Assembly: GCA_037385265.1 (NCBI GenBank)
Contig: JARRNG010000004.1
Location: forward strand, 1-36,860
DNA from: Nitrospirota bacterium
Lineage (GTDB): Bacteria > Nitrospirota > Thermodesulfovibrionia > Thermodesulfovibrionales > JdFR-86
Direction of reading: 5' to 3'
Length of the DNA stretch: 36,860 bases
How positions within the stretch are numbered: position 1 is the stretch's first letter; every line of letters begins with the position of its first letter. Under the pieces are notes generated by a model. It saw only the letters and a list, made by a program, of their open reading frames with translations, ran no database searches and was not told where the DNA came from. Shown here piece after piece: positions 1-36,860 of this stretch. The position numbers and the translations under genes were made by a program.

Positions 1-196
1 GGCTAATGCCCAGGCGCTCGGCGGTTGCGGCAGCGTCGCCCAGGGCCTCGAGGGTGCAGCAGGCCGTGGGGCTCTTTTCGCCCCTGGTCTCGAAGAGGAC
101 GAGGCTCAGGCCCTCGACCTCGTAGCCCTCCTCCCTAAGAAGATGCACCGCCACCGAGGAGTCCACGCCGCCGCTCATTCCCACCAGGACCTTCAT
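1..196 (-). CDS. mnmA: tRNA-specific 2-thiouridylase MnmA (5' part; runs off the window)
   Basis: Manual translation of the minus strand from ATG at 196: [47 protein letters not shown]..., with the PP-loop SGGVDS typical of MnmA. Not in the ORF track because it is truncated. Confidence 0.92.
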
Positions 197-201
197 GGCT
201 A

Positions 202-248
202 ATTATAACAATGCCCGTATCCTATCGGGCATTGAATTAGGCTATAAT
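202..248. promoter_or_regulatory. Divergent sigma70-type -10 elements for mnmA (TGnTATAAT, 210-202, minus) and cysM (TATAAT, 243-248, plus)
   Basis: Perfect TATAAT hexamers 5 nt and 7 nt upstream of the respective start codons; no SD sequences. Confidence 0.6.
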
Positions 249-255
249 ACCAGCC

Positions 256-1164
256 GTGGGAATACTCGACTGCATAGGCAACACGCCCCTGGTGGAGATT
301 GAGGCCATAAACCCAAATCCGGCCGTGAAGCTCCTGGCCAAGATGGAGGGCAACAACCCCGGGGGTTCCGTCAAGGACCGCATCGCGCTTTTCATGATAA
401 ACACCGCCGAGCGCGAGGGCAGGCTCACGCGCGACAAGATAGTCCTTGAGGCCACGAGCGGAAACACCGGCATAGGGCTCGCCATGGTCTGCGCCGCCCG
501 GGGCTACAGGGTTAAGCTCACCATGCCGGCCTGCGTGAGCGTGGAGCGTCGGAGGGTGCTCGAGGCCTTCGGGGCGGAGCTCATCCTGAGCCCCCCGGAC
601 GAGGGCACCGACGGGGCCATAAGGCTTGCCCGCAAGATACTCGGCGAGGACCCCGGAAGATACTTCATGCCGAACCAGTTCGAAAACCCCGCCAACATCC
701 TGGCCCACTACGAGACCACCGGGCCGGAGATAATCGAGCAGACCGGTGGAGGCATCACCCACTTTGTGGCAGGCATGGGCACCACGGGCACCCTCATGGG
801 TGCCGGCAGGAGGCTCAAGGAGCACAACCCCGCCATCAGGATAATAGGCGTAGAGCCCATCCTGGGCCACAGGATACAGGGGCTCAAGAACATGAACGAG
901 TCCATCGTGCCGGGCATCTTCGACCCCTCGAGGCTCGACGAGCGCCACATCGTGAACGACGAAGAGGCCTTCGACACCACGAGGATGCTCGCCGTGAAGG
1001 AGGGCATCTTCGCAGGCATGTCGAGCGGCGCCGCCATGACGGTGGCCCTCCGGAAGTCCTCGGAGCTTACGTCGGGCACCATAGTCGTAATCCTGCCGGA
1101 CAGGGGAGACAGGTACCTCTCCACGGCCCTCTTCACCTCCGTCTGCGGAAAGTGCCCTCCTTAA
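256..1164 (+). CDS. cysM: PLP-dependent cysteine synthase (CysM/CysK family)
   Basis: IGNTPLV, NPGGSVKDR (PLP lysine), EATSGNTGIG, GMGTTGT and PDRGDRYLST motifs; C-terminal CGKCPP tail. Confidence 0.9.
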   Translation: MGILDCIGNTPLVEIEAINPNPAVKLLAKMEGNNPGGSVKDRIALFMINTAEREGRLTRDKIVLEATSGNTGIGLAMVCAARGYRVKLTMPACVSVERRRVLEAFGAELILSPPDEGTDGAIRLARKILGEDPGRYFMPNQFENPANILAHYETTGPEIIEQTGGGITHFVAGMGTTGTLMGAGRRLKEHNPAIRIIGVEPILGHRIQGLKNMNESIVPGIFDPSRLDERHIVNDEEAFDTTRMLAVKEGIFAGMSSGAAMTVALRKSSELTSGTIVVILPDRGDRYLSTALFTSVCGKCPP

Positions 1165-1243
1165 ATATATTGCTTGCGCTCGCTTCCCCATCCCCCGCTC
1201 CTGTGCTATAAAGTAGGAAACAACACTTTAAGGAGCGTGCCAA

Positions 1244-2026
1244 ATGAGAACCATATTCTGGACTGTTGCCATTGCGGTTTCGCTCGTCGGAAGCGCCTGG
1301 GCGGAGATCAGGACCGAGACGGTGGAATACATGGAGGGAGACACCGTGCTCGAGGGCTACCTCGCCTACGACGACTCTGTCGTGGGCAGGAGGCCCGGCG
1401 TTGTCGTAGTGCACGAGTGGTACGGGCTCAACGACTACGCCAAGAGGCGCGCCAGGATGGTCGCCGGACTCGGTTACGTGGCCTTCGCGGCCGACATATA
1501 CGGCAAGGGCAAGAGGGCCAAGGACTCCGAGGAGGCGGCGGCCTTGTCCGCCCCCTTCCGGAAGGACCGCGGTCTCATGAGGGCGAGGGCCAGCGCCGCC
1601 CTAAAAAAGCTCCAGGGCTATGATTTCGTGGACCCGGCTCGAACGGCGGCCATTGGATACTGTTTCGGAGGAACCACGGTGCTCGAGCTCGCAAGAAGCG
1701 GCGCCGATGTCGGGGGTGTTGTCTCTTTCCACGGCGGGCTCGATACCCCCAACCCCGGGGACGCAAGAAACATCAGGGGAAGCGTGCTCGCCCTGCACGG
1801 GGCCGCCGACCCCTTCGTGGGTCCCGAGCAGGCAGAGGCCTTCCGCCGGGAGATGAGCGACGCGGGCGTGGACTGGCAGATGGTCTACTACGGTGGGGCA
1901 ATGCACAGCTTTACGAATCCGGCCAGCGACAGCGACTCCTCCGACGGGACGGCCTATAACGAGCGCGCGGACCGCCGCTCGTGGGAGGCCATGAAGGCTT
2001 TCCTTAAGGAGGTGTTCGGAAAGTGA
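1244..2026 (+). CDS. Dienelactone hydrolase family protein, secreted
   Basis: Signal peptide ending AWA, then HEWYG, GYCFGG nucleophile, HGAAD and HSF; SD AAGGAG upstream. Confidence 0.9.
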   Translation: MRTIFWTVAIAVSLVGSAWAEIRTETVEYMEGDTVLEGYLAYDDSVVGRRPGVVVVHEWYGLNDYAKRRARMVAGLGYVAFAADIYGKGKRAKDSEEAAALSAPFRKDRGLMRARASAALKKLQGYDFVDPARTAAIGYCFGGTTVLELARSGADVGGVVSFHGGLDTPNPGDARNIRGSVLALHGAADPFVGPEQAEAFRREMSDAGVDWQMVYYGGAMHSFTNPASDSDSSDGTAYNERADRRSWEAMKAFLKEVFGK

Positions 2027-2213
2027 CTACCTCGCCCATCTTGTCGGCGCCCTGGCAGATTCCCATCCAGCGGTCTTCGAAAAGCCAGCCTGGAGGTGTT
2101 TCGGCTGCCCGGGCGGGGCTCTCGAAGGAGACGCGGTGAATCCCCGCCGTTGAGGCCACGGATGCGGCCCACGCAAGGACGAAAATCGCCGAGAGCATCC
2201 CGAACCGCTTCAT
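2004..2213 (-). CDS. Small 69-aa ORF with signal peptide (possible truncated remnant)
   Basis: ATGA overlap with the upstream gene's stop, AGGAG SD, and MKRFGMLSAIFVLAWAASVA signal-like N-terminus; the 3' end overlaps the convergent hydrolase gene by 23 nt. Confidence 0.45.
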   Translation of the reverse strand: MKRFGMLSAIFVLAWAASVASTAGIHRVSFESPARAAETPPGWLFEDRWMGICQGADKMGEVVTFRTPP

Positions 2214-3112
2214 CTCTCCTTCACCCTTAAGTACTCGTAGAGCCCCGTGAGCCTCCCGGTGGCCGCCATGAGAAACCATGCGAGGGATATGGCCGTGGCG
2301 GAATCGGGCTCCACGCCCACGGTTCCCAGCAGAAGGACGGCCGAGGCCTCCCGGAGGCCTATGCCCGAAAGCGAGACGGGTATCGCGGCCACGACCGTGA
2401 TTATCGGTACGAACAGGAGCAGTGATGTGAAGGGAATCCTCACGCCCAGGCCGATTGCCAGAAGGTAGATGCCGAGCACGGACAGAAGCTGGAGCGCGAA
2501 GGAAAGTAATAGGGCCTTGCCGATGACGCCGTACTTCCTCCTGTATTCGTGGAAGTATTCGTGGAGTTTCCCCACGATGCCAATACTCTTTCCGAGCCGT
2601 AGGCCGAACACGACGAGACTCCCCAGCACGAAGAGGATAACCATAAGCGGCAGCAGCCACTCTATCCACGAGCCCCTGATGTACTTGAACCCCAGGGGAT
2701 ACGCGGCGAGGCCCAGCAACATCAGGGAGGTAAACCCCACGTAGCGGTCCATGAATACGGAGCTCAGCGCCAGCGAGCCCTTCCCGGTCTCCTTGTAGAG
2801 GTAGTAGATCTTCACGGCGTCTCCGCCCACGAGACCCGGCAGGAAGGTGCTGAAAAAAGAGCCCAGGAGGTACAGCGGGAAAAGTCGCCTGAGGGGGAAC
2901 CTATCGGGAAGAAGCATCTGCCACCTGACGGAGCCGATAAATAGCGCTAAAACGTAGAGCAGCACTGCGGCCATGAAAAGCAGGGGATGAATGCGTGCGA
3001 GGAGGCTCAGGACGTCCTCGGCCCCGGCCTTTCTGAGTACGATGTAAAGAAGGGTGCCGGAGACCAGGAGCTTCAGAGTAAAAAACAGGAGTTTCCTGGA
3101 GGTTTTACCCAT
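2210..3112 (-). CDS. UPF0104 / lysylphosphatidylglycerol synthase TM-domain (flippase-like) protein
   Basis: Multiple TM segments; RW, FLPGLVGGD, DRYVG and PVSLSGIGLRE motifs of this family. Confidence 0.85.
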   Translation of the reverse strand: MGKTSRKLLFFTLKLLVSGTLLYIVLRKAGAEDVLSLLARIHPLLFMAAVLLYVLALFIGSVRWQMLLPDRFPLRRLFPLYLLGSFFSTFLPGLVGGDAVKIYYLYKETGKGSLALSSVFMDRYVGFTSLMLLGLAAYPLGFKYIRGSWIEWLLPLMVILFVLGSLVVFGLRLGKSIGIVGKLHEYFHEYRRKYGVIGKALLLSFALQLLSVLGIYLLAIGLGVRIPFTSLLLFVPIITVVAAIPVSLSGIGLREASAVLLLGTVGVEPDSATAISLAWFLMAATGRLTGLYEYLRVKER

Positions 3113-3251
3113 GGGTCATTCAATAATATCAGAACGCGGGGATAGCAAGCATCGCCACGTGGGATTTCGGGTCAAGGCGGCCGCCAGCTGCGTCAGGGCG
3201 GGGAAGTAAGGGCTTTTGTTTGTGAAGACGAGAATTAGAGAGTCCAGCCTG

Positions 3252-3593
3252 TTAAGGTCCGCCGATGAGTTCCCGCACCTTGTTCCGGAGGTCCTCTATC
3301 TTGAAGGGCTTTTGGAGGCTATGTTCCCACTTAGAGGAATTCATCGAGCCGGTTATTATCAGCAGACGGGCGCGTGGAGCGATTCCTTGAGCCTTGGCGA
3401 TAAGGGCCTCTGTGTCGACGCCGCCCAGATGGAGGTCCACGATGAGGAGGTCCGCCCCCTCGCTTGCAAGGGTGGCGACGAACTCCTTGGCGTCAGGCGT
3501 GGCTGTCACCTGGTAGCCAACCCTGCCAAGGGCCTTCTCCACGGTCATGAGTATAAGAGGCTCGTCGTCTATTGCCAGGATTTTTCCACTCAC
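3252..3593 (-). CDS. Single-domain response regulator (CheY-like)
   Basis: ILAIDDE, DLLIVD (phosphoacceptor), ITG and KPF motifs. Confidence 0.9.
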   Translation of the reverse strand: MSGKILAIDDEPLILMTVEKALGRVGYQVTATPDAKEFVATLASEGADLLIVDLHLGGVDTEALIAKAQGIAPRARLLIITGSMNSSKWEHSLQKPFKIEDLRNKVRELIGGP

Positions 3594-3646
3594 CGCGTTT
3601 ATAATTATGCATGATTATTAACCAAAAATTGAACCCCCGGTAGAAG

Positions 3647-5350
3647 ATGAACCTTTCTTACGCAGATTGGATAATAATTTCCGGCTACATGGCCCTCAGC
3701 CTTGCCGTTGGCCTTTACCTGACCAAGAGGGCCTCGACTAGCCTGAGCGAGTTCTTCCTTTCGGGCCGCAACCTCCCCTGGTGGCTCGCCGGGACCTCCA
3801 TGGTGGCCACCACCTTCTCCTCCGACACGCCGCTTTATGTCACGGGCCTGGTTCGCGCCCACGGGATATACGAGAACTGGCAGTGGTGGTGCTTCATCAT
3901 GTGGGGGATGATGGGGGTATTCTTTTTCGCGCGGCTCTGGAGGCGCCTGGGAGTGCTCACGGACGTGGAGCTCATCGAGATGCGCTATTCCAGGAGGTCG
4001 GCCCGGGTGCTCAGAGGCTTCAAGGCAGTGTACTTCTCGTGCATCATCCACACCATTATAAAGGCCCAGGTCATCCTGGCGATGGCGAAGATTCTAGACG
4101 TCACCCTGGGATGGGGGAAGTGGGAGAGCATTGCCATATCGAGCCTCGTCACGCTGGCTTATTCGGTCATGTCCGGATACTGGGGCGTGGTGACAACCGA
4201 CCTTATGCAGTTCGCCGTGGCGATGGTCGGCGCCGTGGCGCTGGCCGTGATCTCCGTCGACAAGGTGGGGGGGCTACAGGCGCTCAGGACGGAGATTTCG
4301 GCGGACAAATTGAGCTTTTTCCCCCCTCTCGACGGGGAGTTCGCCGGCACCGCCTTCATGGCCTTTTTGGGCTACGTGGGGCTTGCCTGGTGGTCGAAAT
4401 ACTCCTCCGACGGCGGCGGGGTCGTCGTGCAGAGGATATCGTCGTGCAGGAACGAGCGGGAGGGGCTCCTGGCGACGTTCTACTTCAACGTGGCCAACTA
4501 TGCCCTTCGGACCTGGCCCTGGGTGATAGTGGCCCTGGCGTCGCTACTGCTCTACCCGCGGCTCACGCAGCACGAGGCCGTTTATCCGCTGATGGTGGTG
4601 GACCTTCTTCCGTCCGGCGTGCGGGGTCTTGTGGTGGCCTCCTTCTTCGCCGCCTTCATGTCGACCCTCAGCACATACCTCAACCTCTCCTCGGCATACT
4701 TTGTGAACGATTTCTACAAGCCCTTCTTGGTAAAGGACCGGGACGACAGGCACTACATTTTCGTCTCCAGGATTGCGGCGGTGGCGCTTTTGGCCGTGAC
4801 GGCGGTGGTCACGCTTTACGTTACTTCCATAGTAGGGGTCTTCAAGTTCCTGATAGCCTTCGGCTCAGGCACCGGCCTCGTCTACATCCTCAGGTGGTTC
4901 TGGTGGAGGATAAACGCCTGGAGCGAGATATCGGCCATGGTGGCCTCCACGGCCATGACCCTGGTGGCCTACAGGGTCTACCCTGAGATCCCCTACTACG
5001 CCAAACTGGCGCTCATAATTTCGGTGTCCACGGCGGTCTGGGTCGCCGTAACTTATGCCACCGGTCCCACGGACATGGAAAAGCTCATGGAGTTCGTGCG
5101 AAAGGCGAGACCGGGCGGCCCCGGCTGGGGGCCGGTAAGGCGGCTCATCGGAGAGCCCGTGGAAGGGGAGAACTTTTCAGGGGCTCTCCTGGATTGGGCC
5201 GCCGGCAGCCTCTTCGTTATCGGCCTGACCCTGGGTATCGGAAAGCTCCTTCTGGGGTATTTCCTATCAGGTTACATATGGCTTTTGGTGAGCCTCGCCA
5301 CGGGCTGGCTCCTAAAGAGGAGATTCGCCACGTACACTTTTTCCGATTGA
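3647..5350 (+). CDS. Sodium:solute symporter (SSS/SLC5) family protein
   Basis: FFLSGRNLPWW, SMVATTF, TDLMQF and AAFMST motifs; many TM helices. Confidence 0.9.
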   Translation: MNLSYADWIIISGYMALSLAVGLYLTKRASTSLSEFFLSGRNLPWWLAGTSMVATTFSSDTPLYVTGLVRAHGIYENWQWWCFIMWGMMGVFFFARLWRRLGVLTDVELIEMRYSRRSARVLRGFKAVYFSCIIHTIIKAQVILAMAKILDVTLGWGKWESIAISSLVTLAYSVMSGYWGVVTTDLMQFAVAMVGAVALAVISVDKVGGLQALRTEISADKLSFFPPLDGEFAGTAFMAFLGYVGLAWWSKYSSDGGGVVVQRISSCRNEREGLLATFYFNVANYALRTWPWVIVALASLLLYPRLTQHEAVYPLMVVDLLPSGVRGLVVASFFAAFMSTLSTYLNLSSAYFVNDFYKPFLVKDRDDRHYIFVSRIAAVALLAVTAVVTLYVTSIVGVFKFLIAFGSGTGLVYILRWFWWRINAWSEISAMVASTAMTLVAYRVYPEIPYYAKLALIISVSTAVWVAVTYATGPTDMEKLMEFVRKARPGGPGWGPVRRLIGEPVEGENFSGALLDWAAGSLFVIGLTLGIGKLLLGYFLSGYIWLLVSLATGWLLKRRFATYTFSD

Positions 5351-5415
5351 TGGGTTCCTTGACTACGGCATGTGGTTTTGTTATATTGTATCTTTAGCTC
5401 ACAGGGCAGGAGATT

Positions 5416-5967
5416 ATGATGGCGAAAAAGAAGAAGGCAACGTCTGCCGGGAAGAAGAAGGCAGCCAAGAAAACGGCGCCCAAGAAGAAGGCCGCATCCA
5501 AGAAGAGGACCGTTTCCAAGAAAAAAGCCGTTTCCAAGAAGAAGGCTGTTTCCAAGAAGAAGGCCGTTCCCAAGAAAAAGACCGCGGCGAAAAAGAAAGC
5601 CCTTAGCCCGAGGGAAAAGAAGATGCAGGAGATAAGGGACAAGCTCGTGGAGCAGAAAGAATTCCTTATCGCCGAGGCCGAACAGGCGATGAACGCCCTT
5701 CCCGAGCAGACCGTCTTCCCCGACCTGGGCGACCAGGCCTCGGCCGAGACCGACCGCAGCTTCATGCTGAGGCTACGCGGTAGGGAGCAGAAGCTTCTCA
5801 AGAAGATAGACGAGGCCATAGAGCGCATAGACGAGGGCAAGTACGGAATCTGCGAAATATGCGGCGACGAGATAGGAATAAAACGTCTCGAGGCCAGGCC
5901 CGTCACCACCATGTGCATAGAGTGCAAGACCGAGCAGGAGGAAGAGGAGAAACTGCAGGGCCAGTAG
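5416..5967 (+). CDS. dksA: RNA polymerase-binding protein DksA with Lys/Ala-rich N-terminal extension
   Basis: DLGDQA coiled-coil tip, YGICEICG...RLEARP...CIECK zinc finger; SD AGGAG. Confidence 0.92.
   Translation: MMAKKKKATSAGKKKAAKKTAPKKKAASKKRTVSKKKAVSKKKAVSKKKAVPKKKTAAKKKALSPREKKMQEIRDKLVEQKEFLIAEAEQAMNALPEQTVFPDLGDQASAETDRSFMLRLRGREQKLLKKIDEAIERIDEGKYGICEICGDEIGIKRLEARPVTTMCIECKTEQEEEEKLQGQ
5512..5577 (+). repeat. 18-nt tandem coding repeat (VSKKKA, about 3.5 copies) in the DksA tail
   Basis: gtttccaagaaaaaagcc / gtttccaagaagaaggct / gtttccaagaagaaggcc / gttcccaag. Confidence 0.8.
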
Positions 5968-5983
5968 GCCCGGCCCCGGCTCG

Positions 5984-6796
5984 TCAAGCCTTTATTTTCT
6001 TAAGCCCGAACCTTTCCTGGAGAGCGTCGCCAAGAATATTGAAGCTCAGCGCCGTAACCGCTATCGCAAGGCCCGGGAAGAGCACTATCCAAGGCGCCGC
6101 CACGATGTAGGACCTCCCGGCGCTTACCATGGAGCCCCAGCTTGCCGTGGGGGGCTGGGCGCCGAGCCCAAGGAAACTGAGCGAGGCCTCCGTGATTATG
6201 AACCCCCCTATCTTGAGGCCCATCATCACGAGGCTCAGGGGGACGCACTGGGGAAGGAGATGCACGAAGATCACCCTCGCCGGACTGCACCCGAGGGCAC
6301 GGGCGGCTTCCACGTAGGGCTCCTCCCTGAGAGCCAGGACGTGACCCCTTATGAGGCGCGCGAAGGCGGCCCACCCCACCGCCGCTATGGCTATCATCAC
6401 GGTGTAAATCCCCTGGGGGAGGATTATGGATATCCCTATGGCTAGGAGTAGCGAGGGGAAGGAAAGCACCAGGTCCACGAGGGCCATGAGGGCGGTGTCG
6501 AGCCGTCCGCCTAAGTAGCCCGAGACCAGACCGATCATGAGCCCTATGCTCATGGAAAGGACGGCGGCCGTTATCGCCACGCCCACCGATATCCGCCCGC
6601 CGTGCAGGACCCTGGCCAGCACGTCCCGGCCCTTCTGGTCGGTGCCCAAGGGATGGCTCTGCGACGGCGAGCTCTTGAGGGCTTCGAGGTTTATTTTGTC
6701 GGGGTCGTAGGGCGTTAGGAGCGGGGCGGCCAGGGAGGCCAGTATTATGAGCCCCAGCACGAGCGCCGCCGCCTTTCCCCTCGTAATCTTCCTCAT
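5984..6796 (-). CDS. dppC: Peptide/nickel ABC transporter permease (DppC/OppC type)
   Basis: HPLGTDQKGRD, EAARALG (EAA loop), EASLSFLGLG and SWG motifs. Confidence 0.9.
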   Translation of the reverse strand: MRKITRGKAAALVLGLIILASLAAPLLTPYDPDKINLEALKSSPSQSHPLGTDQKGRDVLARVLHGGRISVGVAITAAVLSMSIGLMIGLVSGYLGGRLDTALMALVDLVLSFPSLLLAIGISIILPQGIYTVMIAIAAVGWAAFARLIRGHVLALREEPYVEAARALGCSPARVIFVHLLPQCVPLSLVMMGLKIGGFIITEASLSFLGLGAQPPTASWGSMVSAGRSYIVAAPWIVLFPGLAIAVTALSFNILGDALQERFGLKKIKA

Positions 6797-7725
6797 GCGC
6801 TTTTACCGTGAATCCTCACGCGGGGGTCGAGCCAGTGGTAGGCGATGTCCACGGCGAGGTTTATGAGCACGAAGACCGCAGTGCCCACTATGATGGTCCC
6901 CATGACCACGGGGATGTCCCTCTTCAGGATTCCTTCCATGGCGTACCTCCCGATGCCGTCCCAGCCGAAAATGGTCTCCGTGAGGACGGCGCCGTTCAGG
7001 TAGCTGCCGAAGTCCAGTCCTATTACCGTCACGATGGGGATGAGGGCATTCGTCAGTACGTGCCTGACGTTTATCTTCCAGGGTGCCAGGCCCTTCGCCT
7101 TCGCCGCCTGGACGAAGGGCATGTCCAGTATGTCCGCCACGGTCGTCCGCGTGACCCTGGCCAGGGTGGCCACCGCCGGAAGCGCCAGGGTGGTGGCGGG
7201 CAGCACGAGGAACCTTAGCTCTCCTGTGCCTGAAGGCGGCAGGAGCCTCAGATAGAAGCTTGCCACCAGCATGAGGAGCAGGCCCGACCAGAAGACGGGC
7301 ACGCTTATGCCCACCACCGAGACCGTGGTGATAAGCCTGTCCAGGGCCGACCCCCTCCGCAGGGCGGCCCAGAAGCCGAGCATCACGCCAATCGGCGTTG
7401 CGAGGGCCATGGCGCCCGCGGCGAGCATCATCGTGTTGGGGAATTTAGAGGCGAGGTCCTCGGCCACTCTGCGGTTCGTGTAGTACGAACGGCCGAACTC
7501 CCCCCTTGCGAGAAGACCCAGATAGCCGAAGTACTGGGCGAAGAAGCCCCTGTCGCTTCCCATCTGCTCGCGGATCTTTTCGATCGTCTCAGGGCTTGCG
7601 CGCTCGCCGACCATGCCGAGCACAGGGTCGCCCGGCAGGGCCTTCGTTAGGGAGAAGGTAAGCAGGGTGATGCCCATCAGGAGGGGGACCAGCATGAGCA
7701 GCCTCTTGAGAGCGTAGAGCTTTAT
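6793..7725 (-). CDS. dppB: Peptide/nickel ABC transporter permease (DppB/OppB type); start probably ATA at 7725 (first ATG is 7695)
   Basis: PGDP, AKAKGL, ETIFGWDGIG and RDIPVV motifs; the frame extends upstream as (I)KLYALKRLL behind a TAAGGAGG SD. Confidence 0.88.
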   Translation of the reverse strand: MKLYALKRLLMLVPLLMGITLLTFSLTKALPGDPVLGMVGERASPETIEKIREQMGSDRGFFAQYFGYLGLLARGEFGRSYYTNRRVAEDLASKFPNTMMLAAGAMALATPIGVMLGFWAALRRGSALDRLITTVSVVGISVPVFWSGLLLMLVASFYLRLLPPSGTGELRFLVLPATTLALPAVATLARVTRTTVADILDMPFVQAAKAKGLAPWKINVRHVLTNALIPIVTVIGLDFGSYLNGAVLTETIFGWDGIGRYAMEGILKRDIPVVMGTIIVGTAVFVLINLAVDIAYHWLDPRVRIHGKSA

Positions 7726-7831
7726 CTTTTTGCCTCCTTACCGCAAGCTACCGTATGATATACTTTTGTTTAGTGCTAATACAATAATTGCCGGCGGGCA
7801 GCTGCGTCGCCCCGCCGGAAGGAGTTTCGAT

Positions 7832-8623
7832 TTGGAATCCCTCGAATTTGTGGAGGGCTCTTACAGCACGGGCCGGCGCCGAGTTTCGTTTTTCGCAAAA
7901 GTGTGGCCGACTCCCGTCTTTTTCCTTAAGTTCTTCTGGATTGTCTGGCGGGCTGCGGGAAAGGCCAAGCGGGGGAAGTACGGCGATGGGGATCTGGCCC
8001 GAAGCAGCAGGGGCGTTATAGGGGCTCTCGAGTCCGTAGGGGTGAAGTTCGATCTGGAGGGAATTGAAAACATGAAGTCCTTCGAAGGCCCCTGCGTCTT
8101 CGTTTCCAACCACATGAGCACGCTCGAGACCGTCTGCTTCCCCGGAATAATCCTGCCTTTCAAGAGCGTAACCTTCGTTGTGAAGGAGAGCCTTCTTCAC
8201 TATCCCGTGTTCAGGCACATAATGAGAGCCATGAAAGCCGTAGGAGTGACCCGCCGGAACCCCAGGGAGGACCTCAGGGCGGTGCTCGCCGATGGAGGGA
8301 GGATTCTCGGAGAGGGCAAGTCCGTCGTGGTCTTTCCCCAGACCACCAGGACCACGGAATTCGACCCCTCTGATTTCAACTCCCTGGGGGTGAAGCTCGC
8401 CCGGAGGGCCGGCGTCCCCGTCGTGCCCGTCGCCCTCAAGAGCGACGCCTGGGGCGCGGGACCTTCTTTCATGAGGGACATCGGCAGGATAGATCCTTCC
8501 AAGACCGTGCGCATTTGCTTTGGAGAGCCCCTCGTGGTCGAGGGCAGGGGGGATGCAGAGCACGGCAAGGTGGTGGAGTTCATAGGCTCGAAGCTCGAGG
8601 AATGGAACGCCCGACGGTTATGA
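7832..8623 (+). CDS. Lysophospholipid (1-acyl-sn-glycerol-3-phosphate) acyltransferase, PlsC family
   Basis: SNHMSTLE (H-x4-D/E), FVVK, VVFPQTTR and VPVVPV motifs; start chosen at TTG 7832 behind AAGGAG. Confidence 0.85.
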   Translation: MESLEFVEGSYSTGRRRVSFFAKVWPTPVFFLKFFWIVWRAAGKAKRGKYGDGDLARSSRGVIGALESVGVKFDLEGIENMKSFEGPCVFVSNHMSTLETVCFPGIILPFKSVTFVVKESLLHYPVFRHIMRAMKAVGVTRRNPREDLRAVLADGGRILGEGKSVVVFPQTTRTTEFDPSDFNSLGVKLARRAGVPVVPVALKSDAWGAGPSFMRDIGRIDPSKTVRICFGEPLVVEGRGDAEHGKVVEFIGSKLEEWNARRL

Positions 8624-8655
8624 TATAATTTCGGTGTCGCGCCAAGGAGGACCAC

Positions 8656-10098
8656 GTGGCCTACAAGGACCTCAGAGACTTCATAAGGACACTCGAAAGA
8701 AGGGGGCACCTCAAGCGCATAGGCGTCGAGGTTGACCCCGCGCTGGAGATAGCCGAGATAAACGACCGGGTCGTCAAGTCCGGAGGCCCGGCCCTTCTGT
8801 TCGAGAACCCCAGGGGAGCCAGGATTCCCTGCGTGGTCAATCTTTTCGGCTCCTTCGAGCGCATGAGGCTCGCCCTGGAGGTGGAGGACCTCGATGTCAT
8901 AGGCAGGCAGATCATCGAGTTCCTGGAACCCGAGATACCGACGAACATAATGGAGAAGCTGAAGGCGCTCCCCAAGCTCAAGAAGCTTGCGGACTTCATG
9001 CCCAAGCACGTGAGGCACGCACCGTGCAAGGAGGTCGTGATCAGGGACAACCCCTCGCTCGCCTCCCTGCCGATACTCAAGACCTGGCCCGGGGACGGCG
9101 GCCGGTTCATAACGCTGCCCATGGTCTTTACCAATCACCCCGAAACCGGCGTGCGCAACTGCGGCATGTACCGGATGCACGTTTACGACTCCAGGACCAC
9201 GGGAATGCACTGGCACATGCACAAGGACGGCGCGGCACATTACCGGAGGGCCGAGGCCCTGGGACAGAGGCTTCCCGTGGCGGTGGCGATAGGGTCGGAC
9301 CCCGCCGTCATGTATTCCGCCTCGGCGCCCCTTCCCCCGGATGTGGACGAGATGCTCCTTGCGGGGTTTCTCAGGAAATCCGCCGTGGAGATGGTCAAGT
9401 GCGAGACCGTGCCCCTCGAGGTGCCCGCCAACGCCGAGATAGTGCTCGAGGGCTACTGCGAGCCCGGCGAGAGGAGGATGGAGGGCCCCTTCGGAGACCA
9501 CACGGGATACTATTCCCTCGTCGACGAGTTCCCGGTCTTCCACATCACCTGCATGACCATGCGCAAGGACGCCATATACCCGGCCACCATAGTTGGCAAG
9601 CCGCCGATGGAGGACTGCTACATGGGCAAGGCCACCGAGAGGATTTTCCTGCCCCTCATGAGAAAGCAGCTCCCGGAGATAGTGGACATGAACCTGCCGC
9701 TCGAGGGAGTCTTCCACAACATGTGCATCGTCTCGATAGACAAGCGCTTCCCCGGGCACGCCAGAAAGGTGATGTACGCCCTGTGGGGGATGGGGCAGAT
9801 GAGCTTCACCAAGTACATCGTCGTGGTTGACAGGTGGGTCGACGTCCACGACCTCAGCGAGGTGGCCTGGCGCGTGGGTAACAACACCGACCCCAAGCGC
9901 GACTCCGTCATAGTCGAAGGGCCCCTGGACGTCCTGGAGCACGCCTCACCCATCCCGGCCTTCGGCGGCAAGATGGGCATAGACGCGACCAAGAAGCTAC
10001 CCTCGGAGGGGTTCCAGCGCCAATGGCCCCCGGACATCGAGATGTCCCCCGAGGTCAAGAGCCTCGTCGACGAGAGGTGGAAGGAATACGGTCTCTGA
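8656..10098 (+). CDS. UbiD-family prFMN-dependent decarboxylase (menaquinone/futalosine-pathway type)
   Basis: DGGRFIT, RNCGMYR, EGPFGDHTG and GGKMGIDAT motifs; SD AAGGAGG and a TGATATAAT extended -10 upstream. Confidence 0.9.
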   Translation: MAYKDLRDFIRTLERRGHLKRIGVEVDPALEIAEINDRVVKSGGPALLFENPRGARIPCVVNLFGSFERMRLALEVEDLDVIGRQIIEFLEPEIPTNIMEKLKALPKLKKLADFMPKHVRHAPCKEVVIRDNPSLASLPILKTWPGDGGRFITLPMVFTNHPETGVRNCGMYRMHVYDSRTTGMHWHMHKDGAAHYRRAEALGQRLPVAVAIGSDPAVMYSASAPLPPDVDEMLLAGFLRKSAVEMVKCETVPLEVPANAEIVLEGYCEPGERRMEGPFGDHTGYYSLVDEFPVFHITCMTMRKDAIYPATIVGKPPMEDCYMGKATERIFLPLMRKQLPEIVDMNLPLEGVFHNMCIVSIDKRFPGHARKVMYALWGMGQMSFTKYIVVVDRWVDVHDLSEVAWRVGNNTDPKRDSVIVEGPLDVLEHASPIPAFGGKMGIDATKKLPSEGFQRQWPPDIEMSPEVKSLVDERWKEYGL

Positions 10099-10233
10099 GG
10101 CGCCACCGCTCCGCCTTCGGCGAACTCTACACTTATTTGGCCATAGATTCTAGAACGGTAGGTTGCCTGCGGCAACCAAGGTTGAAAAAGCCCGTGTTGA
10201 TGGTTTATTATTTCGGACAAGGAGTTTTCGCAA

Positions 10234-10809
10234 ATGTCCAGCCTGGTTGAGATAAGATGGCACGGAAGGGGAGGTCAGGGCACGGTGACCGCCGCCAAGG
10301 TGCTTGCCGACGCGTGCATAAGCGGCGGGCGGTACGTCCAGGCTTTTCCCGAGTATGGGCCCGAGAGGGCTGGAGCGCCGCTCAGGGCATATAACCGCGT
10401 AAGCGACAAGGAACTGAGGCTCCACTGCCCCGTAGTTCACCCTCAGGTGATAAGCGTGGTTGACGCCACACTTCTTGACGCGATAAACGTGGCCGAGGGC
10501 GCGACGGACGACGCGGTCTTCGTTGTCAACACTACCGCCGACCCGGCCGATGTCAGGAAAAAGCTCAAAGCGAAAAGCTCCCAGAAGGTCTACACGATAG
10601 ACGCGACGAAGATAGCAATAGACGAAATCGGTAGGGCCCTTCCCAACTCGCCCATGCTCGGCTCAGTAGTGAAGGTCACCGGCCTTGTGTCGCTGGAGGC
10701 CCTCCTGGATGACGTGAAGAAGAGCTTCGGGAAGAAGTTCGCCCAGAAGATAATAGACGGGAACGTCAGGGCTGTCACGAGGGGTTACGAGGAGGTAAGG
10801 GAAGGATGA
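10234..10809 (+). CDS. porC: Pyruvate/2-oxoacid:ferredoxin oxidoreductase gamma subunit
   Basis: EIRWHGRGGQG and FPEYGPERAGAP motifs. Confidence 0.92.
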   Translation: MSSLVEIRWHGRGGQGTVTAAKVLADACISGGRYVQAFPEYGPERAGAPLRAYNRVSDKELRLHCPVVHPQVISVVDATLLDAINVAEGATDDAVFVVNTTADPADVRKKLKAKSSQKVYTIDATKIAIDEIGRALPNSPMLGSVVKVTGLVSLEALLDDVKKSFGKKFAQKIIDGNVRAVTRGYEEVREG

Positions 10810-11093
10810 AGAAGTGGTATGAACTCAACCCCGGGGCCGTGATACTCGAGGCTGGAAGCGCGGCCAAGTTCAAGACGGGCTCCTGGAGGGCTTTCAGGCC
10901 CGTCTGGATAGAGGAAAACTGCATCCAGTGTCTTTACTGCTGGCTCTTTTGCCCCGACATGGCGGTGAGGGTCGAGGACGGAAAGATGATCGGCTTTGAC
11001 TACGACTATTGCAAGGGCTGCGGGATCTGCGCCCGCGAGTGCCCGGGCAAGAAGGGCAACAAGGCGATAGTTATGGAGGAGGAGGGCAAATAA
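10806..11093 (+). CDS. porD: Pyruvate/2-oxoacid:ferredoxin oxidoreductase delta subunit (2x[4Fe-4S])
   Basis: TGSWR, CIQCLYCWLFCP and CKGCGICARECP; ATGA overlap with porC. Confidence 0.92.
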   Translation: MKKWYELNPGAVILEAGSAAKFKTGSWRAFRPVWIEENCIQCLYCWLFCPDMAVRVEDGKMIGFDYDYCKGCGICARECPGKKGNKAIVMEEEGK

Positions 11094-12277
11094 TGGCCAA
11101 GCCTGTGGCGGTAACGGGCAACGAGGCGGTCGCCAACGCTTTTAGGCAGGCGAACCCCGACGTTTGCGCCGCCTATCCGATAACGCCGGCCACCGACCTC
11201 ATGCAGAGGTTTTCGAGCTTCGTCGCTAACGGCAAGGTCGACACCGAGCTCATCCTCGTCGAGAGCGAGCACAGCGCCATGTCCGCCTGCATAGGGGCCT
11301 CGGCCGCCGGCGGCAGGGTCGCCACGGCCACGTCCTCCCAGGGCCTTGCCCTCATGTGGGAGATGCTCTACATCGCTGCGGGGACGAACCTGCCGATAAT
11401 CATGGGCCTCGTGAACAGGGCCCTTTCGGCCCCCCTGAACATCCACGGCGACCACTCCGACGCCATGGGGGCCAGGGACACCGGATGGATCCAGCTCTGG
11501 AGCGAAAACGGCCAGGAGGCCTACGACAACACCGTCCAGGCCTTCCGCATAGGGGAACACCCGGACCTAAGGCTGCCGGTGATGATAAACATGGACGGCT
11601 TCATCATCAGCCACTCCATAGAGAGCATGACGTACCTGGACGATGACGTAGTCAGCGACTTCATAGGGGAGTTTAAGATGGTGAACCCCCTTCTGGACAT
11701 AGACAACCCCAAGAGCTACGGGCCGTTGATTCTCACCGACCTCTACCACGAGTACAAGAGGCTCCAGCACGAGATCATGGGACGCGTCAGCAAGGTGGTC
11801 CTGGACGTCGCCGCCGACTTCGAGAAAATCAGCGGCCGCAAGTACGGCCTCTTCGAGCCCTACAGGCTCGACGACGCCGACGTGGCGCTCGTCGTGATGG
11901 GCTCGGCCGCGGGCACTTCGAAGGACGTGGTGGACGACATGAGGGACAAGGGCATCAAGGCGGGGCTCCTGAAGCCCCGGCTCTTCAGGCCCTTCCCATA
12001 CGAGGAGGTCGCCAAGGAGCTCGGCAGCCTCAAGGCCGTCTGCATCCTCGACAGGGCCGATTCCTTTGGGGGTTACGGCCCGATGTTCATGGAGATATGT
12101 TCGGCCCTCTACCAGAACGGAGGAGGAAGCAGGCCCGCGGCCATCAACAAGATATACGGCCTCGGCGGAAGGGACTTCATGCCCGACCAGGCCGAACAGG
12201 CCATCCGGGAGCTCGACAAGATAGCGAAAGGCGGTCCGATAAAGGCCGTCAAGGAATACATCGGAGTAAGGGAGTAA
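11093..12277 (+). CDS. porA: Pyruvate/2-oxoacid:ferredoxin oxidoreductase alpha subunit
   Basis: Start MAKPVAVTGNEA overlaps the porD stop (TAATG); AYPITP, ESEH and TSSQG motifs. Confidence 0.92.
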   Translation: MAKPVAVTGNEAVANAFRQANPDVCAAYPITPATDLMQRFSSFVANGKVDTELILVESEHSAMSACIGASAAGGRVATATSSQGLALMWEMLYIAAGTNLPIIMGLVNRALSAPLNIHGDHSDAMGARDTGWIQLWSENGQEAYDNTVQAFRIGEHPDLRLPVMINMDGFIISHSIESMTYLDDDVVSDFIGEFKMVNPLLDIDNPKSYGPLILTDLYHEYKRLQHEIMGRVSKVVLDVAADFEKISGRKYGLFEPYRLDDADVALVVMGSAAGTSKDVVDDMRDKGIKAGLLKPRLFRPFPYEEVAKELGSLKAVCILDRADSFGGYGPMFMEICSALYQNGGGSRPAAINKIYGLGGRDFMPDQAEQAIRELDKIAKGGPIKAVKEYIGVRE

Positions 12278-12278
12278 C

Positions 12279-13220
12279 ATGGCGACACCGCTTAAGCTTA
12301 AGGAGCTTTCGAAGAAAGAGGACCTCTTAACGCACGGGCACAGGATGTGCTCCGGCTGCGGGGCCCCCACCGTGGTGAAGATGGTATTCCTTGCGTCGGA
12401 ATACCCGATTGTCGCGGCGAACGCGACGGGTTGCCTGGAGGTATCCACGTGCATTTCCGAGTTCACGGCTTGGAAGATACCGTGGATACACAGCGCCTTC
12501 GAAAACGCCGCCGCCACCATTTCGGGCGTGGAGTCCATGTACAGGTTGTGGAAGAAGAAGGGGAGGATCGACAAGGACGTGAAGTTCATCGCCTTCGGGG
12601 GCGACGGCGGCACGTACGACATAGGTTTCCAGAGCCTCTCGGGCGCCATGGAGAGGGGCCACGACATGCTCTACATATGCTACGACAACGGCGCCTACAT
12701 GAACACCGGCATCCAGCGCTCGAGCGCGACCCCCAGGGGCGCCGACACCACCACCAGCCCCGTCGGATCGGTCATCCCCGGCAAGGTGCAGGCGAGGAAG
12801 GACCTCACGAGGATAATGGCCGCCCACAACATACCCTACGCGGCCCAGGCTTCGCCGAGCCACTGGCTGGACCTGATGAAGAAGGTGCGCAAGGCTCTCG
12901 AGGTCGAAGGCCCCACCTTCATGAACATCCTCTCCCCATGCAACAGGGGATGGCGCTCGAAGACCGACGACTCCATAGCGCTGAGCAGGCTTGGCGTCCA
13001 TACGTGCTACTGGCCGCTTTACGAGATAGAAAACGGCGTCACCAGGGTTACGTTCAAGCCGAAGGACAAGAAGCCCGTGGAGGAGTTTCTTAAGCCACAG
13101 GGGAGGTTCAAGCATTTCTTCGCCCCGGGCGGCGACGTTCTTCTGAAGCGGCTCCAGGAAGACGTGGACCACGAGTGGGAAAGGCTTTTGAAGGAGGCCG
13201 AGAAGTCCCAGGAGGAATAG
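12279..13220 (+). CDS. porB: Pyruvate/2-oxoacid:ferredoxin oxidoreductase beta subunit (TPP-binding)
   Basis: GHRMCSGC, ATGC, GDGGTYDIG...DN, YMNTGIQRS and SPC motifs. Confidence 0.92.
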   Translation: MATPLKLKELSKKEDLLTHGHRMCSGCGAPTVVKMVFLASEYPIVAANATGCLEVSTCISEFTAWKIPWIHSAFENAAATISGVESMYRLWKKKGRIDKDVKFIAFGGDGGTYDIGFQSLSGAMERGHDMLYICYDNGAYMNTGIQRSSATPRGADTTTSPVGSVIPGKVQARKDLTRIMAAHNIPYAAQASPSHWLDLMKKVRKALEVEGPTFMNILSPCNRGWRSKTDDSIALSRLGVHTCYWPLYEIENGVTRVTFKPKDKKPVEEFLKPQGRFKHFFAPGGDVLLKRLQEDVDHEWERLLKEAEKSQEE

Positions 13221-13224
13221 CCGC

Positions 13225-13719
13225 ATGAACGGATCTGACCTGGTAGTCTACGAGGAGGAGTTCAAGAGGATCGATGCAGAGCTCAACAACCTCCACAGAC
13301 AGGCCAATGCCAAGGTAGTCTTCCTGGTAGACAAGAACGGCCAGCTCATATCCTCGGTGGGAGAGACCCACGACCTCGACACCACCTCGCTTGCGTCGCT
13401 GACGGCGGGCAACATAGCGGCCACGGGCAGCATAGCGAAGATCCTGGGCGAGAAGGAATTCACGATACTCTTTCACGAGGGAGAAAGGGACAACCTCCAT
13501 ATATCTCTCGTCGGCGACCGCATAATACTCGTGGTGATATTCGACCAGAGGACCTCTATCGGTTTGGTGAGGCTCAGGGTGAAGAAGACCACCGAGCATC
13601 TCGTACGGATATTCGATGAGATGACGAGGAAGGCAGAGCAGGAAAGGATGCAGAGCAAGCTCGAAGACTCGCCGTTTGCCGAGATAAGCGACGAGGACAT
13701 AGAAAAGCTATTCATGTAG
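13225..13719 (+). CDS. mglB: Roadblock/LC7 protein MglB (GAP of MglA)
   Basis: FLVDKNGQLI, SLASLTAGNIAATG, FHEGERD, GLVRLRVK and the C-terminal FAEISDEDIEKLF, all characteristic of MglB. Confidence 0.92.
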   Translation: MNGSDLVVYEEEFKRIDAELNNLHRQANAKVVFLVDKNGQLISSVGETHDLDTTSLASLTAGNIAATGSIAKILGEKEFTILFHEGERDNLHISLVGDRIILVVIFDQRTSIGLVRLRVKKTTEHLVRIFDEMTRKAEQERMQSKLEDSPFAEISDEDIEKLFM

Positions 13720-13734
13720 AGGTGGTCCCGTTAA

Positions 13735-14322
13735 GTGTCGTTCATCAACTATTCTTCGCGAGAGCTGAACTGCAAGATCGTCTATTACGGTCCCGGACTT
13801 TGCGGGAAGACCACCAACCTCCAGTATATATATAGCAAGACCAACCCCCAGCAGAAGGGGAAGCTCATATCGCTGGCCACGGAGACCGACCGAACCCTTT
13901 TCTTCGACTTCCTGCCCCTGGCCCTCGGGGAGATAAAGGGCTTCAAGGTGAGGTTCCACCTCTATACGGTTCCGGGCCAGATGTTCTACGCCGCCAGCCG
14001 CAGGCTCATCCTCAAGGGCGTGGACGGCGTCGTCTTCGTCGCCGACAGCCAGCTGGACAGGATGGACGCCGACATCGAGAGCCTCGAGGACCTCAAGGAA
14101 AACCTTAAGGAGCAGGGCTACGACCTCTACAGCCTGCCTTTCACCATGCAATACAACAAGCGCGACATCCCAGACATAGTCCCCATCCCCGAACTCAGAG
14201 AGGCCTTGAACCCCTCTGGGGTCCCTGAGTTCGAGGCCGTGGCCACCACGGGGAAGGGCGTCTTCGAGTCCCTCAAGGACGTCTGCCGCCAGGTCATCCT
14301 GGAGATGAAGAGGAACTACTGA
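13735..14322 (+). CDS. mglA: Small GTPase MglA
   Basis: MSFINY, GPGLCGKTTNL, TETDRTLFFDF, TVPGQ and NKRD motifs. Confidence 0.95.
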   Translation: MSFINYSSRELNCKIVYYGPGLCGKTTNLQYIYSKTNPQQKGKLISLATETDRTLFFDFLPLALGEIKGFKVRFHLYTVPGQMFYAASRRLILKGVDGVVFVADSQLDRMDADIESLEDLKENLKEQGYDLYSLPFTMQYNKRDIPDIVPIPELREALNPSGVPEFEAVATTGKGVFESLKDVCRQVILEMKRNY

Positions 14323-14427
14323 TCCCATGCCGGAGGGGCGCCCGCAAGGCGCTTTGTCCGAGAACCCAAGGGTACAACAGTCTCAGCCAAGGTCCTGATT
14401 TCTATCCATTCGCAAGAGCGGCAAAGA

Positions 14428-14453
14428 GGAAGGGGGCCTCAGGGCCCCCTTCC
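14428..14453. terminator. Perfect 11-bp hairpin between convergent mglA and the stomatin gene
   Basis: GGAAGGGGGCC-TCAG-GGCCCCCTTCC; a short T run follows on the minus strand. Confidence 0.7.
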
Positions 14454-14483
14454 CGGCACTTCGTATATATCTTTTTCCGCGGT

Positions 14484-15248
14484 TCAGCCCCTCTTTTCCA
14501 GGAACGCCTTTATGGTGTCCACGGGGACTGGGAACACGATGGTGGAGTTCTTTTCGGCCGCAAGCTCGGTGAGGGTCTGGAGGAACCTCAACTGAAGCGC
14601 GGCTGGCTCTGTGGCTATTATCTTTGCGGCATCCGCGAGCCTCTGCGACGCTTGGAACTCGCCTTCGGCATGGATGACCTTGGCCCTCCTTTCCCTCTCG
14701 GCCTCTGCCTGCTTTGCGATGGCCCTCTGCATCTCCTCGGGGAGGTCCACGTTTTTGACCTCGACCACGGTAACCTTGATGCCCCAGGGCTCGGTCTGGA
14801 AATCGATTATCTTCTGGAGCTCCTTGTTCAGGTCCTCGCGCTTGGTAAGGAGGTCGTCGAGCTGGCTCTGGCCCAGGACGCTCCTCAGGGTGGTCTGGGC
14901 AATCTGGCTCGTGGCGAAGAAGTAGTCCTCGACCTCGGTTATCGCCTTTGCCGGGTCCATCGGCCTGAAATAAACCACCGCGTTCACCCTGACCGTGACG
15001 TTGTCCGAGGTGATTATGTCCTGGGAGGGGACGTCCATGGTTATGGTCCTAAGGCTGACCTTCGTCAGCTTATCGACGATCGGGATGATTATGACCAGCC
15101 CGGGTCCCTTTACCGGGATGAGCCTGCCCAGCCTGAAGACAACGCCCCTTTCGTACTCCTTCAGTATCTTTATCGCTGCCGAGAAGAAGTACAGCACTAA
15201 AAGGATTACGAAGATGAAGCTTATGAACGACGGTCCTACTGGCGGCAT
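14484..15248 (-). CDS. SPFH/band-7 stomatin-like (slipin) protein
   Basis: N-terminal TM; [22 protein letters not shown] and [10 protein letters not shown] motifs. Confidence 0.93.
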
Positions 15249-15268
15249 TTCACACCTCCTTTGATACT

Positions 15269-16558
15269 CTATTTTTTCCTTACCTTGAGTTTCAGTCCCT
15301 CGACTGATTCCACTACCACCTTCTCGTCCGGCTGGATGGGCTCCTCGGAGACGGCCGACCAGATCTCTCCGTGGACCTTCACGGTGCCCCCGGCGGGCGT
15401 GACTTCGGTGGCGGCCGTGCCCTCGAGGCCCACGAGGCCTTCCCGCCCCGTGGTAGGCTTGCTCCTGAAGGCCTTCCAGGCTAGGCCGATGACGACGGTG
15501 AAGAAAAGGGCGGTCACGACGACAGCCGGCAATATGGTGTATATGGAGAGCTTCACGAAGGGCCCCGCGTCCTCAAAGAGCATGAGGGAGCCCAGCACCA
15601 TGGCGATAATGCCCCCGATAGTGAGGGCGCCGTAGGAAGTGACCTTTATCTCCAGTATGAAGAGGACGACCCCGAGCAGTATCAGGAGTATGCCGGCGTA
15701 GTTTATGGGAAGGGTCTGGAAGGCGTAGAAGGCGAGAATCAGGCAGATTCCGCCCACCACGCCGGGAAAGACGGCGCCGGGGTTCGTCAGCTCGAAGAAT
15801 ATCCCGTAGAAGCCCAGGAGCATGAGTATGTAGGCTATGTTGGGGTCGCTTATGACGTCCAGGACCCTGTGCCTCAGGCTCATTTCCAAGCGGGTGATAG
15901 CGGCTCCTTTCGTCCTGAGGACCCTCTCGCCCCCTGCCGTCTCGACCTTCATCCCGTCTATCTCGGAAAGCAGGGCGGGAAGATTCGCGCTCACGAGGTC
16001 TATCACCCCCAGTTTCAGGGCTTCCTCCTCCGTGGCGGAGACGCTCTTTCTGACGGCGTCCTCGGCCCACTGAGCGTTCCGTCCGCGCCGCTCGGCGAGG
16101 CTCTTTATGTAGGCGGCCGAGTCATTTACGGCCTTTTCGGCCATGGTCTTGTCCATCTTCTGACCCATGGCCACGGGGTGCGCGGCGCCAATGTTGGTCT
16201 GGGGCGCCATGGCCGCCACGTGGGCCGACAGGGTTATGAACGTCCCGGCCGAGGCCGCCCTCGCCCCAGGCGGCGCGACGTAGACCACGACGGGAACCTC
16301 GCTGCCGAGTATTGACTTTACTATGTCCCTCATGGACGTGACGAGACCGCCGGGCGTGTCCAGCTCTAGGACGAAGGCCTCGGCCCCGGCCGCGTTGGCC
16401 TTTTCGATGCTGTGGGTTATGAATTCCGCCGCCACCGGGTTTATTACACCGTCCAGCGTGGCCACCATGACCTCGGGAGACTCCTGGGGCGCAACGGGGG
16501 GGACGACGAGCAGGAGAAGGCCGAGGGAGACTAAAAGTATGGAAAGGCTCCTCGTCAT
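15269..16558 (-). CDS. nfeD: NfeD long form (ClpP-like serine protease + TM + OB fold), stomatin operon partner
   Basis: LDTPGG, AASAG, NIGAAHP, C-terminal G-x-V-x-VHGEIW OB domain; adjacent to the SPFH gene. Confidence 0.92.
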
Positions 16559-16661
16559 GGGAAAATTATACCACTAAACCCAGCTTTTGGCCCGTCCTGC
16601 GGCTGGCCGACGATACCCGGCAGCACGAATCGGAGCGCTCCCTGGGAAGGGACATAGAGGC

Positions 16662-17075
16662 CTAAACCTTGCCCGAAAGGAATGCTCCGAGCGCCTTGTC
16701 CACACGGGAGATGTGCTCGATTATCCAGTCCACCACGAGCTGGTTGGTCTCCACCGAGAGGTCGTAGGAGCCGGGCTTCCTTCCGCCTTCGAGCGTCGGA
16801 AGAATCTCCTTGACCCTGTCGATGTTCCTCATGAACTCCTCGTGCTGGGCCTTGTGGTGCTTGTATCCAGGGTAGTCGAACCTGAGCATTAATCTTTGCT
16901 CTTCGCCGAAGTGGAAGACCACGTAGTCCTCGAGGAACTTCACGACGTCGCCTATCTTGTACTTGCAGGTGTGGGACTTTATCGCCACGACGAGGTCGTT
17001 GATCTTTGCGAAGAGTTCCTTGTGCTGCTCGTCTATTATGTCGATGCCCACCGAGAGGGCTGGGGTCCATTGCAT
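16662..17075 (-). CDS. Bacteriohemerythrin
   Basis: W...SVG...IDEQH, HFGEE, HKAQH and WIIEHI-x3-D di-iron ligand pattern; SD AGGAGG. Confidence 0.93.
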   Translation of the reverse strand: MQWTPALSVGIDIIDEQHKELFAKINDLVVAIKSHTCKYKIGDVVKFLEDYVVFHFGEEQRLMLRFDYPGYKHHKAQHEEFMRNIDRVKEILPTLEGGRKPGSYDLSVETNQLVVDWIIEHISRVDKALGAFLSGKV

Positions 17076-17094
17076 AACGGCCTCCTAAGATAGA

Positions 17095-18180
17095 TTACAC
17101 GAGCCGGGCGTTCCTTATCCAGTCCTCGTAGGAGGGGGCGAGGGCATCCCAGGAATTGGGCTCGGTAAGCGCCTTGGCCTCCCCGGCCCGGAGCCTTTGG
17201 TTATTAAGGATGGTTTCCCTTAGCTCCCGGTGAAAGTTCTCGTCATCGTAGAGAAACCTCCTCGGGAACATCTCCGGATAGGAAAGCCGCCGGGGCAGAA
17301 GAGGGCGGCACCCGGCGCGCACGGCCTCAAGCACCGAGATGCCGAAGAACTCGTGGCGGGAGGTGGATACGACGATGTCACCGAGCCTTAGCAGCTTGGC
17401 GTACTGGCGCCTGGACCTGGCGAAGCCGAAGTGGAGGATCCTGTGCCCGAGCCTGCTTCTGGCCTCCTCGAATACGGCCGGCTTTCTTTCGAAGCTCTCG
17501 CCGAGCACCACCACCCGGAAATCCACGCCGGCCCCTTGGAGCTCGAAGAGGGCCTCGAAGAAGGCCTCGGGATTCTTGTCGTGCTCCCACCGGTGGTTCC
17601 AGAGCACCACGGGCGGGCCCCCAGGGGGGGCTCCCGGGGCGGTGTCTATCCCGGAGAAGTCGAGCCCCGGGGGAAGGACCCTGGACTTCGCCCTTATCCG
17701 CGCAACCGGGTCCTGGAGCTTCATGTCGGTGGAGTGCTTCAGGAGCCCCTTCAGGCCTTCCAGGAATGTCCTGAGGTTGTATTTCGAGTTGAAGGCCAGG
17801 GAGTCCGACGCCAGGGCCGTGGTCGCATTGGTGAGGCCGAAATGGAGGTCGCGCTCGTCCTCCACTTGGGTGGGGTAGGCGAACTGGTTTTCGTGAAAGT
17901 AGGTAAGGAGGGGCACGTCTCTGACCCATGATGGACCCATGCCCCGGAAGGCGGCGACATCCACGAAGGTGGAGCAGATTATCCTGTCGAAGCGCTTCCG
18001 GCTCTTTTGGAGCTCCTGCGCGAAGTGGGGCGCCGAGAGCCACATCCGCCACTTCCACTTGCGCGCGGGAAGGGTTATGACCTCGAAGCGGAAGGGGAGC
18101 CTCAGAAGGCCCTTTATGAAAGACTCGTGGGACCCCCCATAGTAGGGCTCGAGCACCAGGACTTTCATTTTGGGCGGCAT
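17095..18180 (-). CDS. DUF3524 + GT-B glycosyltransferase (GTDC1/QTMAN-like)
   Basis: LEPYYGGSH, TLPARKWKWRM, YFHENQ-x2-YP, WNHRWEHDKNP and HEFFG motifs of the GTDC1 family. Confidence 0.85.
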   Translation of the reverse strand: MPPKMKVLVLEPYYGGSHESFIKGLLRLPFRFEVITLPARKWKWRMWLSAPHFAQELQKSRKRFDRIICSTFVDVAAFRGMGPSWVRDVPLLTYFHENQFAYPTQVEDERDLHFGLTNATTALASDSLAFNSKYNLRTFLEGLKGLLKHSTDMKLQDPVARIRAKSRVLPPGLDFSGIDTAPGAPPGGPPVVLWNHRWEHDKNPEAFFEALFELQGAGVDFRVVVLGESFERKPAVFEEARSRLGHRILHFGFARSRRQYAKLLRLGDIVVSTSRHEFFGISVLEAVRAGCRPLLPRRLSYPEMFPRRFLYDDENFHRELRETILNNQRLRAGEAKALTEPNSWDALAPSYEDWIRNARLV

Positions 18181-18217
18181 GACGGAACTATTTTAACAGC
18201 TCTGATTGCCTCGTGAA

Positions 18218-18255
18218 AGCAAAGAGGCCGCCCCGGCAGGCCGGGACGGCCTCTT
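18218..18255 (-). terminator. Rho-independent terminator of csp
   Basis: AAGAGGCCGTCCCGG-CCTG-CCGGGGCGGCCTCTT followed by TGCTTT on the minus strand, 17 nt after the stop. Confidence 0.75.
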
Positions 18256-18272
18256 CATAGGCTTCGTAAAGC

Positions 18273-18473
18273 TTAGAGCTTGACGATGTTGGCCGCCTTG
18301 GGACCCTTGTCGCCTTCGACGACGTCGAAGCTTACGCTATCGCCTTCGGCAAGGGTCTTGAAGCCGTCGCCCTGGATGGCCGAATAGTGGACGAAGACAT
18401 CGTTGCCTTCTTCGGTGGTGATGAATCCGTAGCCCTTGGACTCATTGAACCACTTGACCGTGCCCTTTGGCAT
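18273..18473 (-). CDS. Cold-shock protein (CspA family)
   Basis: GTVKWFN, KGYGFI (RNP1), DVFVHYSAI (RNP2). Confidence 0.96.
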
Positions 18474-18624
18474 CTGACATCCACCTCCTTCTGAAGATTT
18501 GAAAATGTGAAGCTTTAAGGAGGCGTGTCATGGAACCGCGAGGCATGAATCCTGCTGTCTTACTACACCGACTCTCCATCAAACTTCCAATCAAATCATA
18601 TCATAGCCCAGGGGGAATAAGCAA
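18474..18624 (-). promoter_or_regulatory. csp promoter (TTGCTT-18-TATGAT) and about 115-nt structured 5' UTR
   Basis: -35 at 18624-18619, -10 at 18600-18595; the leader contains an anti-SD segment complementary to AAGGAGGTG. Confidence 0.6.
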
Positions 18625-18656
18625 CGGGATTTAGCCCTGCGGAAAAAGGGGCCCGG

Positions 18657-19151
18657 CTACCTGTAGTTGACGAACTCCATTGGAAAGTCGAAGTCCCTCT
18701 CCTTGAGCGCCTGGATTACGGTCTGGAGGTCGTCGAGCTTCTTGCCCCTGACCCGGAGCTGGTCTCCCTGGATCTGGGCCTGGACCTTGATTTTCATGTC
18801 CTTTATGAGCTTTACGAGCTCCTTCGCCCTGTCCTGGGGAATTCCCTGCTGGAGCTTTACGACCTGCCTGACCGTTCCTCCGCTTGCGGGCTCGACCTTC
18901 CCGTATTTCAGTGATTTCAGGGATACCTTCCGCCCGACGAGCTTGGTCTGAAGGACGTCCACCAGGCTCTTGAGCTTGAACTCGTCGTCGGAGACGAGGG
19001 TGAGTTCCCCGGCGTCGCGGTTGAAGTCTATGGAGCTCTTGCTCCCCTTGAAGTCGTAGCGCTGGGTAATCTCCTTGACTGCCTGGCCAACGGCGTTTGA
19101 GACCTCCTGGAGGTCGGTCTTGCTCACTATGTCGAAAGAATGTTCGGCCAT
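18657..19151 (-). CDS. yajQ: YajQ family nucleotide/c-di-GMP-binding protein
   Basis: SFDIVS, RYDFKG and [13 protein letters not shown]-x-GKK-x-DDLQ motifs; ends in NYR. Confidence 0.95.
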
Positions 19152-19226
19152 TCTGGTCTTCCTCCCCGGAATTCTTGAGTAGGTAGATTATAAGGCCGAT
19201 GGAAGGTTCGATTCAAGCCTTGCGGC

Positions 19227-20855
19227 TCAGGCGGAGCGCCTAGAGGAGTCCTGGTCCTTGGCAGACTCCAGAAGGAGCTGCATGGTATTCATGTTGATAT
19301 TGTGCTGGTCTATGGTTTCCCCGTGCCGGATGCGGAAGGTTCCCTCCGTCCACCCGAGCATCTCAGCGAAGGCCTCCTTGCCGGCCCGGCTGCCCACGGA
19401 GGCGTTAACGACGCGTCCGCCCTCGGTATAGATTGTTCCCTTCCGGATGCCCGAGACCACCTCTACCTTGGCGGTCTTAAGCCCAATGTTTAGTATCTGC
19501 ACGATGTCGTCGATGCTGAAATCCTCGAGAGTGCCGGTCAGGCCCGAGGCGTCCTCACGCTTTTCGGGCTTCGCCTTCTTGCCCTCGAGCATCTTGTTTA
19601 TAGTGCTTACGAGGACGCTCATCTCCACGGGTTTCGAAACGTAATGGACGTTTTCACCCTCGAAGCGCCTGGGGTAGTACTCGTCAGGCACGATGAGCAA
19701 GAAGGGCCTGTCCTGGATGGTCCTGACGCCCTGGAGCCTGCCGAAAAAGCTCGCGAAGGTGTCCGTCTCGAAGATTTCGACGTCCACTATTATGAGGTCC
19801 GGCGTCCTTTGTCTTGCCAGCCTCAGAGCATCGAAGCTGTTGGAGACGGATATGATGCCGACCTTGGACACGTCGAGCCCCAGCTTAAGGAGGGAGGCCA
19901 CGTTGGGCGCCCTCTCCAGTAGGAGCACCGAGGTCCTGGCCGGCTCGGGCACGCCCTTTATCACGGCGAGGAAAATCTCGGCTATCTCCGGGTCGAACTG
20001 GCTCCCGGCCTTCCTGATTATCTCCTGAAGCGCCTCTTCCTTGGTCAGCGGCTTCCGGTAGGGCCTCTGCGCGGTCATCGCCACGTAGGACTCCGCTATG
20101 TGGATTATCCTTGCTCCGAGGGATATCTGCCTCCCCTTGAGCCCCATGGGATAGCCCGTTCCGTCGTAGTGCTCATGATGCTGGGCTATCATGGACTCTA
20201 CGTTCCAGGGGAAATTAAGCTGCTTTAGCATCTCCACGGTGTTGATTGGGTGCTTCTTGAGGGATACCATCTCCTTGCGGTCGAATCTTCTTTCCGCCTC
20301 CAGGAGCTGCTGCTGTATCCCCACGCGTCCGAGGTCCTTCAGCAGGGCCACCATCTTGATGGCCTCTACCATGTCCTCGGCAAGCCCCATGCGCCGGGCT
20401 ATCTTCTCCGAGAGCTCGGCCGTGAGGTTCGAGTTGTTGAAGAAGTACTTGTCGTCCACCTCGAAGATCTGGAGGAGGCGGTCGGCAAAGGAGATGGAGA
20501 AGTCCTTGAGGTCTTTGATCTTGTCCTTGAGCCCGGTATACAGTTTCACGCCTTCCCGGACGAAGCGCCCGAAGTCGGAGGGGCTGAAGGAGATCTTACC
20601 GTCCATCGAGGGGGGGCCGGTGAAGAGTATGCTCACCCCCGGCGCCGAGGTCTCCACCAGGTTCCGGAAGACGTCCTTTTCGATGTCCGAGAGGCCCTGG
20701 CTGGCCACGACCAGATCGATGCGGTCGGTCTTGAGAATGTGCATGACGGTCAGGGGGCTCGAGGACTCAACGACTGTGGTGTCGTCGCTCCTGACCAGGT
20801 CCGCAAGGCGGCGGCTCTCGTCAGGATTGGAGCTGAAGATCAGAATCCTGCTCAT
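19227..20855 (-). CDS. Pseudo-REC + HD-GYP (degenerate) + REC + DUF4388/PATAN-like signalling protein
   Basis: HHEHYDGTGYP and RPYR motifs; LLKDLG in place of LLHDIG; second REC PDLIIVD...KP; C-terminal GLTGTLEDFSIDDIVQIL...W-x-EGTF. Confidence 0.85.
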   Translation of the reverse strand: MSRILIFSSNPDESRRLADLVRSDDTTVVESSSPLTVMHILKTDRIDLVVASQGLSDIEKDVFRNLVETSAPGVSILFTGPPSMDGKISFSPSDFGRFVREGVKLYTGLKDKIKDLKDFSISFADRLLQIFEVDDKYFFNNSNLTAELSEKIARRMGLAEDMVEAIKMVALLKDLGRVGIQQQLLEAERRFDRKEMVSLKKHPINTVEMLKQLNFPWNVESMIAQHHEHYDGTGYPMGLKGRQISLGARIIHIAESYVAMTAQRPYRKPLTKEEALQEIIRKAGSQFDPEIAEIFLAVIKGVPEPARTSVLLLERAPNVASLLKLGLDVSKVGIISVSNSFDALRLARQRTPDLIIVDVEIFETDTFASFFGRLQGVRTIQDRPFLLIVPDEYYPRRFEGENVHYVSKPVEMSVLVSTINKMLEGKKAKPEKREDASGLTGTLEDFSIDDIVQILNIGLKTAKVEVVSGIRKGTIYTEGGRVVNASVGSRAGKEAFAEMLGWTEGTFRIRHGETIDQHNINMNTMQLLLESAKDQDSSRRSA

Positions 20856-20860
20856 GTTTT

Positions 20861-20888
20861 AATATAACATAAATGTAGAAAATGTCAA
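20861..20888 (-). promoter_or_regulatory. Sigma70 promoter TTGACA-16-TATATT, 5 nt from the HD-GYP gene ATG
   Basis: tgtcaa at 20883-20888 and aatata at 20861-20866, with a TGn extension. Confidence 0.65.
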
Positions 20889-20941
20889 GATTTATGGGTC
20901 ATTTCATGAGAAACTCCATTAAAATTTCAGCAGGGGATCGG

Positions 20942-21925
20942 TCACCAATTCCAGGTTATTCGATCCTTGATTCCAGGGGTGATAAGGACCTCACCACCAT
21001 CGGCTACGATGACCGCCTCCACGTCGAGTTCCTCGGCGAGGGCAAGCCCCCTCTCGGGCCCCATGACGAATATTCCCGTTGAAAATCCGTCTGTTAGCAC
21101 TGCCTCATCGGCCACTACCGAGGCGCTCCACACTCCCCGGGCCGGGAGGCCCGTCCCAGGGTCAAGGAGGTGGTGGTAGCGCTTGCCATCCAGGATGAAA
21201 TACCTCTCGTAGTCGCCGGAGGTGGAGATGGCCTTGTCCTTGAGCTCCAGGGTCGCCATCACGCCTTCGTCGCCCTCGGCGCGGGGGTCGCGTATGCCTA
21301 TGCGCCATGTCCTCGGGCCGAAGCCCCGGATGTCTCCGGCGATGGCCACCAGCCCAGACTCCATGCCACTCTCCTTGAGGACCTCCACGGCCCGGTCCAC
21401 GGCGTAGCCCTTGGCGATGCCGCCCGTGTCGAAGGACATGCCCTTGACCTCAAGGTAGACCGTGGAATTGTCCCTGTCCACTACGACCTTCCTGTAATCC
21501 ACCAGGGGGAGCTTCCCCTCGATCTCCTTTTTGGTGGGCATCCTCTTTTCGTGAAAATCCCAGAGCCTCATCACGGGACCTACCGTGGGGTCGAAGGCCC
21601 CGCCGGTTCTCTCCGCGATATAGAGGGAGCGCTCGACTATATCGAGCGTTTCGGGGGATACCTTGACCGGCCGGACTCCCGCGTTCTGGTATATGGCGGC
21701 TATCTCGCTGTCCTCGGTCCAGAAGCTCAGGAGTTTCTCGAGCCGGCGTATCTCGTCGAAGGCCGCGTCCATGGCGCCTTCGGCCTCCTGCCCCGAATCC
21801 GAAACGACGGTGATGGTCACCAGGGTGTCCATGATAATGGCGCTCTTCCGGTAAGTAGCTTCCTCCGGGGCGCAGGCGACAAGGGAGATGAGGACGAGCA
21901 ATATAGCGGCCAGGCGGCGGGTCAC
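20942..21925 (-). CDS. apbE: FAD:protein FMN transferase ApbE (lipoprotein)
   Basis: Lipobox LVAC; FDPTVG, GGIAKGYAVD, STSGDYER and YHHLLDP motifs; GTGA overlap with the uvrA stop. Confidence 0.93.
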   Translation of the reverse strand: MTRRLAAILLVLISLVACAPEEATYRKSAIIMDTLVTITVVSDSGQEAEGAMDAAFDEIRRLEKLLSFWTEDSEIAAIYQNAGVRPVKVSPETLDIVERSLYIAERTGGAFDPTVGPVMRLWDFHEKRMPTKKEIEGKLPLVDYRKVVVDRDNSTVYLEVKGMSFDTGGIAKGYAVDRAVEVLKESGMESGLVAIAGDIRGFGPRTWRIGIRDPRAEGDEGVMATLELKDKAISTSGDYERYFILDGKRYHHLLDPGTGLPARGVWSASVVADEAVLTDGFSTGIFVMGPERGLALAEELDVEAVIVADGGEVLITPGIKDRITWNW

Positions 21926-24459
21926 GCGATTCTCCTTTTCTTGCCAAACCGGAGCTTTTCCCTCATCACGCGGCCCGTGTGGGAGGCCTCGACCTCGCAG
22001 ACCTCCTCGGGGGTCCCGGCCGCCATCAGGCGGCCTCCGGCGGTGCCTCCTTCGGGACCCAGGTCCACAATATAGTCCGCCGACTTGATGACCTCGGGAT
22101 TGTGCTCGATGACGAGCACGGTGTTGCCCATCCCGACGAGGCTGTTTATGACGTTCAGGAGCCTCTCGATGTCCACGAAGTGGAGCCCCGTGGTTGGCTC
22201 GTCGAGGATGTAAAGGGTGTTTCCCGTAGCCTTCCTGCTCAGCTCCTTCGAAAGCCTTATCCTCTGCGCCTCTCCCCCCGAAAGGGTGGGGGCGGGCTGT
22301 CCGAGCTTGATGTAGCCCAGGCCTACGTCTTCGAGGGACTCGAGCCTCTGCTTTAGCGGTGGTATGGCCGCGAAGAACTCCATGGCCTCGGAGACGGTCA
22401 TCTCGAGCACCTCGGAGATGTTCTTCCCCTTGTACCTTATCTCGAGCGTCTCCCTGTTATACCGCTTGCCCCTGCAGACGTCGCAGGGCACGTAGGCGTC
22501 CGGCAGAAAGTGCATCTCCACCTTTCTGACGCCGTCTCCCCTGCATGTCTCGCACCGGCCTCCCGCCAGGTTGAAGCTGAACCGCGAGGGCTTGTAGCCC
22601 CTGACCCTGGAGTCGGGCAGGGCCGCGAAGAGATCCCGCACCAGGGTGAACACCCCCGTATAGGTTGCCGGGTTGGACCGCGGGGTCCTTCCCAGCGGGG
22701 CCTGCTCGACGCATATGACCTTGTCTATCTTGTCAGTGCCGACAATGGCCCTGTGCTTGCCTGGCAGGGCGCCGCTCTTGTGGAGCTCCCTGGCGAGGGC
22801 CTTATACAAAACCTCGAAGACGAGGGTGCTCTTTCCCGAGCCCGAGACGCCGGTCACGCAGGTGAGGACCTTAAGGGGGATCCTTACGTCGATGTTCTTT
22901 AGGTTGAACTCCGCAGCGCCCTTTACCTCTATGAAATCCACCGGGACCCTGCGCTTCGCAGGCACGGGTATCTCCGACTCCCCGCTTAGGAACCTTCCCG
23001 TCACGGAGTCCTTGTTCTTCTTGATTTCCGAAGGGCTCCCCGTGGCGACGACCCACCCGCCCCTCAGCCCGGCGCCGGGGCCCATGTCCAGTATGTGGTC
23101 GGCCCAGAGCATGGTGTCCTCGTCGTGCTCTACCACTATTACGGTGTTGCCGGCGTCGCGGATGCGTGAGAGGCTTTCCAGAAGCCTGCGGCAGTCCCTG
23201 GGATGAAGCCCCATCGTGGGCTCATCCAGGACGTATACCACCCCCGTGAGGCGGGAGCCCATCTGCGTGGCCAGCCTAATCCTTCGGGCCTCGCCGCCGG
23301 AGAGCGTCAGCGAGGGCCTCTCCAGGGTGAGATAGCCGAGGCCGACCTCTTCGATGAAGCCCAGGCGGTCCGTCACCTCCTTGAGGATGCGCGAGGCTAT
23401 CTTCCTTTCCCTCTGGGTTAAGCGTAGGCCCTGCACGAATTCGAGGGCGTCGGAGGCGTGCATCGAGGCGAACTCGCCGATGTTCTTTCCGTTGAGCCTC
23501 ACGCTGAGGGCCTCCTTCCTCAGCCTCAGCCCCTTGCAGACGCGGCAGGGCCTGCGGCCCTCCACGTCCTCCTCGGCCTCGTCTACGCCCTCGAGGCCCA
23601 GGCCCTTGCAGGCCGGGCAGGCCCCGAGGCGGGAGTTGAAGGAAAAGAAGCGCGGATTGATCTCGGGGTAGCTGATGCCGCAGTTGGGGCAGGCCATGGT
23701 CCTGCTAAGAGGGATGTCGAGGTCCTCGTCGAGGAGGTGGATCATCACCGTATCCGAGTACCTGAGCGCGGTGTCTATTGCGTTCTTGAGCTGCCTCGAT
23801 ATGTTTTGCTTGATGATGAGCCTGTCGATGACTATCTCGATGGTGTGCCGCTTGTTCCTCGCCAGAGATATGTCCTCGGTGAGGTCCACCATCTCGCCGT
23901 CGATCCTCGCCCTCACGAAGCCCTCGGCCCTCATCTGGGCGAGCTCTTTCCTGTACTCGCCCTTCCGTTCCCGAACAATGGGCGACAGTATCTGGAGGCG
24001 GCTTCCCTCGGGCATGTCCATAACCCTTTGTATGATGCGCTCGGCGTCCTGGGCGGCAATGGGTGAGCCGCAGTTATAGCAGAAGGGCTTTCCGACGGTT
24101 GTGTAGAGGACGCGCATGTAGTCGTATATCTCGGTGATGGTGCCCACCGTCGAGCGGGGGCTGCGGGATATGGTCCTCTGGTCAATAGCTATCGATGGCG
24201 AGAGGCCCCCGATGTAGTCGACGTCGGGCTTCTGTATCTGTTCCAGGAACTGGCGAGCATAGGCCGACAGGCTCTCGACATACCTGCGCTGGCCCTCGGC
24301 GTATATGGTGTCTATGGCCAGCGACGACTTGCCGGAGCCTGACGGGCCGGTGATCACCGTGATGACGTTCCGCGGGATGGCCACGTCGATGTTCTTGAGG
24401 TTGTGCTCCCTCGCGCCCCTTATGGTAATTGCATTCCGCAATGGTGAAGTTTTCGACAA
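21922..24459 (-). CDS. uvrA: Excinuclease ABC subunit A (short form; start may be TTG at 24441)
   Basis: GAREHNLKN, two Walker A motifs ([18 protein letters not shown]), two LSGGEA signatures, zinc modules. Confidence 0.95.
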
Positions 24460-24568
24460 GAGTTTAACCCTTAATTCTAAAAGATTACGGTGGATTCTTT
24501 CAATTCATGCGAGGGGGAGACGACAGGGCAATAATGACAAGGGCCGGAATTTGCGATATTATCTACCC

Positions 24569-25282
24569 ATGAGGCGCGTTCTGTTAACTGTGTTTTGCCT
24601 CTTCCTTGCCGCAGCCGCGGCGTGCGCCCAGGACATTTACGATAGAGACCGCCAGCGCATGATCGCGGAGGACATCAAGGGCCGGGGCGTGGAGTCGGAG
24701 CCGGTCTTAAAGGCCATGGGCGAGGTGCCGAGGGAGCTGTTTGTCCCCCTCAGGTACCGGGGAAGCGCCTACGCCGACAACCCCCTTCCCATCGGCGAGG
24801 GGCAGACGATATCCCAGCCCTACGTGGTGGCCCTGATGACGGAGGCCCTGAAGCTCAGGCCGTCGGACAAGGTGCTCGAGATCGGCACGGGCTCGGGCTA
24901 CCAGGCGGCGGTGCTCGCCGAGATAGCCGGGGAGGTCTACACTATCGAGATAAGAGAGACCCTGGCCCAGAGCGCCGAGGAGCGGCTTGAGAAGCTCGGC
25001 TACCGAAACGTCCACGTCAAGTACGCCGACGGTTACTTCGGGTGGCCCGAGCACGCTCCCTTCGACGCCATAATAATAACCGCAGCAGTGAACCACATAC
25101 CCCCGTCTCTGATAAAGCAATTGAAGGATGGCGGGAAGCTAATAGTCCCTCTGGGGCAGACGACGTTCTATCAGACCCTCACCCTGGCCACGAAGCTCGA
25201 GGGCGGGGAGATGAGGCTCGTGCAGATGAGCCCGGTCCGGTTCGTCCCCATGGTAGGAGAGGCGCTGAAAGTGGAGAAGTGA
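24569..25282 (+). CDS. pcm: Protein-L-isoaspartate O-methyltransferase with signal/lipoprotein-like N-terminus
   Basis: [34 protein letters not shown] and VRFVPM motifs; start set at ATG 24569 rather than the ORF-track extension. Confidence 0.92.
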
Positions 25283-25322
25283 CTGGGGTCTGTCTCCGGC
25301 TCGCATCCCACCGCCGGAATGG

Positions 25323-25351
25323 TTGACGGGACCTATCTTCTCTGATAGCCT
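25323..25351 (+). promoter_or_regulatory. Putative sigma70 promoter TTGACG-17-TAGCCT for the 25411 gene
   Basis: Near-consensus hexamers with 17-bp spacing and a TG extension; SD AAGGAGG further downstream. Confidence 0.45.
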
Positions 25352-25410
25352 TCGGGCAGGATGTCCCGGGCGAAGAGCCCGCTGGTGGTCTTGAAAGGAG
25401 GGCGGCCTGG

Positions 25411-25758
25411 ATGCTGCTTAAGATTGCCGTCATAATCCTTGTGTTGGGGGCCCTGGGCGGACTGACCCTGACAGTGATGCACGTCCGGAGAAGGAGAGTT
25501 CCAGTACCCCTGGCCCTGCTGCACGGACTTGCGGTCGCCACGGGATTCACTGTCCTCGTCGTGGCGAATGTAAAGGACCAGCTCGGAGGGCTGGTAACGG
25601 TTTCGGTGCTGCTTTTCGTGCTGGCCGCAATGGGTGGGCTCGTGCTTTTCACCTTTCACCTTCGGGGTCGTCCGCTTCCGGCGATGCTGATAGTCCTTCA
25701 CGGCCTCGCGGCGCTGGTGGCCCTTTCACTTCTTCTGGCCGTTTTGTTTATTGCTTAG
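25411..25758 (+). CDS. Small 4-TM membrane protein with an internal duplication (two LHGLA motifs)
   Basis: SD AAGGAGG; four hydrophobic segments; GGL...H-x-R-x-R-x-(V/L)P...LHGLA appears twice. Confidence 0.75.
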   Translation: MLLKIAVIILVLGALGGLTLTVMHVRRRRVPVPLALLHGLAVATGFTVLVVANVKDQLGGLVTVSVLLFVLAAMGGLVLFTFHLRGRPLPAMLIVLHGLAALVALSLLLAVLFIA

Positions 25759-25827
25759 TTAACCGCAGTTCGTCCTGATGCCCTTCGGAGGCGTTTGCTG
25801 GTTTGGCTCCGGGCAGGGGCGGAGGGG

Positions 25828-28185
25828 TCAGGCCATCGAGGCTTTCTTTATTATCCCAAAGGCGGCCAGGTACATGAGTGCTCCGAGGAACAGGACCGTG
25901 TCGAATCCAAACTCCAGCGCAAGCATGGTGGCCACCACGGGGGCCAGGACCGAGAAACATCCGTTTATTGCCCAGGCCCAGGGTATGAGGCCGGGCGACT
26001 TCCTGCCCAGAAGCCTCATTCCCATGGGAAACGGTATTCCCATGAGAACTCCAGCCGCAGAGGCGAGCAGGAAGGTGAGGGCGAACTTCATGGCGATGGG
26101 GTAGGCGGCAATTCTTTCCGCTCCCAACGAAAGGAGCAGGCCGTATGGCACGACCAGCGCCGCAAGCGCCAGAACCGTTCGGGGGGTCCTCAAGAGGGCG
26201 AATCTCTGGCTCAGCAGGCTTCCGGCCCCCGACCAAACGAGAACCGAGGCCAGCACCACCGCGACGGCGTAGGAGGGGTTTTCAAGGGGAAGAATCATCG
26301 CCTGGATAAGCGGGATCTCTACAAACATGAACCCCAGCCCCAGGAGCGCAAAATACGCAAGGTCAGGGGACGGCTTCGCGCGGGCCCCTTTTCCGAAGGC
26401 GGGAAGAAGCAGAAGGACGAGGCTAAGGACGAGCACTTGCGCGAGCACCGCGGGAAGTAGGTATCCCTCCTCGACGAAGTACTGCCATTTGCCTCCCATA
26501 ACTGCGGTGGTCTCCCGCAGCCTGCCAAGCTTCAGGTAGTGGTGGAAGTAGGGGCTTTCGTCGTGCACAGGCGTGACGTCGAAAACGTAATCGCGAAGGA
26601 AATTGTCCCTCGTGGCCGGGTCGACAATCGCCCTGAAGGCCCTGTAGTAATCTTTATTTGGCATTTCGACGTAGATGTTCGTCTCTGACTCCCTGATGCT
26701 AGGGTAGTAGAGGAGGTCGAAGCTCCTTGACCTCGCGAAATCCTTGAGCGCGCTAATCTCACGCTCTTCGAAAGGGGTCTTCTTGAAAACCAAGGCCATG
26801 CTCCCCCAGCTTCTCAGGGCGGCGATGTGCTCAGCAGGCCTTCGCACACCCATATCCTCGAGGGCGGCAAGCCCGGTCGTCAGAAGCCTGAGCTCCGTCC
26901 TGGGCGGGGGGACGAGGTACGTCTCAAGGCTCAGTACTCCGTCTTTCGAAAGGTGGTCCAGGTATTCCCTGAAGGCCTCGACGGTGAGGGCGTAGTCCTC
27001 GGACATGCCGAAGGCCCCCGACGGGACGGCGCCCGTGAGCGAGATGTCTATGAGGTCGTACTTCCTGTCGGTCGAAAGCAGCCGGCTCCTGGCGAGTTTC
27101 TCGAAAGTGTCCGAGCCGTAGATTCCTCCCGAGAAGTCCCCGTAGTCGTCTCGCACGACCTCGACGACGATGGGAACGGACTCGGCCTTCTCCACGTAGC
27201 CCGCACCGTAGTGTCTCGCCAAAAGCACGTTCAGGCCTCCCCCGGGCTCCGCGACGAGGACGCTGCGCCTTTCAGCGAGCTCGTAGGGCAGGGCCGAGGG
27301 CAGGAAGCCGAGGAACTCCATATCGCTCCCGGCATCGGTGATGGCGTCTATCCCCGCGCCGTCCACCGCGAGCCCCAACTGGCGCGGAAGAGGTTCGAGG
27401 TACTTAAGGCTCAGCCCCGGGGCGAACCTCGCCAGGGGGCTTTCGAAGACGTCCACCCGGGAGAAACCGCTGTAGTAGGTCTTTATGAGTTCGGCCCCCG
27501 GGTAGCGGAGGGCCTGCTCTAGCCCCTTGTACTGGGACAAGCGGATTTTCATGAAGTCCGGGTTAACGCCGGCAAGGACCATTAGCGCCACAAGAAGCGC
27601 GGCGGCGACCCTGGGCCTTCCGAGGAGGGCGGCCCCCACGAGGCCGCCCGCGGATATGGCGAATACGCTTCCTTCGGGCCCGAGCCCCGACATCAGGAGG
27701 ATGGCCGCCACCGAGCCCCCTCCGGCCCCGAGAAGGTCCGCTCCGTAGACGAGGGATGCCCTTTCGCTTTCCAGGGCGAAGGACGTTGCCACTACGAGGC
27801 CGAAGAAGAAGAACGGAAGTGCCAGGAGGATATAGTACGCTCCGATGTAGAGGAGCTGCTGCCGGTCCCAGGCCAGCCTGGCCGGGTCGAAGGGTATGAG
27901 GTTGGTGCCCACGTAGCCGATAAACAGCGTAAGCCCGAGGCCGAGGCCGTAGAGGCCCAAATGTTCCCTTCTCTTTAGCCCGGGCGCAAGCGACAGGACC
28001 GTGCCGCTTAGGCCGATGCCGAGCATGGCGATGCTTATTACCATGAAGGCGAAGTGATACCAAAGGGATATCGAAAACACCCTCGTAAGCGTTATCTCGA
28101 AGGCTATGGCGGCCGAAGAGGAGATGAATATCCCCGCAAGGAGGCGCAGCGGAAGGGGGCCTGGGTCCGCGCGGTCGGAGCTCAC
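25828..28185 (-). CDS. Multi-pass membrane protein with central spermidine-synthase-like/SAM-binding domain
   Basis: N-terminal TMs (WYHFAFMVISIAMLG), central EPGGGLNV and YDLI...TVEAF Rossmann-like motifs, C-terminal TMs (GLGFMFVEI, WAWAING). Confidence 0.8.
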   Translation of the reverse strand: MSSDRADPGPLPLRLLAGIFISSSAAIAFEITLTRVFSISLWYHFAFMVISIAMLGIGLSGTVLSLAPGLKRREHLGLYGLGLGLTLFIGYVGTNLIPFDPARLAWDRQQLLYIGAYYILLALPFFFFGLVVATSFALESERASLVYGADLLGAGGGSVAAILLMSGLGPEGSVFAISAGGLVGAALLGRPRVAAALLVALMVLAGVNPDFMKIRLSQYKGLEQALRYPGAELIKTYYSGFSRVDVFESPLARFAPGLSLKYLEPLPRQLGLAVDGAGIDAITDAGSDMEFLGFLPSALPYELAERRSVLVAEPGGGLNVLLARHYGAGYVEKAESVPIVVEVVRDDYGDFSGGIYGSDTFEKLARSRLLSTDRKYDLIDISLTGAVPSGAFGMSEDYALTVEAFREYLDHLSKDGVLSLETYLVPPPRTELRLLTTGLAALEDMGVRRPAEHIAALRSWGSMALVFKKTPFEEREISALKDFARSRSFDLLYYPSIRESETNIYVEMPNKDYYRAFRAIVDPATRDNFLRDYVFDVTPVHDESPYFHHYLKLGRLRETTAVMGGKWQYFVEEGYLLPAVLAQVLVLSLVLLLLPAFGKGARAKPSPDLAYFALLGLGFMFVEIPLIQAMILPLENPSYAVAVVLASVLVWSGAGSLLSQRFALLRTPRTVLALAALVVPYGLLLSLGAERIAAYPIAMKFALTFLLASAAGVLMGIPFPMGMRLLGRKSPGLIPWAWAINGCFSVLAPVVATMLALEFGFDTVLFLGALMYLAAFGIIKKASMA

Positions 28186-28802
28186 CGGGCCGCCTTCATC
28201 AGGAGGTTGTGGAAGTACCTGACCACTTCGTCGCCCTCCAAGGTGCCCATATGCTTGGCCCAGAGGATATCGAAGAACCTCGAAAAGAGCTCCCTGAGGT
28301 TTCCCTCGGCGAAGTGGTTCCAGGCCGGGCCGTTCCGGTCGCTGAAACAGATGAGGAGGTACGTCCCTCCGGGTTTCAATACGCGCCGGACTTCGGATAT
28401 GTATTTGGCCCTGTCCTGGGGAAGCACGTGGTGGAAACAGCCGCTATCGAGGACGAAGTCGAACTCCGAGCTCGCTTGGGGCAGGTCTAGGAAGCTTCCC
28501 ACCCTGAAGTCTATCTCCACGCCCGCCCTGCGGGCCGCTCCCTCGGCATACCGCACGGCCGTGGACGATATGTCCATTGCCGAGACGGCGAAGCCCTTCC
28601 TGGCGAGATATATGTCGTTCGTGCCGGCACCGCAGCAGGTGTCGAGGGCCCTTCCTGGCGCAACCAGGACCCCCTCGACCACCTCCACCAGGGCCTCCCT
28701 GGGCTTGCCGCGCTCCCAGGGAAGCTCCTTCAGGGGATGCCGCCTGTATATCTCTTCCCATTCCTCGTAATCGGACAACCGGGGCCTCCTTCCTAATGCC
28801 AT
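28182..28802 (-). CDS. Class I SAM-dependent methyltransferase
   Basis: LPW, ALDTCCGAG, MDIS, FDFVLDSGCFH and LKPGG motifs; start chosen at ATG 28802 behind GGAG (28817 also possible); GTGA overlap with the next gene. Confidence 0.88.
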   Translation of the reverse strand: MALGRRPRLSDYEEWEEIYRRHPLKELPWERGKPREALVEVVEGVLVAPGRALDTCCGAGTNDIYLARKGFAVSAMDISSTAVRYAEGAARRAGVEIDFRVGSFLDLPQASSEFDFVLDSGCFHHVLPQDRAKYISEVRRVLKPGGTYLLICFSDRNGPAWNHFAEGNLRELFSRFFDILWAKHMGTLEGDEVVRYFHNLLMKAAR

Positions 28803-28877
28803 TATATTTCTCTCCATGAAGAAATTACAGCGGAGCGGGAGGCCCCGGAGGGACTCCTTTCGCAATGGGAGGAGTTC

Positions 28878-28931
28878 TTGACAAAGGCGTTCCCCCGCCG
28901 CTATGATATATGAAAATGAATATCAGTATCA
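28878..28931 (+). promoter_or_regulatory. fur promoter (TTGACA-18-TATGAT) and Fur box
   Basis: GAAAATGAATATCAGTATC at 28912-28930 matches 15/19 positions of GATAATGATAATCATTATC and lies between the -10 and the SD. Confidence 0.8.
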
Positions 28932-28940
28932 GGAGATGAG

Positions 28941-29384
28941 ATGGCCGCGGACGCCAAGTCGAGGTTCGAGCAGTTTTTGGTGGAAAGAGGCCTCAGGATG
29001 ACCCCCCAGAGGAGCCTAATAGTCGATGTGTTCCTCAAGACCGAGCGGCACGTGAGCAGCGAGGACCTCTACAGCCTGGTGAAAAGGAAGGACCGCGCGG
29101 TAGGGCAGGCCACTGTCTACAGGACGCTGAAGCTCCTTTCGGAGTCGGGCATCGCGCGGGAAGTGGACTTCGGCGAGGGGTTGACCCGCTACGAGCATGA
29201 ATACGGCCACGAGCACCACGACCACCTGATCTGCGAGCGTTGCAGGAAGAGCATAGAGGTGGTGGACCCGCGGATAGAGGAGCTCCAGGAGAAGCTCGCC
29301 CGCGACCATGGGTTTGTGATGACGAGCCACAAGCTCGACATTTTCGGCCTCTGCGCGAAGTGCCGGGCCAAGGGAAAGAAATAA
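28941..29384 (+). CDS. fur: Ferric uptake regulator family transcriptional repressor
   Basis: TPQR, ATVYRTL, HHDHLIC-x2-C and C-x2-C motifs. Confidence 0.93.
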   Translation: MAADAKSRFEQFLVERGLRMTPQRSLIVDVFLKTERHVSSEDLYSLVKRKDRAVGQATVYRTLKLLSESGIAREVDFGEGLTRYEHEYGHEHHDHLICERCRKSIEVVDPRIEELQEKLARDHGFVMTSHKLDIFGLCAKCRAKGKK

Positions 29385-29440
29385 GGAAGAATTTAGAACC
29401 TCCGGGCCGATTGCAGCATATCCCCCTGGCGCGGCTGTCC

Positions 29441-29463
29441 ATGGGATTCCGATGGGATTCCGA
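29441..29463 (+). repeat. 11-bp tandem direct repeat ATGGGATTCCG x2
   Basis: atgggattccg-atgggattccg-a in the fur-DUF502 intergenic region. Confidence 0.7.
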
Positions 29464-29538
29464 CCCCTTTTGAGAATTAACACCCACGTATTACTCGAGT
29501 TTAGGTAAAATAATCGAAATCCGCCAAAGGAGATTCCC

Positions 29539-30075
29539 ATGAGACAGCTCAGCAAATATTTTCTGAACGGCCTTGCCTTTCTGGTGCCGGTGGTTGCCAC
29601 GGTCTACGTCATATACGCCATATTCGTCCGCATAGACAGGCTCTTCGACTTCCCTGTGCCGGGCATGGGCTTTCTGCTCACACTTGTAGTGATAACCGTC
29701 GTTGGCTTCCTCACCTCGAATTTCCTCATGAGGTGGGCCGCCCGCGTGGTGGACGAGACGATGAGGCGGCTCCCCCTCGTGAAGATGATCTACTCCGCCA
29801 TAAAGGACCTGATACACGCCTTTGTCGGGGAGAAGGGGAGCTTCCGGAGGCCCGTGGCGGTATCCCTGGGCGGCGGGGTCCAGGTCCTGGGTTTCATGAC
29901 CTGCGACAGCCTTGATGGTTTCGGCCTCAAGGACACGGTGGCGGTCTACCTGCCCCAGTCCTATAATTTCGCCGGCAATCTCATCATGGTACCGGCGGAG
30001 CAGGTCACGCCCCTGGACGCCGACAGTGGAGAGATAATGGCTTTCATAGTATCAGGGGGAATTTCATCGAAGTGA
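29539..30075 (+). CDS. DUF502 family membrane protein
   Basis: FLNGL...P, two TMs, R-x-PLVK-x-IY, AVYLPQSYNFAG and FIVSGG motifs. Confidence 0.88.
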   Translation: MRQLSKYFLNGLAFLVPVVATVYVIYAIFVRIDRLFDFPVPGMGFLLTLVVITVVGFLTSNFLMRWAARVVDETMRRLPLVKMIYSAIKDLIHAFVGEKGSFRRPVAVSLGGGVQVLGFMTCDSLDGFGLKDTVAVYLPQSYNFAGNLIMVPAEQVTPLDADSGEIMAFIVSGGISSK

Positions 30076-30078
30076 GGC

Positions 30079-31338
30079 CTACGCCCTCTGGTAGTTCACG
30101 CCCTTGTCTTCGCCGGCTATCTTGAAGAGGCCGTCGCCGCCGATGAGCTCCCTCAGCCTCTCGCGGTCGAGGTGGCAATAGAAGACCGGAGCGAGATACC
30201 CCCCGCCGGCTTCGCCCCCGCTTACGAACTTGCGGAGCGAAGCGTCGGCCTCGATAACCCTGGTGACCCCAAGTTTCCTGTAGAGCCGGATGTGCGTGTT
30301 CACGACCACCTCGTCGGGACGGACCTCGCGGAAGAGGTCGAGGGCCCTCGATGTATCGCTCTCGCTCTCGCGGGGGACGCCGGCCAGGAGGTCCACGGCG
30401 GTCCTTATCCCCGCGTCCCTCGCCCCCCGCACGATGTCTTCGATGCCCTTCCGGTATCCGGCGTCCCTTGGGAGGGAATCGACCGAGAGGGTTATCAGGT
30501 AAGCCCCTGACTTCCTCAGGAGCTTCATTAGCTCCGGCGGGGAGTCGCCGGGCTTCATGTAAAGGGCCCACCGGAGCCCCAGGTCCTCCCCGGCCATCTC
30601 CCTCAGGAATTTGAGCGAGTAGCCGAGGTCCTCGTTGAACTCGGAGTCGCAGAGGTGGAGATCCCTGAATCCCGATTCGACGAGCGCCCCGAGCTCCGCA
30701 ACCACCTCCCGCGGCTCGCGGAAGGCCACGGGCCTCTTAGCTTCCATGCAGTAGGCGCACGACGAGGAGCAGCCCCTGTGCGTCTCGAAGCCGTGGACGC
30801 CGCCCTCGGCAACGTAGGCCGCGTAGTCGAAGTCTTTCTCCCTGCGTGTGAGCGCCGACGGCGCCGAGGGGCTGCCGACCACAACTCTCCCTTTGAAGGG
30901 GCTCAGAGCGTGTGGCTCTCTAAGGATGGGGGCCAGGGCGCTTTCGCCGTCTCCGCAGACGGCGACGTCGGCGCCTACGTAATCCAATATGGCTTCGGGG
31001 TCCGCCGAGAGGGCCGAGCCGCCCATGATTATCTGCGCCGGGGTCAGCTCCCTCAGGTAGGCCACGTAATCTCTCACCTCGGGGAGGAAGTACTCGGTCT
31101 CCGGCCAGAGCACGGTGTCCACGTTCCGGATGGAGAGGCAGATGGCCTCGGGCGCGAAGTCGCTCACCGCCCTCGCAATGTCGGACTTCGGGCTCTCAGA
31201 AAAGCACAGGTCCAGCACCTGGACCTCGAACCCCTCGCGCCTGAGCGAACTTGCCAGATACTCGACACCGAGGGGAATTACCGGGGGAAACCGATACCGG
31301 TTGGTGCTGATGAAGAGAACTTTCCGCAGGCCTGCCAT
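30079..31338 (-). CDS. Cobalamin-binding radical SAM protein
   Basis: N-terminal B12-binding domain (PLG-x2-YLA, SIRNVD, GG), then ETHRGCSSSCAYC (Cx3Cx2C) and DSEFN. Confidence 0.88.
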   Translation of the reverse strand: MAGLRKVLFISTNRYRFPPVIPLGVEYLASSLRREGFEVQVLDLCFSESPKSDIARAVSDFAPEAICLSIRNVDTVLWPETEYFLPEVRDYVAYLRELTPAQIIMGGSALSADPEAILDYVGADVAVCGDGESALAPILREPHALSPFKGRVVVGSPSAPSALTRREKDFDYAAYVAEGGVHGFETHRGCSSSCAYCMEAKRPVAFREPREVVAELGALVESGFRDLHLCDSEFNEDLGYSLKFLREMAGEDLGLRWALYMKPGDSPPELMKLLRKSGAYLITLSVDSLPRDAGYRKGIEDIVRGARDAGIRTAVDLLAGVPRESESDTSRALDLFREVRPDEVVVNTHIRLYRKLGVTRVIEADASLRKFVSGGEAGGGYLAPVFYCHLDRERLRELIGGDGLFKIAGEDKGVNYQRA

Positions 31339-31385
31339 GGGGTTATTTTAATCAATCCCGGCCTGCGCGGGAAAGCCGCCTGGTG

Positions 31386-31743
31386 TCAGGGCTTGAGAAT
31401 TCTCTTCCTTTCCTCGAACTCCTCTTTGCTTATTTCACCGCTGGCGAAGCGCCGCCTGAGAATCTCTTATTTCACCGCTGGCGAAGCGCCGCCTGAGAAT
31501 CTCCATGGCGGTATCCTCTGTATGAGCGGGCCTTTCATGGCTCCTGGAGCTTACGGCGAGCCACCGGATAAGGAAGATTATCCCCACTATCACGGCCACC
31601 CAGAAGACGATCATTAGAATGCCCCAGAGCCCACCGCCGTAGCCGCCCATGCCGTAGCCGCCCATGCCGGGGCCCATGCCCCAACCGCCCCAGCCGCCCT
31701 GGACATGGGGGTAGATATTTTCTGCTGCTGCCAAAACGTTCAT
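31386..31743 (-). pseudogene. Gly/Met-rich TM + SHOCT domain protein, frameshifted by a 37-bp tandem duplication
   Basis: Removing one copy of the repeat restores ...MEILRRRFASGEISKEEFEERKRILKP* (106 aa), a canonical SHOCT ending; as assembled the ORF stops at 31435. Confidence 0.8.
31429..31502. repeat. Perfect 37-bp tandem duplication
   Basis: cttatttcaccgctggcgaagcgccgcctgagaatct at 31429-31465 and 31466-31502. Confidence 0.95.
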
Positions 31744-31763
31744 GACTCCTCCATCAGGCGCCA

Positions 31764-31795
31764 GGGGAGACGGGTTCCGGGGAACCCGCCTCCCC
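31764..31795 (-). other. Strong intergenic hairpin (about 14-15 bp) without a U tract
   Basis: GGGGAGGCGGGTTCC-CC-GGAACCCGTCTCCCC on the minus strand, between the ZraP-like and SHOCT genes. Confidence 0.6.
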
Positions 31796-31807
31796 CGCGC
31801 GCTGTAA

Positions 31808-32302
31808 TCACTGGCTGTACTTTTCGTATATCTGCTTATTGAGGTTCCAGATGTCCCCGCGCAGGCTATCGAGTTTCTTCTGGTCGGGCTGCGGCTTTCT
31901 TATCTCTTCCATGTAGTCGAACATCTTCGTGTTGAGCTCTCGCCTCATGTCCTTGGTCTCGTCGAGGAACTTCTGGTTCATGGGGCCGTATCCGGGGCCC
32001 ATGCCGTAGCCGCCCCAGCCGCCCATCATGCCAGGGCCCATGCCATAGCCGCCCATGCCAGGGCCCATGCCGTAGCCGCCCCAGCCGCCCATCATACCGG
32101 GGCCCATGCCATAGCCGTGCATGGCGCCGGGGCCAGGACAATTGTAGCCCCATCCATGGCCCTGCTGCTGTCCCTGCTGCTGCCCTCCGCCGTATCCTTG
32201 GCCTTGTTCCATCATTCCGGGACCCATCTGTGCCGCGGCCATTTCGTGGGTTACCACGAGGGTAAGGGCAACCACCATAAATACTATCAATATCCTCTTC
32301 AT
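31808..32302 (-). CDS. Periplasmic Met/Gly-repeat protein with ZraP/Spy-like helical C-terminus
   Basis: Signal peptide, GYGMGPGMM repeats, then QKFLDETKDMRREL...PDQKKL-x2-L-x2-DI; SD AAGGAGG. Confidence 0.8.
   Translation of the reverse strand: MKRILIVFMVVALTLVVTHEMAAAQMGPGMMEQGQGYGGGQQQGQQQGHGWGYNCPGPGAMHGYGMGPGMMGGWGGYGMGPGMGGYGMGPGMMGGWGGYGMGPGYGPMNQKFLDETKDMRRELNTKMFDYMEEIRKPQPDQKKLDSLRGDIWNLNKQIYEKYSQ
31995..32126 (-). repeat. 66-bp (22-aa) near-perfect coding tandem repeat, GYGMGPGMMGGWGGYGMGPGMG
   Basis: Units start at 31995 and 32061 (gggcccatgccgtagccgccccagccgcccatcat...). Confidence 0.85.
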
Positions 32303-32327
32303 CGCTGATAGCCTCCTTTAGAAGCAC

Positions 32328-32383
32328 TATAAATTTATACGCTGCTCCCACGCAGAATTTACCACAAACGCGACTAATGTCAA
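32328..32383 (-). promoter_or_regulatory. Promoter TTGACA-16-TAAATT plus downstream palindrome TATAAATTTATA for the ZraP-like gene
   Basis: -35 at 32383-32378, -10 at 32361-32356 with TG extension; perfect 12-bp palindrome at 32328-32339. Confidence 0.55.
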
Positions 32384-32387
32384 GGCG

Positions 32388-32846
32388 CTATTTTACGCAC
32401 TCCTCCAGTTCCTCCTTCAGGTATTTTTCATAGCAATTCCAGCATACGCCGTGGGTGAAGTCGGCCTCCGAGCGGCTGGCTATGTAGTGCTCGATTTCAT
32501 GCCATTCGCCTTCGCCTTTTTCAGTGCCCGTGTCGTCGCGGATCTTCTTGCAATAGGAGCATATCGGAAGCAGGCCCTCAAGGACCTTGACTTTCCGCCT
32601 CTCCCGGGTAATGACGTTGAGGTGGAAGACTATGGCCGCGCCGACGAGCGCCCCCAAGAGGGCGAAGAAGAAGGCCATTGGCAGGTGGTGGACGCTGAAG
32701 GCCTTAAACACCCTGCTCAATTCCACCCCGCTTATCGGGTGGACAAGGCCCTGAAAGACCATGGACAAGGGATGCACAAAAAACAGCCCCAGAACGAATC
32801 CGGCCAAGCCGCCCGTGAGGTATCTCTTGAGGTCCACTCGTTCCAT
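32388..32846 (-). CDS. 2-TM membrane protein with C-terminal four-Cys domain (GLLPICSYCKKIRDD...HGVC-x2-C)
   Basis: Two hydrophobic segments followed by the LLPIC-x2-CKKIR / (S/T)HG-x-C-x2-C module that is usually a tail on PAS/receiver signalling proteins. Confidence 0.8.
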   Translation of the reverse strand: MERVDLKRYLTGGLAGFVLGLFFVHPLSMVFQGLVHPISGVELSRVFKAFSVHHLPMAFFFALLGALVGAAIVFHLNVITRERRKVKVLEGLLPICSYCKKIRDDTGTEKGEGEWHEIEHYIASRSEADFTHGVCWNCYEKYLKEELEECVK

Positions 32847-32881
32847 CGCTTGATGAAACTATGGCGGATTGGTGTGAATAT

Positions 32882-33964
32882 TTAATGAAGATGCGCCGCT
32901 TTCGCGACGCCTCCGGGAGGGGGCAGGACTATCCGTGCTTTGGTAGTCTTTCCTTCGGAGAGGAAGGCCGTTTGATAGCCCGTCCCGGAGCCGCCGCGGG
33001 AGGCCGAAAGATACCAGAGGGCGGTCACCACGCTGTATTTCGGGAATTGTAGCCGGGCGAAGCCCCCGGAGCCGGTCTCAAGGGCTATCTCGTCGGCCAC
33101 CGCCCTTACCTCGGGGGAATTGTAGTTGCCGACAAGCCTTACCACGGCCCCGCCCACGGGCGAGCCCAAAGAGTCCACCACCTCGACTTCGAGGGCTGTG
33201 CCGTCCTCCATCAGCTGCATGGAGTTGTTAATCCAGTAGCGAAGCAGGGCCCTGTCCCGCGCTGGAATCCGAGGGGGCCAGGAGTGGAGCTCGTCCTTGC
33301 TGCCTCCGAGCCAGAGGGAGGCGTGGAGGAGTATCCTCTCGTAGAAGGGCCGGATCTTGAACTGCCTTGCTATCGGGCGCTCGGGCTCACTTGTGGCTCC
33401 TTCAGGGTCGTACATTGGCATGGGAAGGCCCCAATTGAGGGCCAGCCCCTCTTCGAAGAACCTGGGCGGTCTTCGCCAGTCGAAGTAGTCCCTCTCCAGC
33501 TTCCGCATTATTGCGCTCCGCTCGGGATGACCCGGCCAGATTCGGCGCTGCTGCGGGGGAGGCATCCCCCGGGGCCAGCAGCACTGGCCGTCCCTGAGGG
33601 TCTCCCCTTTTTGTATCTGCGGCGGGCCTTCGGCATACACGAGCTCGTGGTAGCTCCAGAAGGCGTTCTTCTTGTTCCTGGGGTCGATGAGCCCCAGGGC
33701 GAACTTCTCCAGCCCCTCGGCTATGGCCTCGAACCCGCGGATATGGCACTTGACGCACTCGTTTCTCGTGAAGATGGGGTGGATGTCGTCAACCCACGTT
33801 ACTCCGGGCAGGGAGCCCTCGTGCAGGGTATCGGGCACGTACGCGTCTTCCTCGGGAGGGACCGGCTGGGGAAGCCCCGGAGGCCGCACGAAATAAAGCG
33901 CGGCCAGAAGAGCGGCTATGAGTATTATCAGCGCCAGTCCTGCTCTGGAGTTCGCCTTTCTCAA
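32882..33964 (-). CDS. Membrane-anchored c-type cytochrome-like protein (single CxxCH, PSCyt1-like pattern) with C-terminal beta-sandwich
   Basis: N-terminal TM; V-x-W-x2-DI-x-PIF...CVKCH...PG-x-PE-x-S...MP...YWI; starts 1 nt after the copB stop. Confidence 0.65.
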   Translation of the reverse strand: MRKANSRAGLALIILIAALLAALYFVRPPGLPQPVPPEEDAYVPDTLHEGSLPGVTWVDDIHPIFTRNECVKCHIRGFEAIAEGLEKFALGLIDPRNKKNAFWSYHELVYAEGPPQIQKGETLRDGQCCWPRGMPPPQQRRIWPGHPERSAIMRKLERDYFDWRRPPRFFEEGLALNWGLPMPMYDPEGATSEPERPIARQFKIRPFYERILLHASLWLGGSKDELHSWPPRIPARDRALLRYWINNSMQLMEDGTALEVEVVDSLGSPVGGAVVRLVGNYNSPEVRAVADEIALETGSGGFARLQFPKYSVVTALWYLSASRGGSGTGYQTAFLSEGKTTKARIVLPPPGGVAKAAHLH

Positions 33965-33965
33965 G

Positions 33966-36035
33966 TTACCCCTCCGGGACGTCCTTCCTTATCTTCAGGA
34001 ACTTTGCGTTAACGGCCACTATCACGGTGCTCAGCGACATTAGCACCGCCCCCATGGCGGGACTAAGGAGTATGCCGTATTTATAAAGCACTCCTGCCGC
34101 AAGGGGGATGGCGAAGGCGTTGTAACCCGTGGCCCAGGCGAGGTTCTGGACCATCTTCGCGTAGGTGGCCTTGGCCAGGCCGATTATGGCCACGGCGTCA
34201 AGGGGGTTGCTCTTAACAAGCACTATATCGGCCGTCTCCACAGCCACGTCGGTGCCCGCCCCGATGGCGATGCCCACATCGGCCTGGGCCAGCGCGGGGG
34301 CGTCGTTTACCCCGTCGCCGGTCATGGCCACCACCAGGCCCCTGGCCTGCACCTCCTTGACCTTCTCGGACTTCTCCTGGGGAAGCACTTCGGCGAAGTA
34401 GTCGTCGAGGCCCAACTCCTTCGCGACCCACCTGGCCACGAGCTCGCTGTCGCCGGTGAGCATCATGCACTTGATGCCCATGTCCTTGAGCGCGGATATG
34501 GCCTTCTTGGACTCCTCCCTGATGATGTCGCCCAGGGCCAGGGCGCCAGCAACCTTTCCGTCCACGAGCACGTAAACCACTGTCTTGCCCTGCGAGGAAA
34601 GCTCGTCGAGCCTTTCCTCAGTGGCCTCCATGCTGTTTTCTCGGAGGTATGCCGGGCTGACCACCATGACCTCCTTGCCCTCGACCTTGCCCCTGGCGCC
34701 CTTGCCAGTTATGGACTCGAAATCGGAGACCTTGTAAGTGTCCTTCGCCGAGGAGGTGATGCCCTTGGCTATAGGGTGCTCGGAGTGGGCCTCGACGCTT
34801 GCGGCCAGCTTGAGTATCTCATCCTCGGAGTACTCGCCGCCGAGGCTGAGGATGTCGCTGACGCCGAAGCGCCCCTCGGTGAGGGTGCCCGTCTTGTCGA
34901 AGATTATGGCCTGGATGTTCCTGGCCTTTTCGAAGGCGGCGCGGTTTCTTATTAAAAGGCCGTTCTGGGCGGAGAGGGCCGTGGAGACGGCCACGACCAG
35001 CGGAACGGCAAGCCCGAGGGCGTGGGGACAGGTGATGACCATCACGGTCACAGTCCGCTCCAGCGAGAAGGCGAAGTCCCTTCGCGCGAGGCCAAGCCAT
35101 ACGAACAGCGTCAAGGCTCCCACGCTTATGGCCACTACCGTAAGCCAGAAAGCGGCCGTGTTGGCCAGGTCCTGCGTCCTGGACTTGCTCTCCTGGGCCC
35201 GTCTGACGAGGTCTATGACCTGCGAAAGGAAAGAGTCGGCCCCGGTCTTCTGTATCTCCACAGTCAGGGAGCCCTCGCCGTTTATGGAGCCGCCGATGAC
35301 CTTGTTGCCTTTAGCTTTCTCCACGGGCTTCGACTCTCCGGTGAGCATGGCCTCGTTGACCGAGGTCTTGCCCTCAACGATCTCCCCGTCCGCCGGGACC
35401 TTTTCGCCGGGCTTGACGAGCACCCTGTCGCCGCCTTTGAGCTCGTCGAGGGGCACGTCCTCGGCGCTGCCGTCCTCTTTCAGGAGGTGGGCCTCTGATG
35501 GGAGCAGCTTGGCGAGCTCTCCAAGGGCCTTCGAGGCGCCCATCACGGACTTCATCTCTATCCAGTGGCCCAGGAGCATGATGTCTATAAGAGTCGCCAG
35601 CTCCCAGAAGAAGACCTTCCCCGCAAGGCCGAAGACCACCGCCGAGCTGTAGAAGTAGGCCACGGAGATGGCCAGGGCTATGAGGGTCATCATGCCGGGG
35701 CTCTTCTTCCCCAACTCGTCGAAGAGGCCCTTGAGGAAGGGCCAGCCGCCGTAGAAGAAGACGAAGGAGGAGAGGGCGAAGAGGGCGTACATGTCGCCGG
35801 GGAAGGCGAGGCTGAAGCCCAGGAACTTCTGTATCAGGGGAGAGATTACGAGTATGGGCGTCGTGGCGGCAAGGGATATCCAGAACCTCCGCCTGAAGTC
35901 CGCCACCATGTGGGCGTGGTGGCTCTCGTGGCCCCCGTGTCCTCCTTCTCCCCCATGGCCCTTATGCCCGGCGTGTCCCCCGTGGCTTTCGTGTTCTTCT
36001 TTGATGGGTTCGATTCTATCACCGTTTGATATCAT
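33966..36035 (-). CDS. copB: Copper-translocating P1B-type ATPase (CopB / P1B-3 type)
   Basis: His-rich N-terminus; TGES, CPHALGLA, DKTGT, SEHP, GDGVNDAP, YN and MSLST motifs. Exact start uncertain. Confidence 0.93.
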   Translation of the reverse strand: MISNGDRIEPIKEEHESHGGHAGHKGHGGEGGHGGHESHHAHMVADFRRRFWISLAATTPILVISPLIQKFLGFSLAFPGDMYALFALSSFVFFYGGWPFLKGLFDELGKKSPGMMTLIALAISVAYFYSSAVVFGLAGKVFFWELATLIDIMLLGHWIEMKSVMGASKALGELAKLLPSEAHLLKEDGSAEDVPLDELKGGDRVLVKPGEKVPADGEIVEGKTSVNEAMLTGESKPVEKAKGNKVIGGSINGEGSLTVEIQKTGADSFLSQVIDLVRRAQESKSRTQDLANTAAFWLTVVAISVGALTLFVWLGLARRDFAFSLERTVTVMVITCPHALGLAVPLVVAVSTALSAQNGLLIRNRAAFEKARNIQAIIFDKTGTLTEGRFGVSDILSLGGEYSEDEILKLAASVEAHSEHPIAKGITSSAKDTYKVSDFESITGKGARGKVEGKEVMVVSPAYLRENSMEATEERLDELSSQGKTVVYVLVDGKVAGALALGDIIREESKKAISALKDMGIKCMMLTGDSELVARWVAKELGLDDYFAEVLPQEKSEKVKEVQARGLVVAMTGDGVNDAPALAQADVGIAIGAGTDVAVETADIVLVKSNPLDAVAIIGLAKATYAKMVQNLAWATGYNAFAIPLAAGVLYKYGILLSPAMGAVLMSLSTVIVAVNAKFLKIRKDVPEG

Positions 36036-36043
36036 AGTGAAGG

Positions 36044-36860
36044 ATGCCGAGGGGGTATCTGCAGACGGGTCAGAAGACCTGCCACGACACTCCGGGCCGA
36101 GAGGTCCCTTGCAGGGGCAGCGGCCAGGACGCCGAGTTCGGCAAGGGAGTCCCCTGGCCCTCGCCCAGGTTCGAGCCTCTGGGCGAGACCGTGCGGGACA
36201 CTCTGACGGGGCTAGTGTGGACGCGCGACGCCAACCCGGCGGAGTTCCCCCTATCTTGGGCGGAGGCCCTGGAGTTCGTCTCCGGGATGAATCGCGATGA
36301 GGCCTTCGGCCACTCCGACTGGCGCCTTCCCAACCGGAGAGAGCTCAGGAGCCTTATGAGCCACCAGACGAGGAAGCCGGCCCTTCCCGAGGGGCACCCC
36401 TTTGAAAACATCTTCCTAGGATGGTATTGGACCTCGACCACCGCCGCCATCAACACGGCCTTCGCCTGGTACGTACACATGGAGGGAGCCCGGATGTTCT
36501 ATGGCGGCAAGGAGCAGTTCTTCCTGCTCTGGCCCGTAAGGGGGGAGAGCACGGGGGTACTGCCCCGCACGGGGCAGGCGCGGTGTTTCGACCCGGCGGG
36601 CCGGCCCGCGGAATGCGCGGGAACTGGCCAGGACGGCGAGCTGAAGATGGGAGTTCCGTGGCCCGAGCCGCGGTTCGAGGTGGCCGGAGACGCCGTGATA
36701 GACAACCTTACCGGGCTCCGCTGGGCCAGGGCGGCAAGCCTCACGGATGGAAAATTGACCTGGCAGGGAGCCCTCGAAGCGGTGGCAAGGCTCAACGGAA
36801 GCTCGGACGCCCTGTGGCGCCTTCCGAACATCAACGAGCTGGAATCGCTCGTCGATTGCG
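36044..36860 (+). CDS. Tandem DUF1566 (Lcl C-terminal-like) domain protein, partial
   Basis: Manual translation from ATG 36044: QTGQ-x2-C...GQD...WP-x-PRF...D-x-LTGL-x-W...WRLPN-x2-EL-x-SL occurs twice, with YWTST and WPVR; frame open to the window end, so absent from the ORF track. Confidence 0.88.
   Translation, partial: MPRGYLQTGQKTCHDTPGREVPCRGSGQDAEFGKGVPWPSPRFEPLGETVRDTLTGLVWTRDANPAEFPLSWAEALEFVSGMNRDEAFGHSDWRLPNRRELRSLMSHQTRKPALPEGHPFENIFLGWYWTSTTAAINTAFAWYVHMEGARMFYGGKEQFFLLWPVRGESTGVLPRTGQARCFDPAGRPAECAGTGQDGELKMGVPWPEPRFEVAGDAVIDNLTGLRWARAASLTDGKLTWQGALEAVARLNGSSDALWRLPNINELESLVDC

Follow-up and report, generated by a model that had tools for sequence, protein, structure and literature searches.

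P1B-3-type copper ATPases are marked by a CPH motif and by MSxST in the last helix. In the pcoABCD operon PcoC, which has neither a haem motif nor a vicinal Cys pair, comes after PcoB; CopG has a CxCC cluster, and the copJ and copM genes in the copper clusters of Cupriavidus and Xanthomonas are 'cytochrome c' genes. PcoA and PcoB have been described as the conserved core of the pco operon (PMC5566968). In staphylococci, the copB-mco and copXL (copBL) loci are reported to have a P1B-3 pump directly upstream of a multicopper oxidase (MCO) or of a membrane-tethered lipoprotein, CopL, presumed to be an extracytoplasmic copper binder, and a His-rich N-terminus is described there for the CopB-type ATPase (PMC10233261). 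CopI of Rubrivivax gelatinosus is reported to be needed for copper tolerance both with and without oxygen (PMC4600104).

The window analysed here, a 36,860-nt stretch of a Nitrospirota genome, resembles the staphylococcal loci in that only 1 nt separates the gene for a His-rich, HMA-less CopB from the following gene, which encodes a membrane-anchored and predicted periplasmic partner, here designated cyt360. As this gene lies directly after a copper pump, and its relatives mostly among copper-resistance genes, it may encode a new copper-handling helper of sediment bacteria. The family is undescribed, and its members are probably haem-carrying envelope proteins.

The copB-cyt360 locus

The copB gene (33966-36035, minus strand; TAA stop at 33966-33968) encodes a 689-aa copper-exporting ATPase of the P1B-3 type. 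Its product matches TIGR01511 with E 3.9e-191 and 636.6 bits, exceeding the cut-off of 397, and has Pfam matches to the E1-E2_ATPase and Hydrolase domains. The N-terminus is His-rich, CPH and MSLST motifs were read from the translation and the Pfam scan gave no HMA match; with the ATPase core and MSxST located in the last helix, every feature used to assign a pump to the P1B-3 (CopB-type) group is present. The annotated ATG of copB overlaps a sigma-70-like match, and the true start may therefore differ from it by a few codons. The TTG start of cyt360 (32882-33964, minus strand) occupies 33962-33964, with a GGAGG Shine-Dalgarno sequence ~7 nt upstream, and the 360-aa product is a putative mono-haem, membrane-anchored protein predicted to face the periplasm. 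The gene order, copB, cyt360, tm4C152, a Gly/Met-rich gene and a SHOCT gene, is identical in L028/L029, and independently assembled contigs of runs X1 and X20 span the Gly/Met-rich, four-Cys and 360-aa genes, with the X1 contig extending into copB. A first-pass annotation had described the pump, the 1-nt junction, the TM helix, the CVKCH, GQCCWP and LPMPM motifs and the beta-rich end of the 360-aa protein, together with a two-TM, four-Cys ORF 35 nt downstream, and all of these are present.

This downstream gene, tm4C152 (32388-32846, minus strand), encodes 152 aa with two TM helices, His- and Met-bearing segments (HP..SM..HP and HHLPM) and a cytoplasmic four-Cys domain at residues ~89-140 (nt 32427-32582) that carries the motif LLPIC..CKKIRDD...W...Y....F.HG.C..C. 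Residues C96, C99, W115, F130, H132, C135 and C138 are invariant in 25 aligned proteins that include REC and PAS fusions. No Pfam model matches the domain, and a literature search for 'CKKIR' found nothing in the relevant sense. The window, L028/L029 and L036 are the only loci in which it is paired with cyt360, and copper genes do not adjoin its full-length relatives in four other genomes. The earlier description of a stand-alone protein is not supported, as fusions of the domain to REC or PAS are common; tm4C152 represents a membrane-anchored version of a signalling output domain that is widespread. Between tm4C152 and the Gly/Met-rich gene there is a sigma-70-like promoter match (32356-32383, minus strand; TTGACA-16-TAAATT with TG) which suggests that copB, cyt360 and tm4C152 are transcribed as one unit and the two genes that follow as another; the match is to the consensus only, at 10/12 positions, and the region had 2 such matches versus 1.4 expected from shuffles.

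The Gly/Met-rich gene (31808-32302, minus strand) encodes a secreted protein with MGPGMM repeats, a helical C-terminus and no Pfam match, a candidate periplasmic Cu(I) binder. Next to cyt360, L011 and L028/L029 have homologues of this gene (E 1e-15 to 4e-21), and L042 has a weaker match (E 4e-6). The small membrane protein encoded next (31435-31743, minus strand) has a SHOCT domain at its C-terminus. Its frame is broken in this assembly by a 37-nt tandem duplication at 31429-31503 (two exact copies identified by TRF) that is missing from the contigs of all four runs (4/4); the frame of the second copy continues as an intact SHOCT tail, and the L028 orthologue matches SHOCT with 34.8 bits, above the cut-off. 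On the other side, and divergent from copB, an Lcl_C (DUF1566) repeat protein is encoded at 36044-36859 (plus strand; PF07603, E 2.3e-48), truncated by the contig end. The DUF1566 gene is also divergent from copB in L028/L029, and is downstream of an MCO gene in L007.

Architecture and kinship of cyt360

The protein consists of a TM helix (residues ~8-25), a divergent cytochrome c-like domain (~50-250) and a beta-sandwich (255-346). Its N-terminus is basic and continues into a hydrophobic helix (residues 2-25 in the AF2 model), from which we infer a periplasmic topology with an inner-membrane anchor. The N-termini of some relatives resemble cleavable signal peptides. Motif conservation was counted over 83 aligned family rows, the denominators being the rows that cover each site. 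The CVKCH sequence (C70-H74; 33743-33757, minus strand), a candidate covalent haem attachment site with its proximal His, comes after a helix, DDIHPIF, an arrangement shared with cytochrome c units. The conservation expected of such a site was found, with C..CH kept in 77 of 78 rows; the exception, P0005, has CIKYH and so has lost the second haem Cys. A near-invariant vicinal Cys pair is present in GQCCWP (G126-P131; 33572-33589, minus strand), with CC kept in 80/81 rows and replaced by SA in P0201. This pair could bind Cu(I), ligate the haem on its distal side or form a redox disulfide, and full-length hhalign places GQCCWP at the MPxG/HPG ligand motif of cytochrome units, in a stretch that carries no confidence marks. 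The conserved PMP methionine in WGLPMPM (W178-M184; 33413-33433, minus strand), M182, is kept in 79/80 rows and could serve as an axial haem ligand or as a thioether ligand of Cu(I). The loop that follows has at least three His in 44 of 80 rows and none in the window copy.

The C-terminal region (residues 255-346; 32927-33202, minus strand) is predicted, with pLDDT ~90, to be a transthyretin-like beta-sandwich of the CarboxypepD_reg kind. Foldseek matched it to 3e8v, 9hfj and 6hif_Y (E 2e-5 to 2e-4), and weak Pfam matches to Big_1 and CarboxypepD_reg were obtained for 11 and 7, respectively, of 37 family members. A single Atlas cluster, a lead only, joins PSCyt1 with CarboxypepD_reg (score 0.84). 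In the first AF2 model the cytochrome-like domain had pLDDT values of 31-67; modelled separately it reached 75.4, and a Foldseek search with the separate model returned no match. VIA-align of the latter model identified FoxE (Z 4.6, rmsd 3.5, 93 aligned), PccH (Z 3.6) and YhjA (Z 2.8), scores in the range that the tool calls common; only six chains had Z of at least 2, and the best three are c-type cytochromes.

Searches with cyt360 gave no Pfam or NCBIfam match at E<=0.1, and a PDB profile search returned nothing at E<=10. PF07635 (PSCyt1) matched 0/37 members at E<=5, the gathering threshold not being reached, and a single member of the 37 matched the PccH Pfam (E 0.13). The PcoC/CopC, CusF and CopL carrier families are absent from the Pfam and NCBIfam matches of the window protein and from the Pfam matches of the 37 members. 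Outside its own family, a search of 1.84 billion proteins yielded only multi-repeat PSCyt1, Cytochrome_CBB3 and PccH cytochromes, aligned at the CxxCH region. Comparison with 16 such units by hhalign gave 97.3% (E 1.8e-11) and 97.8% (E 9.4e-13) over residues ~51-101, and the sequence context TW.DDI.PIF...C..CH is common to cyt360 and bona fide cytochrome c repeats. Profile comparison thus links the N-terminal part of cyt360, as distant kin, to cytochrome c units of the PSCyt1/PccH type. The PSCyt1 resemblance noted originally survives as this distant kinship, not as a match to the Pfam family, and at the 'RYWI' helix the hhalign score is weak (42%).

The genome encodes ResB and CcsA, on contig C51, and 42 ORFs with at least two CxxCH motifs, so haem attachment to cyt360 is possible in this host. 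The conserved CxxCH of cyt360, its predicted export and a maturation system in the same genome are as expected for a c-type cytochrome, and we consider that it probably carries haem. M182, C128/C129, H62 and H106 are candidates for the sixth haem ligand, as judged from the sequence.

Copper neighbourhoods of the family

The cyt360 family is small, with ~80 clusters at 90% identity, and is present in 4 of 401 genomes sampled from the phylum of the host. Copper genes adjoin cyt360 in 15 of 29 distinct loci, as a role in copper handling would predict. The neighbours in these 15 loci are an MCO (9, of which 5 also have PcoB), a P1B ATPase (4) or Gly/Met-rich and SHOCT genes only (2), and the loci come from records labelled Nitrospirae/Nitrospirales and Thermodesulfobacteriota. 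The order MCO-PcoB-cyt360 occurs in L002, L043, L044 and L049; in L005/L010, as in the window, a pump is beside cyt360 and there is no oxidase in the available flank. In a tree of 23 rows, P1B-linked copies form two separate clades among the MCO-linked ones, and the copper context has therefore been kept while the partner gene changed. Pfam scans of the loci found no CopC/PcoC or PcoD.

There is no copper gene in the other 14 loci, 7 of which have >~1.6 kb of flanking sequence; among these 7 is a clade of three members with long flanks, L004 (= G138), L039 and L063 (= G282). Non-copper neighbours are FtsH (L006/L040, L031), three HSP20 genes (L001), a DsbD_TM protein (L008), class I cytochromes c (L007, L038) and a periplasmic rhodanese-like protein (L002, L006/L040, L031). 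Linkage to copB and DUF1566, for which the first-pass annotation had suggested a survey, recurs in some loci: copB has the same place in the gene order and DUF1566 is nearby in L028/L029, and DUF1566 recurs in L007. A P1B pump is linked in 4/29 loci.

The same annotation had proposed that a haem protein, rather than an MCO, handles exported copper in an anaerobe. The part of this proposal that is supported is a haem protein accessory to copper modules. An MCO adjoins cyt360 in 9/29 loci versus 4 with a P1B pump, and the host itself encodes a TAT-signal MCO (contig C8). 'Anaerobe' also proved too strong a term, as the genome has dsrAB, yet also three COX1-family genes and cytochrome bd. Given this MCO and these O2 reductases, an O2-independent oxidase is not required in the host.

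Proposed role and relation to known systems

The explanation that we favour, with a probability of about 0.55, is that cyt360 is an anchored, periplasm-facing, divergent haem c protein accessory to copper-detoxification modules. That it is an accessory protein of copper modules is likely; that it acts on copper by redox is a tentative proposal, with the odds somewhat against it. Haem c would be attached to C70 and C73, with H74 as the proximal ligand, in a much-expanded cytochrome c domain. In this genome its production would be coupled to that of the Cu(I) pump CopB; elsewhere its gene sits beside an MCO with PcoB or a CopA-type pump. Periplasmic Cu(I) would be captured at a thiolate/thioether site formed by the Cys-Cys pair and/or the PMP Met, assisted by the His-rich loop in those relatives that have one. 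Electron exchange between the haem and this copper could follow, and we favour the direction in which Cu(I) becomes Cu(II); the electron would then enter the pool of periplasmic cytochromes, or the copper would move on to an oxidase. The evidence, genomic throughout, shows the gene order, the motifs of the family, its remote kinship with cytochromes c, the linkage to copper genes and the haem-attachment genes of the host; that haem is attached, that copper is bound and which way the electron moves are predictions of this scheme. A bolder version, which we regard as a long shot, would make the family an O2-independent, haem-based cuprous oxidase or copper redox switch with a His/Cys-ligated haem c. 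One Cys of the pair would be the distal haem ligand; the two thiolates would capture Cu(I) delivered by CopB or CopA and be displaced by it from the iron, and the Cu(I) would become oxidized, its electron entering the periplasmic multihaem cytochrome network. If true, such a switch would provide sediment bacteria with Cu(I) detoxification when an O2-dependent MCO cannot work.

An alternative that we consider unlikely has cyt360 as a non-redox copper chaperone or sponge, with no haem or only a structural one, in which the CxxCH and CC thiols, the PMP Met and the His loop bind Cu(I)/Cu(II). Like CopL and PcoC/CusF, it would trap the copper that leaves the pump and block its re-entry, or deliver it to an oxidase or PcoB. 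Cys, Met and His are classical copper ligands, all three cyt360 motifs are near-invariant, more than half of the covering rows have the His-bearing loop, and the position after PcoB in four loci is that of PcoC in pcoABCD. The pairing of CopB with an extracytoplasmic lipoprotein has been reported (PMC10233261), and cyt360 reaches the threshold of no cytochrome family. The context of its CxxCH, however, matches that of bona fide cytochrome c repeats, the best fold matches are cytochromes, and a cell equipped with system II maturation and dozens of cytochromes would normally attach haem to an exported CxxCH.

Rather less probable is an envelope redox or stress protein with no copper contact of its own, either an electron carrier for the neighbouring MCO or another periplasmic enzyme, or a thiol-disulfide protein that would use the Cys-Cys pair to guard envelope proteins, those of cytochrome c maturation among them, against damage by copper. 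Copper is reported to affect cytochrome c assembly in the periplasm (PMC4600104), and the FtsH, HSP20, DsbD_TM, class I cytochrome c and rhodanese-like neighbours at some loci would fit such a role, but the His-rich loops and the PMP motif suggest direct metal contact, and the window and the L005/L010 flanks show a pump only. We regard it as highly improbable that cyt360 is a respiratory or otherwise unrelated cytochrome whose gene follows copB in this lineage by chance, as the clade with long, copper-free flanks might suggest. An MCO or P1B ATPase is encoded within a few kb in 13/29 loci, versus the ~2-3% that we estimate for a random gene (within +/-6 kb, assuming ~4 such genes per 2 Mb genome); cyt360 has its own Shine-Dalgarno sequence at 1-nt spacing from copB, and the linkage is repeated in two phyla with differing partner genes.

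Relative to the systems already described, the favoured accessory protein differs from the staphylococcal partners of CopB in being unrelated to them in sequence, in having no Pfam match and in its CxxCH within a cytochrome c-like context; it also occurs in Gram-negative sediment lineages, more often beside MCO/PcoB than beside a pump. The MCO-PcoB-cyt360 order of four loci is reminiscent of pcoABCD/copABCD, whereas cyt360 has no similarity to CopC/PcoC or PcoD and, unlike PcoC, carries both a haem motif and vicinal cysteines. As in the PSCyt1, PccH and FoxE cytochromes, an N-terminal helix is followed by CxxCH, but the cyt360 domain is ~2x as long, with inserts bearing GQCCWP, RRIW and WGLPMP, and Z does not exceed 4.6. 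A further comparison is with the cupredoxin-like CopI and the CxxC-bearing CopJ of R. gelatinosus, with CopG, and with the copJ and copM products of Cupriavidus and Xanthomonas, none of which has sequence kinship with cyt360. They are small, copper-induced proteins of the periplasm whose genes accompany a copper ATPase, and in them, as proposed for cyt360, Cys motifs are presumed copper sites.

Gene organization around copB

The window is the entire contig C4 of a 2.01 Mb genome (150 contigs; 92% complete). On the minus strand, copB (33966-36035; 689 aa) is followed by cyt360, a 360-aa ORF encoding a putative haem protein (32882-33964), by tm4C152, a 152-aa ORF (32388-32846), by a gene for a secreted Gly/Met-rich (GM-rich) protein of 164 aa (31808-32302), by a gene for a SHOCT-type small membrane protein (31435-31743) and, last in this order, by a B12-radical SAM gene. 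On the plus strand, divergent from copB, an Lcl_C/DUF1566 gene extends from 36044 to the contig end (36859). The tight coupling of the first three genes reported in the first-pass annotation is present in the DNA: one base separates the copB TAA (33966-33968) from the cyt360 TTG (33962-33964), with a GGAGG ~7 nt upstream of the TTG, and 35 nt separate the cyt360 stop from the tm4C152 start. The same DNA is found in contigs from independent public sequencing runs, one of which (run X1; 2254 nt, 1 mismatch) covers 32066-34319, and window DNA is present in 20 DNA runs, which come from marsh, mangrove, soil and salt-marsh metagenomes of 16 studies; no RNA run is among those listed.

A sigma-70-like sequence, TTGACA-16-TAAATT with a TG, identified by consensus match only, is positioned between tm4C152 and the GM-rich gene, which suggests that copB, cyt360 and tm4C152 form one unit and the GM-rich and SHOCT genes another. 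A further match, TTCACT-17-TAGAAT (36013-36041, minus strand), takes in the ATG annotated as the copB start; this start may be misassigned, or else the copB promoter is at another position, within the Lcl gene. An inverted-repeat search gave none at the GM-rich promoter and, near the copB start, a single weak pair that falls within the Lcl gene. Terminator-like matches lie within coding sequence and have poor T-runs, and an Rfam scan of 31000-36860 returned no family.

CopB scores 636.6 bits against TIGR01511 (cut-off 397). Its N-terminus is rich in His, it contains the CPH and MSLST motifs that mark P1B-3 (CopB-type) pumps, and it is without an HMA domain; these features identify it as a predicted copper pump of that type. 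A His-rich N-terminus is also given as a P1B-3 hallmark in PMC10233261. Contigs of runs X1 and X17 have a 12-nt in-frame insertion at ~36003, within the region encoding this N-terminus, which indicates that the length of the His-rich region varies in the population. Prediction of a complex of CopB (45-689) with cyt360 (1-255) gave a score of 0.00 in two runs in which the controls did not fold, and counts neither for nor against an interaction.

The cyt360 family and its relationship to cytochrome c

A search of 5.8 billion clustered proteins defined a cyt360 family of 80 clusters, every one unnamed or annotated 'hypothetical'. The profile had only 27 matches at E<=1e-3 among 1.84 billion representatives, ~5 of them full-length family clusters and the remainder mostly family fragments. 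Within the phylum, cyt360 is present in 4 of 401 sampled genomes, its own included, and tblastn located it on none of the 72,556 PLSDB plasmids. Pfam and NCBIfam scans assigned no family to cyt360, tm4C152 or the GM-rich protein, and a PDB profile search with the family alignment gave 0 matches at E<=10. The literature searched on copper with cytochrome c, PcoB, SHOCT or cuprous oxidase, mostly open-access text, yielded neither a description of the family nor the motif QCCWP.

The CVKCH, GQCCWP and LPMPM sequences noted in the first-pass annotation are present, and both sequence and AF2 model confirm the beta-rich C-terminus that it described. Conservation was counted over 83 aligned rows, using for each residue only the rows that cover the site. 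The C..CH motif is present in 77 of 78 rows (the exception, P0005, has CIKYH), the Cys-Cys pair in 80 of 81 (SA in P0201) and M182 of the PMP motif in 79 of 80, and H62, Y110, R140/R141, W143, D237 and W244 are invariant. The loop following PMP varies in length and contains at least three His in 44 of 80 rows, with a maximum of 10 His in 51 residues; the loop of the window protein has none. A DUF1858 domain is located 3' of the homologue in L030 (1702-1956) and is fused to the C-terminus of P0018 (412 aa). In the Nitrospirae JdFR-88 record (L011/L046, 5566-7946; G166:C3, 96864-97639), the homologue is split over frames, being in three pieces in G166, and the final fragment in L011 is continuous with a radical SAM ORF.

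The full-length AF2 model, built from 37 rows, has a TM helix (2-25), a confident beta-sandwich (255-346) and a poorly predicted middle (pLDDT 31-67); in Foldseek the beta-sandwich alone was matched, to transthyretin-like and carboxypeptidase-regulatory domains. A model of residues 45-255 from 83 rows (pLDDT 75.4) has an N-terminal helix immediately before CxxCH and a C-terminal helix spanning ARDRALLRYWINN. Foldseek returned nothing for this model at E<=0.001, and VIA-align found only six of 48,161 chains at Z>=2, with weak scores, the top three being the c-type cytochromes FoxE (Z 4.6, rmsd 3.5, 93 aligned), PccH (Z 3.6) and YhjA (Z 2.8). Cytochromes also make up the four weakest matches among the representatives (E 1e-5 to 1e-4), all multi-repeat proteins matched at the CxxCH region that have Cytochrome_CBB3 and PccH Pfam matches and, in 3 of 4, PSCyt1. 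When 16 units cut from these four proteins were compared with the family profile by hhalign, residues 51-155 aligned at 97.3% (E 1.8e-11), and the N-terminal part alone aligned at 97.8% (E 9.4e-13; residues 53-101). The match of PPRIPARDRALLRYWINN to the 'WI' helix of the units is weak (42%), and the full-length alignment places RDGQCCWP opposite their MPxG/HPG ligand motif in a stretch without confidence marks. From the unit alignments and the VIA-align results, the most fitting interpretation of the domain is a remote and much enlarged relative of PSCyt1/PccH-type cytochrome c. Membership of Pfam PSCyt1 was rejected because 0 of 37 members match. Candidates for a sixth haem ligand are M182 and C128/C129.

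Copper genes and other neighbours

Loci with cyt360 homologues were gathered from species genomes (11), metagenomes (22) and one related genome (L063). Merging duplicates (L048=L003, L040=L006, L041=L007, L046=L011, L029=L028, L043=L037, L064=L004) gave a total, with the window, of 29 distinct loci, whose record titles name Nitrospirae/Nitrospirales, Desulfobacteraceae, Desulfobulbia, Syntrophobacterales and Thermodesulfobacteriota. Neighbours were called with phmmer seeds and Pfam in the flanking DNA available for each locus. A multicopper oxidase (MCO) gene is a neighbour at nine loci (L002, L003, L007, L008, L030, L033, L037/43, L044, L049), five of which also have PcoB (L002, L008, L037/43, L044, L049). 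A P1B ATPase is a neighbour at four, of CPH type in the window and L028 and of CPC type with YHS/HMBD in L005 and L010. Two have only GM-rich and/or SHOCT genes (L011 and, weakly, L042). The remaining 14 have no copper gene; seven are contigs almost without flank (L009, L032, L034, L035, L036, L045, L047) and seven have more flank (L001, L004, L006/40, L031, L038, L039, L063). L001 is entered here because its P-type ATPase, in two ORFs, resembles CopB only weakly (E 1e-27 and 5e-15) and was rejected as a copper pump.

A maximum-likelihood tree was built from 23 rows, omitting duplicates, L011 (for its frameshift) and, as fragments, L034, L036, L043, L045, L047 and L049. The P1B-linked copies fall into two separate clades, each adjoining MCO-linked copies, so the copper context was retained while the partner gene changed, which points to a role connected with copper but not tied to CopB itself. 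The unlinked, longer-flanked L004, L039 and L063 form one clade.

The tm4C152 protein has two hydrophobic helices bearing HP..SM..HP and HHLPM, followed by a four-Cys domain with invariant C96, C99, W115, F130, H132, C135 and C138. This domain ends thousands of proteins (3172 matches), many with REC or PAS in front, and so appears from these fusions to be a widespread signalling output module without a Pfam model; the literature searched for its motif CKKIR gave no relevant description. It is an item of its own, apart from the copper question. Pairing of the full-length 2-TM form with cyt360 is confined to the window, L028/L029 and L036. Four full-length homologues from elsewhere in the phylum adjoin unrelated genes, on which ground a copper-specific sensor family was rejected, and genomes G138 and G166 have the two genes on different contigs. 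By its position, tm4C152 could possibly be a local membrane sensor or regulator of the operon.

The GM-rich protein (31808-32302, minus strand), which has MGPGMM-type repeats, a helical tail, a promoter-like site of its own and no Pfam match, could be a periplasmic Cu(I) binder; its homologues adjoin cyt360 in L011 and L028/L029. The SHOCT gene contains an exact 37-nt tandem duplication (31429-31503) that shifts its frame, hence the partial Pfam match (E 0.035). After the second copy the frame continues into a SHOCT tail that is intact, and the 37 nt are skipped by the contigs of all four runs aligned to the window; the duplication probably arose in assembly or represents a rare variant. The order in L011 is GM-rich, SHOCT, cyt360, radical SAM; its radical SAM gene is non-homologous to the B12-radical SAM gene of the window at E<=1e-4, and the latter was rejected as a module member. 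The Lcl_C/DUF1566 and copB start codons are 8 nt apart, and the Lcl_C protein has no obvious signal peptide and a Cys motif, TGQ..C...C.G.GQD, before every repeat. As the family adjoins copB in L028 (2-502) and L029 (1479-2510) and follows the MCO in L007 (9236-10252), it may be part of the copper module. A small rhodanese-like protein, which has a signal peptide and whose active-site loop is of an unusual Cys/Met type (YCMxGxMG), is encoded directly beside the homologue in L002 (5172-5591, minus strand), L006 (3974-4426) and L031 (1564-1983).

Possible role and relation to known systems

ResB and CcsA (system II) are encoded on contig C51 of the same genome, which has 42 ORFs with at least two CxxCH (maximum 14), so that an exported CxxCH would presumably meet working haem-attachment machinery. 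The genome also encodes a 703-aa TAT-signal MCO on C8, three COX1-family genes, cytochrome bd and dsrAB and, given also the marsh, mangrove and soil finds, the host seems to be a sulfur-cycling bacterium of sediments with occasional exposure to oxygen. One in-frame TAG interrupts the dsrA match (544.9 bits; G000:C48:12988-14148, minus strand). The genome has a third P1B ATPase, outside the CopB module and immediately upstream of a COX1-family gene (G000:C11, 4345-8703), which looks like a CcoI/FixI-type pump.

The core of the initial proposal, a copper module with a haem-motif protein, survives. Its supposition that haem stands in for an MCO does not: most linked relatives adjoin an oxidase and, with these neighbours and the C8 MCO, replacement of an oxidase in an organism without one was rejected. 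Nor does its anaerobic setting agree with the three COX1-family genes and cytochrome bd present besides dsrAB. In the reading that we prefer, cyt360 would be a mono-haem protein, tethered to the membrane and facing the periplasm, with copper bound in the Cys-Cys/PMP/His-loop region, where bound copper and haem would exchange an electron, and it would act beside whatever copper machine its locus holds. The direction judged most likely, by inference, is Cu(I) oxidation, with the electron passing to the cytochrome pool or the copper to the oxidase.

Three other explanations were weighed. The protein might carry no haem and act, in the manner of CopL or PcoC, as a copper sponge with thiol and thioether ligands; we consider this unlikely. 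An indirect role in envelope redox or stress, suggested by the presence of FtsH, HSP20, DsbD_TM, class I cytochromes and the periplasmic rhodanese-like protein at some loci, seems rather improbable. That cyt360 is a chance neighbour would suit the loci with no copper gene and is, with copper context recurring under changing partners, very improbable.

If its haem and copper sites communicate, cyt360 would represent a novel kind of copper redox protein; if they do not, it would still be a new copper-cluster component that merits a family name. The question addressed is how bacteria of anoxic sediments handle Cu(I) pumped into the periplasm. Copper toxicity is higher without oxygen, according to PMC9040851, and MCO, the known periplasmic copper detoxifier, needs O2, as stated in PMC12510620. 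In Nitrospirota and Thermodesulfobacteriota, this small, conserved, unnamed family, with its haem motif, vicinal Cys pair and often His-rich loop, has repeatedly been recruited to positions beside pumps and oxidases for copper. It offers a specific candidate, amenable to cloning, for an additional accessory step in how copper is handled. At the level of whole systems, its nearest precedents are the staphylococcal copB-mco and copXL loci, which, according to PMC10233261, combine a P1B-3 pump with an extracytoplasmic partner, and pcoABCD, in which cyt360 would occupy the place after PcoB. We rate cyt360 as a new accessory family of copper-resistance clusters, within a known kind of system.
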